A DNA stretch of 64,000 nucleotides from an uncultured Clostridia bacterium (lineage in GTDB: Bacteria; Bacillota; Clostridia; TANB77; CAG-508): contig CAKPKQ010000004.1 in assembly GCA_934167305.1 (NCBI GenBank), positions 3,255 through 67,254 of the forward strand, read 5' to 3'. The notes beneath the pieces were generated by a model. It saw nothing but the letters and a program-made list of their open reading frames with translations. It was not told the origin of the DNA and did not search any database. Each line of letters begins with the position of its first letter. Within the stretch, counting starts at the first letter, position 1. The position numbers and the translations under genes are program-made. This document shows positions 1 through 64,000 of this stretch, one piece after another.

Positions 1-1065
1 ATTATTGCAGTTTATAAATTGTTAGATAATTTTGGCCAAATTACAGAGTGGCTTGCTGGGCTTGCAAATATTTTGATGCCATTTATTATGGGATTGTTAA
101 TTGCTTATTTATTTTATATTCCTTGTAGAAAGGTTGAAAGCTGGTATAGAAGGTCAAAAAAATTGAAGCTTGTGCAAAGAAAAGCTAGAATTTTTTCTAT
201 TATTACTGTGTACATTATTGCAATTTTACTAATTATATTAGTGCTAAATTTTGTGGTCCCAGCAATATCAAAAAGCATTGGGGATTTTGTTTCAAACTTT
301 GGTGTTTATTATAATAATACAATGAATGCTATAAATGAGTTGCCAGAGGATTCGATTTTTAAAGATGAGACAGTTTTGAATGCAATAAAAGGCATTGGAG
401 AAGTTGATATTAAGCAATACTTAAATTTAGAAAAACTTGCTGAATATGCAAAGGGAGCTATAAATATAGTAAATAGTATTTTTGACATATTTGTTTCTTT
501 GATAGTGTCTGTTTATTTATTAGCTGAAAGAAGAAAAATTTTAGAGTTCTTTAGAAAAATAACAGCTGCGTTGTTTAAGAAAGATAAATATGAGCTTATT
601 GCAAGATATTTTAATAAGTCGAATGAAGTATTTTTCAGTTTTATTTCTGGCCAAGTTTTAGATGCAATAGTTGTAGGGGCTTTAACATCAATTGCAATGT
701 CTATAATTGGAGTTAAATATTCAATTTTATTAGGGTTTTTAATTGGATTGTTTAATTTGATTCCATATTTTGGAGCAATTATTGCAGTGACTGTTGCTAT
801 ACTTATTACTATTTTTACAGGTGGAGTTGGTCAAGCAATTGCAATGGCTATAGTTGTTATAGTATTACAACAGATTGATGCTAATATTATTAATCCTAAA
901 ATAATTGGAGATTCATTGTCAATAAGCCCACTTTTGGTAATTTTTGCAGTTACAGTTGGAGGTGCATATTTTGGAGTACTTGGAATGTTTTTAGCTGTTC
1001 CAGTATTTACAGTGATCAAATTATTAATTGAAGAATATATAGAATATAAAATCAGTACCAATTAA
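1..1065 (+). CDS. AI-2E family transporter (UPF0118/PerM-like permease), probably 5'-truncated by the window edge
   Basis: Frame 1 is open from nt 1, and the track start at 19 is a TTG. Multi-TM protein with NLIPYFGAIIA and FLAVPV segments typical of AI-2E permeases. Confidence 0.75.
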   Translation: MIAVYKLLDNFGQITEWLAGLANILMPFIMGLLIAYLFYIPCRKVESWYRRSKKLKLVQRKARIFSIITVYIIAILLIILVLNFVVPAISKSIGDFVSNFGVYYNNTMNAINELPEDSIFKDETVLNAIKGIGEVDIKQYLNLEKLAEYAKGAINIVNSIFDIFVSLIVSVYLLAERRKILEFFRKITAALFKKDKYELIARYFNKSNEVFFSFISGQVLDAIVVGALTSIAMSIIGVKYSILLGFLIGLFNLIPYFGAIIAVTVAILITIFTGGVGQAIAMAIVVIVLQQIDANIINPKIIGDSLSISPLLVIFAVTVGGAYFGVLGMFLAVPVFTVIKLLIEEYIEYKISTN

Positions 1066-1166
1066 GGTACTGATTTTTTCGTTAAGAATAACTTAATAAA
1101 TTAGATACTTTTTTCTTAATAAATTTGTGGTATAATTATTGTGAAATAAGTAAAGAGGGGAATTTT

Positions 1167-1874
1167 ATGTATAATATTTTAGTAGTGGATGATGACAAGG
1201 AAATTGTAAATGCAATAGATATTTATTTGAGTAAAGAGGGGTACAACATCTTAAAGGCTTATGATGGAATGGAAGCATTAAAAATAGTTGAAAAAAATGA
1301 TAATATTCATTTGATTTTACTTGATATAATGATGCCTAAACTTGATGGAATTAGTACAGCTAACTTGATTCGAAAGGATAAATCTATTCCAATAATAATG
1401 CTTTCAGCTAAATCAGAAGATTATGATAAAATTGCAGGTTTAAATAATGGTGCTGATGACTATATTACAAAACCATTTAATCCATTAGAATTAATTGCAA
1501 GAGTTAATTCACAAATTCGAAGATATACTCATTTGGGATCAATTGCTGATAAACAAAAAGAAGGAAATACATATTATTCTGGTGATTTATTAATAAATGA
1601 TGATATGAAACAAGTAACAGTTGAGGGAAAAGAAATAAAGCTAACACCAACAGAATATAACATCTTGAAGTTTTTAACCAAAAACAAAGGCATAGTGTAT
1701 TCGATTGAACAAATTTATAAAAATGTATGGGATGATGAGTGCTATGGTGCAGAAAATATTATAGCAGTGCATATTAGACATATTAGAGAAAAGATAGAAA
1801 TTAACCCTAAAGAACCTAAATATTTAAAAGTGATCTGGGGAATAGGGTATAAGATCGAAAATTTAGATAAGTAA
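1167..1874 (+). CDS. OmpR/PhoB-family two-component response regulator
   Basis: Receiver domain (ILVVDDD, LLDIMMPKLDG) plus winged-helix output domain (LTPTEYNILKFL, IWGIGYK). The ATG at 1167 follows an AAGAGGGG RBS, so the track start at 1125 is probably too far upstream. Confidence 0.9.
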   Translation: MYNILVVDDDKEIVNAIDIYLSKEGYNILKAYDGMEALKIVEKNDNIHLILLDIMMPKLDGISTANLIRKDKSIPIIMLSAKSEDYDKIAGLNNGADDYITKPFNPLELIARVNSQIRRYTHLGSIADKQKEGNTYYSGDLLINDDMKQVTVEGKEIKLTPTEYNILKFLTKNKGIVYSIEQIYKNVWDDECYGAENIIAVHIRHIREKIEINPKEPKYLKVIWGIGYKIENLDK

Positions 1875-1886
1875 GGAGATTAAAAG

Positions 1887-3437
1887 ATGAATGGTGCCAA
1901 AATTGCAAAAAATATATCTTATGTATTAGTGCCAATAGTTGCAGTCTTTTTGGTAGTAGCAACATTAGGAACGGCTATTATTGATGAAAACATTATTGTA
2001 ACAGAAAGTGACTATTATATAGTACAAGTTGCAAAAGGATTGTCAGATATAACAAAAAATATTACTCCCTTTTTTATACCAGTATCAGTTGTTATACTAA
2101 TTATTTTGGTAGTGGTTATAATAGATGGAATTGGAAAGGAAAAGCAGACAGATAATGTTAAGTTAAATTGGTTTGATACATGGAAAGCGGAGATCGTTTT
2201 TGCATTAGGATGTGGAATATTTGCAGGAGGATTTGCTATTGCAATTATAGGTTGGAATACATCTAATAATTCGATGAATATGTTATTATTAAGTTGTGGT
2301 TTGTCAATATTATATCTAGATACAATAGTATTGCTTGAAACTTTAGTTAAAAGAATTAAAGCCAAAATGTTATGGAAAACAACTTTGCTATATTCAATAT
2401 GCCAAGGAATAAAAAAGGCAATAGATAATCGCAAAATGATTACAAAATTGTTTATATATTATTGGGGATTTTGTATTATTGGTTTTTTTGTAACACTTTC
2501 AATACCTAATTCTTATGGCGGATCATTTTTCTACAAAGTAGTTATGCTAGCAACACTTGGAATAGGAACTTTTTATATACTATGTAAAAAGGCTGAAGAA
2601 TTTAAAAAAGTACAAACAGCCTTGGAAAAAATATATAATGGAGAAACGAATATTGAAATTAGTCCAAAAGAATTAACAGGAGCTTTAAAACAAATGGCTA
2701 CATATATTGATGACATTGCAGGTGGATTATCAAATGCAATTGCTCAAAACATGAAAAGTGAAAGACTTAAAACTGAGCTTATAACAAATGTGTCACATGA
2801 TATAAAAACACCTCTTACATCAATAATTAATTATGTGGATTTACTAAAAAAAGAAAAAATGCCAAATGAAAAAGCAACTGAATATTTGATGATACTAGAC
2901 AATAAATCTCAAAGACTAAAAAAATTAACTGAAGATTTAGTTGAAGCATCAAAAGCATCTTCTGGTAATATTAAGTTAAATATGGAAAAATTGAATGTCA
3001 AGGAGCTTGTAAAGCAGGTGTCTGGAGAGTTTGAAGATAAGTTTAAAGAAAGAGGATTAGAGGAAATTAATTCTTTTCCTGAGGATGATATATTTATAAA
3101 AGCAGATGGAAGATATATGTACAGAGTGTTGGAAAATATTTATTCAAATGTTGCGAAATATGCTTTGGAGAATACAAGAGTATACTTGGATGTGGTTAAA
3201 AATCAACATACTGTTGTAATACAAATGAAAAATATTTCTAAGCAAGAACTTAATATTTCGGCCGATGAATTAATGCAAAGATTTGTAAGGGGAGAAACTT
3301 CAAGAAATACGGAAGGAAGCGGATTAGGACTTTCAATTGCCTCTAGCTTAACAGAACTTCAGGGGGGACAATTTCATATTTACCTAGATGGAGATTTGTT
3401 TAAGGTAACAATAGGATTTGAAATGTTGAATGATTAA
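1887..3437 (+). CDS. Membrane sensor histidine kinase (HisKA + HATPase_c)
   Basis: Several N-terminal TM segments, H-box SHDIKTPLTSI and G-box GSGLGLSIA. It starts 13 nt after the response regulator, so this is an operon pair. Confidence 0.9.
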   Translation: MNGAKIAKNISYVLVPIVAVFLVVATLGTAIIDENIIVTESDYYIVQVAKGLSDITKNITPFFIPVSVVILIILVVVIIDGIGKEKQTDNVKLNWFDTWKAEIVFALGCGIFAGGFAIAIIGWNTSNNSMNMLLLSCGLSILYLDTIVLLETLVKRIKAKMLWKTTLLYSICQGIKKAIDNRKMITKLFIYYWGFCIIGFFVTLSIPNSYGGSFFYKVVMLATLGIGTFYILCKKAEEFKKVQTALEKIYNGETNIEISPKELTGALKQMATYIDDIAGGLSNAIAQNMKSERLKTELITNVSHDIKTPLTSIINYVDLLKKEKMPNEKATEYLMILDNKSQRLKKLTEDLVEASKASSGNIKLNMEKLNVKELVKQVSGEFEDKFKERGLEEINSFPEDDIFIKADGRYMYRVLENIYSNVAKYALENTRVYLDVVKNQHTVVIQMKNISKQELNISADELMQRFVRGETSRNTEGSGLGLSIASSLTELQGGQFHIYLDGDLFKVTIGFEMLND

Positions 3438-3439
3438 AA

Positions 3440-3476
3440 AATGGTGCCATTCCCAATGGCACCATTAACTTTTTTA
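3440..3476. terminator. Bidirectional rho-independent terminator between convergent genes
   Basis: Perfect 12-bp stem AATGGTGCCATT / AATGGCACCATT with a CCC loop, an A-run on the left and a T-run on the right. Confidence 0.8.
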
Positions 3477-3968
3477 GCCTACATGATTGAACAAATATTG
3501 AATGCCACCCTTGGTTATAGCCGTACCTGCTAAAACAATAATACCAGCAACAAGTACACCAGCTACAATTGGCGGAATAGCTTTTTTGGGTGGTAAATTT
3601 AAAAAGTTAGCAATTAAAGAACCAACCCATGCACCAGTTCCTGGCAAAGGAACTGCTACAAATAAAAATAAACCTAAAGCTGTATAATTTTGTAGTTTTT
3701 CACTTTCTTCAATTTTTCTTGTAGCTCTTTCAGTAGCCCAGTCAATTATGATTTTAAAAGGTTTCCATCTTCCAAAAAAATCAAACAAAGGTCTAATATA
3801 TTTAACAATAAAATATATAGGTACTATATTTCCAAGAAAGCTACAAATAAAAGCTTCGAAGTAGGTAAGGTGATACCTAAAAACTCCTATTGGAATAGCA
3901 CCTCTTAACTCTAAAATAGGCACCATACCTACAAAAAAAGTAATTAAATATTTTAAAATTATAGACAT
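3474..3968 (-). CDS. Small multidrug export protein family (Sm_multidrug_ex / COG2426) membrane protein
   Basis: MVPILELRGAIPIG and GLFLFVAVPLPGTGAWVG signatures of this family; four TM segments. Confidence 0.75.
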   Translation of the reverse strand: MSIILKYLITFFVGMVPILELRGAIPIGVFRYHLTYFEAFICSFLGNIVPIYFIVKYIRPLFDFFGRWKPFKIIIDWATERATRKIEESEKLQNYTALGLFLFVAVPLPGTGAWVGSLIANFLNLPPKKAIPPIVAGVLVAGIIVLAGTAITKGGIQYLFNHVG

Positions 3969-4090
3969 ATAATTAACCTCATTTCTATTAGCAATGTAAG
4001 TATTTTACTATATTAAATTTTGTTTGTCTATATTGCAATACAAAAATTAAGAAATGATATAAATAAATAGGAAAAAATTGTTAAAAAACA

Positions 4091-4119
4091 TTGACAGCAA
4101 GTACACTAGGTGTTATACT
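4091..4119 (+). promoter_or_regulatory. Sigma-A-type promoter candidate upstream of rpoB (about 300-nt leader)
   Basis: TTGACA (4091-4096), 17-nt spacer, TATACT (4114-4119). Confidence 0.45.
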
Positions 4120-4424
4120 AAAGTAGATATGTTTTGATTAAATGTATTAATCTCCGTTTAAGGTGGATGGAATGGTTAATATTAGAATAAATTTTATCAA
4201 ATAAACAGCAAATAAAACAGTTGACAAAAATGTCAACCGTATTTTTGTTGCCTTTTTAGAACGATTTATGTTAATTTAATAAAAAGAGGAATTGTTATAT
4301 AATTGCTTACGGAAAGGGTATTTGGAGAGCAGAAAATATGCTAATCTGTAAACCAATTATAGAAACAAGAAGGACTTTTTATTAAAATCATATATTTTAT
4401 CTTCTGCTTAATTTTTTTTAGGGA

Positions 4425-7400
4425 GTGATTTTTTTGTTAAAAGAAATTAAACACGAGAAATGTACTCGTAAAACTTTTGCAAAAATCGGCGATTCAATCG
4501 AAATGCCAAACTTGATTCAAGTTCAAAAAGACTCATACAATTGGTTTATAGAAGAAGGCTTAGGAGAAGTTCTTAGAGATGTATCTCCAATAGTTGATTA
4601 TTCAGGAAACCTAGTACTTGAATTCTTAGACTACTACATGGAAGAAAAAACTAAATACACATTAGAAGAAGCCAAAGAACGTGATGCAACTTATTCTACA
4701 AGATTACATGTAAAAGTAAGACTTATCAATCGTGAAACAGGTGAAATTAAAGAACAAGAGATTTATCTTGGTGATTTCCCACTTATGACAGATAGTGGTA
4801 CTTTTGTAATCAATGGTGCAGAAAGAGTTGTAGTAAGCCAATTAGTTCGTTCACCAGGTTGCTACTATGCACAAGATTTTGATAGTAAAACAGGAAGAAG
4901 AATTTATACATCTACTGTTATGCCTATTCGTGGTGCATGGATAGAATATGAGACTGACGGAAACGATGTGTTTTGGGCTAGAGTTGATAGAACAAGAAAA
5001 ATACCAGTTACAACACTTTTAAGAGCATTAGGAATTGTAACAGATGAACAAATTACAGAATTATTTGGGGAAGAAAACAAAATAAAAGAAACTTTAGCAA
5101 AAGACCCAATTAAAACTCAAGAAGAAGCCTTGGTTGAAATATATAAAAAATTAAGACCAGGAGAGTTACCAACAGCAGATGCTGCTAGAAATTTATTTAA
5201 TGGATTATTCTTTGATGATAGAAGATATGATCTAGCAAAAGTTGGTAGATATAAATTCAATAAAAAATTAAGTTTAGCATCAAGAATTGAAGGAAGAATT
5301 GCTTATAATGATATTATTGATCCAGAAACAGGAGAAGTATTAGCAGAAAAGGATAGCAGTATTTCTGAAGATACAGCAATTGCAATTCAAAATAGTGGAA
5401 TTAATGTTGTTGATGTTAAAGTTGATGATAAACCTGTAAGAATTATCGGTAATGGAACAGTAAATATCCACAGTATATTACCAAATGTGGATTTAAGTGA
5501 CCTACATATTAAAGAAATGGTAAATTATATTGTTCTAAAATCAATAATAGATACTACTGATGAAAAAGATTTACACGATGTAATTAAAGAAAGATTAGAT
5601 GAATTAATTCCAAAACATGTTACAAATGAAGATATTATTTCTTCAATTAGTTATTTATTAAACTTAGAACATGGACTAGGAAATGTTGATGATATTGACC
5701 ACTTAGGAAATCGTCGTATTCGTTGCGTTGGTGAATTACTACAAAACCAATTTAGAATTGGTTTAACAAGACTAGAAAGAGTTGTTCGTGAAAGAATGAC
5801 AATTCAAGACCTAGATATAGTTACACCACAATCATTAATAAATACAAAACCAATAACATCTTCTATTAGAGAATTCTTTGGAAGTTCACAATTATCACAA
5901 TTCATGGATCAAACAAACCCACTTTCAGAATTAACTCATAAAAGAAGAATTTCTGCATTAGGACCTGGTGGTTTATCACGTGAAAGAGCTGGATTCGAGG
6001 TTCGTGATATTCACTATACACACTATGGTAGATTATGTCCAGTAGAATCTCCAGAAGGACCAAACATTGGACTTATATCAGCACTTTCATCATTTGCAAT
6101 TATAAATGAATATGGATTTATTGAAACACCATATAGAAAAGTAGATCATGAAACTGGAGTAGTAACTGATGAAGTTATATATATGCCAGCTGATGAAGAA
6201 GACAAATACATAGTTGCTCAAGCATCAGAACCTCTTGATAAAGAAGGAAAATTTGTTAATGATAGAATTCGTGTACGTCATAGAGCAGACATTACAATGG
6301 TTGATAAAGACCAAGTTGATTATGTTGAAGTATCGCCAAAACAATTAGTATCAGTTGCTGCAGCAATGATCCCATTCTTAGAGCATGATGACGTAAAACG
6401 TTCTCTAATGGGTGCAAACATGCAACGTCAAGCAGTTCCACTACTTACAACAGAATCACCAATAGTAGGAACAGGAATGGAATATAGAGCAGCTAGAGAT
6501 TCTGGAATTACAGTAATGGCTAAAAATGACGGTATAGTTGAAAGAGTAACTGGTGAAGAAATTCAAATTAGAAATAAAAAAGATGAATTAGATGTTTACC
6601 ACTTAAGAAAATTCAAAAGAACAAATGGTGGTACATGTATAAATCAAAGACCAGTTGTAAGTGTTGGAGAAAGAGTTAAAGCAGGAGACCTAATTGCTGA
6701 TGGACCTGGAACAAAAGATGGAGAAATGGCACTTGGTAAAAACGTTTTAATAGCTTTCACAACTTGGGAAGGTTACAACTATGAGGATGCTGTTTTAATT
6801 AATGAAAGATTAGTAAAAGAGGATGTTTATACATCTATACATATAGAAGAATATGATTGTGAATGTAGAGATACAAAATTAGGACCAGAAGAAATTACAA
6901 GAGATATTCCAAATGTTGGAGATGATAGCTTAAAAGACCTAGATGAAAACGGAATTATTCGTATAGGTGCAGAAGTTAGACCAGGAGATATATTAGTTGG
7001 TAAAGTAACTCCAAAAGGAGAAACAGAACTAACAGCAGAAGAAAGATTACTTCGTGCAATATTTGGTGAAAAAGCTAGAGAAGTTAGAGACAATTCACTT
7101 CGTGTTCCACACGGTGAAGCTGGTACAATTGTAGATGTTAAAATATTTACAAGAGATAATTCAGATGAATTAGGACCAGGAGTAAATCAAGTAATTCGTT
7201 GCTATATAGCAACAAAAAGAAAAATATCTGTTGGTGATAAGATGGCTGGACGTCATGGTAACAAGGGTGTTATTTCACGTATATTACCAGAAGAAGATAT
7301 GCCATTCTTACCAGATGGTACTCCAGTAGATATAGTATTAAACCCACTTGGTGTTCCTTCTCGTATGAATTTAGGCCAAGTTCTAGAAGTACACTTGGGT

Positions 7401-8147
7401 ATGGCTGCTAAAGCTCTAGGAATCAAAGTAGCAACACCAGTATTTGATAGTGCTACAAACGAAGAAATTAGAGACTTATTTAAACAAGCAGGACTAAGAG
7501 AAGATGGAAAAACAGTAGTATATGATGGTAGAACAGGTGAGCCATTTGATCATCCAATTACAGTTGGTGTTATGTATATGTTAAAACTACATCACTTAGT
7601 AGATGATAAAATACATGCTCGTTCAACTGGACCTTACTCATTAGTAACACAACAACCTCTTGGTGGTAAAGCACAATTTGGTGGACAAAGATTTGGAGAA
7701 ATGGAAGTTTGGGCATTAGAAGCTTATGGCGCTGCATATACACTTCAAGAAATGTTAACAGTTAAATCTGATGATATTGTAGGAAGAGTAAAAACTTATG
7801 AGGCAATTGTTAAAGGCGAAAATGTTCCTGAACCAGGAGTTCCAGAAGGATTTAAAGTATTAGTAAAAGAACTTCAATCTTTAGGATTAGATATTAAACT
7901 TCTTTCAGAAGATAACAGAGAACTAGAATTAAAAGAAAATATTGATGAAGGCATTGATTTTAATAGCATTAAAGATGATCCTAAAATGGAAGAAGAACTT
8001 GCAGTAGTTGATGAAGATGAACTAGCTGATGGATATTCAGAAGATAGTGATATGCTTTTAGACGAAGAAGAAAACATCGATGATGAAGACTTATTACTAG
8101 ATGATGAAGATTTATTAGATACTGACGATTTTGATGATGAAGAATAA
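4425..8147 (+). CDS. rpoB: DNA-directed RNA polymerase subunit beta
   Basis: Conserved beta blocks ([73 protein letters not shown]). The start is ambiguous: GTG at 4425 overlaps the GGGAG RBS, and TTG at 4434 is better spaced. Long acidic C-terminal tail. Confidence 0.97.
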
Positions 8148-8331
8148 AAAATATATATTTATTGTTAGAAATTATATATAAATTATTTGTATATAATTTC
8201 TACTCTAAATAATTTAAAATTTAATAGCCTTTCAGAAAGTTTAAATTAGTTTAGCAATATAAAATTGTTCAGCAGTGTAAACAATTTAAATGAATATGAA
8301 AAAAAGAAAAATATTTAGGGGGCTAAATAAA

Positions 8332-11300
8332 GTGGATGAATTAGAAATTTTTAACAAACTTAAAATTGGAATAGCATCAGATGAAAAAATTAGAGAATGG
8401 TCAAAAGGTGAAGTAAAAAAACCAGAGACTATTAATTATAGAACACTTAAACCAGAAAAAGATGGTCTATTTTGTGAGAGAATATTTGGACCAACAAAAG
8501 ACTGGGAATGTCATTGTGGTAAATATAAAAGAGTAAGATATAAAGGAATTGTATGTGACAGATGTGGTGTTGAAGTAACAAAATCTAAAGTTAGACGTGA
8601 AAGAATGGGACACATTGAGCTTGCTGCACCAGTTGCACATATATGGTACTTTAAAGGAATTCCAAGCAGAATTGGATTAATGCTTGATGTTTCTCCAAGA
8701 AGCTTAGAAAAAGTTATATATTTTGCATCATATATTGTAATTGATAAAGGAACTACAGATTTAACAGTAGCTCAAGTTTTATCAGAAAAAGAATATCGTG
8801 AAGCAGAAGAAAAATATGGCGCAGGTTCTTTTACAGCTAGAATGGGAGCAGAAGCAATACAAGAATTATTAGCAAAAGTTGATGTTGAGAAACTAGCTGA
8901 AAAACTTAAGAAAGAACTTGAAAAAGCAAGTGAACAAAAAAAGGCAAAATTAGTTAAAAGACTAGATACAGTTGAAGCATTTAGACTATCAGGAAATAAA
9001 CCTGAATGGATGATAATGAATGTAATTCCAGTTATTCCACCAGACTTAAGACCAATGGTACAATTAGATGGTGGTAGATTTGCTACATCAGATTTAAACG
9101 ATTTATACCGTAGAGTTATAAACAGAAATAATCGTTTAAAAAGATTATTAGAATTAGGTGCACCAGAAATTATTGTACGTAATGAAAAAAGAATGCTACA
9201 AGAAGCTGTTGATGCTTTAATTGATAACAGCAGACGTGGAAGACCAGTTACAGGTGCTGGTGGTAGAGCATTAAAATCTCTATCAGACTTATTAAAAGGA
9301 AAACAAGGTAGATTCCGTCAAAACTTATTAGGAAAACGTGTTGATTATTCAGGTCGTTCAGTTATAGTTGTTGGACCAGAACTTAAAATATATCAATGTG
9401 GTGTTCCAAAAGAAATGGCAGTTGAATTATTCAAACCATTTGTTATGAAAGAATTAGTTGGACGTGGAATTGCACATAATATTAAAAATGCTAAAAGAAT
9501 GGTTGAAAGATTAAGACCAGAAGTATGGGATATACTAGAGGATGTTATAAAAGACCACCCAGTATTATTAAACCGTGCTCCTACATTACATAGACTTGGT
9601 ATTCAAGCATTTGAACCAGTTTTAGTAGAAGGTAGAGCTATAAAATTGCACCCATTAGTATGTACAGCTTTCAATGCTGACTTCGACGGTGACCAAATGG
9701 CTATTCACTTACCATTATCACCAGAAGCACAAGCAGAAGCAAGATACTTAATGCTTTCTGTAAATAACCTATTAAAACCACAAGATGGTAAGCCAGTAAC
9801 AGTACCTACACAAGATATGATCTTAGGTGCTTACTACTTAACAATGGATGTTCTTGGTGAAGAAGGAGAAGGAAACTATTTCTCATCACCAGAAGAAGCT
9901 AAAATAGCATATTTTAACCATGACTTAGGTTTACATGCTAAAATATATGTAAGAATTCAAAAAGAAATAGATGGTAAATTAGAGACAAGAAAAGTTCAAA
10001 CAACAGTTGGTAGATTAATTTACAATGAGGGAATTCCACAAAATTTAGGATTTGTTGATAGAACAAAACCAGAAAACTTATTTGAACCAGAACTTAACTT
10101 TGCAGTATCTAAGAAAAACTTAGGAAAAATTATTGCAAAATCAATAAATGTAAATGGTTTAAGTGCAACAGCAGAACTACTAGACTATATTAAAGCAACA
10201 GGTTTCAAACATTCTACAACAGCTGGTATTACAGTTTCTGTTGATGATGTTAAAGTACCAGAAGCTAAAAAGAAAATTCTAGCTGATGCAAATGAACAAG
10301 TAAATAACGTATTAAAACAATATAAACGTGGTTTAATAACAGAGGATGAAAGATATAACTCAGTTATTAAGATTTGGGAAAAAGCAACAGATGAAGTTAC
10401 AGAGGCAATGAAAAGTAACTTTGATGATATGAACCCAGTATATATGATGAGTCAATCTGGAGCCAGAGGTAACATAAACCAATTAAGACAAATTGCTGGT
10501 ATGCGTGGTCTTATGGCTAGTACAACTGGTAAAACAGTAGAAATTCCTATTACATCTTCATTCCGTGAGGGTCTAGATGCACTAGAATACTTTATTTCTT
10601 CACACGGTGCTAGAAAAGGTTTAGCAGATACAGCTTTAAGAACAGCTGACTCTGGTTACTTAACAAGAAGACTTGTTGATGTTTCTCAAGACATTATAGT
10701 TCGTGAAGATGATTGCGGAACACATGAAGGTCTTACAGTATTTGATATTAAAGATGGAAACCAAATTGTTGAAAAAATGGATGAAAGACTAGTTGGCAGA
10801 TACCCATTAGAAGATATAATTAATCCTGAAACAAAAGAATTAATTGTTGATACAAATACAATGATTACAGATAAAATTGCTGAGAAAATTGTTACAGCAG
10901 GAATTGAAACAGTAAAAGTTCGTTCAGTATTAGGATGCCGTACAAAACATGGTGTTTGCCGTAAATGTTATGGTATGGGATTAGCAACTCGTGATGAAGT
11001 TAATATTGGTGAATCTGTTGGTATTATTGCAGCTCAATCAATTGGTGAGCCTGGTACACAGCTTACAATGAGAACTATTCACTCTGGTGGTGTTGCTGGT
11101 GTTGCCGATATTACTCAAGGTCTTCCTAGAGTTGAGGAGCTATTTGAAGCTCGTAAACCAAAGGGATTAGCAGTAATGACAGAAATAGATGGTAAAGTTA
11201 AAATTGTTGAAGATAAAAAGAAGAAAGAGATTGTTATTACATCTAAAGATGATTCAAAAACTTATGCAATACCATTTAGATCTAAATTACGTGTAAAAGA

Positions 11301-11865
11301 CGGAGATGAAGTAAAAGCAGGAGATCCATTAATAGAAGGTGCTTTAAACCCAGCTGAAATATTAGCAATTAAAGGGCCTGAAGGTGTATATGAATACTTA
11401 ATTCAAGAAGTTCAAAAAGTTTACCGTAACCAAGGTGTTGATATCAATGATAAACACATTGAAGTAATTGGTAGACAAATGCTTAAGAAGGTAAGAGTAG
11501 AAGATAATGGAGACACAGACATGTTTGCTGGATCATTAGTTGATATACATGAATTTGAGGACAAAAATGCATTAGTTGAAGCAGAAGGAAAACGTCCTGC
11601 AACAGGAAAACGTATATTACTAGGAATTACAAAAGCATCTTTAGCAACAGAAAGCTTCTTATCAGCTGCTTCATTCCAAGAAACAACAAGAGTATTAACA
11701 GAAGCTGCTGTTAAAGGTAAAGTTGATGACTTAATTGGATTAAAAGAAAACGTTATTATTGGTAAATTAATACCTGCAGGAACAGGCTTACCTGTTTATA
11801 AAAATACACACATTAATACAGAACAAAACGAAGAAGTTGAAGAAGAATCAACAAAGGTTGAATAA
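8332..11865 (+). CDS. rpoC: DNA-directed RNA polymerase subunit beta'
   Basis: Zn-finger [20 protein letters not shown] and catalytic [13 protein letters not shown] at 8332 follows a TAGGGGG RBS and gives a canonical N-terminus ([27 protein letters not shown]). The track ATG at 8290 is probably too early. Confidence 0.97.
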
Positions 11866-11871
11866 AACTAA

Positions 11872-11906
11872 AAAACAAACCGTCAGTAATGACGGTTTGT
11901 TTTTTG
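11872..11906 (+). terminator. rho-independent terminator of rpoC
   Basis: AAACAAACCGTC / GACGGTTTGTTT stem with an AGTAAT loop and a following T-run. Confidence 0.85.
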
Positions 11907-11909
11907 CTG

Positions 11910-12239
11910 TTAGGCCACAGTCTGTAACCTAAAAACAAGGGAATATGCGCTGATACCGCGAATTTGATAGCCAACCATTTCGGCTTCTTCGGCAATCAGA
12001 AAACCTGACTGTGTCCAAAAGTTTCTTAAACTCTTGAGAAATAATTCGGACTGATAAAACTTCAAACTGACTGTGGGTATGCTGAAAATCATGTCATATG
12101 TATCTTTATCGATACCACTGGTCCAAGTTCCAAGCGAAATATTGTACTTTTGGCAGGTACAAAGAATTGCCTGGTTTGCTCGATAAAGGTCGGGAGTTTT
12201 AATCGGCAAAAGCCGATCATGAAGTAAATTTACGGTCAT
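11910..12239 (-). CDS. Hypothetical 109-aa protein with atypical G+C, possibly a truncated acetyltransferase-like remnant
   Basis: ATG at 12239 follows an AAAGGAG RBS. One 60-nt spot count (11941-12000) gives about 48% G+C. The C-terminal GFLIAEEAEMVGYQI resembles a GNAT beta-strand, but the catalytic half is absent. The ORF ends abutting the rpoC terminator. Confidence 0.35.
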   Translation of the reverse strand: MTVNLLHDRLLPIKTPDLYRANQAILCTCQKYNISLGTWTSGIDKDTYDMIFSIPTVSLKFYQSELFLKSLRNFWTQSGFLIAEEAEMVGYQIRGISAYSLVFRLQTVA

Positions 12240-12422
12240 TGATATTCTCCTTTTTGTATTTTTGCTCAAAAGAGCATACTAATATTATATCATAATTTAC
12301 AAAAAATGTAAAGCAATACGAAATAAGGTGGAAAAAAACCAGTATAATAGCAATATAGGCTGGAAAGTATATAAAAATTGTGCTATAATATAAAAGTCAC
12401 AAAATTAAAGGAGGATTCGTAA

Positions 12423-13457
12423 ATGGCAAATGCTAAAAACGAACGGAAAAAGAAGCTAAGCAAAATCATAGTGGCAATTGTAGTTATAGTGCTTGCACTA
12501 ACATTACAAGCAATTGTTACTAACCAGCAAGAAACAGTAGCACCAAATCAATCGAGTGAGCAACAACAACCAAAAGAAGAAGTAACACCAAATCAATCAA
12601 GTGAACAGCAACAACCAGAAGAAGAAACAGTAACAAATAATGTGGACGGATCTATTGTATTACATATGATAGATGTTGGACAAGCAGATAGTTTTTTGTT
12701 TGTACAAAACGATAAGGTAGCTCTTGTAGATTGTGGTACACGGTCTACAGGAAAAGATGCAGTAGAATACATAAAAGACTTAGGCATAACCAAAATTGAT
12801 TATGTATTTGGTACACATCCACATGATGATCATATGGGCGGAATGTATGACATAATAACAAACTTTGAAATTGGTAAAATTATTTTGCCAAAAGTAGAAA
12901 ATGGTCAAGTAACCACAAACTGGTATATAAAGCTTATGAAGGAAATATCAGAAGGAGGCTATCAAGTCGAATATTCACAAACAGGAAATACTTATCAATT
13001 AGGAAATGCTGTAATTGAAATACTTTGGCAAAGTGAGGGAACACAGAGTAATATTAATAATTACTCAAACATTATGAAAGTTTCTTTTGGAGAAATGGAC
13101 ATATTGATGACAGGTGATGCCGAGACTGAAATTGAAGAAGAGGCATTAGATTCTAAAATAGAGCTTGATGCAGAGATTCTTAAAGTTGGACATCATGGAA
13201 GTGACACTTCAAGTAGTCAAGAATTTTTGAATGTAGTGGATCCTGAATATGGCTTAATATCATCAAAGATTGGCAACAAGTATAATCATCCGACAGAATC
13301 TACAATGCAAAAACTTGAAAATATGGGGGTAATTGTTTATAGAACTGATGAATGTGGCTCTGTAATTGCGACTATAACAGCAAATAACATAACATTTAAC
13401 TGTGAACCAGGAGACTATTTAAGTGGACCTGAGTTAGAGGAGGAAAAAGCGGCATGA
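12423..13457 (+). CDS. ComEC/Rec2-related metallo-beta-lactamase-fold hydrolase with N-terminal membrane anchor
   Basis: HPHDDHMGG and VGHHGS motifs, an N-terminal TM and a Gln/Glu-rich tandem-repeat linker. Confidence 0.8.
   Translation: MANAKNERKKKLSKIIVAIVVIVLALTLQAIVTNQQETVAPNQSSEQQQPKEEVTPNQSSEQQQPEEETVTNNVDGSIVLHMIDVGQADSFLFVQNDKVALVDCGTRSTGKDAVEYIKDLGITKIDYVFGTHPHDDHMGGMYDIITNFEIGKIILPKVENGQVTTNWYIKLMKEISEGGYQVEYSQTGNTYQLGNAVIEILWQSEGTQSNINNYSNIMKVSFGEMDILMTGDAETEIEEEALDSKIELDAEILKVGHHGSDTSSSQEFLNVVDPEYGLISSKIGNKYNHPTESTMQKLENMGVIVYRTDECGSVIATITANNITFNCEPGDYLSGPELEEEKAA
12541..12630 (+). repeat. Tandem 45-nt coding repeat (2 copies) in the linker of the MBL protein
   Basis: CACCAAATCAATCGAGTGAGCAACAACAACCAAAAGAAGAAGTAA is followed by a near-identical copy. 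It encodes PNQSSEQQQP(K/E)EE twice. Confidence 0.9.
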
Positions 13458-13720
13458 GAAGTTATTTATCTGTTGACAGAATAGAGAATGACTACGCAGT
13501 TTGCGAGTTGGAGCTTATTGATATTGAAACAAGTCGACAAACAGATCCTTGGAATAGAGAAACTCAAATGGTTGATATTCCAATACAATTTTTAAATGAC
13601 GTCAATGAAGGAGATATTCTGCAAGTTGAGCATTGCGGAGAAGTTATTGAAAGAATTATTGGAATAGACATGGAAGAAAAGCGGAGAAGAGTTGAAATAT
13701 TGGAAAGACTTGGCTTTTAA
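13454..13720 (+). CDS. Small DUF3006-like protein, a frequent partner of ComEC-like MBL genes
   Basis: 4-nt overlap with the upstream MBL gene. An 88-aa acidic protein whose N-terminus VDRIENDYAVCE is typical of the family. Confidence 0.6.
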   Translation: MRSYLSVDRIENDYAVCELELIDIETSRQTDPWNRETQMVDIPIQFLNDVNEGDILQVEHCGEVIERIIGIDMEEKRRRVEILERLGF

Positions 13721-13750
13721 AAACAGAGAGCTATTAGCTTGAAGTGATAA

Positions 13751-13793
13751 AATAAATGTAAACATCTAAAAAGTGTTTACATTTATTTTTTTT
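13751..13793 (+). terminator. rho-independent terminator
   Basis: AATAAATGTAAACA / TGTTTACATTTATT stem followed by a T-run. Confidence 0.8.
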
Positions 13794-13842
13794 ATAATAA
13801 ACATCAAAATCTATTGAAATTGGTATTTTTAGGCTAATAAAA

Positions 13843-13871
13843 TTGACAAAAGTGCGTAAAAATAGTAAAAT
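13843..13871 (+). promoter_or_regulatory. Sigma-A-type promoter candidate for gdpP-rplI
   Basis: TTGACA, 17-nt spacer, TAAAAT. Confidence 0.5.
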
Positions 13872-13898
13872 GGTATACGTAAAAGAGGAGTTTATTTT

Positions 13899-15899
13899 AT
13901 GAAAAATAATAATAGTAAAAAAATATTTGAAGGGTTGATATCAAGAACTAAAATATATTTAGTTCTAATTGCTATATTATTAATTGTAATTTGCATTTTA
14001 GATTTTAGATATTTTACACCTTCAATAGTGTTATATGTATTAATATTAGCTTATACATATTGGAGTAATCAAAAAAGAAGAACAGAACTTTCAGATCATT
14101 TGCAAGATTTAACTTTAAATATAGATAAATTAGCAAAAGATACTGTACGTAATTCACCATTTCCACTTGTAATAATTGAAACAAATGGAAATATGGTTTG
14201 GAAAAGTAGCAGATTTGTGCAAGAGTTTGCCAATGTAGATATAATAAATATTTTAGGTGATTTATTAAAACAAATAAAATTAGAAATAGAAAATAATGAA
14301 GAAAATGAAGAAAAAAGTATTCATAAGGAATTAGAAATTGGAAATAAGATTTATGAAATACTTGGAAAATATACTAAATCAAAAGATGAGTATATGTGTA
14401 CATTGTATTTTATAGATGAAACTAAAACAATAGAACTAGAAAAAAAATACTATGATTCTCAAATTTGTGTTGGATTAATTATGATAGACAATTTCGAAGA
14501 AGTTAATCAAAGAATTAATGATGAAGAAAAACCTATATTAACTGCACAAATTGAAAAGACAATTTACGAATGGGCAACTGAATTTAAAGGACTAGTTGTA
14601 AAGGCTGAAAGAGACACTTTTGTATGTATTTTTGAGCAACAATACTTAGCAAAACTAGAAGAAAAAAAGTTTAATATTCTTGATACAATTAAAGAATTAG
14701 AATTATCTGAAAAAGTACAAATAACATTAAGTATTTCTATATCAACAGAAGGAGAATCTAATTATGAAAAATATAAATCTGCACAAGCAGGATTAGATAT
14801 TGCTTTAGGTAGAGGCGGAGATCAAACTGTTGTTAGAGAAAATGGAAAATATCAATTTTTTGGAGGAAAAACACAAGAACTAGAAAAAAGAACAAAAGTT
14901 AAAGCTAGAATTGTTTCACATGCTTTGGAAGAGTTAATGCAAGAAGCTAAAAATGTAATGGTAATGGGGCATACAAATGGAGATATAGACTCAATGGGTG
15001 CTAGTATGGGAATATACCGTTTAGCTAAAAGCATTGGTGTTGAGTGTTACATTATAAATAACTCGACAGGTATTGGACTACAAAATTTTATGGAATCAGC
15101 AAAACAAGAAAAAGAATACCAAGAAACAATTATAAATAAATCAGAAGCTTTGTCAAAAATTACTCCAGAAACATTGCTTGTAATTGTAGATACACATAAA
15201 AGAAGTTATGTTGAAGTGCCAGAATTATTAGAAGAAACAAGCAAAATAGCAATAATTGATCACCACAGAAAGAGCCCAGACTTTATTGAAGAAGCTATTC
15301 TTTCATTTCATGAGGTATATGCTTCGTCTGCTTGTGAGCTTGTAACAGAAATATTAGAATATGCTACACAAAAAATTGAATTAACTACACTTGAGGCAGA
15401 AGCTTTATATGCGGGTATTATGATGGATACAAAAAACTTTACATTTAAAACAGGTGTTAGAACATTTGAAGCAGCTGCATATTTAAGAAAATGTGGTATT
15501 GATATTATAAAGGTAAAAAAATGGTTCCAAAGTGATTTAAAAACATATACTAAAATTTCTAAAATAATTGATGGAGCTGAAATAATAAATAATACAATTG
15601 GAATTTCAATTTATGATGAAAATGATAAAGATGCAAATATTGTTTGTGCAAAAGCGGCAGATGAGTTATTAACAATTAGTGATATTACAGCATCATTTGT
15701 TATAGGAAAATTAGGTGATAAAGTTTGTATTAGTGGACGTTCTATTGGAGATATAAATGTACAAGTTATATTAGAAAAACTTGGGGGTGGAGGTCATATT
15801 ACATTGGCTGGTGCACAAGTTGAAGGAATGAGCATTGAAGAAGTTAAAAATCTTCTTATTGAGAAAATAAATGAATACTTTTCAGAAGTTGCAAATTAA
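13899..15899 (+). CDS. gdpP: Cyclic-di-AMP phosphodiesterase GdpP (YybT-type: TM + PAS-like + degenerate GGDEF + DHH/DHHA1)
   Basis: Two N-terminal TMs, DHH motif (IIDHHRKS), DHHA1 GGGH motif, and the conserved yybT-rplI-dnaB synteny. Confidence 0.9.
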   Translation: MKNNNSKKIFEGLISRTKIYLVLIAILLIVICILDFRYFTPSIVLYVLILAYTYWSNQKRRTELSDHLQDLTLNIDKLAKDTVRNSPFPLVIIETNGNMVWKSSRFVQEFANVDIINILGDLLKQIKLEIENNEENEEKSIHKELEIGNKIYEILGKYTKSKDEYMCTLYFIDETKTIELEKKYYDSQICVGLIMIDNFEEVNQRINDEEKPILTAQIEKTIYEWATEFKGLVVKAERDTFVCIFEQQYLAKLEEKKFNILDTIKELELSEKVQITLSISISTEGESNYEKYKSAQAGLDIALGRGGDQTVVRENGKYQFFGGKTQELEKRTKVKARIVSHALEELMQEAKNVMVMGHTNGDIDSMGASMGIYRLAKSIGVECYIINNSTGIGLQNFMESAKQEKEYQETIINKSEALSKITPETLLVIVDTHKRSYVEVPELLEETSKIAIIDHHRKSPDFIEEAILSFHEVYASSACELVTEILEYATQKIELTTLEAEALYAGIMMDTKNFTFKTGVRTFEAAAYLRKCGIDIIKVKKWFQSDLKTYTKISKIIDGAEIINNTIGISIYDENDKDANIVCAKAADELLTISDITASFVIGKLGDKVCISGRSIGDINVQVILEKLGGGGHITLAGAQVEGMSIEEVKNLLIEKINEYFSEVAN

Positions 15900-15928
15900 A
15901 TAATGATACTTGAAAGGAGAAATGCCAA

Positions 15929-16369
15929 ATGAAAGTAATTTTATTACAAGATATAAAAGGTGTTGGAAAAAAAGATGAAGTAATTAATGCTAGTGATGGT
16001 TATGCAAGAAATTTTTTATTACCTAAAAAAATGGGTGTTGAAGCAAATGCTGAAAATATGAGTAAATTAAAAGCAAAACAAGATTCAAATAATTATAAAA
16101 AATCAGTTGAAAAAGAAAAAGCACTAGATATTGCCGAAAAATTAAAAAGTATTACTTTAAAAATTTCTGTAAAATCTGGAGAAAATCAAAAAATATTTGG
16201 TTCAATTACAGCTAAGGAAATTGCAGAGAATTTAAAAGAACAATATAAAATAGAAATAGATAAAAAGAAAATTGATTTAAAAGAGCCTATTAAAGTATTG
16301 GGTGTAAATACGGTGAGTGTTAAACTTTTTGAGGGGGTTATGGGTTCTCTTAAAGTCCAAGTATTGTAA
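15929..16369 (+). CDS. rplI: 50S ribosomal protein L9
   Basis: MKVILLQDIKGVGKKDEVINASDGYARNFLLPK is the canonical L9 N-terminus. Confidence 0.97.
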   Translation: MKVILLQDIKGVGKKDEVINASDGYARNFLLPKKMGVEANAENMSKLKAKQDSNNYKKSVEKEKALDIAEKLKSITLKISVKSGENQKIFGSITAKEIAENLKEQYKIEIDKKKIDLKEPIKVLGVNTVSVKLFEGVMGSLKVQVL

Positions 16370-16397
16370 TTCGAAAAGTAATTTATGTAATATAAAG

Positions 16398-16562
16398 AGC
16401 AATAGTAATATGAAAACTTTTCTCCGTTCCATCCCAGCTACGCAAGAAGATGTAACAACAATTTTTTGCAAACATTAATAATGATTTGAAAAAATTTAGT
16501 AACATCTTCTAGCTTGCTGGTCCCCACAGCCTCACTCCGAAAAGTATTATATTACTATTGCT
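16398..16562. repeat. 165-nt long imperfect palindromic element in the rplI-dnaB spacer
   Basis: Outer arms AGCAATAGTAATAT...ACTTTTC / GAAAAGT...ATATTACTATTGCT, inner stems AGAAGATGT/ACATCTTCT and AATTTTTTGCAAA/TTTGAAAAAATT, and a large asymmetric internal bubble. It shares a 15-16-nt arm core with the element at 17969-18037. Confidence 0.7.
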
Positions 16563-16611
16563 ATAAAGTTATAAAACCAAGTATTTAACCCTAAAAGGAA
16601 GGAGCAATGAA

Positions 16612-17943
16612 ATGGAGCTAGGTAAAATTCCACCACATGATATAGAAGCAGAGCAAGCTGTTATAGGAAGTATGCTAACAGATAAAGATGCAATTATGTC
16701 TGCAGTTGAAACCTTAAAGCCTGAAGATTTTTATCGTGAAGATAATAAAATAATTTATGAAGCTATTTTAAATTTATATAATCGTGCTGAGCCAGTAGAT
16801 ATTATAACTTTGAAAACAGAGCTTCAATCCATGAAACAGTTAGAAGCTGTTGGTGGACTTGAATATATTGCAGAACTTCCAGATAAGGTTCCTACTACTG
16901 CAAACGTAGAACAATATATTAAAATTGTAGAAGAAAAATCAGCATTAAGAGCTCTTATAAAAACTGCAAATGATTTAATTAGCTTAGGATATGACCAAAC
17001 ACAGGATGTTGAAGATATATTAGATACTGCAGAAAGAAAAATATTTGATGTTATACAAAATAGAAATCAAAAAGGATATTCTTCAATTAAAGATATATTA
17101 GTAGATTCATTTACACAATTAGAACAATTATATAACCAAAAACAATATATTACAGGAGTACCTACAGGTTTTGCTGACCTTGATGTTAAAACAGCGGGAC
17201 TTCATAAATCTGACCTAATTATTGTTGCTGCTAGACCTGCTATGGGTAAATCAGCTTTTGCTTTAAATTTAGCTACTAATGCAGCTGTTAGGTATAATAC
17301 ACCAGTTGCAATATTTAGTTTGGAAATGTCAAAGGAACAAATGACAAACCGTATTTTATGTAGTGAAGCAATGGTTGATAGCAATAAAGTAAGGACTGGT
17401 AAAGTAGAAGATGATGATTGGCAAAAGTTGGCTGAAGCTTCAGGAAATTTATCACAAGCACAAATATTTATAGATGATACACCTGGCATTTCTGTAATGG
17501 AAATACGTGCTAAGTGTAGAAAATTAAAGTTAGAGAAAAATATTGGAATGGTTGTAATCGACTATATTCAATTAGTACAAGGAAGTAACAAAAGAAATGG
17601 AAGCCGTGAACAAGAAATTTCTGAAATAAGTCGTTCTTTAAAAATATTAGCAAAAGAAATAAATGTGCCTGTTATTGCGTTATCACAACTTTCAAGATCT
17701 GTAGAGCAAAGACCTGATCATAGACCAATGCTTTCAGATTTACGTGAATCTGGAGCTATTGAACAAGATGCTGATATTGTTATGTTTTTATATCGTGATG
17801 ATTACTATAATCCTGATACAGATAGAAAAAATATTGCTGAAGTTATAATAGCAAAACATAGGGCAGGTTCTATTGGAACTGTTGAACTTTTATGGCTTGG
17901 AAATTACACAAAATTTGCTAATTTAGATAAATATAGAGAGTAA
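16612..17943 (+). CDS. dnaB: Replicative DNA helicase
   Basis: PPHDIEAEQAVIGSML N-terminus, Walker A ARPAMGKSAF and the SQLSR motif. Confidence 0.97.
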   Translation: MELGKIPPHDIEAEQAVIGSMLTDKDAIMSAVETLKPEDFYREDNKIIYEAILNLYNRAEPVDIITLKTELQSMKQLEAVGGLEYIAELPDKVPTTANVEQYIKIVEEKSALRALIKTANDLISLGYDQTQDVEDILDTAERKIFDVIQNRNQKGYSSIKDILVDSFTQLEQLYNQKQYITGVPTGFADLDVKTAGLHKSDLIIVAARPAMGKSAFALNLATNAAVRYNTPVAIFSLEMSKEQMTNRILCSEAMVDSNKVRTGKVEDDDWQKLAEASGNLSQAQIFIDDTPGISVMEIRAKCRKLKLEKNIGMVVIDYIQLVQGSNKRNGSREQEISEISRSLKILAKEINVPVIALSQLSRSVEQRPDHRPMLSDLRESGAIEQDADIVMFLYRDDYYNPDTDRKNIAEVIIAKHRAGSIGTVELLWLGNYTKFANLDKYRE

Positions 17944-17968
17944 ATTGTAGAATTTATACTATTTCAAA

Positions 17969-18037
17969 CTGTGCAATATAATACTTTTCGTAATTGATAC
18001 TGTGGAAATGAACGTAGAAAAGTATTATATTGCACAG
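17969..18037. repeat. Perfect 21-bp inverted repeat (27-nt loop) between dnaB and tilS, related to the element at 16398-16562
   Basis: CTGTGCAATATAATACTTTTC ... GAAAAGTATTATATTGCACAG. No T-run follows it. Confidence 0.8.
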
Positions 18038-18056
18038 CTTGATGAAAGGTAAAAGA

Positions 18057-19058
18057 ATGTTAAATAAAATTTTAAGTACAATTAATAAATATAATTTAAT
18101 ACAAAAAGGCGATAAAATCGTTATAGGAGTATCTGGTGGACCTGATTCTATGTGTCTACTGGATTCTTTGTATTACCTAAAAGATAAATTAAATATAGAA
18201 ATATTTGTTGCACATATAAATCATATGATAAGAAAAGAAGCGGATGAAGAAACTGAATACGTAAAAGATTATTGTAAAAATAAAAACATAAAATGCTATG
18301 TAAAAAAAGTAGAAGTTGAAAAATTAGCAAAAGAGCAAAAGCTAGGGACAGAAGAAATGGGAAGAAAAATTCGTTATGAATTTTTTAAAGAAATTGCTAA
18401 AAAAGAAAATGCGAATAAAATTGCTACAGCACATAATTTAAATGATAATGTTGAAACGGTTTTACTAAATTTACTAAGGGGAACTGGAGTTTCAGGACTT
18501 AAGGGAATTGAGATTAAAAGGATTGAAAATGACATAGAATATATAAGACCAATAAGAGAATGTGAAAGAAAAGAAATTGAAGAATATTGTGAAAAACAAA
18601 AATTAAATCCTAAAGTAGACAAAACAAACCTTGAAAGTATATATAACAGAAACAAAGTAAGGAATGACTTGATTCCGTACTTAAAAAGGGAATTTAATCC
18701 TAACATATTAGAAGGAATAAATAGATTGTCAGATATTGCAAGAGAAGAAGAAGAATATTTTGATGAAATTATTGCTAAACAGTATGAAGAATTAAAAATT
18801 GGGGAAAATTTAAATGAAGTAATATTAGATTTAAACAAATTTAATAATTTAAATAAAGTTATAAAATCAAGACTTATTATATATACTATTAACAAAGTAA
18901 ACGGAAATGTGCAAGGAATTGGCAAGATACATATAGAGGATATAATTAAACTTTGTGATAATAATATTGGAAATAAATATTTAACTCCAAATAAAAATGT
19001 AAAAGTTTTTATAAAAAAAGGAAAAATTTTTTTTACGGGTAAAATAGAGCTTCCGTAA
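18057..19058 (+). CDS. tilS: tRNA(Ile)-lysidine synthase
   Basis: PP-loop SGGPDS motif. The ATG at 18057 follows an AAAGGTAAAAG RBS. The track start at 18030 lies inside the inverted repeat. Confidence 0.9.
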   Translation: MLNKILSTINKYNLIQKGDKIVIGVSGGPDSMCLLDSLYYLKDKLNIEIFVAHINHMIRKEADEETEYVKDYCKNKNIKCYVKKVEVEKLAKEQKLGTEEMGRKIRYEFFKEIAKKENANKIATAHNLNDNVETVLLNLLRGTGVSGLKGIEIKRIENDIEYIRPIRECERKEIEEYCEKQKLNPKVDKTNLESIYNRNKVRNDLIPYLKREFNPNILEGINRLSDIAREEEEYFDEIIAKQYEELKIGENLNEVILDLNKFNNLNKVIKSRLIIYTINKVNGNVQGIGKIHIEDIIKLCDNNIGNKYLTPNKNVKVFIKKGKIFFTGKIELP

Positions 19059-19173
19059 GCAAACCGTTGATACAAGCTAGTTTGCTAAATGAAAGTTTTG
19101 TGAAAATACTTGAAATTGAAATATTAGTGTGTTATAGTTTTAATTGTAAAAAACGTAAAAAGGAGGAGCAAAT

Positions 19174-20994
19174 TTGAAAAATAGTATAAAAACATTAGCA
19201 ATGTGGTTAATAGTAGGAATAATTGTAATAGTTCTTATTAGCTCAATTATGGAGAATACAGATAATAAACTAGCTTATTCTGAATTGATTTCTAAAATTG
19301 AAGCAGGTGAGGTAAAAGAAATTACATTAGAGTCAAATGGCTCAAAAGCAGAAGTTAAACTAAAAAATGAAAACTTTTCAAAAGAAGTTAATATACCAAG
19401 TGTAGAAAATTTAATGAATAGCCTAAATGAAAGTATGAAAGCAGGTACTGTAAAAGTTACAGAAAAGTCTGAGTCAATATGGCTTGTAGTTTTCAATTTA
19501 TTAACTCCATTTGGAATACTAATTATATTCTTTATTTTCTGGTTTTTACTTATGGGAGGAGCTCAAAATGGAAATGGTGGAGCTGGTGGCAAAACAATGT
19601 CATTTGGCAAAAGCCGTGCTAGAATGATAAATCCATCTGATAAAAATAGAGTAACATTTAATGATGTTGCAGGTGTAGATGAAGAAAAAGAGGAATTAGA
19701 AGAAATTGTAGAATTCTTAAAAAATCCTAGAAAATTCACAGAAATGGGTGCTAGAATACCAAAGGGTGTTTTGTTAGTTGGACATCCAGGAACAGGTAAA
19801 ACTTTATTAGCAAAAGCAGTAGCAGGAGAAGCAGGAGTACCATTTTTCTTTATAAGTGGTTCTGACTTCGTTGAAATGTTTGTTGGTGTTGGTGCATCAA
19901 GAGTTAGAGACTTGTTTGAAGAAGCAAAGAAAAAAGCTCCTTGTATTATATTTATAGATGAAATTGACGCTGTTGGACGTCAAAGAGGTGCAGGCTTAGG
20001 CGGAGGACATGATGAAAGAGAACAAACATTAAACCAATTATTAGTTGAAATGGATGGTTTCTCAGCAAATGAAGGTGTTATAGTTTTAGCTGCAACAAAC
20101 AGACCAGACATATTAGATAAAGCTTTACTAAGACCAGGAAGATTTGACAGACAAATTGTTGTATCAAACCCTGATGTAAAAGCAAGAGAACAAATATTAG
20201 AAGTACACAGCAGAAAGAAAAAATTAGCTGCTGATGTAGATTTAAGAACAATAGCTAAAAATACTTCAGGATTTTCTGGAGCAGATTTAGAGAATGTTTT
20301 AAATGAAGCTGCACTATTGGCAGCAAGAAGAAATTTACCTGAAATTGGAATGCAAGAAGTTGAAGATGCTATGGTAAAAGTTACTATGGGACCTGAAAAA
20401 CGTACAAGAGTTAGAAGTGAAAAAGAACAAAAATTAGTTGCTTTCCATGAGGCTGGTCATGCAGTAGTAAGCAGATTTTTACCAACACAAGATCCGGTAC
20501 ATCAAATTTCTATTGTACCAAGAGGAATGGCTGGAGGTTACACAATGTATCGTCCAACTGAAGACAAATCATTTATGTCAAGAACAGAAATGGTTGAAAA
20601 TATAGTATCATTATTAGGTGGTAGAGTTGCAGAACAATTAGTATTAAATGACATTTCAACAGGTGCAAGCAATGATATTGAAAGAGCAACACAAATTGCT
20701 AGAAATATGGTTACTAAATATGGTATGAGTGAAAGAATAGGAACAATTACACTAGGCTCAAGTCAAGAAGAAGTATTCTTAGGAAGAGATTTTGCACAAG
20801 CAAAAGAATATTCTGAAGAAACAGCAAGCTTAATTGATGAAGAAGTAAAAAGCATTATAGATTTTGCTTATAAAAAAGCAGAAGAACTATTAAAAGCTAA
20901 TATGGACAAATTAACTAGAGTAGCAAATGTACTTCTTGAAAAAGAAAAAATTGATGGAGAAGAATTTGATGAAATATTTAATGAGCAAAATTAA
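19174..20994 (+). CDS. ftsH: ATP-dependent zinc metalloprotease FtsH
   Basis: TTG start after an AGGAGGAG RBS, Walker A GHPGTGKT, zinc site HEAGHA, two N-terminal TMs. Confidence 0.97.
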
Positions 20995-20998
20995 TATA

Positions 20999-21037
20999 AA
21001 GAAACTTTGGAATTATATTTCAAAGTTTCTTTTTTTA
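20999..21037 (+). terminator. rho-independent terminator of ftsH
   Basis: GAAACTTTG / CAAAGTTTC stem followed by TTTTTTT. Confidence 0.8.
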
Positions 21038-21038
21038 C

Positions 21039-21067
21039 TTGACTATGTTTTTATGTTGACATATAAT
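21039..21067 (+). promoter_or_regulatory. Consensus-like sigma-A promoter for the pilin-like gene
   Basis: TTGACT, 17-nt spacer, TATAAT. Confidence 0.55.
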
Positions 21068-21098
21068 GTTTTTAGATAAAACTTAAGAGGAGAGAACT

Positions 21099-21662
21099 AT
21101 GAAAAATACAAAGGAAAATGGAATAACTTTAATTGCATTAATAATTACGATTATTATTTTGCTAATATTAGCATCAATATCAATAAGTGCAGTATTAGGT
21201 GATAATGGAATAATAAAACGAACACAAGAAGTTGGTGAAAAATGGCGAAAGGCTGAAAAGGATGATCAAGAATCAATAGATAAGTTTTCAGATCTTTGGG
21301 TTAAGGTAGAAGTGAGTCAATACACAGAAGATAAAATCAATGAGAATGGTGAAAAAACTACTGGGAAAAAACTAATATGTGTATATACTGATTCAACAGA
21401 TACATGGTATAAATACAAAGATAATTATATGTTTGATATATCAGATTCTGGGTATGCACCATATGATGGATTATCATACAAAAAGAAATATGGATATTTT
21501 ATTAATAGCGATGAAGAATATAGTAAATCTAATATAAAAAAAGTAGGTGCAGAATCTGCAACTGATGGTGTAAAAATAGATTATAGTGGAGAAAAATATG
21601 ATGTAAATGCTTCGGGAATGGTTGATCTTAGAGATTGGGTTGCGACACAACGGTGTATCTGA
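21099..21662 (+). CDS. Prepilin-type (class III signal) protein with C-terminal dockerin-like EF-hand repeat; reading frame broken at 21660
   Basis: N-terminus MKNTKENG/ITLIALIITIIILLILA is a G-cleavage site followed by a hydrophobic helix. The C-terminus DVNASGMVDLRD is a Ca-binding dockerin-type loop. Confidence 0.7.
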   Translation: MKNTKENGITLIALIITIIILLILASISISAVLGDNGIIKRTQEVGEKWRKAEKDDQESIDKFSDLWVKVEVSQYTEDKINENGEKTTGKKLICVYTDSTDTWYKYKDNYMFDISDSGYAPYDGLSYKKKYGYFINSDEEYSKSNIKKVGAESATDGVKIDYSGEKYDVNASGMVDLRDWVATQRCI

Positions 21663-21786
21663 TAGCTATGCAAATTACTTTGAAGATAATGCAAATCTTT
21701 GTTTTAGAGCAGATGTAAACAGGGACAAAAAAGTTGATGAAAAAGATATAAAAATGGTTGAGACCAAAGTTAAAGAAAATAACTGA
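21658..21786 (+). pseudogene. Out-of-frame (+1) continuation encoding the second dockerin-type repeat of the preceding gene
   Basis: This frame reads SDSYANYFEDNANLCFRADVNRDKKVDEKDIKMVETKVKENN*. The second DxNxDxxVDxxD loop lies at the spacing expected for a dockerin duplication. Confidence 0.6.
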
Positions 21787-21814
21787 GATATTTATAATAT
21801 CTCAGTTATTTTTA
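21781..21814. terminator. Terminator hairpin between convergent genes
   Basis: AACTGAGATAT / ATATCTCAGTT stem followed by ATTTTTAT. Confidence 0.7.
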
Positions 21815-21861
21815 TACATTATTATTAAGTTTTGATGAGTTAAGATGTAAATCAAATGTCT

Positions 21862-24060
21862 TTACTTACCTAATGTTACTTTAATTATTGAACCTTCCTC
21901 AACAGATGTTGTAGCGATTGGATCTTGGCTAACAACAACTCCTGAACCAGTAATACTGTAATTTAAATTAAGCTCCTTAAGCATTGATTTTACTTGTGAT
22001 AGTGACTTGCCTGTTAAATCAGGAACTTGCTTAGATACACGTGTATTTTCAGTTTTAGTATATAATTTAACAATAGAATTTTTTACTAATTCATAACCTT
22101 TAGTAGGGTATTGCTCTGTAACAATATCTGTTGAGTTAGCATTAGTACTTACTGTAAAACCAGCATTTTTTAATATTTTTTCTGCTTCTGCAACTGTTTT
22201 ATTTACAACATTAGGAATACTAATTGTTTTTGTTGAATTGCTATCTCCTGAATTATCTGCAGATATTTGCATATATGGTAAAATTTCTTTTAACATTTGA
22301 GCTGCAACAGGAGCTGCAACAGTATTTCCACTATAACCTTTAGGACCTTGTGGGTCATAAAGAGTAACTAATAACACGATTTCAGGGTTTTCAGTAGGGC
22401 TAATAGCAATAAATGAAGCAGTATAACCCTCATTTGTACCATAATCTGGTTCAGATGTACCTGTTTTACCAGCAATAGAATAACCTTTAATTTTTGCATA
22501 TTTGCCAGAGCCATCAGTTACAACAGTTTCCAACATATTCATCATTGTAGAAGCTGTTGTTTTAGAAATAACTTGTCTAACGGCAGTTGCATCAATAGTT
22601 GTAATTGCACCTGTATCTGAATTTTTAACTTCTTTTATTAACCTTGGTTTCATTAATACTCCGTCATTTGCCACTGCACAAACTGCAGTTATCATTTGAA
22701 GAGGAGTAATTTTAAATCTTTGACCAAACGACATTGTAGCAAGTTCGACTGGTCCAACATTTTTTAAGTCCCAAAATATTGAGTTAGATTCTCCAATTGT
22801 ATTTATTCCTGTTTTTTCAAAAAAACCATAAGCATCATAATATTTATAACTTGTATTTGCACCTATTTTTTCACTAATTTGTATAAATGCAGGGTTACAA
22901 GAAACATTAAATGCTTCACGTAAACTTTCATGTCCATGCTTAATTCTATATGCACAATTTATTGTAGTACCATATACTGTTTGGGAACCTTTACAATAAT
23001 AAACATCAGCTTTATCTGGCTCTGCTAAATTTTCTTCTAATGCAATTGAAGCTGTAATTATTTTAAAAACAGAACCAGGTTCATATGGATCTGAAATAGC
23101 ACGATTACGGAATAATTTATATATAGTATTGTATTGCTCATCTGAGCTCATTTTTTTCCAATCTTTTTCAGTTACAGAACTTGGCATTTCAAAAGGTGTA
23201 TTTAAATTGTAATCAGGGTATGTAGCCATTGCCAAAATATCTCCAGTATTTGGATCCATTGCAATTACATTACCACCACGAGTACATTTGTTATCAATAC
23301 AAGCTTGTTTTAAATATTTTTCTACAATACTTTGAATATTTGCGTCAATAGATAATGTTATATCACTACCATTTTCAGCTGGAATATAAGTTTGATTATC
23401 ATCAGGTATAAACTCTTGAATAGCATCTTGTGCAGTTGTAACTCTACCAGGAGTTCCAGTTAAAACATCATTCCATGCTTTTTCTAAGCCTTCTAGTCCA
23501 TCATTATCTGTACCACAAAATCCGATTAAAGATGATGCTAAATTATCATATGGGTAATATCTCTTGGTATCTTCACTAATATTTATTCCAGAATAAAATT
23601 TTTCTTTTTCCATCCATTCTTGTAGTTTATCAACTTTATCTTTTTCAACTTTTCTAGCTATTGTAATATAATCTGAATCACTAGAAACTTTTGCCAAAGT
23701 TTCTTCATAGTCTAATTCAAAAATCTCAGAAAGAGTTTTTGAAAGATTTTCTTTTAGAGTTTTTGTTTTACTTTCATCAATTTTTTTGTCAGAATCTAAA
23801 ACTACAATAGATGTTGGAACTATACTAATTGTATCAACATCAGCGCTTATTGCTAAAGCTTTTCCAGTAGAGTCATATATTGTTCCCCTTTTGGGGCTAA
23901 TTGTACGACTTGTTATTAATTGATTATACATTTGCTTTTTCAGGTCAGAGCCCTTAACAAATTGTAAATATGCCAAACGAATAACAAGTAAAAGCATAAG
24001 AACATATATAGTAGTTCTAGTTCTTTTTATTTTTTGGGACATATTAATAGGTCTTTTCAT
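21862..24060 (-). CDS. Class B penicillin-binding protein (FtsI/SpoVD/PBP2B-type transpeptidase) with two C-terminal PASTA domains
   Basis: N-terminal TM anchor, dimerisation and transpeptidase domains (active-site-type SVFK, and KTGT). Two PASTA-like repeats (IPNVVNKTVAEAEKILKNAGF, VPDLTGKSLSQVKSMLKELNL). Confidence 0.9.
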   Translation of the reverse strand: MKRPINMSQKIKRTRTTIYVLMLLLVIRLAYLQFVKGSDLKKQMYNQLITSRTISPKRGTIYDSTGKALAISADVDTISIVPTSIVVLDSDKKIDESKTKTLKENLSKTLSEIFELDYEETLAKVSSDSDYITIARKVEKDKVDKLQEWMEKEKFYSGINISEDTKRYYPYDNLASSLIGFCGTDNDGLEGLEKAWNDVLTGTPGRVTTAQDAIQEFIPDDNQTYIPAENGSDITLSIDANIQSIVEKYLKQACIDNKCTRGGNVIAMDPNTGDILAMATYPDYNLNTPFEMPSSVTEKDWKKMSSDEQYNTIYKLFRNRAISDPYEPGSVFKIITASIALEENLAEPDKADVYYCKGSQTVYGTTINCAYRIKHGHESLREAFNVSCNPAFIQISEKIGANTSYKYYDAYGFFEKTGINTIGESNSIFWDLKNVGPVELATMSFGQRFKITPLQMITAVCAVANDGVLMKPRLIKEVKNSDTGAITTIDATAVRQVISKTTASTMMNMLETVVTDGSGKYAKIKGYSIAGKTGTSEPDYGTNEGYTASFIAISPTENPEIVLLVTLYDPQGPKGYSGNTVAAPVAAQMLKEILPYMQISADNSGDSNSTKTISIPNVVNKTVAEAEKILKNAGFTVSTNANSTDIVTEQYPTKGYELVKNSIVKLYTKTENTRVSKQVPDLTGKSLSQVKSMLKELNLNYSITGSGVVVSQDPIATTSVEEGSIIKVTLGK

Positions 24061-24072
24061 TAGTCCTCCAAA

Positions 24073-25032
24073 TTAAATTCTTAATTTTTTAATAATTTTA
24101 ATTTCATCATATAATTGTTCGATTAAATGATTTTTGCTTTTAAGAGCTTCTCTATATTCGTCCAAAATTTGCTTGTAATTATCCATGCTTTCACCTTGTT
24201 GAAACAAAAGTGTCATTCCTTCATGATAATAATTTTTGGTTTTCTCATTATGAGAAGCATCAGCTTTTTTTTGATAATTTTCAATTAATTCTAAACGTTT
24301 AATTTGATTTTTTAAGTATTCAACATAATCCATAACACCACTAATTTCATATAGTGTATCATCAATAACTACTTTAAATAATTGCTTTAAAATAGCGCCA
24401 TTTATTTTGCCAGTTTTTTCTTTAGAACTTAATTGATCTAATGCAACAAACCTAGGGTCAGGTTGAGCGTCTTTTACTAAATCTTTTAAAGTAGCTGAAA
24501 TATTAACGTGTGTTGTATACTGCCTTTTAGTAACAATTGCATCATATTCATCTGCAACACGAACAATTTGAGCACCATAAGGAATGTCTTTTTTCTTAAG
24601 ACCATTAGGGTAGCCTGTACCATCTAATGCTTCATGATGATCCAAAGGAAATAAAGCATATGGGCGAAGCTTAACATCACTCATACACAAATTATAACCA
24701 AGTGTGGTATGTGTTTTCATAACTTCAAATTCTTCATCTGTTAATCTATCTGGTTTATTTAAAATTTCAGGTGGTATAAACATTTTACCAACATCATGTA
24801 AATATCCGCCGATTGTACAGTGAACAATAAATGATTTTTTACATCTTAAATATTCACAAAGTCTACAACATAAATTGGCAACATTTTCACTATGTCTTTT
24901 AGTAAATGGGTCTAGTTTACCTAAAACATCTAATTGATAACGAATAATTTGATCTAAATTATAAGATTTTAAATTAATTGGACTGTAAAAGTCAAACTTA
25001 TTTTCAAACATGTATCTCTCCTTAAAATTCAT
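24073..25032 (-). CDS. HD-GYP domain protein (putative c-di-GMP phosphodiesterase)
   Basis: HDVGK and HHEALDGTGYP motifs. The C-terminal part looks like a coiled coil. Confidence 0.85.
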   Translation of the reverse strand: MNFKERYMFENKFDFYSPINLKSYNLDQIIRYQLDVLGKLDPFTKRHSENVANLCCRLCEYLRCKKSFIVHCTIGGYLHDVGKMFIPPEILNKPDRLTDEEFEVMKTHTTLGYNLCMSDVKLRPYALFPLDHHEALDGTGYPNGLKKKDIPYGAQIVRVADEYDAIVTKRQYTTHVNISATLKDLVKDAQPDPRFVALDQLSSKEKTGKINGAILKQLFKVVIDDTLYEISGVMDYVEYLKNQIKRLELIENYQKKADASHNEKTKNYYHEGMTLLFQQGESMDNYKQILDEYREALKSKNHLIEQLYDEIKIIKKLRI

Positions 25033-25167
25033 TTGTAATAACTATGTTAATAATACTACAAAACAAAATAAAAGGCAATAAATTTTACTTGAAAAAAAAC
25101 AATAATACCTATATAATACATATATAAATAAAATGATAGTGTTAAGTAGTTTATGAAAAATTGTAGC

Positions 25168-25184
25168 GGAGCACAGTGTGCTCC
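25168..25184. promoter_or_regulatory. Perfect 17-nt palindrome in a divergent promoter region (candidate operator)
   Basis: GGAGCACA G TGTGCTCC. It is G+C-rich within a very A+T-rich spacer. Confidence 0.35.
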
Positions 25185-25223
25185 ACAAAACTATCTAAAA
25201 AATAAAATCATGGGAGAATTAAA

Positions 25224-25709
25224 ATGAAAAAACAAAATGGATTAACATTATTAAGTACAATAGTTTTAGTTTTACTAATTGCATTTATAGTTTTTGGAGT
25301 TATATATTTTATTAGAATTCAAACACAAAAGGAACAACTAGAAGACTTAAAAACAGATATATTATTAGTTCAAGCAAAAGTTAGAAAACTTTCAGCAGAT
25401 TATATACTAGAAAAAAAGGAAGAAGTTTTAGTAGGAACTAAAATTTCAGAAATGAAAGAAAATGAAACTATTAAAGAGTTTTTAGAAAAAAATTCAATTG
25501 ATACAGAAGAAAAAGAAAAAAAATATTATGTATTAAATCAAGATGATTTAAATAACCTTGAATTGACAAAAGTAAAGTTAGAGCCAAATTCATACTATAT
25601 TGTGGAATATACAGATGGCAATGTATATTACACAAAAGGTGTAGAACATACTGATGGAAATAGCTACTATGATGTAAATAATATTGAAGAATTAAAATTA
25701 GAACAATAA
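25224..25709 (+). CDS. Hypothetical protein with a prepilin-like N-terminus
   Basis: MKKQNG/LTLLSTIVLVLLIAFIVFG resembles a class III signal peptide. No further recognisable domain. Confidence 0.45.
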   Translation: MKKQNGLTLLSTIVLVLLIAFIVFGVIYFIRIQTQKEQLEDLKTDILLVQAKVRKLSADYILEKKEEVLVGTKISEMKENETIKEFLEKNSIDTEEKEKKYYVLNQDDLNNLELTKVKLEPNSYYIVEYTDGNVYYTKGVEHTDGNSYYDVNNIEELKLEQ

Positions 25710-25723
25710 AAAGGAATACTAAA

Positions 25724-26386
25724 ATGAAGGAAAAAGAACTAGAAAGACTAACAAATTTAAAAAAAGTTGAAGAAGAATTATATAATGAAAAAGGGTTAAA
25801 AGCTATTGCAGGAATAGATGAAGCAGGAAGAGGACCATTAGCTGGGCCAGTTGTAGTTGCGTGCAGTTTAATGCCAAGAGATTCTATGATAGAAGGAGTT
25901 AATGATTCTAAAAAAATATCAGAGAAAAAAAGAGAAATGTTATATGAAAAAATAACAAATGAAGCTATTAGCTATGGAATAGGAATTATTAGTCAACAAG
26001 AAATTGATGAAATAAATATTTTACAAGCAACAAAAAAAGGGCTAACAGAGGCAATAAAAGATATGGAAAGTAAATTAGCAGAAAAACCGGAATTAGGTAT
26101 TATAAAGCCAGACGCAATTTTGGTTGATGCTTTAACAAAAATTGATACAGATGGGATACCATATAAATCAATAATACATGGAGATGCAATAAGTTATTCA
26201 ATAGCTTGTGCTTCAATAATTGCAAAAGTAACAAGGGACAGAATAATGAGACAATGGGATGAAATATATCCTCAATATGGTTTTGCAAAACATAAAGGGT
26301 ATGGGACAGCGGAGCATATTAAAGCTTTAAAAGAGTACGGACCATGTGCTTTACATAGGGCAAGTTTTATTAAAAACTTTATTTAA
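25724..26386 (+). CDS. rnhB: Ribonuclease HII
   Basis: GIDEAGRGPLAGPVV active-site motif. Confidence 0.95.
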   Translation: MKEKELERLTNLKKVEEELYNEKGLKAIAGIDEAGRGPLAGPVVVACSLMPRDSMIEGVNDSKKISEKKREMLYEKITNEAISYGIGIISQQEIDEINILQATKKGLTEAIKDMESKLAEKPELGIIKPDAILVDALTKIDTDGIPYKSIIHGDAISYSIACASIIAKVTRDRIMRQWDEIYPQYGFAKHKGYGTAEHIKALKEYGPCALHRASFIKNFI

Positions 26387-26412
26387 TTTATTGTAAAAAG
26401 GATGAAATTAAA

Positions 26413-27711
26413 ATGGATATTTTAGAAATTATAGCTAAAAAAAGAGATAAACAAAAGTTAAGCAAACAAGAAATTGAATATTTTGTTGAGAATTATACAA
26501 ATGGGAATATTGCAGATTATCAAGCATCAGCACTAGCAATGGCAATTTATTTAAATGGAATGGATGAAGAAGAAACAACAGACTTAACTTTAGCAATGGC
26601 ACATTCGGGTGATATTTTAGATTTATCAGAATTAGGAACAGTTGTTGATAAACACAGTACAGGTGGAATAGGAGATAAAGTAACACTTATTTTAGCTCCA
26701 ATAATTGCATCACTTGGCATTCCAGTAGCTAAAATGTCTGGAAGAGGGCTAGGCTATACAGGAGGAACAATTGATAAGCTTGAAGCTATACCAGGTTATA
26801 ATACTAGTCTTACAATAGACCAGTTTATAAAAAACGTAAAGGAAATAGGAATTGCACTTATGGGGCAAACACTAAACTTAGCACCAGCAGATAAAAAATT
26901 ATATGCGTTAAGAGATACTACATCAACAACTGAAAGTATACCACTTATTGCTTCTAGTATAATGAGCAAAAAGATAGCTGCAGGAGCAAATAAAATAGTG
27001 CTTGATGTTACATGTGGAAGCGGAGCTTTTATGAAAAATATTGAAACTGCTACTAAGCTTGCTGAAACCATGAAAAAAATTGGTGAACTAGCTAAAAAAG
27101 AAACTACATGTGTAATTACAAATATGAATGAGCCTTTAGGAAAGGCAATAGGAAATTCATTAGAAGTAATTGAGGCAATAGAGTTTTTAAAAGGGAATAT
27201 GCAACCAGATGTAAAAGAAGTAATATTAACACTTGGCGCATATATGATAAAACTTGCTGGTAAAGGTGAAGATATAGAAGATAACAAACAAAAAATGTTG
27301 GAGCAAATTCAAAACGGAAAAGCTTTTGCAAAATTAGAACAATGGATACAAAAACAGGGTGGAGATATTAGTTACTTAGAAAACACAGAAAAGTTTGAAA
27401 AGGCTAAATATGTAATTCCTGTTATAGCAGATAGAAGCGGATATGTGAAAAGCTTAGATGCACAAGAAATAGGCAAAGCATCAATGAATTTAGGCGCTGG
27501 TAGAAAGAAAAAAGAAGACAATATAGATTTTTCAGTTGGAATTATATTAGAAAAGAAAACAGGAAACAAAGTTGAAAAAGGAGAAAACATAGCTTTTGTT
27601 TATGCTAATAATGAAAAATTAGGGCAAGAAATTTCTCAAGATATATTAAATGCATACACAATTGTTGATGAAATTGTGGAAAAGAAGCAAGATATTTTAA
27701 AAATAGTGTAA
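26413..27711 (+). CDS. pdp: Pyrimidine-nucleoside (thymidine) phosphorylase
   Basis: KHSTGGIGDK and SGRGLGYTGGTIDKLE motifs. Confidence 0.93.
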   Translation: MDILEIIAKKRDKQKLSKQEIEYFVENYTNGNIADYQASALAMAIYLNGMDEEETTDLTLAMAHSGDILDLSELGTVVDKHSTGGIGDKVTLILAPIIASLGIPVAKMSGRGLGYTGGTIDKLEAIPGYNTSLTIDQFIKNVKEIGIALMGQTLNLAPADKKLYALRDTTSTTESIPLIASSIMSKKIAAGANKIVLDVTCGSGAFMKNIETATKLAETMKKIGELAKKETTCVITNMNEPLGKAIGNSLEVIEAIEFLKGNMQPDVKEVILTLGAYMIKLAGKGEDIEDNKQKMLEQIQNGKAFAKLEQWIQKQGGDISYLENTEKFEKAKYVIPVIADRSGYVKSLDAQEIGKASMNLGAGRKKKEDNIDFSVGIILEKKTGNKVEKGENIAFVYANNEKLGQEISQDILNAYTIVDEIVEKKQDILKIV

Positions 27712-27736
27712 AAAAAGTTAATATGAAAAAAATTGA

Positions 27737-27770
27737 CACGTTTTTAAATAAAAAACGTGCCAAATTTTTT
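27737..27770. terminator. Terminator hairpin between convergent genes
   Basis: CACGTTTTT / AAAAACGTG stem followed by a T-run. Confidence 0.65.
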
Positions 27771-27784
27771 GGCCTACATTGATA

Positions 27785-28030
27785 TTATAAAGATATCGTT
27801 TTATTTACAAAATTACTAAATTGCTCTTGTGATAAAAAGCGATTTAAATTTTTATTTGAAATACCAGTATTTGAAGCTATATCTTCTAAATTAAGATTAG
27901 TATTTGAATTTTCCATAATAAAATTTTCTAATCTACTCATTTCTAATTGATCTTTTTGAAGGCAACTAGGGCAAGTATTTCCCTCTGACATAAAAAAACC
28001 TCCACAACGACTACATCTATTAAAATTCAT
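27785..28030 (-). CDS. Small zinc-ribbon + HTH protein (YvyF/TIGR03826-like architecture)
   Basis: CSRCGG...CPSC zinc ribbon, then an HTH-like LEDIASNTGISNKNLNRFL. The ATG at 28030 follows a GGAGG RBS. Confidence 0.5.
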   Translation of the reverse strand: MNFNRCSRCGGFFMSEGNTCPSCLQKDQLEMSRLENFIMENSNTNLNLEDIASNTGISNKNLNRFLSQEQFSNFVNKTISL

Positions 28031-28213
28031 AACAATTACCTCCATTCATTTGTGACAAAAACATTATAACACATACTTTGACAAAAAACTACAAAAAAAT
28101 AAAAAAATAGTTATAAAGTAAAAAATGGTAAATCAAAAAAATACTTGAATATTATGAAAACTTGTGTAATAATTAAATGGAATATGAAGAGATGATTAAT
28201 GTGAGGGGATTAT

Positions 28214-29362
28214 ATGAATAGTAACAAAGCATATAAAATATGTATGGCAATTATAATATTTGTAATTACATTTATAATGAGCTCTACTTGTTATGCAGAT
28301 ACTCAAAGAATAACAAATGATTTTGAAATAAGTTCAAATTCTGTTAATTTAGATGAGGTTACATATGGATGCAGTGAAGAGAAAAACGGGAAAACTATAT
28401 CATTATTAGTTAGTGCAAAAAAATATAATTTACCATCAAATTTATATAAATATAAAAGTGACGTTCGTTTAAGAGTAACATATACAGAAAATGACCAAAA
28501 TGTATATGACTGTAAAGTTGTAAATTATAAAACAGGAGCAGTAATTGAAAATGCAACTGATGAAACTATACAGCAGTTATTTGATATTGAGTACGGAAAA
28601 ACTATTAAAGATAATACATGGACTGATAAGGTAAAAATATCTGAGCTTACTCAAGGTACTATTTACAAATATACAGCAGATACTGCTACTCAATTTCCTG
28701 AAATAGAAAATGATACATCAAAAAATTGCTTGGTTTATATTAAACAAAAAAATGATGATAGTTATGAAAATAAAATATACATGGGGAAAAAAATTGCAAG
28801 TTCTGCAGCATCAATGTCATCAAATGAATATAATTCAGGAGATTCATTTAAGATTATGTATAAAGAACTTACAACAAGTGAGTTGCTAAAATTAATAAAA
28901 CAAGAAGAAATTATTTATTTGAGCAAATATAAAAATGGAGATAAATTGCAATATCAATTTGAAAAGTACATATATAATGACACAGATAAAGAAATAACAG
29001 TTAATACAAAAGATGTTGTAGTTTCAGGAGCTGAAGATACTAAGACAGTTGTAATTGGTAAAGGCGAAATTTACGGATTTGATTGGATGATTGATTCAGC
29101 AACTATTAGTTATATTGAAACAATTAATAACAATGAACAAAATAATCAAAATAATCAAAATAACCAAGCAGGTGGAAATGAAAACACAAATAATCAAGCA
29201 AACCAGACAAATCAACAGACACAAAATGGAGATGGTGGAGCAGAAGGTTCTAACTTACCTAAAACAGGAATTTCAGATTCTATAGTTTTTATAATTTTAG
29301 TTGTTCTTATTGTAACAATTATAATTGGAAGAAAATTAAGAAACCTTAATGGTATAGAATAA
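28214..29362 (+). CDS. LPXTG cell-wall-anchored surface protein
   Basis: Signal peptide, Asn/Gln-rich low-complexity stalk, LPKTG followed by a hydrophobic segment and a basic tail. Confidence 0.85.
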   Translation: MNSNKAYKICMAIIIFVITFIMSSTCYADTQRITNDFEISSNSVNLDEVTYGCSEEKNGKTISLLVSAKKYNLPSNLYKYKSDVRLRVTYTENDQNVYDCKVVNYKTGAVIENATDETIQQLFDIEYGKTIKDNTWTDKVKISELTQGTIYKYTADTATQFPEIENDTSKNCLVYIKQKNDDSYENKIYMGKKIASSAASMSSNEYNSGDSFKIMYKELTTSELLKLIKQEEIIYLSKYKNGDKLQYQFEKYIYNDTDKEITVNTKDVVVSGAEDTKTVVIGKGEIYGFDWMIDSATISYIETINNNEQNNQNNQNNQAGGNENTNNQANQTNQQTQNGDGGAEGSNLPKTGISDSIVFIILVVLIVTIIIGRKLRNLNGIE

Positions 29363-29381
29363 TTTATAATAAAAAATACTT

Positions 29382-29410
29382 AAAAAGTGTTGCAATCGCA
29401 ACACTTTTTT
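29382..29410 (+). terminator. rho-independent terminator
   Basis: AAAAAGTGTTGC / GCAACACTTTTT stem with a T-run. Confidence 0.85.
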
Positions 29411-29532
29411 GATATAATAATATACGTTGAAAAATACACACATATTGTTAGTGTAAAAAGAGTGCTTGTATATACAAGTCTTTTTATATGATTGAAGCAG
29501 TATGGAGGAAAAACTAAAAGGAGGAAAGAAAA

Positions 29533-30375
29533 ATGGCAGTAGTTGCAATGAAACAATTACTTGAAGCTGGTGTTCACTTTGGACATCAAACAAGAAGATG
29601 GGATCCTAAAATGGCTGAATATATATTCCAAGCTAGAAATGGTATCCATATCATCGACTTACAAAAAACATCTAAAAAATTAGATGAAGCTTATGCATTC
29701 TTAAAAGAACAAGCAGAAGCTGGAAAAACAGTTCTATTTGTAGGAACTAAAAAACAAGCACAAGAATGTGTTAAAGAAGCTGCAGAAAAATGCGGTATGT
29801 ACTATGTAAATCAAAGATGGTTAGGTGGTACATTAACAAACTTCACAACAATTAGAAAAAGAATTGGAAGATTACTAGAACTTGAAAAAATGCAAGAAGA
29901 CGGTACTTTCGAAGTATTACCTAAAAAGGAAGTTATTTTATTAAAGAAAGAAATGGAAAAACTAGAAAAGAACCTAGGTGGAATTAAAGAAATGACAGAA
30001 CTACCAGGAGTTATGTTTATAGTTGATCCTAAAAAAGAAAGAATAGGAATATTAGAAGCTAAAAAGTTAGGTATTCCAGTAATAGGTTTAGTAGATACTA
30101 ACTGTAACCCAGAAGACCTAGATTACCCAATCCCAGGAAATGACGATGCTATTCGTGCAGTTAAATTAATTGCAGATTGTATGGCAAATGCAGTTATTGA
30201 AGGAAAACAAGGTGAATCTATGGAAGTTGCTGAAGAAGTTGTAGAAGAAGCTACAGAACCTACAGATATGGAAGAAGTAGTTGCTACTGAAGAAGCTCCA
30301 GCAGAAGAAGTTGCAGAAGTAGAAAAACCAAAAAAGATAAGAAAAAAAGCTACTACAGAAGAAGTAGCAGAATAA
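29533..30375 (+). CDS. rpsB: 30S ribosomal protein S2 (with acidic C-terminal extension)
   Basis: [22 protein letters not shown] is the canonical N-terminus. Confidence 0.97.
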
Positions 30376-30463
30376 TATAAAATATTATTTTAAGAAGGAT
30401 GTACTTATTCTTAAAAAGTAAGGATAAAAAGTACATCCTTTAATAAAAGAAGGAGGATTTTTT

Positions 30464-31345
30464 ATGATTACTGCAGAACAAGTAAAACAATTAAGAGAAA
30501 AAACAGGTGCAGGAATGATGGACTGCAAAAAAGTATTAACAGAAACTAATGGAGATGAAGAAAAAGCAATTGAACTTTTACGTGAAAGAGGAATTGCAAA
30601 AGCTGCTAAAAAATCAGACAGAATTGCAGCAGAAGGTTTAGTTACAACATATGTAACAGATGATAAAAAAGTTGGAGTTGTAGTTGAAGTTAATGCTGAA
30701 ACAGACTTCGTTGCTAAAAATGAAGAATTTAGAAGCTTTGTAGCAGATGTTGCAAAACAAGTTGCTGAAAAAAATCCAGCTACAGTAGAAGAATTATTAG
30801 AACAACCTTCAATTGTAGAACCAGATAAAACAGTTAAAGATGTATTAACAAATAAAATTGCTACAATTGGTGAAAATATGTCAATTCGTAGATTTGAAAG
30901 ATTTGAATCAAATGGTTTAATAGAAAGCTATATCCATGGAGATGGAAAAATTGGTGTTTTAGTTGAATTAGAAGGTGGAGACAGCACATTAGCAAAAGAT
31001 ATTTGTATGCAAATAGCTGCTGCTAAACCAGAATACCTAGATAGAGAAAGTGTTCCAGCTGACAGAGTAGCACATGAAATGGAAATTTTAAAAGCACAAG
31101 CTGTTAATGAAGGAAAACCAGAAGCAGTTGCTGAAAAAATAGTACAAGGAAGAATTGGAAAATTCTACGGAGAAATTTGTTTAGTAGAGCAAGATTTCGT
31201 AAAAGATCCAGATCAAAAAGTTGGAAAATTAGTTGAATCTAAAGGTGCAAAAATTATTAGATTTGCTAGATTTGAAAAAGGTGAAGGATTACAAAAAAGA
31301 GAAGAAAACTTTGCTGAAGAAGTAGCAAAACAAATTAATGGATAG
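30464..31345 (+). CDS. tsf: Elongation factor Ts
   Basis: VKQLREKTGAGMMDCKKVL UBA-like N-terminus; lies downstream of rpsB. Confidence 0.97.
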   Translation: MITAEQVKQLREKTGAGMMDCKKVLTETNGDEEKAIELLRERGIAKAAKKSDRIAAEGLVTTYVTDDKKVGVVVEVNAETDFVAKNEEFRSFVADVAKQVAEKNPATVEELLEQPSIVEPDKTVKDVLTNKIATIGENMSIRRFERFESNGLIESYIHGDGKIGVLVELEGGDSTLAKDICMQIAAAKPEYLDRESVPADRVAHEMEILKAQAVNEGKPEAVAEKIVQGRIGKFYGEICLVEQDFVKDPDQKVGKLVESKGAKIIRFARFEKGEGLQKREENFAEEVAKQING

Positions 31346-31353
31346 TTATAAAT

Positions 31354-31390
31354 GAGTAATTTGAAATATATTTCAAATTACTCGTTTTTT
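31354..31390 (+). terminator. rho-independent terminator of tsf
   Basis: GAGTAATTTGAAAT / ATTTCAAATTACTC stem followed by a T-run. Confidence 0.85.
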
Positions 31391-31460
31391 ATTACTATAC
31401 CCTTGTTTATACATAGTAAATTTGATATAATGCGAATAAATATAAAAGGCTGGTGGTAAA

Positions 31461-32198
31461 ATGATTTTAAAAATTATAACATTTAATGTTGCACATGGAA
31501 AAGGTATGGATGGAATAGTTGACCTACAAAGACAAGCAGATGTAATAAAAAAATACAATCCAGATATAGTTTTTTTACAAGAAGTAGATATGTATACTAA
31601 AAGAGCTGGTGAAAGAAATCAAATTAGAGAATTTAGTAAAGCAATAGGTCTATATTATTGCTCAATGGAAAGTAATATTACATTAGAAGAAGGATATTAT
31701 GGCGATGGAATTATTAGTAGATTTCCAATTTCATTCTCAACCAATTATTTAATGCCACTTACAGATATAAATCATGAACAAAGAGGAATTTTATGTAATA
31801 GAATTTCTTTTGGAACCACAAAAATAAACTTATTTTCTGTACATTTATCAACATACCAAGATGAAAGAATTTTAGCTGCAAAAGAAATAAATAGAATTAT
31901 AAGAAAAATAGATCCAAGTGAACTAATAATTATGGGCGGAGACTTTAATGTTGGAGTTACAAGACTTGGAAAAGGCAAATATACATTTGAAGAGTCGGAA
32001 ACATATGAAGAATATGAAATATTAAAAAAGCAATTAGAACAATTACCAAACCAAAAAAATACTTGGTTTTCAAATTTAGGAAATGGATGTATTGATACAA
32101 TTTTTTATTCTAAAGGTATTAGATTAAATAAATATGAAACTATAGAAGCAAACGGAGCATCTGACCATAATGCTGTATTTGCAGAGTTTGATATATAA
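31461..32198 (+). CDS. Endonuclease/exonuclease/phosphatase (EEP) family protein
   Basis: ITFNVAHG, FLQEVD, GGDFN and SDHNAV motifs of the EEP fold. Confidence 0.8.
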   Translation: MILKIITFNVAHGKGMDGIVDLQRQADVIKKYNPDIVFLQEVDMYTKRAGERNQIREFSKAIGLYYCSMESNITLEEGYYGDGIISRFPISFSTNYLMPLTDINHEQRGILCNRISFGTTKINLFSVHLSTYQDERILAAKEINRIIRKIDPSELIIMGGDFNVGVTRLGKGKYTFEESETYEEYEILKKQLEQLPNQKNTWFSNLGNGCIDTIFYSKGIRLNKYETIEANGASDHNAVFAEFDI

Positions 32199-32212
32199 AA
32201 GGAGAATTAAAA

Positions 32213-33895
32213 ATGACAGACAAGCAAAAAATGAAATTTAATGTATTAGCAATATTTTGTATATTGATATTTAGTTTTGCATTAACACCAATTACATTTC
32301 AAAATGACACATATTACACAATTAAAATAGGTGAACATATTGTTCAAACAAAACAAATTGATATGCAAGACCCATTTTCATGGCATGATAATTTACCATA
32401 TACATATCCACATTGGGCATATGATGTAGGAACTTATTTGATTTATAATTTAGGAGAAAATACTAGTATAGGTGGATTTTGTGCAGTATATATTGCTACT
32501 GCCATTTTATCAATGATATTAGGAGTAGTACTTTATTATACATCAAATAAATTATGTAAAAATCAAGTCGTTTCGTTTGTAATTTCAATGATAACAATGT
32601 TTTTATTAAAAAACTTTATTGCTGCAAGAGCACAATTGGTAACATTTATACTATTTGCATTAACTATTTTATTTATTGAGCAATTTATTGCTACAAAAAA
32701 GAAAAGATACTTTGTTTATTTACTTATAATTCCTATATTAATAGCAAATTTACACTGTGCTGTATGGCCATTTTATTTTGTATTGTATTTACCATATGTT
32801 GCAGAATATCTATTGGCTACTATTGCAGATTTACAATTATATTATTTACTTGCAATAAAGTGGAATGAGCTTAAAATAAAGAGATTGAATAAAAAAGGTA
32901 AAATTGATGAAGTTGGAAAATATCAAGAAAGAATAGCACATTTACAACTAGATAAAGAAAATTCAGCACAAGCAAGAAAGAGAAGAGAAGCCAAAGCATA
33001 TAAGGTAATTTTTAAAAAAGATCCAATAGTAAAGTGGCTTATAGTTATTATGGTAATTAGTGCTATTACAGGATTTTTAACACCTTTAGGAACAACACCA
33101 TACACATATTTAATAAAAACAATGAAAGGAAATACAACACAAAATATTAGTGAACATTTACCATTAACATTAATCAATAACACAGCAATGTTAGTTGTAT
33201 TTGCAACATTTTTAATGTTTTTAATATTTACAGATACAAAAGCAAGGCTAAGAGACTTTTTTATGTTAGCAGGGCTTACTTTATTAACATTTATGACAAG
33301 AAGGCAGTCATCAATTTTTGTTATAATATGTGGATTTATATTTGCTAAAATGGTTGCAAGTTTTGTACAAAAATATGACAAAGATAGTGAAGGAAAAATA
33401 ATAAATATTGCAACAACTTTATTAGGAAAAATATTTGTTGTTTTGTTTGTTGTATTAATAAGCTTTTTAATATATAGAGATAAAAGCAATGATAAATTTG
33501 TAAATACAAACACATATCCAGTAGAAGCTTCAGACTATATTTTAAGCCATTTTGATTTAGAAAATATACATTTATTTAATGAATATAATTATGGTAGTTA
33601 CTTGTTATATAGAGGAATACCAGTATTTATAGATTCAAGAGCTGATTTGTATGCTCCAGAATTTAATGGTGTAAAAAATAAATATGGAAAATATGAAGGA
33701 AGAGATATTTTCTCAGATTATATTAATACTTCTAATATTAGCAAATATTATGAAGATACATTTGAAAAATATAATATAACACATATAATAGTAAGAAGAA
33801 ATTCAAAATTAAGTATGCTTATATCAAAAGACAGTAATTACAAAAATCTATATCAAGATAATAATTTTGTAATTTATGAAAGATTGACAAAATAA
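32213..33895 (+). CDS. Polytopic membrane protein, possibly a GT-C-type (PMT_2/ArnT-like) glycosyltransferase
   Basis: About 12 predicted TM segments, a first loop containing acidic residues, and a soluble C-terminal domain. The family assignment was made by eye only. Confidence 0.4.
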   Translation: MTDKQKMKFNVLAIFCILIFSFALTPITFQNDTYYTIKIGEHIVQTKQIDMQDPFSWHDNLPYTYPHWAYDVGTYLIYNLGENTSIGGFCAVYIATAILSMILGVVLYYTSNKLCKNQVVSFVISMITMFLLKNFIAARAQLVTFILFALTILFIEQFIATKKKRYFVYLLIIPILIANLHCAVWPFYFVLYLPYVAEYLLATIADLQLYYLLAIKWNELKIKRLNKKGKIDEVGKYQERIAHLQLDKENSAQARKRREAKAYKVIFKKDPIVKWLIVIMVISAITGFLTPLGTTPYTYLIKTMKGNTTQNISEHLPLTLINNTAMLVVFATFLMFLIFTDTKARLRDFFMLAGLTLLTFMTRRQSSIFVIICGFIFAKMVASFVQKYDKDSEGKIINIATTLLGKIFVVLFVVLISFLIYRDKSNDKFVNTNTYPVEASDYILSHFDLENIHLFNEYNYGSYLLYRGIPVFIDSRADLYAPEFNGVKNKYGKYEGRDIFSDYINTSNISKYYEDTFEKYNITHIIVRRNSKLSMLISKDSNYKNLYQDNNFVIYERLTK

Positions 33896-33908
33896 AAGGA
33901 GAATAAAT

Positions 33909-34805
33909 TTGAAATTTGTTGTACAACAAGATGGAAAAAGATTAGATAAATATATTAGTGAGCAGAATACAGAATTGTCAAGAACAATGATTCAAAAACT
34001 CATTGATGAAAATCAAGTTTTAGTAAATAGTAAGCCACAAAAAGCTTCATATAAAGTTCAATGTAAAGATGAGATAATAATAAATATACCAGAACCAAAA
34101 GAAACAAATTTAAAATCACAAGATATCCCACTTGATATTATTTATGAGGACAATGATATTTTAGTTGTAAATAAAGCAAAGGGGATGGTAGTGCATCCTG
34201 CTGTTGGAAACCCAGATGGCACATTGGTTAATGCTATTATGGCGCATTGCAAAGATAATTTATCTGGAATAGGGGGAGAACTTAGACCTGGAATTGTACA
34301 CAGGCTTGACAAAGATACATCGGGCTTACTAATAATTGCTAAAAATGATAAGGCACATATAAAGCTAAGTGAACAAATTAAAAATAGAAAAGTAAAAAAA
34401 GTGTATTTAGCACTTGTACGAGGTGTTATTCCTGAAAATGAAGCAACTATTAATATGCCAATAGCCAGAAGCACAAAAGATAGAAAAAAGATGGCTGTTG
34501 ATAAAAATGGAAAAGTAGCAATTACTCATTTTAAAGTATTAAAAAGATTTGAAAAATATACATATGTACAAGTAACAATAGAAACAGGAAGAACACATCA
34601 AATTAGAGTACACTTATCTGAAATTGGTTATCCAGTTGTAGGAGATTATACATATTCAAATGGAAAAAATGAATTTAATGTAGAAGGGCAAATGCTACAT
34701 GCTAAAAGCCTTGATTTTGTACATCCGATTACTGGTGAGCATATGCATTTGGAGGCTCCGTTGCCTGAGTATTTTGTTGATATTTTGAATAGATTAGAGA
34801 GTTGA
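33909..34805 (+). CDS. rluD: RluA-family 23S rRNA pseudouridine synthase (RluD-type, S4 domain)
   Basis: HRLDKDTSGLL catalytic motif and GRTHQIRVH. TTG start after an AAGGAG RBS. Confidence 0.88.
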   Translation: MKFVVQQDGKRLDKYISEQNTELSRTMIQKLIDENQVLVNSKPQKASYKVQCKDEIIINIPEPKETNLKSQDIPLDIIYEDNDILVVNKAKGMVVHPAVGNPDGTLVNAIMAHCKDNLSGIGGELRPGIVHRLDKDTSGLLIIAKNDKAHIKLSEQIKNRKVKKVYLALVRGVIPENEATINMPIARSTKDRKKMAVDKNGKVAITHFKVLKRFEKYTYVQVTIETGRTHQIRVHLSEIGYPVVGDYTYSNGKNEFNVEGQMLHAKSLDFVHPITGEHMHLEAPLPEYFVDILNRLES

Positions 34806-34826
34806 AAAATAAGGAAGAAGTTAGAA

Positions 34827-35561
34827 ATGGAAGAAAGATTACAAAAATTCCTAGCTAATCAAGGGGTTTGCTCAAGAAGAAAAGCAGAGCAATACATATT
34901 AGAAGGAAAAGTAAAAGTTAATGGACAAGTTGTAACAGAACTGGGAACAAAAATAAACACAGATGTGGATAAGATTGAGTTTAATAATAAACTAATATCG
35001 AATGAAACAGAAAAAATTTATATATTATTAAATAAGCCAATTGGTTATGTAACAACTGTAAAAGATCAATTTGACAGACCAACTGTAATGGAATTTTTAA
35101 AAGAAAATGGTAAACCAATAAAAACAAAAGTAGTTCCAGTTGGAAGGCTAGATATGTATACATCAGGAGCTCTAATATTAAGCAATGATGGAGATTTTAT
35201 ATATCAAATTACACATCCAAAACATGAAATAAATAAAACATATCAAGTAACAGTTAAAGGAAAAATAACTGATTCTGAAATAGAAAATCTAAGAAGCGGA
35301 GTAGACATTGGAGATTATATAACAAAACCTGCTCAAGTAAGGATAATGAAAATAGATGAAGAAAAAAACATTTCAAGAATAGAAATTACAATACATGAAG
35401 GAAAAAATAGGCAAGTAAGAAGAATGTGCGAATCTATAGGAAAAAAAGTATTGGCATTACATAGAAGTAAAATAGGAAATATTGATGTAAAAGATTTAAA
35501 ATTAGGAAGATTTAGATATTTAACTGATAAAGAGGTAAAACAACTTTTGACTAATTTTTAA
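34827..35561 (+). CDS. RsuA/RluB-family pseudouridine synthase (S4 domain)
   Basis: GRLDMYTSGALILSNDG catalytic motif and EGKNRQVRRM. Confidence 0.88.
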   Translation: MEERLQKFLANQGVCSRRKAEQYILEGKVKVNGQVVTELGTKINTDVDKIEFNNKLISNETEKIYILLNKPIGYVTTVKDQFDRPTVMEFLKENGKPIKTKVVPVGRLDMYTSGALILSNDGDFIYQITHPKHEINKTYQVTVKGKITDSEIENLRSGVDIGDYITKPAQVRIMKIDEEKNISRIEITIHEGKNRQVRRMCESIGKKVLALHRSKIGNIDVKDLKLGRFRYLTDKEVKQLLTNF

Positions 35562-35667
35562 ATATGTGTTAATATAATACTGATTATTATTACTAATTGT
35601 AATGGTAATTATATGGTTAATATAACTAATTTTTTAGTCTTTAATAAAGATTAGAAGGGAGAAGAAA

Positions 35668-36609
35668 ATGGTAGAAGATAATGAAATAAAGGCAACTATA
35701 TCGCCTTTTGCAATTAGAGAGGGAGAAGTAAAAGTATTTGATGGTAAAGATGGCTATATTTCAATGAATCAAATTATTCATAGAATAAATATAGGGCATA
35801 TTACTGACTTGCACTTTTCTATTTTAGAACTAGTAAATGAATTTGAATTTATTACCTCAAGACAATTACTTCAAATGCTAGAATGGAAAGGAATAGAAGT
35901 AGGCTCTCAAGATAAATTAAATAATAAATTAGAGCAATTGGTAAAAACAAAAATATTAACAAGATATTATTTCAATTCAGAAGATGGAAAAGGAATTTAT
36001 AGAATTTATTGTTTAGAAAAAATGGGAAAGTATTTGCTTAACTCACGTGGAGTTGAATGTAAATGGCAACCTACAGATAATACAAAACCAGTTGCAATGA
36101 TAAAGAAAAGATTGGCTGGAAATCAAACATTAATTGCCTATTTAAGAAAGGTAAAAGCTTTTGATTCATATGTTCCAAAGCCAAGTTTTACAGCTAAACA
36201 AGCTGGAAAAGTATTTAAAGCAAGTGGAGGAAGTGTAAAATTAACCAAAAATAATAAATCAATTGAATTTGTATTTGAAGTTGTACGTAGAGAACCAGAT
36301 TGGGAGAAAAAGTTGGTTGACAAAATGAGATTATACAAAGACTTTTACGAAAACTTCCAAACAGGTGACTCTGGCTATACAACTATTCCACAATTGATAA
36401 TAATATGTGAAGATGACAAACATATGGCAGAAAGCTTTAAAGCTATAGTAATGAATAAAGTTGAAATATCAAATATAAAACTATATTTTACAACAGATTT
36501 AAGACAAAACGAAGAAACGTTAGAAAGAACATTAGTACATTTCGGAATAGACCCAGAAACTAAAAAATATAGAATGGAAAACATTGAAGTAAAATTATTA
36601 GGAATATAA
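35668..36609 (+). CDS. Replication-relaxation family protein (wHTH + PD-(D/E)xK-like fold), plasmid/ICE-type
   Basis: N-terminal winged-helix-like region (LHFSILELVNEFEFITSRQLLQML) and overall length and architecture of the Replic_Relax family. Assignment by eye. Confidence 0.45.
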   Translation: MVEDNEIKATISPFAIREGEVKVFDGKDGYISMNQIIHRINIGHITDLHFSILELVNEFEFITSRQLLQMLEWKGIEVGSQDKLNNKLEQLVKTKILTRYYFNSEDGKGIYRIYCLEKMGKYLLNSRGVECKWQPTDNTKPVAMIKKRLAGNQTLIAYLRKVKAFDSYVPKPSFTAKQAGKVFKASGGSVKLTKNNKSIEFVFEVVRREPDWEKKLVDKMRLYKDFYENFQTGDSGYTTIPQLIIICEDDKHMAESFKAIVMNKVEISNIKLYFTTDLRQNEETLERTLVHFGIDPETKKYRMENIEVKLLGI

Positions 36610-36610
36610 T

Positions 36611-36667
36611 AAAAAACTTTTTTGGATATTTATATTAAATGAAATCCAAAAAAGTTTTTATTTTTAT
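36611..36667. terminator. Bidirectional terminator between convergent genes
   Basis: AAAAAACTTTTTTGGAT / ATCCAAAAAAGTTTTT 16-17-bp stem. Confidence 0.8.
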
Positions 36668-36699
36668 ATATTAATATAAGCTATTCAACATATATAAAA

Positions 36700-37467
36700 T
36701 TAGAAATTCCATCTTTTTTCTATACTTTCTAGATTATCCCAAACAGCATTAAAATTATCTATATTATGTGTATTATGTTTTTCCTCGATACTAATTCTAT
36801 TATATAATAGTATAAACATTAGACAGAATACTTTTCTTATATTTTCGTTATGATTATATAGAAATGTTATAAGTTCATTAAAGTCTATATTTTTAGTTAT
36901 ATTATAATCAGAAAATATAAAATATATAAAGTCATATATGGCATCACCTATAATAGTTCTAGGATCTATTATACCCACAATTTTATTGTCTAAGTAAACA
37001 AGATTAAAACTTCCTAAATCTCCATGAATTAACTTTGGAATTATACAAAAAGTTTGCATTAATTCTAATTTATTTAATACTTTATGAGTTTTAGATAAAT
37101 ACTTGTCAGACATGTATTTTTTTTTGCTTTGAAATTCTGAGTATAAGAAGTCGTTCCAGCTTTTTTTTGGAGTTAATATATCTCCATATCTTCCATTCTC
37201 CATGATAATATAATTATTAATCATATCATATACATCTAATATAAGCATTTGACAATTATTTTCATAATCTAATCTGTTACCATATATATAATTGTAAATT
37301 ACAAAATTATTTTCTGTGTTTTCTTTTAGAATTTTCTCTACTGGCAATATATTAGAATAACTCTTTATAAAAAACTGTTCAGAAATAAGGGTTGTTCGCG
37401 GAGCAACTTTTACAATGTATTTTCCATTTACTAAAATTATTTTATTTTTTATTTTTATCACTCCCAT
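36700..37467 (-). CDS. Aminoglycoside-phosphotransferase-fold (APH/choline-kinase-like) kinase
   Basis: HGDLGSFN catalytic loop and IIDPRTIIGDAIYD metal-binding segment. Overlaps the upstream gene by 26 nt and is extremely A+T-rich. Confidence 0.7.
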   Translation of the reverse strand: MGVIKIKNKIILVNGKYIVKVAPRTTLISEQFFIKSYSNILPVEKILKENTENNFVIYNYIYGNRLDYENNCQMLILDVYDMINNYIIMENGRYGDILTPKKSWNDFLYSEFQSKKKYMSDKYLSKTHKVLNKLELMQTFCIIPKLIHGDLGSFNLVYLDNKIVGIIDPRTIIGDAIYDFIYFIFSDYNITKNIDFNELITFLYNHNENIRKVFCLMFILLYNRISIEEKHNTHNIDNFNAVWDNLESIEKRWNF

Positions 37468-38485
37468 TTTTCAAGGTTAAGTTTATGAAATTAAATAATT
37501 CATCAATATTTTTTTCATTTTGATAAATTTTATATATTGATATTTGTTGAGTATCAAGTAAAGGAATACTTGGGTTTTCAAATATGCTAGAAAGATATCT
37601 TATAGTGTCATACGAACCGCATCTTCTATTTCTTTGAAGAACTTCAGCTTTTTGGTTTTCAGTCAATTCTATTATGCGAATATGTTCAAGTTCAGGAAAA
37701 TAAAGAGGAATTATAATAAAACTTACTTTTACCTTATTTATTAATTTTATATTATAGATATCTTGTAACTCATTAACCTTTATATTAAACTTTTTTTGTG
37801 AATATAAATGAAAATTAAAATCTGATACATATAAGAATTTATCTGCGAATTCTGTTTTTTCCATTATAGCTTGCTTAATATTAGGATTTAACACTGATGA
37901 TAAAGTACCTAAACGTATACCGACACGTGAAGGAGAACCTACTGCAATAAGATTATTGTTTTCTTTTTTTAAAGCTAAATGTGAATTACTAACGAAATTA
38001 AATCCAGATTGAAGAAGATAATTTAGTATTGTTGTTTTTCCAGAATTTCTTTCTCCTATTATAACTATGCCACTGGAATTTTTTTCTACACAAGCTGCAT
38101 GAAAATATGAATAATTTGACCTTTCTAAAAATAAACCAAATATACTTATTAAGTTCTCACCAATAAATTGAATAAGATTATCTGTAATATTATTATATAG
38201 AATAAAAATCTCATCTTTTTTGCAAGATATAATAATACCGTCCCTATCTTTTAAATATATAAAGTTATTAACAGATGATGATTTATGAGAACTGATTAAA
38301 CTCTCGTATTTGTATTTATTTATGTAGATATATAAATTAAAATTAACTTTTAGAGAATTTGTATCAAAAGTATAATAATTACCATATTCCATTTTTAATT
38401 TTTTTAATAACTCGTCAACACAGATAATCTTAATAGATATGCCCTCATTTTTTACATAATTGATTTTCACTTTTTCTTCTTTCAT
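37442..38485 (-). CDS. HPr-kinase-related P-loop protein (HprK C-terminal-like)
   Basis: HAACVEKNSSGIVIIGERNSGKTTILNYLLQSG matches the HprK-type H-x-(gvll)-G-x-SG-x-GK-[ST]T core. An AAGAGGAA RBS lies inside the end of the rSAM reading frame. Confidence 0.6.
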   Translation of the reverse strand: MKEEKVKINYVKNEGISIKIICVDELLKKLKMEYGNYYTFDTNSLKVNFNLYIYINKYKYESLISSHKSSSVNNFIYLKDRDGIIISCKKDEIFILYNNITDNLIQFIGENLISIFGLFLERSNYSYFHAACVEKNSSGIVIIGERNSGKTTILNYLLQSGFNFVSNSHLALKKENNNLIAVGSPSRVGIRLGTLSSVLNPNIKQAIMEKTEFADKFLYVSDFNFHLYSQKKFNIKVNELQDIYNIKLINKVKVSFIIIPLYFPELEHIRIIELTENQKAEVLQRNRRCGSYDTIRYLSSIFENPSIPLLDTQQISIYKIYQNEKNIDELFNFINLTLKNGSDKNKK

Positions 38486-38642
38486 ATTCCTCTTTCATCC
38501 CGTTTTTTGTTAGATAATCATTTATATACTTTTTTATTTTTAACTTTGCAGAACACCAACTATCTTCTGCAAAATTATAATCATTATGCAATATATAAGC
38601 ATTGGCTGGACAGCCGTCCCATGCATTCACTATAAATTTCAC
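38445..38642 (-). pseudogene. Out-of-frame C-terminal continuation of the radical SAM/SPASM gene
   Basis: This frame reads ...WDGCPANAYILHNDYNFAEDSWC.... Joined to CGTCEIYSEC it completes CX2CX5CX3C-gap-C. Confidence 0.7.
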
Positions 38643-39597
38643 ATGTTCCGCATTTTCCAGATTTTATTTGCTCATTTCTATAATCAACAATCTTTTTGAT
38701 TTTTTCTAATAAAATAGCAATATCTATGTCATTGATATTTCCATAAAAAAATTCTTTATTATTATATGTTCTATTACATGAATATAAATTCCCATCTGAA
38801 TCTAGTGAAATAAAGTTTAAGGCACATTTACCAGAAGTTGCACAAGATTTATTACTATATGAACTATCTAGACATTTTACAAATTCATCGTAAATTTCTT
38901 TTATTTGAGTGAGACGTACATTGTCATCTGAAGTATCCTCTATCCATATATTAAATAATTTTTTAAAAAATTTAAAGTAGCTTTCATTAGTCATAAAATT
39001 GATATCCATAGAATTATTGCACTTAAATGCAGGACGGATATTACAATTTAATTTATTGTTACGTAAAAATTCATATAATTCGTCCTCTTTATTAAGTATT
39101 TGGTTAGTTAAAGTCATTATTATTCCAAAATTAATGTTTTCTTTCTTTAATAAATCAATTTTTGATAAAACATCTGTAAATGAATTTTTATTATTTTTAT
39201 ATACTCTAAATTTATTTGTTATTTCATCATAACCGTCAAGACTTATTCCTACATGGACATTATATTTTTTTAGGATAGCTGTGATATTTTTATTAAGTAA
39301 TGTTGCATTGGTTTGAATACTAAATCTTGCGTTAGGGTATAATTTTTTTATTTGCCCTAACAGTGCATCATAATTTTGATAGTTAATAATTAATGGTTCT
39401 CCACCATGAAATATTATTTCACTTGAAGCATTAGTATTAGGCCAAAGCTTTTTTATGTATTTAATTATGTTTGGAATTTTTGATGCAAATTCTTCATTTT
39501 CTTTTATTAAATTAGTGTGGTTATTCTTATCATAACAATATTTACAATTTAAATTGCAAGAATTAGTTGATCTAAATATAATTGTAAAATTTCTCAT
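38584..39597 (-). CDS. Radical SAM enzyme with SPASM domain (frame as annotated stops inside the SPASM motif)
   Basis: CNLNCKYC (CX3CX2C) near the N-terminus, GGEPL, and SPASM part 1 CALNFISLDSDGNLYSC (CX10GX4C). The ATG at 39597 follows a GAAAGGA RBS. Confidence 0.85.
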   Translation of the reverse strand: MRNFTIIFRSTNSCNLNCKYCYDKNNHTNLIKENEEFASKIPNIIKYIKKLWPNTNASSEIIFHGGEPLIINYQNYDALLGQIKKLYPNARFSIQTNATLLNKNITAILKKYNVHVGISLDGYDEITNKFRVYKNNKNSFTDVLSKIDLLKKENINFGIIMTLTNQILNKEDELYEFLRNNKLNCNIRPAFKCNNSMDINFMTNESYFKFFKKLFNIWIEDTSDDNVRLTQIKEIYDEFVKCLDSSYSNKSCATSGKCALNFISLDSDGNLYSCNRTYNNKEFFYGNINDIDIAILLEKIKKIVDYRNEQIKSGKCGTCEIYSECMGRLSSQCLYIA

Positions 39598-39663
39598 AAC
39601 TTTGTATCCTTTCACATATAAAATAGAGCCCACTATATAATATAATGGGCATGCTTTGTGGTG

Positions 39664-39840
39664 TTAATAGCTATCGTCATATCTTGAAGTGTCATCATAA
39701 TGAGAGTCAAAATATCTATCATCAGCTCGATCACTATGTCTATCATGATAGTAAGAATCATTGTAATTATCTCTATGAACTAACTCACTATTAAAAGTAA
39801 AATTGCCTTGAGAGAAAAATTCTTCTAATCTATTACTCAT
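39664..39840 (-). CDS. 58-aa candidate RiPP precursor peptide (not in the ORF track)
   Basis: The ATG at 39840 lies 7 nt after an AAAGGAG RBS. Translation: MSNRLEEFFSQGNFTFNSELVHRDNYNDSYYHDRHSDRADDRYFDSHYDDTSRYDDSY*. It lies 25 nt after the upstream gene and 66 nt before the rSAM start. Confidence 0.65.
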   Translation of the reverse strand: MSNRLEEFFSQGNFTFNSELVHRDNYNDSYYHDRHSDRADDRYFDSHYDDTSRYDDSY

Positions 39841-39865
39841 AATTACTCCTTTCTATTACTAAAAT

Positions 39866-42241
39866 TTATTTATTTTTTTTCTTTAGATTAACAACAATTG
39901 CATTTTCATTATCAAATAAGTATTTAGAATCAGATGTGTCTGTTTGAATAGGGTTAAATTCACGGTCTATATCATAATTATCATTATTTGCTGTAACTGC
40001 TGCAAAATCACCTTTTTTTGTTTTTAAAGCTTTTTTAGCAGCTGATTGTGTATCAGTAATTCCACTAACAAATTTGGTAAAATTGTAGTTTTTAGTTTTT
40101 TGTACTTCTTTATATTTTGATTCCATAAAATCAACTTTACCTTTATCAACAGCACTTTTTCCACCTAAGTCTTTTACTTTGTAAATAACTTGTTTTCCTT
40201 TTAAAGACATAATCTTGCCTTTAGCAAAGTTAGGTTGCCACTTAAATTTAATTCCACTCTTTTTTGCATCATATTCCACTTTATCACTATTATAATTGTC
40301 AGTCCAAGACCATTCTCTTTTATCTTGCATTGCTGTTTCCCACCATTCAACATCTTCAGGTGTCGCATTACCGAAAATTATTTTATTAACTGTGTTTGAA
40401 AGAATTAAGTTCTTGTAATAATCACCTCTAGCATCAGCAGATAAATCTCCTTTTAATTGTGTTAAGTTTTGAGAATCTAATACTGTTGCAACATTATATT
40501 TTCTGTATAAAGTATATATTGGTTCAGTAGCTTTACAAATATATGCAGGAAAATCATCTATATATAAGAAGTGAGGAATACGTGTACTGTCATTTCCTGG
40601 TCTAGCAAGTATTGATTGTTGCATTAACAATAAGAAGAATAAACCAAATGCTTTGTGAGCAGTTTCTCCTAAATCACCTCTACGTGTACATACTAAAGTT
40701 ACTTGACCTTCTGATAATATTTTATCATATTCTAGGTTGTTAGAACGATTACATAATACAGATTTTACACCAGGGTAACGTAGTAAGTTATCAATTTCTG
40801 CAGAAGCAGTTGTTGTTGAACGTTGAGCATTTAATAAATTAGGGCTATCTGGGTAAAAGTTATTTTCAAAATATTTAATTAAAATACGATATTTTGAAGC
40901 TAACTCAGGAATTTCTTTCATTTTATCAACTAAATCAACAATTAAACTGAAATCTGTAAGCATATCTAACATATCTTCTAAGTTAGGTAGTAAGCCATCA
41001 TGTTCTAATGGATACATTTCTTTTAACAATATTGCTATATTTTCAATCATTTGAACTGCTTCATTTTCTCTAAAAGCAAGTTCTGTATCTGGTCTACTAT
41101 GAATAAATAATCCTTTTAATACTGAAGATACAGCTAAACCTGTTTTTATAGGATCTTTATAAACAAATGGGTTTAAACCAGGTGAATCTGCACGATTTGG
41201 ATCAACTATATTTACTGGAATATGGTAATTGTTTGCAACTTTTGCAATCTTTTCAACTGATTCATGCTCTGCTGAAATATAAGTAATACCCATATTACGG
41301 TAAATAATTTTGTCTCCAGAACTTGAAATTATCATTTTTTTCATATAGCTTTTATAAGTATCAATTTTTTCCTCTTTAGGAATTAACATATCTAAAGAAA
41401 AATGTTCATTTATATAATCATTATCATATGGGCAACTTAAAGATGCAAGGCCAGTTCTTAATGCTGTATATCCCATTTCTTTTGAAACTTCTTTAAAAAA
41501 TGATTTTCTTTCAATATCTCTTGCAAGCATTGGCTCATAAATCATTGTGGTTTTACCTGAGCCAGAAACACCAACAACTAATAGTGATTCATAACGTTTC
41601 TTTTCTGGAATACATACATCTTGACCACTTTCACTATCCATACAAACTTTAACTTCGCAAGTATATGCTCCATGAGCTTCTTTATCAGATGAAAGCTTAA
41701 TTCCACCATAATCGAAAATAGAATCACGAATATCTTTAACATCATTAATACCAAAAATCAACCATTTTATTACTTTATAGAAGGTAACTAAAGGAATATA
41801 TACCCCTATAGCTGTAAAAGCAGGTTTAAATAAGTAAAAGAACTCTCTTGCTAATTGAGGGTAATTTGGTAATGATAAAAGGTTTATCCATACAATTTGG
41901 TTTAGCCATTGAACAACAGCTGACACAATTAAAATGTAAAATGAAACTATAAATGTATGAAAAAATCTTAATTTATTAACATCTGCTTTTGCAAACTTTG
42001 ATCCTCCTGAAAAGAAAAATGCAAATGTCATACAAGCAAATGCAAAGAAATATTTTATTGGACCCCAATAACTAAAACCTACACCTGTAAAAATTATAAA
42101 CAATAATTCAACAATTCTATCTACTAATATATAAGCAGAAATTAAAGTTAAAATATAGGTTACAAATGTATTTCTGTCAGTTTTTAAAACTTTTAAAAAT
42201 TTATCAAATAGTTTCAAAAAATTCACCACTTTCATTTTCAT
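39866..42241 (-). CDS. Type IV secretion coupling-protein-like (TraD/TraG/VirD4-type) membrane ATPase
   Basis: About 5 N-terminal TMs, Walker A GVSGSGKTT, Walker-B-like HFLYIDDF and the downstream T4CP-like segment VATVLDSQNLTQL. Confidence 0.6.
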   Translation of the reverse strand: MKMKVVNFLKLFDKFLKVLKTDRNTFVTYILTLISAYILVDRIVELLFIIFTGVGFSYWGPIKYFFAFACMTFAFFFSGGSKFAKADVNKLRFFHTFIVSFYILIVSAVVQWLNQIVWINLLSLPNYPQLAREFFYLFKPAFTAIGVYIPLVTFYKVIKWLIFGINDVKDIRDSIFDYGGIKLSSDKEAHGAYTCEVKVCMDSESGQDVCIPEKKRYESLLVVGVSGSGKTTMIYEPMLARDIERKSFFKEVSKEMGYTALRTGLASLSCPYDNDYINEHFSLDMLIPKEEKIDTYKSYMKKMIISSSGDKIIYRNMGITYISAEHESVEKIAKVANNYHIPVNIVDPNRADSPGLNPFVYKDPIKTGLAVSSVLKGLFIHSRPDTELAFRENEAVQMIENIAILLKEMYPLEHDGLLPNLEDMLDMLTDFSLIVDLVDKMKEIPELASKYRILIKYFENNFYPDSPNLLNAQRSTTTASAEIDNLLRYPGVKSVLCNRSNNLEYDKILSEGQVTLVCTRRGDLGETAHKAFGLFFLLLMQQSILARPGNDSTRIPHFLYIDDFPAYICKATEPIYTLYRKYNVATVLDSQNLTQLKGDLSADARGDYYKNLILSNTVNKIIFGNATPEDVEWWETAMQDKREWSWTDNYNSDKVEYDAKKSGIKFKWQPNFAKGKIMSLKGKQVIYKVKDLGGKSAVDKGKVDFMESKYKEVQKTKNYNFTKFVSGITDTQSAAKKALKTKKGDFAAVTANNDNYDIDREFNPIQTDTSDSKYLFDNENAIVVNLKKKNK

Positions 42242-42400
42242 ATCTATACTACTATATTATCTTATAAAATCGCGAAAAATACAAGGCTTTTTGCGAAAAA
42301 TGTAGAAAAAATAGCTCTTAAATCCTCTTATATAAAAGTGTAATAATCATACTTTTTAAAGTATATGTATATAAAAAGAAAAATATAGAGGAAAATTTAA

Positions 42401-44035
42401 ATGAAAGCAAAAAAAGAAAGTTTTATGAAAGGTGTTTTGGTTTTGATGATAGCACAGATTTTAATCAAAGCACTAGGACTCATTTATAAATTATATTTAA
42501 CAAATAGAGAAGGATTTGGAGATAAAGGAAATGCTATTTATAGTAGTGGATTTCAAATATATGCTTTATTTTTAACAATTTCATCAGTTGGAATTCCAGG
42601 AGCATTAGCTAAATTAGTTTCCGAAAAAGTTGCAATAGGAGACACAAAAGGTGCACATAGAATATTTAAAATTGCTTTTGTTACTTTTGGATTGATAGGC
42701 TTTTGCAGTAGTGCAATATTGTTTTTAGGGGCAAAATATATTTCTAATACCTTATTGCAAATACCAGAAGCAGAGCTAACATTAGTAGCTTTGTCACCAT
42801 CCATATTTTTTGTATCAATATCTTGTGTAATAAAAGGGTATTTTATGGGAAGGGAAAACCTAAAAGTTACTGCAAATTCTCACACTTTGGAACAATTTTT
42901 TAAAACAGTATTGTCTGTTATAATAGTAGAATTTATAGCGATGACGACAGGAGTAGATACATCTGTTATGGCAGCGGGAGCAAACTTAGCCACTACATTA
43001 TCTACAATTTTATGTTTTATATATTTATATAAATATTATTCTAAAATGAGAAAAGAAATTGCATGGGAACTTAAAAGGGGGAAGGAATATAAAAAAACAA
43101 GGATAATTAAAACTATAAAACAAATATTGTTTGTTTCAATACCAATGTCAATGACAGCAATATTGGGAACAATAAATAAAAATATTGATTCAATGACAGT
43201 GGTAAGAGGGCTAAAAAGATTTTTATCAGAAGAACAGGCCAAAATACAATATGGAATTTTAAGTGGAAAAGTAGATACATTAGTTACACTGCCAATGTCA
43301 CTAAATATGGCCTTTGCAACTGCTTTGGTTCCATCTATATCTTCTTCAAAAGCAATTGGAGATATGGAAACCGCAAGAAAAAGAATTTCATTTTCAATGC
43401 TTATAACTATTTTAATAGGAATGCCATGTATGATAATGATGATATTGTTTGCAAAGCAGATTTTAGAGCTATTATTTCCAAATGCAACATCAGGAGCTTT
43501 TATTTATCAAATAAGTTGTTTAAGTATAATTTTTATTGTTTTGGAACAAACTATAAGTGGTGCTTTACATGGATTGGGAAAGATGGTAACTCCAGCAATT
43601 GCACTTGGAATAGGGGTTATAGTTAAATTTATTTTAAATTTATATTTAATACCAATAAATCCAAGTGAATTTATAATAGGTGGAACTGCAGGAGCAGCTT
43701 TTTCAACAGTGGTATGTCATGCAATTGCTTTATTCATTGAATTTAAAATTTTAAACAAAAATATAAATCTTAAATTAAATAAAACAAAATTTGTATTAAA
43801 ACCTTTTATTGCAAGTTTGGTTATGGCAGTTTCCTCATATGTGATGTACATATTAATTATAAATAAAATTCAAAATAAGTTGGCAACATTATTTTCAATT
43901 GGTTTAGGAATGCTTATATATGTAATATTTGTCATATTATTAAAAATTTTTTCAAAAGAAGAAATTTTTATGATTCCATTTGGAAAAAAAGTTTATTATT
44001 TTTTAGAGAACTTGAAACTGTACAGAAACGGCTGA
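42401..44035 (+). CDS. MOP-superfamily flippase (MurJ/SpoVB-type polysaccharide/lipid II flippase)
   Basis: 14-TM protein of 544 aa. The N-terminus KGVLVLMIAQILIKALGLIYKLYL is typical of SpoVB/MurJ-like proteins. Confidence 0.75.
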   Translation: MKAKKESFMKGVLVLMIAQILIKALGLIYKLYLTNREGFGDKGNAIYSSGFQIYALFLTISSVGIPGALAKLVSEKVAIGDTKGAHRIFKIAFVTFGLIGFCSSAILFLGAKYISNTLLQIPEAELTLVALSPSIFFVSISCVIKGYFMGRENLKVTANSHTLEQFFKTVLSVIIVEFIAMTTGVDTSVMAAGANLATTLSTILCFIYLYKYYSKMRKEIAWELKRGKEYKKTRIIKTIKQILFVSIPMSMTAILGTINKNIDSMTVVRGLKRFLSEEQAKIQYGILSGKVDTLVTLPMSLNMAFATALVPSISSSKAIGDMETARKRISFSMLITILIGMPCMIMMILFAKQILELLFPNATSGAFIYQISCLSIIFIVLEQTISGALHGLGKMVTPAIALGIGVIVKFILNLYLIPINPSEFIIGGTAGAAFSTVVCHAIALFIEFKILNKNINLKLNKTKFVLKPFIASLVMAVSSYVMYILIINKIQNKLATLFSIGLGMLIYVIFVILLKIFSKEEIFMIPFGKKVYYFLENLKLYRNG

Positions 44036-44210
44036 AACAGTATTGAAATAGGCATGTACAGGACCACAAAAACTTGAAAACGTTGACATGTGCAAGTTTT
44101 AAAATAAAATTTTAAATAAAAAAAGAAGGATTTTCAAAAAAAATGACGAATAATGTTAGTAGTAGATAATAAGTCTACGGATTTTAAAATCTTATAGGAG
44201 GTAATTTAAA

Positions 44211-44489
44211 ATGAACAAATCAGAATTAATCGCAGCTATGGCAGCAAAAACAGGAGAAACAAAGAAAGATGCTGAGGCAGCTTTAAACGCATTCGTTGGC
44301 GTTGTAACAGATGCATTAGTAAAAGGAGATAAAGTTCAATTAGTTGGATTTGGTTCTTTTGAAGTAAGAAAAAGAGCTGCTAGAAAAGGTAGAAACCCAC
44401 AAACTAAAGAAGAAATCAAAATACCAGCATCTAAAGCACCTGTATTCAAAGCAGGAAAAGCTTTAAAAGAATTAGTAAACAAAAAATAA
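44211..44489 (+). CDS. hup: DNA-binding protein HU
   Basis: [11 protein letters not shown]...[20 protein letters not shown] is canonical HU. Confidence 0.97.
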
Positions 44490-44526
44490 TTTGAAATTTA
44501 TATAAATTATATGAATTCATATCAAA

Positions 44527-44557
44527 AGGTGTAGAGTAGGTCTACATCTTTTTTTTG
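44527..44557 (+). terminator. rho-independent terminator of hup
   Basis: Short TGTAGA/TCTACA stem followed by T8. Confidence 0.7.
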
Positions 44558-44661
44558 AATTGATATAAAAAAATTACAGAAATTTCCTTATTTTTTTTCA
44601 AAAAAGTGTTCTAAACGGATTGTTATTGTGATATAATGCAAAAAAAATAAGGAGGAAACAG

Positions 44662-45861
44662 ATGTATAGAAACACTTATGCACAAATTGATGTTGGAAAC
44701 ATACAAAATAATGTTAAAACAATTGTTAGAAAATATCCTGAATATGACTATTACTTTGCGGTTGTAAAAGGAAACGCATATGGACATAGTGATAAAATTT
44801 GTAAGTATTTAATAGAATGTGGAATAAATTATTTTGCTATTTCATCTTTAGAAGAAGCAATTAGCTTAAGAAGGCAAAAAATCAATACTCCTATATTATT
44901 CTTAGAACCAATAGACTTAAGGTATATAGATAAATGTATTGAAAATAATGTTACAATAACGGTTCATGATTATGAATATTTTAAAAGACTACAACAAATA
45001 GATATAAAAAAGCCTTTAAAAGTTCATATAAAAATTGATAGCGGGCTTTGCAGACTTGGATTAAATGATAAAATGCAAGTAAAAGAAGTTGTACAAGAAT
45101 TAAGAAAAAAGCCGAATGTTGAAGTAGAGGGAATATTTACTCATTTTGCAACAGATGGGGTATATGATATTTCATGGGACAATCAATATGCAAAATTTCA
45201 AGAACTTACATCAGAAATTGATTTAATGCAGATTCCTATTGTGCATTTAGGAAGGAGTCAAACTTTACTTAATCACAATAAAATACCATTTGCTAATGGA
45301 ATTAGACTTGGAATTATAATATATGGATATAATACTACACCAAAGCCATTACCAGATGGTTTTATAAACGAATTAAAAAGAATAAAAAGAGAATGGTACA
45401 AAAAAAGACACCATATTAGCAAAACTATAACAGATACGGAAATTAATTTAAAAACTGCATTTTCTTTATATAGTGAAGTAGTACAAGTTAAGCAAATTGA
45501 AAAAGGAAGTTTTGTTGGTTATGGCAGAATCTATGAGGCCCCAGAAGATATGTATGTTGCTGTTATTCCAATAGGCTATGCAGATGGATTTAGTACAAAA
45601 AATAAAGGAAGAGAAGTTGCTATAAATGGAAAAAGATATCCTTTAGTTGGAGTAGTAAACATGGGAATGATAATTGCAAAAGTTGACGAAACTGTCCACA
45701 ATGGGGATAAAGTCACCTTAATAGGTGATGAAATTCCAATGAGAGAGGTTGCTAAATATATGGGAACCAGTGTATATGAAGGTTCATGTATGATAAATGA
45801 TTGGATACCAAGAGTTCTAGTAAAAGATGGAGAAATAGTAGAAATAGATGAAAGAAAATAG
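44662..45861 (+). CDS. alr: Alanine racemase (with an internal insertion of about 40 aa)
   Basis: PLP-lysine motif AVVKGNAYGHS, plus GYADG and NMGMI segments. Confidence 0.88.
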   Translation: MYRNTYAQIDVGNIQNNVKTIVRKYPEYDYYFAVVKGNAYGHSDKICKYLIECGINYFAISSLEEAISLRRQKINTPILFLEPIDLRYIDKCIENNVTITVHDYEYFKRLQQIDIKKPLKVHIKIDSGLCRLGLNDKMQVKEVVQELRKKPNVEVEGIFTHFATDGVYDISWDNQYAKFQELTSEIDLMQIPIVHLGRSQTLLNHNKIPFANGIRLGIIIYGYNTTPKPLPDGFINELKRIKREWYKKRHHISKTITDTEINLKTAFSLYSEVVQVKQIEKGSFVGYGRIYEAPEDMYVAVIPIGYADGFSTKNKGREVAINGKRYPLVGVVNMGMIIAKVDETVHNGDKVTLIGDEIPMREVAKYMGTSVYEGSCMINDWIPRVLVKDGEIVEIDERK

Positions 45862-45872
45862 GAGGAATATAT

Positions 45873-47096
45873 ATGAATTTTGATGTTCTTATTTTGGGAA
45901 GTGACTTTAATGCATATTTTATGTCAAGATGTTATCATGAATTATTTAATAAAAAAGTAGATGTAATAAGCAAGAGAGCTATAGGAGTTGTATCATATAG
46001 TACAATAGTTAATTTTAAAGAGGTTCCAAACTTTGAAAATGCAGAGGTATTTGTAAAGACGCTAAATGAATATGCTGAGCAAAGTGATAAAGAAAAAATA
46101 GTTCTTGTCGGAACAAGTGATGAATTGGTAAGATTAATAATTGAAAATCAAGGAAAATTAAATAGCAAATATGTACATAATTATCCAAGTCTAGAAATAT
46201 TAAATAAAATTCTGGTCAAAGATACATTTTATCAAACTTTTGATAATTGTGAATTTGATATTCCAAAAACATATATATATCCTTGTAATTCAAATCAAAC
46301 GATTGATGAAGAAAAAGTTGCTAAACTTATGTATCCTTTAATAGTAAAACCAGGAAACAATATTGAATATCATAACCACAAATTCGAAGGAATGTTCAAA
46401 GTATTTAAAGTGCATTCAAGAGAAGAATTGCAAGATGTAATAAAGAAGATAGAAAACTCAGGTTATAATAAAAACTTAGTTATTCAAGAATTTATTCCAG
46501 GTGATGACTGCGCATTATTTGATTGTCAATTTTATTGTAGCAAAGATAAAAAGGTACAACTAATGGCATTTGCACAAATTGGACTACAAGAAAGAAATCC
46601 AGGTGGAATAGGAAACTGTACATTATTAGTAAATGGATTTAACGAACATGGTTATGACGAAAAAATAGTAGAGCCATTAAAGAAATTCATGGAGAGAATA
46701 GGGTACCAAGGTTTTGCTGAGGTTGACCTAAAATATGATAACAGAGATGGAAAATATAAAGTTCTAGAAATAAATCCAAGGCAAGCTAGATGTAGCTATT
46801 ATCTTGCAGCAGGTGGACACAACCTAATACAGTATTTAGTAGATGACTTAATATATCATAAAGAAAAAGAATTTACATTAATGAAGAATGAAGTAGCATT
46901 AAGCTTTGTACCAAAAAGTGTTGTAAAAAAATATGTGACAAGTGAACCGCTTAGAAATGAAGCACTAAAACTAGCAAAAGAAGGAAAAATGGTAAATCCA
47001 CTAAAATACAAAGCAGATAAAAGCTTAAAAAGAAGAATATACCTAATAATGAAAGACATAAGCTATAAAAGAAAATATAAAAAATTAACTTGGTAA
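45873..47096 (+). CDS. ATP-grasp superfamily ligase (COG3919-like)
   Basis: Central ATP-grasp segments (YPLIVKPG, VIQEFIPGDD, EINPR); 11 nt downstream of alr. Confidence 0.7.
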   Translation: MNFDVLILGSDFNAYFMSRCYHELFNKKVDVISKRAIGVVSYSTIVNFKEVPNFENAEVFVKTLNEYAEQSDKEKIVLVGTSDELVRLIIENQGKLNSKYVHNYPSLEILNKILVKDTFYQTFDNCEFDIPKTYIYPCNSNQTIDEEKVAKLMYPLIVKPGNNIEYHNHKFEGMFKVFKVHSREELQDVIKKIENSGYNKNLVIQEFIPGDDCALFDCQFYCSKDKKVQLMAFAQIGLQERNPGGIGNCTLLVNGFNEHGYDEKIVEPLKKFMERIGYQGFAEVDLKYDNRDGKYKVLEINPRQARCSYYLAAGGHNLIQYLVDDLIYHKEKEFTLMKNEVALSFVPKSVVKKYVTSEPLRNEALKLAKEGKMVNPLKYKADKSLKRRIYLIMKDISYKRKYKKLTW

Positions 47097-47140
47097 AAAA
47101 ACAAGCCAACAGAATTTTACATTCTGTTGGCTTGCTTTGA
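47095..47140. terminator. Bidirectional terminator between convergent genes
   Basis: Perfect 14-bp stem CAAGCCAACAGAAT / ATTCTGTTGGCTTG with a flanking A-run and T-rich tail. Confidence 0.85.
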
Positions 47141-47166
47141 CAGTAAGAGGCTGACAATACGGCAAA

Positions 47167-48087
47167 TTAGTCCAATCCTCTTTGTTGTTGTAACTCCAAT
47201 TCTTGTTTTTCCATTTCATTCTCTGTTTCATCAATCAATGGTGTATCTGACATTTCTTCTAATACTTGCCTTCCTAAAGTGGCTGTACCAACTTGTTGAT
47301 CAGGAGGTAAAAATGTAGGCATATCTACAGCATTAGGTATTTCAATTTCTTGTTCGCCTACTAATTTTCTCATTTCTGCTAAATTTTGTGGTATAACTCC
47401 AAATTCATTTTTCATTACTTCTCTTGCAATTTGAATTAAGCTAATTACAGAAGACTCTTTTCCCATCAATGATTCTAACATATATTCTCTATAAGCATTA
47501 CTAAATTGTGGATTAGAATGTAAATATTCTGATAATTTCTTTGACTGTCCTGACATTATACCCAATTCCATTTCTAACATGGTATTAAATGAGGTTATAT
47601 TTGCATTAAAACATTCTTTTACATCAAAATCTTTATTAACTTCAAAAAAGTCTGTATCTATAATTCTTATCCTACTATTTTTTTCATCCCACATTATTCC
47701 TCCTTGATTTAAATCCTGAAAGAATACTTTATCTTGTGCAAGACTTCTAATATCTTGTTCTGCTTGTTTTATTGCATTTATTAATGTATCTAAATCAATT
47801 TCTTCTACTTTTTCTTGTAACTGCTGTCCATCAACATATTCCATTGTATATCCTTGAAATTTTCCATCAATTTCAACTCTATTTTGTGGAAATGCACAAA
47901 TATCATTATTAATTTTTAGTAATTGCGCAAATTGTTCTTCGTTGTGAAGTTGCATACCATTTTCATTTAATGCTTTAATAACTTGATTATCTCCATATTT
48001 ATATACAACTGAACAGGCACCTCTTCCTAGTACCTGCATTTTATTTAATATTTCTGAATTTATTTTGATTATTTCATTTTTAGCCAT
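47167..48087 (-). CDS. Atypical protein-kinase-like protein
   Basis: Gly-loop GRGACSVVY, VIKAL lysine, a divergent catalytic segment FFQDLNQGGIMW and IIDTDFF in place of DFG. The ATG at 48087 follows an AAGGGA RBS. Confidence 0.55.
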   Translation of the reverse strand: MAKNEIIKINSEILNKMQVLGRGACSVVYKYGDNQVIKALNENGMQLHNEEQFAQLLKINNDICAFPQNRVEIDGKFQGYTMEYVDGQQLQEKVEEIDLDTLINAIKQAEQDIRSLAQDKVFFQDLNQGGIMWDEKNSRIRIIDTDFFEVNKDFDVKECFNANITSFNTMLEMELGIMSGQSKKLSEYLHSNPQFSNAYREYMLESLMGKESSVISLIQIAREVMKNEFGVIPQNLAEMRKLVGEQEIEIPNAVDMPTFLPPDQQVGTATLGRQVLEEMSDTPLIDETENEMEKQELELQQQRGLD

Positions 48088-48128
48088 AAACAATCCCTTC
48101 ATTTGTTTTTAATAGTATAAATATTATT

Positions 48129-48572
48129 TTATTTAAAAAAATTTTTAATCTTATTAAAGATTCTTGTAATAAAATTTTCTTTATAAACTACCACTTCAGT
48201 AACTTCTTTTTTTACTTCTGTTTCGCTACAAGCATTTCGCTTTTTAAATATATTTTCAATACCATATAAGGACTTTTTTTGTTCTTCTAAAATTAATCTA
48301 TCATTTTTTTGCTTTCTGATAATTTTATCCCTTTGTACTTCTGTTGCCCAATAATCTCTAAATAATATTCCTATTATTGCTTTTGCTCTTTTAGAAACAT
48401 TTTGCTCATCTAATGTCTTGTTAGGATTGTATGTAAATTTATATTCTTTATTTGAATTTAGCTTAAATAGTTCTATCTTGCTTGCAGGAATTTTATTATA
48501 ATCTTCTTTAGAAATAAACTTTAATATCTCTAAAACTTCACTATAAGCATTTGCATATTCTACACTAACCAT
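48129..48572 (-). CDS. Hypothetical 147-aa protein
   Basis: Coding-like ORF in a tight operon with its neighbours. No motif recognised. Confidence 0.5.
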   Translation of the reverse strand: MVSVEYANAYSEVLEILKFISKEDYNKIPASKIELFKLNSNKEYKFTYNPNKTLDEQNVSKRAKAIIGILFRDYWATEVQRDKIIRKQKNDRLILEEQKKSLYGIENIFKKRNACSETEVKKEVTEVVVYKENFITRIFNKIKNFFK

Positions 48573-48592
48573 TTTTTCCTCTTTTCATAGTG

Positions 48593-49519
48593 TTATTTTA
48601 ATATAAGGAATAAAATAGCACTAATAACTAATTGTACGAGTAAAATTATTCTAGTAACTTTATATATTTTTTCAATTGTCATTCTTCTTTTTTCAGCATC
48701 CCAGTATTTTCCGAAATGTACCTCTGAATGTTCTATATAATCATCAACATCATCTGTATAGTTTCCTTTATTTGCTGAATAATTGTATCCTACATATTTG
48801 GTATCTGGTAATAGGGGTCTATAAACTGATAAAATATACCAATATGAAAATATATTTCCTAATAAAATTGCAATAAACCATTGTCCAAATACTAAAACAT
48901 ATTTATTGTTTAAATACTCTGCTAATACAGGAGATATTTTACCTGCATTGATTTTTAAAATAACATATAAAACATATGATAAAATAATTCCTACAGATAT
49001 TGTAAAACATTGTGTTCTTATTTTTCTATGTTTCATAGTTTTATTATATCTATCTTCATTATCTTCTAAAATATTCATTACTTCTGAATATAAATTATGT
49101 GCTTCGTTTTCTTGATTTGTAGTATTTACATCTATGGTAACATCAAATTCTCTAAAGTATAATGATACATTAATTTTATTATATATGTCATTAATAGTAT
49201 TATTTTGATTTTTGGTATAAAAACTAATATACAAATCTATAGATATGCTTTTTATTGCACCTGGTTGAGTTAGAATCCCAATAAACCAGTTATAATTGCT
49301 TTCTGTTATATTTTTACCGCTTTTAAATTCTACTGTATATTTTATTGCTGTATTTCCATTTCCATATTCCCATTGTTTTTCGCCATATGGAATATTCTGG
49401 TTTTTGTTTTCTTCTAATTCAAATTTTCTATCGTATTTTTCTTTGTAATCTTCTAGATGATTAGCAACTTTTATTATTGTTTCTAATGGTATTTGCTTAT
49501 TTACTATTTTATTATTCAT
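48593..49519 (-). CDS. Hypothetical membrane protein (about 165-aa N-terminal soluble domain + 3 TM)
   Basis: Three hydrophobic helices in the C-terminal half. First gene of the three-gene operon. Confidence 0.5.
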   Translation of the reverse strand: MNNKIVNKQIPLETIIKVANHLEDYKEKYDRKFELEENKNQNIPYGEKQWEYGNGNTAIKYTVEFKSGKNITESNYNWFIGILTQPGAIKSISIDLYISFYTKNQNNTINDIYNKINVSLYFREFDVTIDVNTTNQENEAHNLYSEVMNILEDNEDRYNKTMKHRKIRTQCFTISVGIILSYVLYVILKINAGKISPVLAEYLNNKYVLVFGQWFIAILLGNIFSYWYILSVYRPLLPDTKYVGYNYSANKGNYTDDVDDYIEHSEVHFGKYWDAEKRRMTIEKIYKVTRIILLVQLVISAILFLILK

Positions 49520-49704
49520 AAAGATCTCCTTTTCATAAGTTTATTATTCTACATTTTTTATAACATTACTACTCGAAAAAGTCAATTGCGATATGCTAAA
49601 CTTTATACATACTTTATGGTTTTATTTGCTATACTAATTTTATAAGATAGGGAAGAATACTTTGATAGAAACAACAAGATAAAATATAAAATTTTTAAAA
49701 ATAT

Positions 49705-49733
49705 TTGACGTATATTAAGATTGACACTATAAT
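49705..49733 (+). promoter_or_regulatory. Sigma-A-type promoter candidate
   Basis: TTGACG, 17-nt spacer, TATAAT. Confidence 0.5.
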
Positions 49734-49871
49734 AATTATAGTTTTAAGCAAAGAGAGTACGTAAGGACGGACGCTTGTACATAGATGAGCTGTTTATACA
49801 AAGAAGCACTAAAAGTTGGATGTTGAAAAATTAATTTCTGAAAGTAATTGAAGGAGGCTTTACTAACTAGT

Positions 49872-50282
49872 ATGAAAGAAAAAAAGGATATTGCATTAAT
49901 AATATTATCTATAGTTGTAATTTTTTTGATATTAATGGGATTATATGCATTAAGTTCAAATATAACAATGAAAAGAACTATAGGAGAGATTACATATTGT
50001 AAGATGGTGCATGACACCAATAGAGATGCTGTATATTGGAATGCAAGTGCAAAATTTTTTGTGGATGGAAAAGAATATTCTGGATATGTAAATGTTACTA
50101 GTAATAAGGATATTGGAGAAAAAATAATGATTTTGTATAATCCAAAAGATCCAAATGATTTTATCAGTCAATCTTCAACTTTTAGCGGAATCGTTATGAT
50201 AATTTTTGGTTTTATATTTTCAATACCAATAATACTAAAACTAAAGAATAAACAAAAGCTAAAGGAAAATTACAAATTATGA
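49872..50282 (+). CDS. DUF3592-like membrane protein
   Basis: TM, then a beta-rich domain (ILYNPKDPNDF), then a C-terminal TM. The ATG at 49872 is preferred over the track TTG at 49848, which overlaps the GGAGG. Confidence 0.55.
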   Translation: MKEKKDIALIILSIVVIFLILMGLYALSSNITMKRTIGEITYCKMVHDTNRDAVYWNASAKFFVDGKEYSGYVNVTSNKDIGEKIMILYNPKDPNDFISQSSTFSGIVMIIFGFIFSIPIILKLKNKQKLKENYKL

Positions 50283-50350
50283 AAATACTAGGAAAAGCAA
50301 AAAAAAAGAAACCTCTTTCGAGGAAAAGAATTTATTTCTTTTTATGTGAT

Positions 50351-50674
50351 TTAGCTGTTGGATAAAAATGCCTCTAGCTCTGAAATTAGCATATTTACCT
50401 TAATTTTTTCGCTTTCATATAATCCTGTACCATAACTTTTTATAGTATTGCGTACCCACTGTACTCTTTGGAGTAAGCAAGTACCAGGCAAACAAGAATA
50501 CACTGTTAGCAAATTATAAATAGCTTCTAGAATCTTTGAAATGGTAACGTTATTATCCTGGTTATTTTTTAAACCATCAATAGCAAACCGAAGGCTGTCA
50601 TTCTGCATTTTGCAGCAGATTTGTTTGCAGTCGCATTCCACAGTTTTTGCAGGCTTTTTATTGCTCTGACACAT
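50351..50674 (-). CDS. Hypothetical Cys-rich 107-aa protein with elevated G+C
   Basis: The ATG at 50674 follows a GGAGG RBS. N-terminal ECDCKQICC cluster. A 60-nt spot count (50581-50640) gives about 45% G+C. Confidence 0.45.
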   Translation of the reverse strand: MCQSNKKPAKTVECDCKQICCKMQNDSLRFAIDGLKNNQDNNVTISKILEAIYNLLTVYSCLPGTCLLQRVQWVRNTIKSYGTGLYESEKIKVNMLISELEAFLSNS

Positions 50675-50881
50675 AATACCTCCAACAGTATTCACGCTCA
50701 ATTACATCAGTAAATGTAAAAGATAATGAAATCGGTACATTTATTATAATTCGCTGTACCAACGAATATTATAGTTATATTATAATGTATTTTACATAAA
50801 ATTGCAAGTTTACATTTATGAGAAATTTAAAAGAAAGCCCAAGAGTAAAGATTAGCATTGCAAAATAATTTTAATAAAAAA

Positions 50882-51166
50882 ATTATTTTGCTACATTAGC
50901 TTTATATGCATTTTTTACCTCTTGAATATCTTTTGACTTTCCTATAACTGCTTTTCCATTTATTACAGATTCAACTTGAAACAATGATAATTGATTATTT
51001 TCAATAGCTAAAGATGAATGTATTGACTGTGTTCTTGTTTTTCTTCTTAATTCTGGAAATCTATTTAAATTTTCAAAATAATTTGCTTATCCTATTTTTT
51101 TCATTATGCTTGTTGCTAAATTTAACATTTTATCAGTTATTGTATAAGGTGGGGAATTTGTTTTCA
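50882..51166 (-). pseudogene. Fic/DOC-family gene remnant (N-terminal fragment with an in-frame stop)
   Basis: Translation: MKTNSPPYTITDKMLNLATSIMKKIG*ANYFENLNRFPELRRKTRTQSIHSSLAIENNQLSLFQVESVINGKAVIGKSKDIQEVKNAYKANVAK*. The SSLAIENN.LS and EV.N.Y blocks are typical of Fic N-terminal regions. The HPFxxGNGR core is absent, and there is an in-frame TAA at 51086-51088. Confidence 0.65.
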
Positions 51167-51263
51167 TCTAAAACCTCCTACGCAACTATATTTATTGCCT
51201 ACTTCTTAAAAAAAGAACCATACAAAACATTGATTTTTCAATACTTGTATGGTTTTTCGTTTA

Positions 51264-51351
51264 TGGTGCAGATGGCCGGAATCGAACCGGCACGGTTTAT
51301 TCAACCGCAGGATTTTAAGTCCTGTGCGTCTGCCAGTTCCGCCACATCTGC
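51264..51351 (-). tRNA. tRNA-Leu (anticodon UAA), CCA encoded
   Basis: The reverse complement folds as a cloverleaf: acceptor GCAGATG/CATCTGC, anticodon stem CAGGA/TCCTG with loop CTTAAAA, a long variable arm, T-arm GCCGG-TTCGATT-CCGGC, discriminator A and CCA. Confidence 0.93.
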
Positions 51352-51374
51352 ATTTATTTGAACTGACATTTAGT

Positions 51375-51404
51375 ATTGTACTACGAAACTTTAATATTTG
51401 TCAA
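51375..51404 (-). promoter_or_regulatory. Promoter candidate for tRNA-Leu
   Basis: On the minus strand: TTGACA, 18-nt spacer, TACAAT, ending about 23 nt upstream of the tRNA 5' end. Confidence 0.45.
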
Positions 51405-51502
51405 GATTTATTTTAAAAAATTTAAATAAAATAAAAAAATAAATATTTTTCTAGAATATTAATACAATAAAGTGTGAGGCTTTAGATACTTTAAAGAGAA
51501 AA

Positions 51503-51904
51503 ATGAAAAAGATGTCGAAACCTGTCACACGAAAGTTCTTGCTATTTCTACTTTTCATATATATAATAGGAACCATACCGATGAAAAGGAGGGAAAAAGA
51601 ATTGGAAAAGACAGTACAAGTATATGGCGATATTGAATTAAAAAATGAATTAGATGAAATATTAAATGGTCCAATTCAACTAAAATATTACAAAACATAC
51701 AATAATAGCAAAAGACAAAAACCATATGGAATAGGGGTAATAAAAACATATTGCAATGATGTTGAAACAGATATAGAAAAAAGAGAATTTAACCATATTT
51801 TTAGCAAAGAAAATGATGCTAATAATATGCTTGATATTTTAATTAAAAACAAAGTTACACCAATTACATTAAAAGATGTTTTAGAAGACTTTATATTAGT
51901 ATAA
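51503..51904 (+). CDS. Hypothetical protein (possible N-terminal membrane anchor)
   Basis: Coding-like ORF followed by a strong terminator. An alternative start at the internal MKRREKE is possible. Confidence 0.45.
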   Translation: MKKMSKPVTRKFLLFLLFIYIIGTIPMKRREKELEKTVQVYGDIELKNELDEILNGPIQLKYYKTYNNSKRQKPYGIGVIKTYCNDVETDIEKREFNHIFSKENDANNMLDILIKNKVTPITLKDVLEDFILV

Positions 51905-51950
51905 AAAAACTTTAATATTAGCACAATTTGCTAATATTAAAGTTTTTTAT
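51904..51950 (+). terminator. rho-independent terminator
   Basis: AAAAAACTTTAATATTAGC / GCTAATATTAAAGTTTTTT 19-bp stem. Confidence 0.85.
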
Positions 51951-52083
51951 TGCGTAAGATCATATAATAAAATTAAGTTATGTTAATTAAAAACATAATA
52001 AATATACATTAAAATTTTATGTACAGGATTTCAACGTAATTTAAAAGCACTTTTCCTATAATAAGCCTTTTTATGACAATTTC

Positions 52084-52112
52084 ATTGACTTACTAAAATT
52101 AAGATGTTAGAA
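52084..52112 (+). promoter_or_regulatory. Sigma-A-type promoter candidate for ppa
   Basis: TTGACT, 17-nt spacer, TAGAAT. Confidence 0.5.
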
Positions 52113-52145
52113 TAATATGGAATAATAGAAAGGGAGAGTAAAACA

Positions 52146-52676
52146 ATGAATATTTGGCATGATATAAGAAAAGATAGAATAAAAAAAGATGATTTTGTTT
52201 CAGTAATTGAAATTAGCAAAAATGGAAGAAATAAATATGAACTAGATAAAGAAACAGGTAGATTAAGACTAGATAGAGTATTGTACACATCAACGCATTA
52301 TCCTGCAAATTATGGCTTTATTCCAAGAACATATGCAGAAGATAATGATCCATTAGATGTATTGGTTCTATGTCAAGAAGAAATCATTCCACTAACATTA
52401 GTTGAATGTTACCCAATTGGGGCATTAATAATGACAGATAATGATGAACGCGATGAAAAAATTATTGCAATATGTAAAAAAGATCCGTTTTTAAACTGTT
52501 ACAATGATATTGATGAATTACCACACCAAACATCACTAGAAATTAAACATTTCTTTGAAGTATATAAACAACTAGAAGACAAGCAAACAGCAGTTGAAAA
52601 AATTGTTGGAAGAAAAGAAGCAGAAGAAATAATACAAAAATGCATGGAAAATTATGAGAAAAAATTTTGTAAATAA
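52146..52676 (+). CDS. ppa: Inorganic pyrophosphatase (family I)
   Basis: YPANYGFIPRT and DNDPLDVLVL motifs. Confidence 0.93.
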   Translation: MNIWHDIRKDRIKKDDFVSVIEISKNGRNKYELDKETGRLRLDRVLYTSTHYPANYGFIPRTYAEDNDPLDVLVLCQEEIIPLTLVECYPIGALIMTDNDERDEKIIAICKKDPFLNCYNDIDELPHQTSLEIKHFFEVYKQLEDKQTAVEKIVGRKEAEEIIQKCMENYEKKFCK

Positions 52677-52688
52677 AGGAATTAAAAA

Positions 52689-53885
52689 ATGTTTGAAAAA
52701 ATAATTTTTAATGTATTGGCTTTAGCACTTTTCACAATTACTTTTTTGAAATTAATTAAAAAAAATGATACAAGCTACATATATATACTGGCAATAGAAT
52801 TTATAGGACTGACTATTAATTTTATAGAATTATTTTTTGCAGTAAAATTAAATATATTCTTCAAAATTTTAATTTATATATTTTCGATTATTATTCCTGC
52901 AATAATAATATGGATAGAAAAATATAAAAAAATAGATTTTCCAGAATTGTTTAATGTAACTCTTGCTAAAGCTTTAACCAAATTTGGCAAGCAGGAACAA
53001 GCAAAAACAATAATATCTAATTTTTTAAATAAAAATCCAAATAGTTATATTGCACATAAATGGTTGGCAGAATATTATGAAGAAAAAGAAAATTATGAAG
53101 CGGCTATTAGCGAATATATGAGGGTAACAGATATAAAAAGAAATGACTTTGTTTCAACATATAAACTTTGCAGTGTTCTAAATAAAAATAAACAAAACCA
53201 AGAAGCTATTAAATTACTAGAAGAAATTTTAAGGCAAAAACCAGAATACGAAAATGCTAGTAATTTACTTGGTGAAATATTTTTTGAAGAAGAATTATAT
53301 AAAGAAGCTGTATCAGTTTATATGAGTGCTTTAAGGTATAATCCAGGAAGCTATGACTTGTACTATAGCTTAGGAATGGCATATACAATGATAAACGATT
53401 TTCAACGTGCAAAGGAATTTTATGAAAAAGCTGCACAAATTAATAGTTTGGCATATAATGCAAAATTGAATTTAGGACAAATTGCATTAATATATGGAGA
53501 TCTTGAGGAAGCAGAAAAATATTTTATGCAATCATGTAAGCAAGAAGATTTAGAATCAGGTTCATATTATTACCTTGCACAAATTGCTTTGCTAAAAGGG
53601 GATAATGATAAGGCAACAAACTATATGAATGTTGCAATTCAATTAGACCCTAAAATTTATAAACAAGTTCAAAAAGATCCTTTATTTAATCCAATCAAAG
53701 AAAAACTTAATAAGCCAGAAGAAGCTATTTCAAAAAAAATAAAAGGAATTTTAACCAAAAAAGAAAAAAATGTTAATAGACATTTAATGAAAACATGCAT
53801 ATTAGTTAAAAACTTAAGTAAAGAAGATATTCAACGAGTTAAAAATGAAACTCAACTAGAAAAAGAAGAAAAGCAAAAAGAATAA
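52689..53885 (+). CDS. Membrane-anchored tetratricopeptide (TPR) repeat protein
   Basis: Three N-terminal TM helices followed by repeated A-x-x-x-Y/F TPR-like 34-mers. Confidence 0.7.
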   Translation: MFEKIIFNVLALALFTITFLKLIKKNDTSYIYILAIEFIGLTINFIELFFAVKLNIFFKILIYIFSIIIPAIIIWIEKYKKIDFPELFNVTLAKALTKFGKQEQAKTIISNFLNKNPNSYIAHKWLAEYYEEKENYEAAISEYMRVTDIKRNDFVSTYKLCSVLNKNKQNQEAIKLLEEILRQKPEYENASNLLGEIFFEEELYKEAVSVYMSALRYNPGSYDLYYSLGMAYTMINDFQRAKEFYEKAAQINSLAYNAKLNLGQIALIYGDLEEAEKYFMQSCKQEDLESGSYYYLAQIALLKGDNDKATNYMNVAIQLDPKIYKQVQKDPLFNPIKEKLNKPEEAISKKIKGILTKKEKNVNRHLMKTCILVKNLSKEDIQRVKNETQLEKEEKQKE

Positions 53886-53924
53886 TAATTATAAAAAAAC
53901 ATACAATATACAAAGGAGAATAAA

Positions 53925-54731
53925 ATGGAAATATATCAATCTATAATATTAGGAGCAGTTCAGGGATTAACAGAATTTTTACCAATATCAAGTTCAGCAC
54001 ACTTAAATGTATTCCCTTGGATTTTTAACTGGCAACCTCTATCAGATGGAATGGATGTTGCACTACACATTGGAACCCTACTTGCATTAATAATATTTTT
54101 CTTTAAAGATTGGGTTAATTTAGTAAAAGCAGGATATAAAAAAGCAATAAAAAAACAAGATTCAACAGATGGAAAAATATTTTGGTATTTAGTAATTGCA
54201 ACTATACCAGCAGGAATATTAAGTTTGATTTTAGATAAAATATCAAGCAAAATTATTGGTGAAAATATAAATGTTCAAATGTTTATAATTGCTATTTCAT
54301 TAATTATAATGGGAATACTACTATACATAGCAGACAAAAAATCAAAATCAACTACAGATTATGAACATATATCATTAAAACAGGCAGTTATAATAGGAAT
54401 ATCACAAGCTTTTGCTGCTGCATTTCCAGGAGTTTCACGCAGTGGTATTACAATGACTGTTGCAAGAGCATTAAAAGTTAATAGAGAGGGAGCAGCTAAA
54501 TTTTCGTTTATGTTAGCAATGCCAATAACTTTAGCAGCAGTGGTATTTGATTTAGACAAATTCCAATTTAACTTATCTCTTATATTAGGAATACTTACAA
54601 GTTTTATAGTAGGATTTTTAATTATCAAATTTTTAATGAATTATTTAAAAAAAGGAAGCTTCAAAGCATTTGCAATATATAGAATTATATTTGGAATAAT
54701 AATTATTACTTTAGCATTAATAAGAATGTAA
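53925..54731 (+). CDS. uppP: Undecaprenyl-diphosphate phosphatase
   Basis: GLTEFLPISSSAHL and GVSRSGITM motifs. Confidence 0.95.
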   Translation: MEIYQSIILGAVQGLTEFLPISSSAHLNVFPWIFNWQPLSDGMDVALHIGTLLALIIFFFKDWVNLVKAGYKKAIKKQDSTDGKIFWYLVIATIPAGILSLILDKISSKIIGENINVQMFIIAISLIIMGILLYIADKKSKSTTDYEHISLKQAVIIGISQAFAAAFPGVSRSGITMTVARALKVNREGAAKFSFMLAMPITLAAVVFDLDKFQFNLSLILGILTSFIVGFLIIKFLMNYLKKGSFKAFAIYRIIFGIIIITLALIRM

Positions 54732-54734
54732 AAT

Positions 54735-54768
54735 AAAAGGCATTCTCCTACGGGAGAGTGCCTTTTTA
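54735..54768 (+). terminator. rho-independent terminator of uppP
   Basis: GGCATTCTCC / GGAGAGTGCC stem (one G-U pair) with a TACG loop and a T-run. Confidence 0.8.
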
Positions 54769-54786
54769 AAGATTTAAAATGTGAAT

Positions 54787-54823
54787 ATTACAATTATATT
54801 ACAAATACATTACAATTATATTA
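54787..54823 (+). repeat. Two copies of the 15-nt direct repeat ATTACAATTATATTA upstream of the pil promoter
   Basis: Copies at 54787-54801 and 54809-54823, 22 nt start to start, ending 18 nt before the -35 element. Confidence 0.8.
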
Positions 54824-54840
54824 AAAGTAAATGAAATATA

Positions 54841-54868
54841 TTGACTTTTCACCAAAAACATATAGAAT
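54841..54868 (+). promoter_or_regulatory. Sigma-A-type promoter candidate for the pilus operon
   Basis: TTGACT, 16-nt spacer, TAGAAT. Confidence 0.5.
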
Positions 54869-54978
54869 ATTAATATCGAATGGTAAAAATATGTCAAATT
54901 AAAAAGAATTACAAGTATGTTTTTACAAAATTCGCAAAACCTAATTATAGGATTTTATTTTAAACGAAGGAGAAAATA

Positions 54979-56598
54979 ATGACAAGCTGCTTAGGAATTT
55001 TCATTGAACCAAATATAATTAAATATGCGAAAATTTCAAAAGACCATGATGTCCTAAGGGTTGAGTCGTTTGGAATAAAGTTTTATGATAAATTGGGAGA
55101 AGCAATTAATCAAGTAATAAGTGACACATATAGTTATAAAACACCAATTAGTATAAATCTATCAGAAGAATCTTATCAATATTTTTATATGTTCACTTTG
55201 TTAAACAAAAATGACTTAAAAAAAGCAATTCAAACAGAATATGAGGCATTTTGTTCTGATAAAAATATAAATAAAAATGCTGTAGAAACTAGATATGTAT
55301 TGGTTAATACAATTGATGATAAAGAAAAAGTAAAAGTAATTCACATGGCAGTAGATAAAGCATCAATAGCAAATCAAGAGCAACCATTTTCCGATTATAG
55401 AGTATCAACAATTGCTCCAATATCAATTAGTATTTCCAATATTGCAAATTTAAAACAAAAAGAAAATCTACTTATTGTTAATATGGAAAATGAAACAACA
55501 GTAACAACTGTTGTTGATCAAAGAGTTTATCAGGTAGATAAATTTCCAGAAGGTGCAGGAGATGTATTAGGAGATATTGCACTAAAAGAAAATTCATATT
55601 CAAAAGCATATGAAATTTGTAAAAATAGTACCATATATACAATGGAAGGTCAAGAACTACAAGAAGAGTCAAATGAATATTTAGACAATATTATGCCTAC
55701 ATTATATAAAATTGCTACTAATGTAAAAGAAATAATGTCAGATGAAACACTTAAAATAACTAAAGTATACTTAACAGGTACTTTATCTGTTATAAATAAT
55801 GTTGACTTGTATTTTCAAGAAGTACTTGAAAATGAAAAATGTGAGATTCTAAAACCATTTTTTATTACAGATACTCCTAAAATTAGTATAAAAGACTATA
55901 TAGAAGTAAACTCTGCAATAGCACTAGCACTACAAGGACTAGAGTATGGAGTAAAAGACGTTAACTTTAAAAAGCAAACATTTAATGAGCGCCTTAATAA
56001 TTCATTAGCAAAATTTAATATAGGCAAAGGCGAAGATTCTGGTAGTGGAAAAAGCAAAATAAATTTAGATCTTAGTGGAAGCTTCGACTTAACAGAAACT
56101 TGGCTACTTAGAACTTTAGGCGGGTTATTTATACTTATTATTGTATATACATCATTATCGTTGTTTATAAATAGATCTATAGAAAGTAAAAATGAACAAT
56201 TAGCTGATGTTAAAGAAGATACACAAAATAAGATTAATTTGGTAATGGCAGATATAAAAAAGGTAAATTCAAAAACAAGTGATTATGAAAGTTTATCAGA
56301 AAACTTGAAAAATATTAGTAATGAAGTATCGGAAAATAACAAAAATAGAAATAATATACCAAATTTACTTAGTGAAATAATGTATGCTATACCAAAAGGT
56401 GTACAAATTACATCAATTGAAAACACAACTTCAAAACACATTATAATACAAGCACAATCTGAAAAATATGAACAATTAGGTTATTTTAAAGCAATTTTAA
56501 GAACAAAAGGAATCTTATCACCAGATACAATAGTTTCTTCTCCAGGAGAAAAAACTGAAAACTTGGTAAAAGTTGTTATAGAAGGAGACTTACCATGA
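54979..56598 (+). CDS. Type IV pilus assembly protein, PilM (actin-like ATPase fold) fused to a PilN-like TM/coiled-coil module
   Basis: About 350-aa cytoplasmic PilM-like part, then TM LLRTLGGLFILIIVYTSLSLFI and a PilN-like periplasmic-type tail. Position at the head of the pilus operon. Confidence 0.65.
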   Translation: MTSCLGIFIEPNIIKYAKISKDHDVLRVESFGIKFYDKLGEAINQVISDTYSYKTPISINLSEESYQYFYMFTLLNKNDLKKAIQTEYEAFCSDKNINKNAVETRYVLVNTIDDKEKVKVIHMAVDKASIANQEQPFSDYRVSTIAPISISISNIANLKQKENLLIVNMENETTVTTVVDQRVYQVDKFPEGAGDVLGDIALKENSYSKAYEICKNSTIYTMEGQELQEESNEYLDNIMPTLYKIATNVKEIMSDETLKITKVYLTGTLSVINNVDLYFQEVLENEKCEILKPFFITDTPKISIKDYIEVNSAIALALQGLEYGVKDVNFKKQTFNERLNNSLAKFNIGKGEDSGSGKSKINLDLSGSFDLTETWLLRTLGGLFILIIVYTSLSLFINRSIESKNEQLADVKEDTQNKINLVMADIKKVNSKTSDYESLSENLKNISNEVSENNKNRNNIPNLLSEIMYAIPKGVQITSIENTTSKHIIIQAQSEKYEQLGYFKAILRTKGILSPDTIVSSPGEKTENLVKVVIEGDLP

Positions 56599-57326
56599 GA
56601 AAAATCTTAATGGCGGTTGTTGTACTTTTATTAGCTGTTTTAGGTGGTCTAATAATTTTTAATGGATTATCAATTGGAAACTTTAAAATTTTAAGTGCCA
56701 AACAAATAATTGAAGAAAACGAAAAGCTAACAACGGAAATTTCTGATACAGAAGTTTTAATGAATAGCGTATATCCATCAAAAACCGAAGAATTAGATAC
56801 TAGCGTTTCTAAATTATTAACAGCTGAGGAAGAATATTTAGACTTAGCTAATGTGAGTACAAAAGCAGAATTAAATAAAGCAAGTGTAGTTGAAACATAT
56901 ACTGTAGAATTTTTATGGACTAGACTTGGAAGACATGCAACTGCAGAGGGAGTTAATCTTAGTTATACACCTTCTGGAAAAAGTATAAACTTTACAGTTG
57001 TAGGGGAATATATTCCAATTCTTAGTTTCGTATCTGCAATTGAAAATGACAGTAAACTAGGCTTTACAATTGAAAATTTTAAACTTGTGCCAAATGGAGA
57101 AAACTTACAAGCAACATTTGTTACAAGAAATGTAAATATAAAAACAGAAAGTGTAAGTGCAAATGTTAATTCAAAAAGCACAACACAAAATAATACAAAT
57201 TCAACAAATGAAAATAAAAATACAAATGACACTACAACACAAAGCACAAATGAAAATCAAAATTCAGTAGAAGATAATACAACAGTACAAAACAATGAAA
57301 CTGCAAACCAAACACAAGCTCAATAA
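56595..57326 (+). CDS. PilO-like pilus assembly protein with an Asn/Thr/Gln-rich tail
   Basis: 4-nt overlap with the pilM/N gene; N-terminal TM followed by a coiled coil and a ferredoxin-like part. Confidence 0.55.
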   Translation: MRKILMAVVVLLLAVLGGLIIFNGLSIGNFKILSAKQIIEENEKLTTEISDTEVLMNSVYPSKTEELDTSVSKLLTAEEEYLDLANVSTKAELNKASVVETYTVEFLWTRLGRHATAEGVNLSYTPSGKSINFTVVGEYIPILSFVSAIENDSKLGFTIENFKLVPNGENLQATFVTRNVNIKTESVSANVNSKSTTQNNTNSTNENKNTNDTTTQSTNENQNSVEDNTTVQNNETANQTQAQ

Positions 57327-57350
57327 AATCTTTGACATAAAGGAGAAAAA

Positions 57351-57785
57351 ATGGTCAAATCAGTTATAAAAGAAATATTTATAATGTTACTATTATGTAT
57401 TGCAATTGTATTAATTTTAGGAGTTATTTTCTACAATTATATTCCTACAAACAAGGCTATACCAAATAAATTAGCCGAATACACTACACCAGAAAATATT
57501 AACTCAAAAATTGAAGAAGTAACACTTGAAAATAAAACAGAAGAAATTACTTATCAAATTGATAGTACAGATTTAAAATTATATAGAGAAACACATGGAT
57601 ATACAACTGGAAAGGTAAACCCATTTTCAGCAAGTACAAGTGTAGATAATGTTGAAAATAATACACAAAATAATAATCAAAATAGTCAAAATACAACAGG
57701 GGGAAATACACAAGGAAATAATGATGTAAAAAATGTTGATCCAAATTCAACAGGAACATTTTACAATAATACCCCTACAAAATAA
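57351..57785 (+). CDS. Hypothetical single-pass membrane protein of the pilus operon (low-complexity N/Q-rich C-terminus)
   Basis: TM near the N-terminus. The operon position is its only functional clue. Confidence 0.45.
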   Translation: MVKSVIKEIFIMLLLCIAIVLILGVIFYNYIPTNKAIPNKLAEYTTPENINSKIEEVTLENKTEEITYQIDSTDLKLYRETHGYTTGKVNPFSASTSVDNVENNTQNNNQNSQNTTGGNTQGNNDVKNVDPNSTGTFYNNTPTK

Positions 57786-57851
57786 TTAGTGGTTATATTT
57801 ATTATTTAAATATATACAAATAAATCTAAAGAGGAAAGGAGTGAAACACTT

Positions 57852-58271
57852 ATGAGAAATGAAAGAGGTATTACATTAATAGCTTTAGTAGTTACTATAG
57901 TTGTTTTATTAATTTTAGCAGGAGTAACAATTACTTATGCTTTAGGAGATAATGGATTATTTGGTAGTGCAAACAAAGCTGAATTAGCATCAGTTAAATC
58001 TACATTTACAGATGCTATAAGTAATGCACAAGCTGAATGCTTAATCAAATCATATGATACAGAGCAAACAGTACCAACAGCAGCAGCAGATCTTTTAACA
58101 TTAGTTAAAAATTATTTGCCAGATGCTTGGAAAACAGCTACAACATCAACTGATTTATCATTCACAGATAATAAATTAGGCGGAACAATTTCTACAACAG
58201 TTAATGGTAAAAATTATACTGTAACTGTAGAAAATGGTGCAGTTAAATCTGTAGAAAAAGTTGAAGCATAA
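57852..58271 (+). CDS. pilA: Type IV (major) pilin
   Basis: MRNERG/ITLIALVVTIVVLLILAGV class III signal, 139 aa, strong AAAGGAG RBS, hairpin downstream. Confidence 0.8.
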   Translation: MRNERGITLIALVVTIVVLLILAGVTITYALGDNGLFGSANKAELASVKSTFTDAISNAQAECLIKSYDTEQTVPTAAADLLTLVKNYLPDAWKTATTSTDLSFTDNKLGGTISTTVNGKNYTVTVENGAVKSVEKVEA

Positions 58272-58298
58272 GTTTGAATAAAAATTCAATTATAATTT

Positions 58299-58323
58299 AG
58301 GCATATGCATAATGTATATGCCT
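58299..58323 (+). promoter_or_regulatory. Hairpin immediately after the pilin gene (possible partial terminator/attenuator)
   Basis: AGGCATAT / ATATGCCT stem with a 9-nt loop and no clear T-run. Confidence 0.35.
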
Positions 58324-58347
58324 CAAATTATATTATAGGTAGGAAAA

Positions 58348-59163
58348 ATGAATATAGTATTATACACTTTAATTTTTATTATAGGAACGTTATTTGGAAG
58401 TTTTTTTACATTAGCAGTTTATCGTATACCATTAGGAAAAGACATAACACATGAACGTTCTTTTTGCCCAAATTGTAATCACAAGTTACAATTTTTAGAC
58501 TTAATACCTATTTTAAGCTATATATTTTTAGGCGGAAAATGTAGATATTGTAAACAAAAAATACGTCCGAGATATCTTTTACTAGAAACAATGTCAGGAG
58601 TAATTTTTGTTTTATTTGCTGTGTCTTTAAAAATTAATATATTTACAACTAATATAAATACATGGATTTATTTTATATTTGGAATACTATATTTAGTAAG
58701 CTTATTTATTATTGCTGGAATAGATAAAGAAAGAATTAAAGTTCAAAAATCAGTATTGTTATTTGGCTTTATTATACAAGCTATATATATAATTTATCTA
58801 TATATAGTAGAAAAAGATTTTAATATATATAGATATGTTATATATTTAACTATTATATGTATATTGGTTTTAATAGATGTATTATTTTTACGTAAAAAAG
58901 CAGAAAATAGTTATGCAGTAGAAAACTTATTACTTTGTATGTTACTTTTAGGCTTTACATATGAAATAACAACAATATTAACAATTACATATACATTAAT
59001 TTGTATATCATTACAACTTATATTAAGCAAAATAAAATTTAAATCAAATAAAATTGTAAAAAAAGAAAACGAACAAGAAAAAATACCAATTGCATTTTAT
59101 TTGTGTGTAACAAACATTATATGTTTAATAATAACAAATTTTATTATGTTTTATGAATTATAA
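58348..59163 (+). CDS. pilD: Prepilin peptidase (A24 family, PilD-like)
   Basis: CPNCNHKL...CRYCKQKI cysteine motif after TM1, a polytopic membrane body, and IAGIDKERI carrying the first catalytic-Asp-type segment. Confidence 0.75.
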   Translation: MNIVLYTLIFIIGTLFGSFFTLAVYRIPLGKDITHERSFCPNCNHKLQFLDLIPILSYIFLGGKCRYCKQKIRPRYLLLETMSGVIFVLFAVSLKINIFTTNINTWIYFIFGILYLVSLFIIAGIDKERIKVQKSVLLFGFIIQAIYIIYLYIVEKDFNIYRYVIYLTIICILVLIDVLFLRKKAENSYAVENLLLCMLLLGFTYEITTILTITYTLICISLQLILSKIKFKSNKIVKKENEQEKIPIAFYLCVTNIICLIITNFIMFYEL

Positions 59164-59183
59164 AAATTTTTAAAGAGGAAAAT

Positions 59184-59597
59184 ATGGCTAGAAATAAAAT
59201 TAATTTAAGATCAAATAAAGGCTTTACAATGCAAGATTTGATTGTTGCAATGTCTATTTTTACAATATTTGCAGGAATAGTTGGGACGATGTTAGTTGCC
59301 ACATTTAAAATTCAATCAGACAGTCAAGTAGATGAAGTTGCAACATTGTATGCAATACAAATAACAGAATATATAGACAAAACAAGCTATGATGAAGTAG
59401 ATGAAGAATTAGCAGGAAAGGTTGTAAAAAAATTCGGTATTCCTGATAACTTTACTGTTGAAATATCTACAGAAGACTATAACCCTAATAATGAAGATAA
59501 AACTTATGTTAAAAAAGTAAAAACAAATATTATATATACATTTGCTTCAAATACAAGAAACATTACTATTGAAAGATTAAAGGTTAGAGAGTTATGA
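59184..59597 (+). CDS. Minor pilin / pseudopilin
   Basis: KG/FTMQDLIVAMSIFTIFAGIV prepilin-type N-terminus with an acidic residue at +5. Confidence 0.65.
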   Translation: MARNKINLRSNKGFTMQDLIVAMSIFTIFAGIVGTMLVATFKIQSDSQVDEVATLYAIQITEYIDKTSYDEVDEELAGKVVKKFGIPDNFTVEISTEDYNPNNEDKTYVKKVKTNIIYTFASNTRNITIERLKVREL

Positions 59598-60043
59598 GAA
59601 ATTATAATATGAAATCAGAAAAAGGTGTTACATTAACTGCATTAGTTATATATGTTGTTGTGGCAACTGTTGTAATAGGTGCATTAGCTATAATAAGCTC
59701 ATATTTTTATTCAAATATGGGGTATGTAAAAGACCAAACTGAATATGTATCTGAATACAACAAATTTAATATGTTTTTTATACAAGATGTAAAAAACAAT
59801 AAAACTGCAGAAGTTACAGATTATAAAATAACTTTTGAAGATGGAACAGTATATGAATATAAACTAAAAGCGATATACCGTAATGATGAAGAAATTGCAA
59901 CAAAAATAGAAGATGCTTTATTTACATCAGATACCTATACAGTTAATAATACTACTAAAAATTTAATAGGTGTAAGTTTACAAGTTGGAACTGAAAAAAA
60001 ATTATATGAAAAGAAAATAGAATATGTATTAAAATACTGGTAA
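59594..60043 (+). CDS. Minor pilin / pseudopilin
   Basis: KG/VTLTALVIYVVVATVVIGA prepilin-type N-terminus; 4-nt overlap with the preceding gene. Confidence 0.6.
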   Translation: MRNYNMKSEKGVTLTALVIYVVVATVVIGALAIISSYFYSNMGYVKDQTEYVSEYNKFNMFFIQDVKNNKTAEVTDYKITFEDGTVYEYKLKAIYRNDEEIATKIEDALFTSDTYTVNNTTKNLIGVSLQVGTEKKLYEKKIEYVLKYW

Positions 60044-60134
60044 TTTATTGTAAATAACAAAAAAATATATATATTTGAAAGTTTTCATAGTATAATAAAT
60101 ATGAACAAATGAAAAGGTGAAAGGAGAATTGCAA

Positions 60135-61757
60135 ATGGAAAAAAGACAACCAATGGGGATTGAACTTGTTAAAAGAGGAATTGTAACAGAAGATGACATT
60201 GAAAAAGCATTAGATTATCAAAAAACTCATTCTAACAAGAAAATAGGAGACATTTTAAATATTTTAGGATTATGTGATCCAAATATATTAGTAAATGCAG
60301 TAGGTGAAATATTAGGTGAAAAAGCAATTTACTTACTTGAAAAAGATATTAGAGTTGACGTGTTAGAGTATGTTTCTTTAGATCTAGTAAAACAAAATAA
60401 AGCTGTACCTTTTGAAATTGGCTCAGGAAAAATTAAGGTTTGTTTTGCAGATACATCAAATAGAAGATCTATAGAAGTTATTAGACTTTTGTTATTAAAT
60501 AAAGGTTTAGTAATGGAGAAATACATAACTTTTGAAAGTAATATTGAAAAAATAATTGATTCATTGGAAGGTAATACTTCAGGAGATATTGATACAAGTG
60601 CAGATATTTCAGGACTTGTAGATAGTATTATAAAAGCTGCAATGGAAAAAAGAGCAAGTGATATACATATAGAGCCACTTGAAAAAATGGTAAGAGTTAG
60701 ATATAGAATAGATGGACAACTTGTTACAGCAGCACAGATTGATAAAGAAAAACAAGCACAAATAATCGGAAGATTAAAAGCAATTTCAAATATGCATCAA
60801 GAAAAACAAGAGTCACAAGATGGTAGAATACTTAGCTACCCAGATTATAATATTCGTGTATCTTCACAGAAAAACGTATATGGAGAAAAATTTGTACTTA
60901 GATTATTAAAAAAGAATGCTGACATTCATCAAATTTTTGAATTAGGATTCCCAGATGATGAAGATCTTGTTAATAAAAGTTTTAATAAAAGAAACAGTAT
61001 TACAATTGTAGCTGCACCTACTGGAGAAGGTAAAACAACTACATTATATAGTATTATTGATTACTTAAATAGACCTCAAATAAATATTACAACAATTGAG
61101 GACCCAGTTGAAATTAGAATAGATGGATTAAATCAAATTGAAGTTGATGCAAAATCTGACTTTTCTAGCTCATTAAGAACTGTTTTAAGACAAGACCCTG
61201 ATATTATACTTGTAGGAGAGATTCGTGATAGAGAAACAGCTGAAATAGCTATGCAAGCTGGACAAACAGGTCACTATGTATTATCAACAATACATACAAT
61301 TGATAGTATAGAGGTAATAACAAGACTTAGAAAAATGGGAATATCAAATTATGATATTTCAAGTATTTTAGCAACATCTGTATCTCAAAGATTAGTAAGA
61401 AAAATATGCCCATATTGTGCAAAGGAAAGAGAATTTACTGATCAAGAAAAAGATATAATGACTAAGATTGGAGCTAAATATAATGTTAAATTCGATTTTA
61501 AAGGTAAGAAAACATATGATGCAGTTGGATGTAAAAAATGCAACCAAAGTGGATACCTTGAAAGAATTGGTATATTTGAAGTATTAAATGTGGAAGATGA
61601 AATTAGAGATTTGATTTCACGTGATGGTTCAAGTATGGACATTAGAAGAAAAGCTTTAGAATTAGGTTATAAACCATTAGTAATAGATGGAATTAGCAAA
61701 GTTCTAAAAGGAATTACAACTTTAGATGAAATAAATAATAAATTAATCATTTATTAA
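60135..61757 (+). CDS. pilB: Type IV pilus assembly ATPase PilB (GspE family)
   Basis: N-terminal T2SSE_N-like domain, Walker A APTGEGKTT, Asp/His boxes, tetracysteine CPYC...CKKC. The ATG at 60135 follows an AAAGGAG RBS. Confidence 0.9.
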   Translation: MEKRQPMGIELVKRGIVTEDDIEKALDYQKTHSNKKIGDILNILGLCDPNILVNAVGEILGEKAIYLLEKDIRVDVLEYVSLDLVKQNKAVPFEIGSGKIKVCFADTSNRRSIEVIRLLLLNKGLVMEKYITFESNIEKIIDSLEGNTSGDIDTSADISGLVDSIIKAAMEKRASDIHIEPLEKMVRVRYRIDGQLVTAAQIDKEKQAQIIGRLKAISNMHQEKQESQDGRILSYPDYNIRVSSQKNVYGEKFVLRLLKKNADIHQIFELGFPDDEDLVNKSFNKRNSITIVAAPTGEGKTTTLYSIIDYLNRPQINITTIEDPVEIRIDGLNQIEVDAKSDFSSSLRTVLRQDPDIILVGEIRDRETAEIAMQAGQTGHYVLSTIHTIDSIEVITRLRKMGISNYDISSILATSVSQRLVRKICPYCAKEREFTDQEKDIMTKIGAKYNVKFDFKGKKTYDAVGCKKCNQSGYLERIGIFEVLNVEDEIRDLISRDGSSMDIRRKALELGYKPLVIDGISKVLKGITTLDEINNKLIIY

Positions 61758-61781
61758 AGAATAAACATAGGAGGAAATATC

Positions 61782-62909
61782 ATGATTGATATAGAAAAAG
61801 TTTTAAGTCTAGCAATAGAAAAAGATGCATCAGATATACATTTAATTTCAGGAATTAAGCCATGCTTAAGAATAAGAAGAGACCTAATAGAAGAAGATAC
61901 ATTTGAACCTTTAACAGATGAGGATATGTTTGAAATATATGATTATTTTGTAAGAGGAAATGTAGAAAAAGATGAAGTATTTAAAAAAGATAAAAGGCTA
62001 GATTCTTCATATGAATTTGGTGAAACAAGAATAAGGGTTAACATTTCAGTTGCAGATGATGTTCCTATATTTGTACTTAGATTAATAAAAAGTAAATTAC
62101 CAAAATATGAAGACTTAGGAGTTCCAGACATTGTTAGAAGGATGATGAGTCAACCACAAGGGCTAATTCTTGTAACAGGAAAAACAAACTCTGGTAAAAC
62201 AACTACTTTAAATGCTTTAATAAATGAAGTAAATGAAACACAAAACAAAAAAATACTATCACTTGAAAGCCCAGTTGAGTACAAGCACAAATCAAAAAAA
62301 TCTATCATTGTTCAAAAAGAAGTAGGAGTTGGTAGAGACTGCCCAGACTATAGTGGCGGTGTAAAAAACTGCTTAAGAGAGGATTGCGATATCTTAATTA
62401 TAGGAGAGATTCGTGATAGAGAAACAATGGAAGCAGCAATTGAAACTGCTGAATCAGGACACTTAGTAATAGGAACATTACATACTAAATCTTGTGCAGA
62501 AACTATAGATAGAATGATAAACTTTTATGACATAAGAGATCAACAAACTATTAAATACTTAATAGCATCTTTATTAAAGCTTGTTGTTTCTCAAAGATTA
62601 TTAAAAGGAAGAAACAATTCACTTGTTTTAGTACCAGAAGTAATGGTTGTAGATAATACTATAGCAGGTGTTATAAGAAAAGAAAAATTAGGAGTTTCTG
62701 AAATTGAGGATGCTATACAAAGTGGAGCTGATAAAGGAAGTATAGGATTAATAAATTCTTTAGCTCAATTATTTGTAGATGATAAAATATCATTAGATCA
62801 AGCTAAAGCTCAAATTGAAGAGAAAAATATTGAAACTTTAAACAGAACTATTATGCAATTAAAAATTAAAAGAGACAATGAAAGTAAAAGGGCCAATATG
62901 ATGGATTAA
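61782..62909 (+). CDS. pilT: Twitching-motility-type retraction ATPase PilT
   Basis: ASDIHL, Walker A GKTNSGKTTT, GEIRDRET and TLHT motifs; 375 aa. Confidence 0.88.
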   Translation: MIDIEKVLSLAIEKDASDIHLISGIKPCLRIRRDLIEEDTFEPLTDEDMFEIYDYFVRGNVEKDEVFKKDKRLDSSYEFGETRIRVNISVADDVPIFVLRLIKSKLPKYEDLGVPDIVRRMMSQPQGLILVTGKTNSGKTTTLNALINEVNETQNKKILSLESPVEYKHKSKKSIIVQKEVGVGRDCPDYSGGVKNCLREDCDILIIGEIRDRETMEAAIETAESGHLVIGTLHTKSCAETIDRMINFYDIRDQQTIKYLIASLLKLVVSQRLLKGRNNSLVLVPEVMVVDNTIAGVIRKEKLGVSEIEDAIQSGADKGSIGLINSLAQLFVDDKISLDQAKAQIEEKNIETLNRTIMQLKIKRDNESKRANMMD

Positions 62910-62933
62910 TAAAAAAGTAAGGGAGGAGAAAAG

Positions 62934-64000
62934 GTGCCAGAATATGTATACAGAGCTGTTACTAAAAGAGGACAGATTGTACGTAATAAGGTTGAAGAAA
63001 GCAGTAAAAACAATTTAATAAAAAAGTTAAAAGCAAATGATATAATGCCAATTGAAATTGTTCAAGTAAGTTACTCAAGTAATAAAAATACAAAAGTGCC
63101 AAAGAAAAACATTATAGACATAGATGACATTATGAAAACAGCCAATTCAGCTAACGTATTGCAAGGCAGAGAAGAGTACAGACCAAGCCTTAGAGAAAAA
63201 ATCAACCTAGTTTTAGCAGCAGGACAAAAAATTACAATAAGAGATGTTATTATATTTACTCAAAACTTTTACCTATTAAAAAGAGCAAATTTTAATAACA
63301 TTCATGCATTATCAACTATTATTAACAGTACAGATAACTTATCTTTTAAAGGTGTTTTACAAGATATTTTAGCTGGAGTTGAAAATGGAGAATATATGTA
63401 TACAACAATGGAATACTATTCTAATATATTTCCATATGTATACATAAACATGGTAAGAGTAGGCGAGCTTTCTGGATCTCTTACTAGTTCATTAGAACAA
63501 GCTGTTGAGTATCTTGAAGACTCGACAACAAGAAGTAAAAAAATAAAAAGTATTTTAATACCTAACTTAGCGCAATTTATTGGTATCCTTATATTATTAA
63601 TTGCAGGTACAATATTCATGCTACCAGAAATTCAAAAAGTATTTAGCTCAATTGGAAAGGGTGTTAAATTACCAGATCCAACATTAAAGTTTATGGCATT
63701 TGTAGATTGGTTAGCGGCATTTTGGTACATACCAGTAGGAATTATAGCTGTAGCAACATTAATTGTTATGGCATACATAAATACCCCAAAGGGAAAATAC
63801 AACTGGCATTATTTTAAATATAAAGCACCAATATTTGGAAGGCTAGTATTTGGAATTGACTTTTCAAGATTAATGAAAGCGATGCTTTTAAACTTAAAAA
63901 ATGGCATGAGAATTCAAGAGTCTTTGGAAGTTAGTAAAACTGTTGTAAAAAACTATGTTATGCTTTCAATTATAGAAACATCTATAAACAATATTTTAAT
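62934..64000 (+). CDS. pilC: Type IV pilus platform protein PilC (GspF family), 3'-partial; not in the ORF track
   Basis: GTG start 5 nt after a GGGAGGAG RBS, frame open to the window end. T2SSF-type segments (FTQNFYLLKRANFN, MVRVGELSGSLTSSLEQAVEYLE). Confidence 0.85.
   Translation, partial: MPEYVYRAVTKRGQIVRNKVEESSKNNLIKKLKANDIMPIEIVQVSYSSNKNTKVPKKNIIDIDDIMKTANSANVLQGREEYRPSLREKINLVLAAGQKITIRDVIIFTQNFYLLKRANFNNIHALSTIINSTDNLSFKGVLQDILAGVENGEYMYTTMEYYSNIFPYVYINMVRVGELSGSLTSSLEQAVEYLEDSTTRSKKIKSILIPNLAQFIGILILLIAGTIFMLPEIQKVFSSIGKGVKLPDPTLKFMAFVDWLAAFWYIPVGIIAVATLIVMAYINTPKGKYNWHYFKYKAPIFGRLVFGIDFSRLMKAMLLNLKNGMRIQESLEVSKTVVKNYVMLSIIETSINNIL

Follow-up and report, generated by a model that had tools for sequence, protein, structure and literature searches.

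The 64,000-nt stretch of DNA analysed here (the window) carries a small accessory island. [quoted passage not shown] A sequence-only reading of this DNA had placed four minus-strand genes side by side, and their positions and spacings were all confirmed. The features of the island are:

36613..39865, minus strand: accessory island of 3.25 kb, the span between the stop codons of two convergent flanking genes
36612..36659, no strand: AAAAACTTTTTTGGAT ... ATCCAAAAAAGTTTTT, a 16-bp inverted repeat without mismatches where the APH-like and Replic_Relax-like genes converge
36700..37467, minus strand: phosphotransferase of APH/eukaryotic-like-kinase fold, 255 aa (PF01636 at 20.7 bits and predicted fold)
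37442..38485, minus strand: P-loop kinase of PEP-carboxykinase/HPr-kinase fold, 347 aa, with Walker A motif G144-x-R-x-x-G-K-T-T152
38445..39597, minus strand: radical SAM (rSAM)/SPASM maturase gene, a pseudogene here (PF04055 at 68.9 bits)
39628..39650, minus strand: stem-loop and T-run between the peptide and rSAM genes, a terminator-like site
39664..39840, minus strand: precursor peptide gene, 58 aa (ORF and RBS AGGAG at 39850-39846), with leader MSNRLEEFFSQGNFTFNSELV and core HRDNYNDSYYHDRHSDRADDRYFDSHYDDTSRYDDSY, the latter bearing five Tyr-x-Asp motifs in the window copy

The AGGAG lies 5 nt ahead of the peptide ATG (39840), and the rSAM ATG (39597) 66 nt past the peptide stop. Downstream, the genes overlap: the HprK-like gene shares 41 nt with the end of the restored rSAM frame and 26 nt with the APH-like gene.

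A mobile island in a fixed chromosomal slot

The island is strain-variable in human-gut Clostridia and is exchanged between species. At a locus of the same species (L100; flanks at 98.6-99.4% nucleotide identity), 287 nt of unrelated sequence replace positions 36613-39865. A sister species (L001) has positions 36596-40000 in common with the window, with 19 mismatches in 3.4 kb (99.4%), whereas outside the cassette the two are only 77-88% identical. Of 80 loci with a relative of the flanking ATPase, 79 lack the cassette. Two conserved chromosomal genes that converge on the island bound the slot, which is a recombination hot spot. The island's left end is marked by the inverted repeat, likely a bidirectional terminator; a consensus terminator scan missed it because its stem is A+T-rich.

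The earlier suggestion of a separately moving module is thus borne out by presence and absence and by an identity discordant with that of the flanks, and not by the base composition on which it had been built. The spot values quoted for two 60-nt lines (13.3% and 16.7% G+C) were correct but cherry-picked, and the 35-38% claimed for the comparison genes was too high (32.8% for rpoB and 28.5% for the upstream ATPase). At gene level, the cassette has 22.5-24.1% G+C against a mean of 28.6% for the genes of the window (sd 3.0, minimum 20.3%), so that G+C alone is no proof of separate acquisition. As had also been said, the island holds no protease, ABC exporter or stand-alone RRE; we found no phospho-lyase within it either. 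Variant cassettes may carry a Cys-rich protein or a ClpP/SDH protease as accessory genes.

A conserved Tyr-x-Asp peptide and its radical SAM partner

By its coding features and conservation, the 58-aa ORF is a genuine gene. Eighteen relatives of the peptide were recovered among representatives clustered at 50% identity (1.84 billion proteins), with E-values down to 4e-29, and the core segment YDDRYFDSHYDDTSRYDDSY is almost invariant over these 18 representative clusters. Synonymous changes outnumber non-synonymous ones in the 37 codons of the core (11:5, 10:5, and 13:7), and the peptide is more conserved than the enzymes of the cassette. A peptide of 52-74 aa adjoins every rSAM relative of at least 40% identity, carrying the leader motif R-(L/V/I)-x-E-(F/L)-(L/I) and six to nine Tyr-x-Asp motifs (five in the window); no such Y-x-D peptide adjoined rSAMs of 32% identity or less in 80 genome loci. 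Peptide and rSAM are co-conserved in every arrangement, even where gene order and accessory genes differ, which upholds the proposal of a RiPP-type cassette made of a short precursor gene beside an rSAM/SPASM maturase. Within the motifs, Asp is almost invariant at the third position, and the middle one varies (D, F, H, S, N). The C-terminal residue of the peptide varies too: in variant cassettes it is Y, F, R, D, N, or is replaced by a follower peptide. A C-terminal Tyr, not conserved among them, was the basis for the earlier idea of Tyr decarboxylation, which finds no support here.

The stem-loop behind the peptide gene (-14.3 kcal/mol in the window) has counterparts of different sequence in most variant cassettes, the strong ones folding at -11.6 to -20.8 kcal/mol: the structure is conserved and the sequence is not. 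Its appearance is that of an attenuator or a partial terminator, which would favour the precursor over the enzyme transcript.

The maturase scores 68.9 bits against PF04055 (cut-off 29.5). Its CX3CX2C motif spans residues 14-21, with C14, C18, and C21 invariant in 37 family members, and no RRE domain was found in it; with the motif this close to the start, there is no room for an N-terminal one. Intact relatives possess C252, C258, C274, C316, C319, C325, C329, and C348, and seven further cysteines after CX3CX2C are invariant.

Among NCBIfam models, that of the dynobactin maturase DynA scores highest (182 bits, or 182-213 with homologues included; cut-off 450), followed by anSME, YhhB, PapB, AmcB, and DarE, with GrrM/OscB also matching. 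All cyclophane-synthase models remain under their cut-offs (YhhB 134/445, AmcB 117/425, GrrM 111/310, FxsB 84/370, XyeB 67/450 bits), as they do when the intact L002 and L017 homologues are scored, and the DarE model gives 114 bits against 650. The anaerobic sulfatase-maturating enzyme model TIGR03942 comes second (151 bits against 349), and anSME is the closest PDB relative. Given that no cyclophane cut-off is reached and that anSME scores nearly as high as the top match, sequence alone does not fix the chemistry of this enzyme. Still, since the best matches are cyclophane and dynobactin maturases, albeit all below cut-off, the likeliest chemistry is one already described, namely the formation of three-residue Tyr(C3)-Asp(Cβ) cyclophanes known from the triceptide enzyme YxdB.

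Among known systems, triceptides come closest. They are defined by an aromatic-X2-X3 motif and lose 2 Da per ring (PMC12912966). Like them, the island pairs a short rSAM/SPASM enzyme (3-CyFE in triceptides) with a small precursor gene and a core of repeated aromatic-X2-X3 motifs, and, like some triceptide clusters, it has no dedicated RRE. The triceptide rSAM YxdB (WP_226048651.1) forms a link between Tyr C3 and Asp Cβ (Sugiyama et al., 2022, summarised in PMC11002830) on the same Tyr-x-Asp motif and residue pair, a likeness drawn from its description and not its sequence; the claim that no described class fits the Tyr/Asp/His core was hence too strong. There are differences nonetheless. Scores against the curated 3-CyFE models all stay below cut-off, the core is strongly acidic with up to nine motifs, the window copy is frameshifted, and the accessory genes encode two kinases, where described triceptide tailoring consists of hydroxylases and an ADP-ribosyltransferase.

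Other rSAM systems fit less well. DynA and DarE are also rSAM/SPASM enzymes that act on a small ribosomal peptide, joining aromatic side chains to Cβ positions, and DynA is the best profile match; yet their precursors have a single short core of Trp/His-containing motifs, aromatic at both ends, and they come from Gram-negative producers with transporter genes in the cluster. With its sub-threshold scores and an Asp, rather than an aromatic residue, at the third motif position, the enzyme does not qualify as a DynA/DarE daropeptide maturase. PqqE likewise makes a carbon-carbon bond from a Tyr ring to an acidic side chain in a small peptide (PqqA). However, PqqE needs PqqD and then PqqB, PqqC, and PqqF, none of which is present, and PqqA has a single Glu-x3-Tyr site instead of repeated Tyr-x-Asp. 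The island does not fit a PQQ/mycofactocin-type cofactor pathway, in that no cassette variant has a PqqD/MftB chaperone or processing genes and the C-terminal residue varies.

Two kinases and a proposed pathway

Both kinase folds that had been claimed are real, as predicted structures confirm. Profile searches for the two families stayed below threshold, and it is AlphaFold2 and Foldseek that back the folds. For the HprK-like protein, PF07475 gives 17.6 bits against 33.3, and the models of the HprK-related A and B families also fall short (TIGR04355 35.9 against 200, TIGR04352 21.1 against 200); only 16 homologues were found, and 0 of the 16 has a precomputed Pfam domain. Its model (pLDDT 87) matches best ATP-dependent PEPCK (E 8e-8, TM ~0.5) and HprK/P (E 1e-6), and residues G144, R146, G149, K150, T151, and T152 are invariant. 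The gene is split or lacks the P-loop in several variant cassettes and may for that reason be dispensable. The APH-like protein narrowly misses PF01636 (20.7 bits against a cut-off of 23.2), and most of its homologues carry a precomputed PF01636 domain. All of 22 sequences keep the catalytic residues K20, E30, H148, G149, D150, N155, and D168, which supply the β3 Lys, αC Glu, HGD...N catalytic loop, and metal-binding Asp of a bilobal kinase, and the model (pLDDT 93) matches APH(4)-Ia (TM 0.67-0.71) as well as fructosamine-3-kinase, LicA, and capreomycin phosphotransferase.

Kinases that tailor RiPPs have precedents in lasso peptides (PMC5067487; PMC4289311) and in kintamdin and thioamitides (PMC9415263). 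Paeninodin-type lasso clusters also place an HprK-fold kinase in a Firmicute RiPP cluster, where it phosphorylates the precursor, but the island has no lasso cyclase or protease genes, and its 347-aa, two-domain, PEPCK-like protein has only those few relatives and a sub-threshold similarity to HprK. An APH/ePK-fold phosphotransferase is likewise found in thioamitide, kintamdin, and class V lanthipeptide pathways, acting there on core Ser/Thr; those kinases are paired with a HopA1-type phospho-lyase for dehydration, a lyase the island lacks, and the core here has no Cys for thioethers. In the literature we searched we found no description of an rSAM RiPP cassette paired with two kinases, and within that literature the pairing appears undescribed.

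From these elements we can outline how intact relatives would work. Their precursor combines the R-(L/V/I)-x-E-(F/L)-(L/I) leader with a very acidic core of six to nine Tyr-x-Asp motifs. The rSAM enzyme would take a hydrogen from Asp Cβ and bond this carbon to C3 of the Tyr that precedes it by two residues, each motif presumably yielding one small cyclophane (-2 Da). The two ATP-dependent kinases may then O-phosphorylate Ser, Thr or Tyr of the peptide, a candidate site being the Ser before YY in ...N-D-S-Y-Y-H-D, which is kept in nearly all variants; alternatively, phosphorylation of the product could serve self-protection. How much precursor is made per enzyme would be tuned by the hairpin behind the precursor gene. 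A bolder version we advance only tentatively: that intact members make a new sort of triceptide, hyper-acidic, with up to seven or more Tyr-Asp rings, phosphorylated by two dedicated kinases that differ in fold, and having a conserved target or role in human-gut Clostridia, such as metal binding or signalling. The frameshifted allele that has spread across species may then persist because its kinases and peptide can work without cross-linking.

Probable decay of the window copy and competing readings

The rSAM gene of the window is broken. Frame 0 runs from 39597 to 38584, and a 1-nt insertion (C, minus strand) at 38616 moves the last 56 codons to the +1 frame (38615..38445). At this site the window has GGA[C]GGC TGT, against GGT GGT TGC in L002 and GGA GGA TGT in L005, within the consensus C-x-G-G-C-P-A-N-A-Y. 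In an alignment to anSME (4K37), the break falls ahead of the Cys equivalent to anSME C330, and it puts the last two Fe-S ligand cysteines, C329 and C348, out of frame. A complete SPASM domain with two auxiliary Fe-S cluster ligand sets, present in L002, L005, L095, and further relatives, is therefore absent from the window. The sequence-only reading had treated the frameshift as a glitch to be restored, which we reject: every full-length near-identical copy has it (the members of the 99% cluster are all 337 aa, from about 140 or more contigs), and a search of 5.8 billion protein clusters gave no intact rSAM copy with more than 67% identity. The peptide has suffered as well. Ala39 replaces a Tyr invariant in all relatives, a loss caused by two adjacent base changes; the sister allele lost another motif, and the number of Y-x-D motifs falls from seven (L002, L005, L095) to six (L001) and five (window). 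With the maturase frameshifted and an invariant core Tyr gone, the window copy is probably inactive, and we infer that a cassette damaged in this way is most likely decaying.

All full-length copies keep undamaged ORFs for the peptide and for both the HprK-like and the APH-like protein. Together with 99.4% identity in two species, this is somewhat unexpected for a dead locus and could mean residual function.

It is unlikely, in our view, that the window cassette still works, be it through a +1 shift at GGA-CGG-C, through separate supply of the C-terminal 56 residues, or by making a kinases-only product (a phosphorylated, un-cross-linked acidic peptide). Such a reading would explain why the frameshifted allele is the only one seen and why it has spread across two species with its other ORFs intact, but recent transfer of a neutral dead cassette accounts equally well for the near-identity, and the lost motifs of both alleles look like relaxed constraint. 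CGG is the rarest codon of the window (0.13 per 1000 codons), yet rare codons arise by chance in out-of-frame reading. Moreover, a slippery sequence is missing, a +1 shift would set the Gly-tRNA on GGA against GAC, no stimulatory element is evident, and the +1 ORF has no RBS.

Different chemistry in a true rSAM RiPP pathway is an unlikely alternative: the enzyme might form ether or C-N cross-links (known from darobactin and dynobactin), convert Asp to aminomalonate, or take a PqqE-like step toward a Tyr-derived redox cofactor or metal-binding peptide. The top match to DynA points this way, an Asp/His/Tyr-rich core would bind metals, and aminomalonate is reportedly formed by a promiscuous enzyme of the group that unites cyclophane, daropeptide, and anSME-like enzymes. 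Members of this group are close in sequence and hard to distinguish (PMC10288494; PMC12912966). Set against this, the DynA score is far under its cut-off, daropeptide motifs are aromatic-X-aromatic where Asp closes the motif here, pqqB-F- and mftB-F-like genes are absent, and the C-terminal Tyr is not conserved. Very improbable is a system unrelated to RiPPs, with an anSME-like protein maturase or a metabolic enzyme as the rSAM, small-molecule substrates for the kinases, and a short ORF that is there by chance. The rank of anSME in profile and PDB comparisons and the usual small-molecule substrates of APH-fold enzymes would suit it, but not a peptide better conserved than its enzymes and tied to the rSAM whatever the gene order. 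A role in sulfatase maturation finds no support: TIGR03942 is far under its cut-off, neither island nor flanks hold a sulfatase, and a peptide gene is co-conserved instead.

For annotation, the rSAM of the window should be labelled a pseudogene and the cassette not assumed to make a product. The locus is a clean natural example of a small biosynthetic island whose presence varies within a species, which species exchange at a fixed chromosomal slot, and which is probably decaying here. PF04055 of the rSAM apart, none of the four proteins reaches a curated family cut-off, which makes the cassette a concrete target for heterologous expression. If intact relatives work as the triceptide reading proposes, phosphorylation would join rSAM-made cyclophane chemistry, the first reported kinase tailoring in an rSAM-cyclophane pathway, and the relatives would define a pathway that is compact, gut-specific, and for the most part unannotated, its product unusually conserved.

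A conserved precursor gene beside an rSAM/SPASM gene

The window has a low G+C content (28.3%) and a clostridial look. Four co-directional genes lie on its minus strand from 39840 to 36700, exactly where the sequence-only reading had put them and with the 41-nt and 26-nt overlaps that it had counted:

39840..39664, minus strand: peptide ORF, 58 aa, AGGAG lying 5 nt upstream of the ATG
39597 to 38445, minus strand: rSAM gene, ATG at 39597 (66 nt past the peptide stop), frame stop at 38584, continued in the +1 frame to 38445
38485..37442, minus strand: HprK-like gene, 347 aa
37467..36700, minus strand: APH-like gene, 255 aa

The 58-aa ORF is a real precursor gene. We gathered the rSAM family by searching with the frame-restored enzyme (the window rSAM read through a 1-nt insertion at 38616), examined the genomic contexts of its members and scanned representative genomes. 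The relatives form a distinct unnamed family of ~80 proteins of 360-390 aa, 35-67% identical; in the GTDB representative genomes, the closest among the matches listed reached 45%. The short ORF proposed from the sequence as a RiPP signature does recur beside homologous rSAM genes: one of 52-74 aa adjoins every enzyme of at least 40% identity, and each has a leader with the motif R-(L/V/I)-x-E-(F/L)-(L/I) and, after it, 5-9 Tyr-x-Asp motifs. No Tyr-x-Asp ORF was found beside any rSAM of 32% identity or less (80 genome loci). An exhaustive HMMER search of 1.84 billion representative proteins, with the peptide as query, returned 18 peptide clusters, across which leaders vary and the C-terminal half, YDDRYFDSHYDDTSRYDDSY, is nearly invariant. 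Codon differences within the core are mostly silent (synonymous:non-synonymous 11:5, 10:5 and 13:7).

A stable stem-loop followed by a T-run lies 3' of the peptide stop in the window (39650-39628), and most variant cassettes have one at this place, with a different sequence each time. A stem-loop between peptide and maturase genes is the usual attenuator arrangement of such operons. An Rfam scan of 35000-43000 (E <= 1) found no RNA element.

Predicted chemistry, kinases and variant cassettes

Pfam confirmed the rSAM core seen by the sequence-only reading, while its HprK and APH assignments gained only weak matches, below threshold. The CX3CX2C motif occupies residues 14-21, right at the start of the rSAM protein, which hence has no N-terminal RRE. 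Eight further cysteines are invariant in intact relatives and align with both auxiliary-cluster sites of the anaerobic sulfatase-maturating enzyme (anSME) structure 4K37. With the rSAM as query, no NCBIfam model reached its cut-off, June 2026 release included: the best match was the dynobactin maturase DynA (182-213 bits, cut-off 450), followed in order by anSME, PapB and the cyclophane synthases YhhB, AmcB, DarE/DarW, GrrM/OscB, FxsB and XyeB.

The third position of the Tyr-x-Asp motif is almost invariably Asp and the middle one is D, F, H, S or N, which fits the aromatic-X2-X3 signature of triceptides, a class whose definition and -2 Da signature have been described (PMC12912966). For one triceptide enzyme, YxdB, a link between Tyr C3 and Asp Cβ has been reported (PMC11002830). 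Given this motif and this precedent, multiple Tyr-Asp three-residue cyclophanes would be the most likely modification. The mode of action is most likely that of a Tyr-x-Asp triceptide pathway, with a likeness to YxdB drawn from its published description and a cross-link that is predicted. The locus agrees with triceptides in its motif, in the architecture of its enzyme and in the pairing of the genes on the genome, whereas it falls outside the curated family models and the window copy lacks an intact SPASM domain.

For the HprK-like protein we detected only 16 relatives, and no precomputed Pfam domain is attached to any of them. Its AlphaFold2 model (pLDDT 87) matches ATP-dependent PEP carboxykinases over its whole length (E 8e-8, TM about 0.5), and the P-loop domain of this predicted structure matches HprK/P (E 1e-6); the Walker A motif is invariant, as are several His, Arg and Asn residues. 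The APH-like model (pLDDT 93) matches APH(4)-Ia (TM 0.67-0.71) as well as fructosamine-3-kinases, LicA and capreomycin phosphotransferase, and the protein retains the full catalytic set (K20, E30, HGD148-150, N155 and D168). Because of these fold matches and the kept catalytic and P-loop residues, both are plausible active kinases, acting on putative substrates. Other RiPP classes are known to use kinases for tailoring: HPr-kinase-like genes occur in lasso peptide clusters, lasso peptides can be phosphorylated (PMC4289311; PMC5067487), and APH-like kinases are paired with lyases in the pathways to kintamdin and to thioamitides (PMC9415263). We found no report of kinases in any rSAM-cyclophane pathway in the literature searched, where both the dual-kinase accessory set and a core so long, hyper-acidic and nearly invariant are likewise undescribed.

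Clostridial cassettes consist of the peptide, rSAM, HprK-like and APH-like kinase genes, often joined by a gene for a Cys-rich protein of 305-319 aa with a CSFNCGxC motif. This motif lies mid-chain as C-x3-C-x2-C (NNGCSFNCGxC), and the protein is absent from the window cassette. Neither Pfam nor NCBIfam matches it, leaving its identity as a U32-type peptidase or a hydroxylase unsupported; in it the pathway may have a second Fe-S enzyme. Cassettes of 'Bacilli' and Erysipelotrichaceae MAGs combine the Cys-rich protein with a protein-kinase-like gene, a peptide, the rSAM and a serine protease of ClpP/SDH type. In this sister type the order is protein-kinase-like gene, rSAM, protease and a Y-x-D peptide of 69-74 aa ending in a basic C-terminal follower; on contig L012, protease and peptide form one ORF. 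Decay is common among variant cassettes, HprK-like genes being split or truncated in some.

Features of variant cassettes (contig and positions)
L016 9103-10020; L015 9136-10071; L009 8136-9062; L095 6470-7393; L012 5247-6200: Cys-rich protein genes
L017 7196-10141; L019; L099; L012: sister cassette type of 'Bacilli'/Erysipelotrichaceae MAGs
L097 9121-10123; L096 10872-11478: split HprK-like gene
L016 10005-10901: HprK-like gene that has lost its P-loop
L015 10033-12388: opposite-strand APH remnant, transposase
L005 9127-10683: IS element

An insertion hot spot between two convergent genes

The cassette is framed by two genes:

39866-42241, minus strand: membrane P-loop ATPase, 791 aa, weak TraG/VirD4 similarity
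35668-36609, plus strand: Replic_Relax-like protein (RepRel), 313 aa

Both flanking proteins are far more conserved (RepRel 80-93% identity, ATPase 49-92%) than those of the cassette (rSAM 41-61%, HprK-like 24-58%, APH-like 32-53%). We compared the window with L001, a contig assigned to a sister species because its housekeeping proteins are 78-90% identical. Identity is 99.4% over 36596-40000 (19 mismatches) and only 77-88% on both sides. One breakpoint coincides with the RepRel stop codon, and the other falls within the final ~135 nt of the ATPase gene. Another contig, L100, belongs to the window's own species, since its flanks are 98.6-99.4% identical, and it lacks 36613-39865 entirely; in its place stand 287 nt encoding an unrelated 39-aa CxxCxGxG mini-protein. 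No cassette lies within 10 kb at 79 of the 80 metagenome loci with an ATPase relative, and the flanking pair is normally convergent across a spacer of 7-185 nt, at times with other cargo in the slot. The discordant identity, the absence within the species and the usually cassette-free pair together place the flanking genes outside the RiPP system, framing an insertion hot spot.

The cassette adjoins the ATPase in 10/11 clostridial arrangements, and for this reason we had suspected the ATPase and RepRel of being an exporter and a regulator; with 79/80 ATPase loci cassette-free, we rejected them as an obligatory link. The sequence-only reading was thus right in calling the cassette a separately acquired module, on the strength of discordant identity, presence/absence and cassette-free flanking pairs. 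Its own reason had been base composition. The two 60-nt spot values were correct as arithmetic yet unrepresentative of whole genes, which have 22.5-24.1% G+C in the cassette versus a window gene mean of 28.6% (sd 3.0), and the 35-38% ascribed to rpoB and the neighbouring ATPase gene came out at 32.8% and 28.5%. At gene level this sign of acquisition is too weak, and we set it aside in favour of the comparative evidence.

Several observations concern the pair and its slot. On the chromosomes of human-gut Clostridia (loci L100-L179), ATPase and RepRel are a very conserved pair of convergent genes, in which RepRel surpasses the neighbouring pseudouridine synthase genes in conservation. The pair has no other conjugation genes nearby, and PHROGs, PADLOC and PDB sequence searches with either protein gave weak hints only. 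The mini-protein ORF of L100 (4549-4835) has a good RBS, two CxxCxGxG motifs of DnaJ zinc-finger type and an acidic tail (MALCEVCWGSGVVDEGTPEERECPFCCGTGFQEDDDDET), and recurs in two more distant loci, L108 and L177. Slots of 1356-1372 nt (L117, L119, L120 and L123-L130) hold a conserved ~450-aa protein of unknown family, and the 326-nt slot of L115 holds a 48-aa Asp/Tyr/Gly-rich ORF (MYYGPIPNIDDCDYDEELGMYYDSDSGNYYTCDEDGKIYEGGSDYPIN). On L098 (6913-11534), a peptide-rSAM pair stands at a distance of about 4 kb from ATPase and RepRel, and kinases are absent; a 279-aa RepRel paralogue precedes the peptide-rSAM pair and an unknown 592-aa protein follows, a hint that the system can recruit a RepRel-type winged-helix protein. 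Megablast of 35600-42300 found nothing in plasmid and phage collections, and in plasmids tblastn with the closest intact rSAM as query turned up relatives, none of them above 32% identity.

Probable decay of the window copy

The rSAM gene is broken by one extra C, inserted at 38616 (GGA[C]GGC TGT, against GGT GGT TGC in L002 and GGA GGA TGT in L005, two related loci), and removing it regains the consensus C-M-G-G-C-P-A-N-A-Y. In alignment to 4K37, the truncated protein lacks the equivalents of anSME C330 and C348, which we take to be the fourth ligands of the two auxiliary clusters, I and II. All full-length members of its 99% cluster, on about 140 or more contigs, are 337 aa long, and a search of 5.8 billion protein clusters contained no intact copy above 67% identity. 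This shows the frameshift to be real; the sister species shares it.

The core peptide has eroded too. Y-x-D motifs number 7 in relatives with intact cassettes, 6 in the common frameshifted allele (L001, P0123) and 5 in the window, where two adjacent substitutions put Ala39 in place of an otherwise invariant Tyr. The 177-nt peptide gene holds 4 of the 19 differences between the window cassette and its sister copy (window 39725-39751), those two substitutions included, a density much above that of the enzyme genes. Taken together, frameshift and core erosion indicate that the window cassette is probably dead and decaying, and this copy inactive. Residual function would be compatible with kinase and peptide ORFs that are intact everywhere, with the spread of the cassette across species and with the codon at the break, CGG, the rarest of the window (0.13 per 1000), for which we considered +1 recoding. 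Against it, the break has no slippery site and the downstream piece no RBS; programmed frameshifting was accordingly rejected as anything but a low-probability rival, and we regard a cassette that still works as unlikely.

The window copy is probably inactive, and the core chemistry of the pathway is probably already known. The system offers RiPP chemists a concrete lead, and the locus is a tidy example of island exchange and decay.

Follow-up and report, generated by a model that had tools for sequence, protein, structure and literature searches.

A conserved YxD-repeat peptide gene, most likely encoding a triceptide-type precursor, beside a frameshifted radical SAM/SPASM gene in an uncultured Clostridia bacterium

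Genes and Signals at the Locus

We analyzed a stretch of 64,000 nucleotides from an uncultured Clostridia bacterium (the window), in which a first-pass annotation, made from the letters alone, had singled out a precursor-like peptide at positions 39664-39840. We obtained the same coordinates and the same translation, and placed the open reading frame on the minus strand, which the annotation had not given; on the plus strand the interval offers stops only. The genes and signals to which we refer below are as follows:

39664-39840, minus strand: precursor peptide gene, 58 amino acids plus stop, leader MSNRLEEFFSQGNFTFNSELV and core HRDNYNDSYYHDRHSDRADDRYFDSHYDDTSRYDDSY (translation, homologues, core selection)
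39778-39840, minus strand: leader, residues 1-21, variable in the alignment apart from an N-terminal M-N/S-x-R-[LV]-x-E-[LF]
39667-39777, minus strand: core, residues 22-58, approximate tetrad repeats x-[Y/H]-x-D (five Y-x-D and three H-x-D)
39846-39851, minus strand: ribosome-binding site AAGGAG, 5-6 nt 5′ of the peptide ATG (direct reading)
39628-39650, minus strand: GC-anchored hairpin, GCCCATTATATTATATAGTGGGC, then a T-tract, in the gap from peptide stop to maturase start
38584-39597, minus strand: radical SAM/SPASM maturase, truncated, 337 amino acids, ATG at 39597, ending in ...CGTCEIYSECMGRLSSQCLYIA and a stop (Pfam, NCBIfam, alignment)
38616, minus strand: inferred 1-nt insertion (C), ...ATG GGA C GGC TGT CCA... 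(three-frame translations)
38445-38615, minus strand: C-terminal remnant of the maturase in the +1 frame, GCPANAYILHNDYNFAEDSWCSAKLKIKKYINDYLTKNGMKEEYERRKSENQLCKK and a stop, open to the ancestral stop (compare ...GGCPANAYAIHNDPNMPEDTWCIAKYKIRKYVDNYLEKNGIKKDYEELKYGRNLCKK in the homologue P0019)
37442-38485, minus strand: HprK-like P-loop protein, 347 amino acids, Walker A GERNSGKTT, putative peptide kinase (NCBIfam, PDB, synteny)
36700-37467, minus strand: protein of the APH/fructosamine-kinase fold, 255 amino acids, catalytic loop HGDLGSFN, putative second kinase (Pfam, PDB)
39866-42241, minus strand: TraG/VirD4-like membrane ATPase, 791 amino acids, directly upstream and co-oriented (homologues: TraG-D_C, T4SS-DNA_transf)
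35668-36609, plus strand: Replic_Relax-like winged-helix protein, 313 amino acids (Pfam PF13814, exactly at the cut-off)

The composition first reported for the core was reproduced on recounting: residues 22-58 contain 11 Asp, 7 Tyr, 5 Arg, 5 Ser, and 4 His, and no Cys, Lys, Trp, Gly, or Pro. The eight [Y/H]-x-D triplets are also as listed (against a mean of 3.2 in shuffles of the 37-residue core; P = 4e-4 for at least eight), with Asp at positions 24, 28, 33, 37, 41, 45, 49/50, and 56. The [D/S]-x-Y pattern does occur, but seven times instead of five, as DNY and SYY had been missed. Across all six frames of the whole window, we found no other stretch with more than three [Y/H]-x-D, and searches of Pfam and NCBIfam with the peptide returned no matches.

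The gap between the stop of the upstream TraG-like gene and the peptide gene is 25 nt, and a promoter scan at the locus gave a number of sites not above that in shuffles. The hairpin and T-tract between the peptide and the maturase resemble an attenuator or terminator; their position is conserved in six of the eight loci whose peptide-to-maturase gap we folded, with hairpins of different sequence at the same position in L007, L010, L012, L014, and L020. The location of the peptide gene, directly 5′ of a radical SAM/SPASM gene and separated from it by this hairpin, is in keeping with the precursor-like character first ascribed to it.

Both kinase-like genes are still intact in the window species. 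The HprK-like protein matched the NCBIfam model HprK_rel_B with E = 4e-9 and 36 bits, below the cut-off of 200, and the PDB Hpr(Ser) kinase 3tqf with E = 0.003, and its single-sequence AlphaFold model has a pLDDT of 32; its gene is syntenic in L010, L023, and L014 (where the homologue has no Walker A motif), and split in L007. The APH-like protein gave weak Pfam matches to APH and Fructosamin_kin, and its gene is syntenic in L007, L010, and L023. The TraG/VirD4-like ATPase, shared with L007, L012, L014, L020, and L023 (49-79% identity) and missing from L016, L018, L021, and L022, is a conserved neighbor and a candidate member of the system. The Replic_Relax-like protein, likewise a conserved neighbor (57-87% identity in L007, L010, and L023), is a candidate member too, possibly a regulator.

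In the window’s cluster we see neither a protease nor an exporter; the clusters of one subclade encode a ClpP-like protease, in some cases as a fusion with the peptide. The locus is chromosomal: the window contains ORFs of rpoB/rpoC size, and related loci have rpsB-tsf and spoVB-hup at their flanks. Megablast with the 5.7-kb locus as query matched no plasmid, PADLOC assigned no defense system, and the only Rfam hit was one tRNA.

The Peptide Family and Its Radical SAM/SPASM Partner

Relatives retain the open reading frame, contrary to the refuting condition named in the first-pass annotation: the window peptide has 17 homologues of 58-70 amino acids (60-98% identity), an HMM search retrieved 31 related peptides, and there are about 30 peptide clusters at 50% identity. 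Between the window and L012, the core codons differ by 11 synonymous and three non-synonymous changes; since the divergence of the core between species is mostly synonymous, its amino-acid sequence appears to be under selection. Judged by these sequence comparisons, the peptide gene is genuine and conserved, with a core under purifying selection. The division between residues 21 and 22 proposed from the sequence fits a variable leader followed by a near-invariant core, and an N-x-R-[VLI] leader motif is also present in the divergent peptides P0284-P0299.

One feature alone is invariant throughout the peptide family, a Tyr followed by Asp at +2 (282 of 335 Tyr, or 84%, in 39 family peptides). 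A family peptide typically contains about seven YxD, the window peptide only five; relative to the family consensus HDxYHDxYDD, the window core has the changes Y35H and Y39A, and Y39A is polymorphic inside the window species. Family peptides contain at most one Cys, at positions that are not conserved, and the window core has none, which upholds the earlier exclusion of thioether (sactipeptide or ranthipeptide) chemistry. Searching one genome per GTDB species with two invariant core patterns gave no true match; the SRYDDT repeats of a 571-aa Paractinoplanes membrane protein were rejected as a false positive.

In all ten lineages that we read (the window species, L012, L023, L007, L010, L014, L020, L016/L021, L018, and L022), the YxD-repeat ORF adjoins a member of one distinct radical SAM/SPASM family. 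The enzyme identities across these paired lineages range from 68% down to 32%, and the peptide beside the enzyme has 55-72 amino acids in every locus read. The enzyme family is sharply bounded, with about 80 clusters scoring above 220 bits before a drop to below 170, and is entirely metagenomic; the protein-cluster names for the peptide, the enzymes, and the NCBI-sourced radical SAM relatives are uninformative (“hypothetical protein” and the like). Pfam recognizes Radical_SAM and Fer4_12 domains in the window maturase, and eight SPASM-type Cys are conserved in the alignment of the family. The best NCBIfam matches are DynA (182 bits), anSME in second place, YhhB, PapB, AmcB, DarE, GrrM/OscB, FxsB, and XyeB; most of these form cyclophanes, and none of the scores comes near its family cut-off (for DynA, 182 against 450 bits). 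Sequence matches in the PDB were, in order, anSME, CteB, and the triceptide synthase ChlB. There is no YxdB model among the NCBIfam matches for the enzyme, the PqqE and MftC models are absent from its 25 best, and in the loci Pfam and NCBIfam detected neither a PqqD/MftB-like partner nor an RRE domain.

An orphan protein of about 300 amino acids (protein X), with four Cys and an invariant C-x3-C...C, occurs only with the YxD-peptide system. Pfam yielded nothing for it with E relaxed to 10, nor did a sequence search of the PDB, and its AlphaFold model is a confident TIM barrel (pLDDT 92.8). Foldseek placed the U32 peptidase Mk0906 first (TM 0.45/0.55), just above generic TIM barrels, and an hhalign comparison with a bona fide U32 protein gave a probability of 0.14; from these models, a relationship to U32 proteins and anaerobic hydroxylases is only a weak lead. 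Loss of protein X as part of decay in the window was considered and ruled out: in the sister locus L023 the gene order is identical, protein X is missing too, and the maturase is intact.

A Fixed Insertion in the Maturase Gene of the Window Species

The insertion at 38616 breaks the CX2CX5CX3C motif after “CMG” and makes a CGG codon, at a site where intact homologues read SEC[HK]GGCPAN. It is fixed in the window species: L001-L006 and every full-length member of the 90% cluster share the truncation, which is seen on more than 140 contigs. The truncated protein keeps the CxxxCxxC motif and six of the eight SPASM-type Cys; compared with the Cys layout of the homologues, C..C.....C.GGC...(18-19 aa)...C, its ending CGTCEIYSECMGRLSSQCLYIA has neither an intact CX2CX5CX3C nor the last C-terminal Cys. 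From the alignment, we take the lost Cys to be one ligand of each auxiliary cluster of anSME-type SPASM domains. In the L012 maturase, two SPASM Cys have independently been replaced by Phe. The first-pass annotation had referred to an “intact maturase”; the local maturase is frameshifted.

Most likely, the window maturase is inactivated and the peptide is uncyclised there or only poorly cyclised, and the locus as a whole is most likely in early decay. Diversity in the population is tiny (0-3 differences in 1153 nt), so the frameshift may be too recent to judge dispensability. The core is perfectly conserved despite damaged-looking maturases in both the window species and L012; the peptide could have a role without the radical SAM enzyme or, alternatively, the truncated enzyme could still be working.

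We consider it improbable that the window maturase still functions and the peptide is cyclised, either through the truncated protein, whose new Cys eight residues past the third motif Cys gives CX2CX5CX7C, or through a +1 shift at GGA-CGG-C. In its favor, more than 140 contigs carry the 337-codon ORF without additional lesions, the +1 frame of the 56-codon remnant stays open to the ancestral stop, and the core peptide is otherwise conserved. In addition, the shift-site codon CGG is used in none of the 10,496 codons of 18 window genes, and such “hungry” codons occur at known +1 recoding sites. However, with at most three differences in 1153 nt an intact remnant is expected even in a dead gene; a slip from GGA to GAC in the P site would be unfavorable, and the site lacks a homopolymer. 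The presumed role of both lost Cys as cluster ligands also speaks against function, and the loss of Tyr at two motif positions of the peptide is consistent with relaxed selection.

Likely Chemistry, Alternatives, and Possible Role

The defining feature of triceptides is an aromatic-to-Cβ link on an Ω1-X2-X3 motif, where Ω is aromatic (PMC11499958). According to the review PMC11002830, which gives Sugiyama et al. (J Am Chem Soc 2022, 144:11580) as the source of YxdA/YxdB, the triceptide synthase YxdB (WP_226048651.1) joins Tyr-C3 to Asp-Cβ on YxD motifs. Given this precedent for the Tyr-Asp link, the window peptide is most likely a YxdA-type triceptide precursor, in a comparison that uses only the published description of YxdB. 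Its eight [Y/H]-x-D triplets and the 282 Tyr with Asp at +2 are instances of the Ω1-X2-X3 motif, Y-x-D recurs across the family peptides, and a SPASM enzyme is adjacent in every locus read, with cyclophane formers below cut-off as its best profiles, anSME second, and the window copy frameshifted. The resemblance to triceptide substrates noted from the sequence is supported by the Tyr-Asp spacing, the enzyme profiles, and the YxdB precedent as far as it is described there. The chemistry of the core cross-link is already published, and our finding opens no new class.

On balance we think it probable, by analogy, that the gene encodes a RiPP precursor of the YxD-repeat triceptide type that is cyclised by the radical SAM enzyme in relatives and is uncyclised or poorly cyclised here. 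In intact relatives, the short leader (MNxR[LV]xE[LF]...) would present the 37-residue core, with about seven Y-x-D units, to the radical SAM/SPASM enzyme; the enzyme would abstract a hydrogen from Asp-Cβ, which would then be joined to C3 of the Tyr two residues upstream, to give a chain of three-residue cyclophanes with their carboxylates and phenols intact. In the window’s subclade, the HprK-like and APH-like proteins probably phosphorylate Ser, Thr, or Tyr of the peptide. In the window genome, the fixed insertion in CX2CX5CX3C would remove one ligand per auxiliary Fe-S cluster, and the peptide is without two of the seven Tyr positions, so that cyclisation would be absent or poor. We infer the phosphorylation and the loss of activity, and also the chemistry of the Tyr-Asp link, the last by analogy with YxdB as described in the review PMC11002830.

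The family shares with YxdA/YxdB the Y-x-D precursor, a SPASM radical SAM partner without an RRE, and the Tyr-C3/Asp-Cβ cyclophane, reported for YxdA/YxdB in that review and predicted here. It differs in being metagenomic, in the frameshifted maturase of the window, and in the additional genes of its clusters: the 4-Cys TIM-barrel protein, the HprK-like and APH-like kinases, and, in one subclade, the ClpP-like protease. We found no description of these extra genes in the accessible triceptide literature, and a literature search on YxD-repeat peptides and on HprK with radical SAM enzymes found nothing further. PadeK phosphorylates Ser of a linear precursor before maturation (PMC9266682); PadeK/ThcoK of the paeninodin type and the HprK-related kinases of radical SAM/SPASM systems (TIGR04352, TIGR04355) likewise place a P-loop HprK-like protein in a RiPP cluster, but the match in the window is weak and there is no lasso machinery. 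DynA, YhhB, AmcB, DarE, GrrM/OscB, FxsB, and XyeB, which are among the best profiles, and ChlB (9gm3), a PDB match, stand for the known three-residue cyclophane formers and dynobactin/darobactin maturases, which make i/i+2 cross-links on Ω1-X2-X3, often several per peptide (PMC11499958). Other cyclophane, dynobactin, and darobactin systems pair Trp, Phe, or His with an X3 that is Asn, Lys, Arg, or Ser, whereas the family here uses almost exclusively Tyr and Asp, in a long acidic array of about seven units. Among solved structures, anSME (PDB 4k36-4k39) is nearest in sequence (E = 1.5e-27) and has the same size, no N-terminal RRE, and the 8-Cys SPASM layout; it oxidizes Ser or Cys of sulfatases to formylglycine, whereas here there is no sulfatase and the substrate would be a dedicated peptide.

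The same pairing of peptide and enzyme might instead serve another chemistry, namely a DynA-type link between His-N and Tyr-Cβ, a DarE-type ether, or an anSME-like oxidation of Asp or Ser (to formylglycine or aminomalonate), to which we give a small chance. DynA and anSME are the first and second NCBIfam matches and anSME is the closest solved structure; DynA also makes a link from His-N to Tyr-Cβ, and 3-CyFEs reportedly show a promiscuity that extends to formylglycine and aminomalonate. The homologue alignment shows plentiful, conserved His in the core (YYHD and xYHD), but in L014, L020, and L022 neither the His positions nor the H-x-Y spacing is kept, and only the Tyr with Asp at +2 is invariant throughout the family. 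Moreover, the review PMC11002830 describes an enzyme whose product on YxD is precisely the Tyr-Asp link.

A cofactor precursor like those of PQQ or mycofactocin, with a Glu-Tyr cross-link or an oxidative decarboxylation of the C-terminal Tyr, is very unlikely. PqqA/PqqE and MftA/MftC also combine a short Tyr-core peptide with a SPASM enzyme, on the chromosome and without an exporter, and such a role would suit the invariant core with its variable leader, the vertical inheritance on the chromosome among housekeeping genes, and the lack of an exporter or protease in the window’s subclade, where the C-terminus is Tyr. However, the C-terminal Tyr is found in only 19 of the 39 family peptides, all from that one subclade, and the remaining 20 end in R, K, A, N, D, or others; the MftC-like reading offered in the first-pass annotation is therefore not supported. 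Its PqqE-like reading fares no better: the homologue alignment has no conserved Glu in the core, neither Glu-x3-Tyr nor a C-terminal Val-Tyr is conserved, the loci yielded no PqqD/MftB-like partner, RRE, or pqqB/C-type neighbors, and the PqqE and MftC profiles lie outside the 25 best enzyme matches. Least probable of all is an unmodified small acidic protein rich in His, Tyr, and Asp (metal-binding, or a partner of the TraG-like protein) or a chance ORF: the core is kept where the maturase is damaged (window species, L012) and the gene lies co-oriented just downstream of the TraG-like gene, but the same radical SAM family accompanies it in every lineage read, including the TraG-less L016, L018, L021, and L022, and a chance ORF is excluded by the synonymous-dominated divergence.

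If the peptide is a YxD-repeat triceptide precursor, the family would form a sizeable, all-metagenomic triceptide branch (the enzyme and peptide clusters counted above), with unusually dense arrays of about seven Tyr-Asp cyclophane units that could be raw material for enzyme and peptide engineering. As to its role, we tentatively suggest that the product may be a multiply cyclised, phosphorylated or further modified, intracellular acidic peptide with a physiological function (metal binding or cofactor), and not an antibiotic, because the clusters of this low-GC lineage contain protein X, two unrelated kinase folds, and, in one subclade, a ClpP-like protease; because the system is inherited vertically at one chromosomal site, with no exporter in the window’s subclade; and because about seven units are fixed per peptide and the core is invariant even beside a damaged maturase. 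Such a role could partly survive the loss of cyclisation. As candidates for new tailoring steps, the clusters offer the recurrent 4-Cys TIM-barrel protein and the two kinases. The frameshift in the window species and the Cys-to-Phe changes in L012 are natural “knock-outs” that can be compared with the intact sister loci L023 and P0019, a comparison that can reveal whether the peptide has a cyclisation-independent role.

The YxD-repeat peptide and its gene neighbourhood

We recovered the 58-codon ORF at 39664-39840 with a translation identical to that of the first-pass annotation; it lies on the minus strand (the plus strand here is full of stops), has an AAGGAG ribosome-binding site 5-6 nt 5′ of its ATG, and starts 25 nt past the stop of a same-strand 791-aa gene. 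A recount of the core (residues 22-58) gave the same composition and the same eight [Y/H]-x-D triplets, against 3.2 expected from shuffles of the same residues (P=4e-4), but seven rather than five [D/S]-x-Y. Elsewhere in the 64-kb window, whichever frame is read, no stretch exceeds three [Y/H]-x-D.

Among 5.8 billion proteins, word-seeded searching picked out 17 homologues (58-70 aa, 60-98% identity); among 1.84 billion representatives, all searched by HMM, there were 31. In their alignment the N-terminal 21 residues are variable save for M-N-x-R-[LV]-x-E-[LF], and residues 22-58 are nearly invariant (HRDNYNDSYYHDxYHDxYDDRYFDSHYDDTSRYDDSY). Most codon differences between species in the core are synonymous: the window and L012, a locus from a metagenomic relative of a different species, differ by 11 synonymous and 3 non-synonymous codons out of 37, most of these core codons being only two-fold degenerate. 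The first-pass annotation had proposed to drop the peptide if relatives lacked it or failed to conserve its amino acids; homologues were found, and the mostly synonymous core changes exclude both a chance ORF and an element that matters as nucleotide sequence only. The core patterns [YA]DDRYFDS and YDDTSRYD had no true match, and one false positive, in 185,579 GTDB species representatives. The peptide of the window's species was found on >150 contigs, the species being common in metagenome assemblies; its genome is ~27% GC, and the window is chromosomal, with ORFs of rpoB/rpoC size inside it. As a side observation, Arg codons nearly unused by this genome (CGA twice and CGG never among ~400 Arg codons counted over 18 genes of the window) are present at codon 38 of the peptide (R38, CGA, 39726-39728) and at the maturase frameshift site (CGG).

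Features around the peptide gene in the window
35668-36609, plus strand (opposite to the peptide): Replic_Relax-like winged-helix protein gene
36700-37467, downstream of the peptide: APH-fold kinase-like protein gene
37442-38485, downstream of the peptide: HprK-like P-loop protein gene
38584-39597, same strand as the peptide, downstream: radical SAM/SPASM gene
39650-39628, between peptide stop and enzyme start: GC-anchored hairpin, then a T-tract
39866-42241, minus strand, upstream of the peptide: TraG/VirD4-like membrane ATPase gene

A hairpin of other sequence occupies the equal position in L007, L010, L012, L014, and L020; a hairpin between precursor and enzyme is the usual layout when the precursor is to be made in excess over the enzyme. 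Several species carry the TraG/VirD4-like and Replic_Relax-like genes (49-87% identity) at one shared chromosomal site, with pseudouridine synthase genes on one side and spoVB-hup on the other, and the two are conserved as neighbours only within this spoVB-hup subclade; since they are missing from the L016, L018, L021, and L022 loci, we did not count them as core parts. There are no further conjugation genes near the two, which could represent a mobilisation pair that was domesticated or survives as a relic.

Peptide-enzyme pairing and the triceptide reading

A short YxD-repeat ORF adjoins every enzyme whose surrounding DNA was read, a set that spans the whole family.

Enzymes and adjoining peptides in relatives
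L023: enzyme 61% identity; peptide 58 aa
L007, L010: enzymes 56-59% identity; peptides 59-60 aa
L014: enzyme 50% identity; peptide ...RYDDNTYSDSYEDRYDDMYHDTYDDRYHDMYDDGR
L020: enzyme 45% identity; peptide ...RYGDGDVYDDGYLDGDRYPDGYLDDDRYVDGYRDN
L021: enzyme 43% identity; 69-aa peptide after a ClpP-like gene
L016: enzyme 41% identity; YxD repeat fused to the C-terminus of a ClpP-like protein
L018: enzyme 36% identity; peptide ...WDDSYNDGYYHDTYHDVYNDIYDDYSDDRYHDA
L022: enzyme 32% identity; peptide ...SYHDGYFDGCYHDDYSDGSYQDDYSDGSYHDHYTDD

Asp follows at +2 for 282 of the 335 Tyr in a set of 39 family peptides, the position in between is free, and C-terminal Tyr is confined to the window's subclade. 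Most of these peptides carry about seven Y-x-D (range 5-9 in single-unit peptides; exactly seven in 29 of the 39); the divergent P0287 (144 aa, the precursor in L024) joins two leader-core units in tandem and has Lys-rich tails. In one subclade a ClpP/SDH-type protease gene is followed by the YxD repeat (L016:8073-9119, fused; L021:7080-8061; L024:358-1616). The most divergent complete cluster (peptide, radical SAM enzyme, and the orphan protein X), in L018, sits in an apparent mobile or defence island (L018:1-6300 and 9582-13100) with three tyrosine-recombinase genes, a DDE transposase, and TIR-domain and FRG-domain proteins. We also observed that the annotation of ribosomal proteins L20 and S2 at L016:2744-4319 includes an additional Rho_N domain; such a fusion is unusual in ribosomal proteins, which are housekeeping proteins.

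With the enzyme repaired by removal of one extra C as the query, we found ~80 clusters at >=35% identity and >220 bits, all metagenomic and unnamed, after which scores fall sharply. Its best NCBIfam profile is DynA (182 bits), the other leading ones being anSME, YhhB, PapB, AmcB, DarE, GrrM/OscB, CbpB, FxsB, and XyeB, every score far below the model cut-off; its PDB matches are, in order, anSME (E=1.5e-27), CteB, and the triceptide synthase ChlB. The family alignment conserves CxxxCxxC, eight SPASM-type Cys, and an invariant C-N-I-R-P motif, and no N-terminal RRE domain was found in the family.

Triceptides are RiPPs in which a 3-CyFE, a radical SAM/SPASM enzyme, joins an aromatic ring to the Cβ two residues on, in Ω1-X2-X3 motifs (PMC11499958). 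YxdB (WP_226048651.1) makes a C3(Tyr)-Cβ(Asp) linkage, as stated in a review (PMC11002830, citing Sugiyama et al., JACS 2022), and the motif linked there is that of our peptides. The pairing of YxD repeats with a radical SAM/SPASM family, together with this chemical precedent, makes a triceptide precursor, one of the options first raised, the best supported reading, in which the system joins a known triceptide kind; it should work like YxdA/YxdB, to which we liken it by motif and description, with no claim that the two belong to one family. Mycofactocin-like processing by an MftC homologue, also suggested earlier, does not hold, since the C-terminal Tyr is not conserved and a PqqD/MftB partner is absent; nor does the likeness to PqqE, since a conserved Glu-Tyr pair and pqq neighbours are absent. 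The Cys-free core excludes sactipeptides and ranthipeptides, as had been argued. The linkage chemistry is already published. The system is of moderate interest for how large its unnamed family is, for its orphan partner protein and kinases, and for the maturase knock-outs that occur in nature.

Maturase damage in the window's species and in L012

The window's enzyme ORF ends ...CGTCEIYSECMGRLSSQCLYIA*, where homologues have ...C..C.....C.GGCPAN.Y...(F/W)C.AK...; the frame one base on gives GCPANAYILHNDYNFAEDSWCSAKLKIKKYINDYLTKNG...LCKK* and closes at the ancestral stop, the lesion being one extra C (ATG GGA C GGC TGT, ~38616). All six same-species contigs that we fetched give the identical truncated product, as do the full-length members of the 90% cluster without exception (>140 contigs), so this is not a read error. 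By alignment, two Cys are lost to the frameshift, the fourth in CX2CX5CX3C and the final one of the enzyme; we take these, from anSME structures, to be one ligand of each auxiliary cluster in anSME-type SPASM domains. Judged by its reading frame, the window's maturase is damaged. That +1 recoding or residual activity rescues it seems improbable: the insertion produces a CGG codon (~38614-38616), which resembles the slow codon of known +1 recoding sites and is used in 0 of 10,496 codons of 18 window genes, but an unused codon is expected of any out-of-frame codon, and the sampled population is nearly clonal (0-3 differences in 1153 nt), so that the open remnant frame is no proof of continued translation.

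Alongside the damaged maturase, the window's peptide carries just five Y-x-D, the family minimum, tied only by the same-species variant P0001; Y35 is changed to His, and position 39 is Ala in both, and Tyr in P0138, the commonest same-species variant (122 contigs). The HprK-like gene is split in one strain (L002). The L012 maturase (L012:2423-3277) has Phe for two conserved SPASM Cys (HSF, YSFNRT), and despite this the core of its 58-aa peptide is identical to the family consensus. The L012 enzyme is nearer to the intact maturase P0019 (76% identity) than to the window's (70%), which indicates that its damage is independent of the window's frameshift.

Protein X and the kinase-like proteins

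X (~300 aa) accompanies the enzyme in seven loci, and in all of them its gene adjoins that of the YxD radical SAM enzyme.

X genes
L007:4943-5863
L010:6989-7897
L014:8136-9062
L016:5298-6200
L018:8073-8987
L021:4316-5224
L022:1716-2645

The window, L020, and L023 lack X; since L023 has exactly the window's gene order and an intact enzyme, this absence is older than the frameshift and not local decay. The X family is closed: it comprises 55 clusters, each of them metagenomic, and neither Pfam nor the PDB gave a sequence match. C185, C189, and C199 are invariant in a 44-sequence alignment; C192 is invariant in a 7-sequence alignment and nearly so overall. AlphaFold predicts a confident TIM barrel (pLDDT 92.8), whose top Foldseek match, the U32 peptidase Mk0906, is weak (E=7e-6, TM 0.45/0.55) and ranks just ahead of generic TIM barrels; hhalign of X against a bona fide U32 protein was negative.

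In paeninodin an HPr-kinase-like enzyme phosphorylates a Ser of the linear RiPP precursor (PMC9266682), and from this precedent we infer that the kinase-like proteins may phosphorylate the peptide. The HGD...N loop is kept in the APH-like protein; the Walker A of the HprK-like protein is kept in the window, L023, and L010, and lost in L014.
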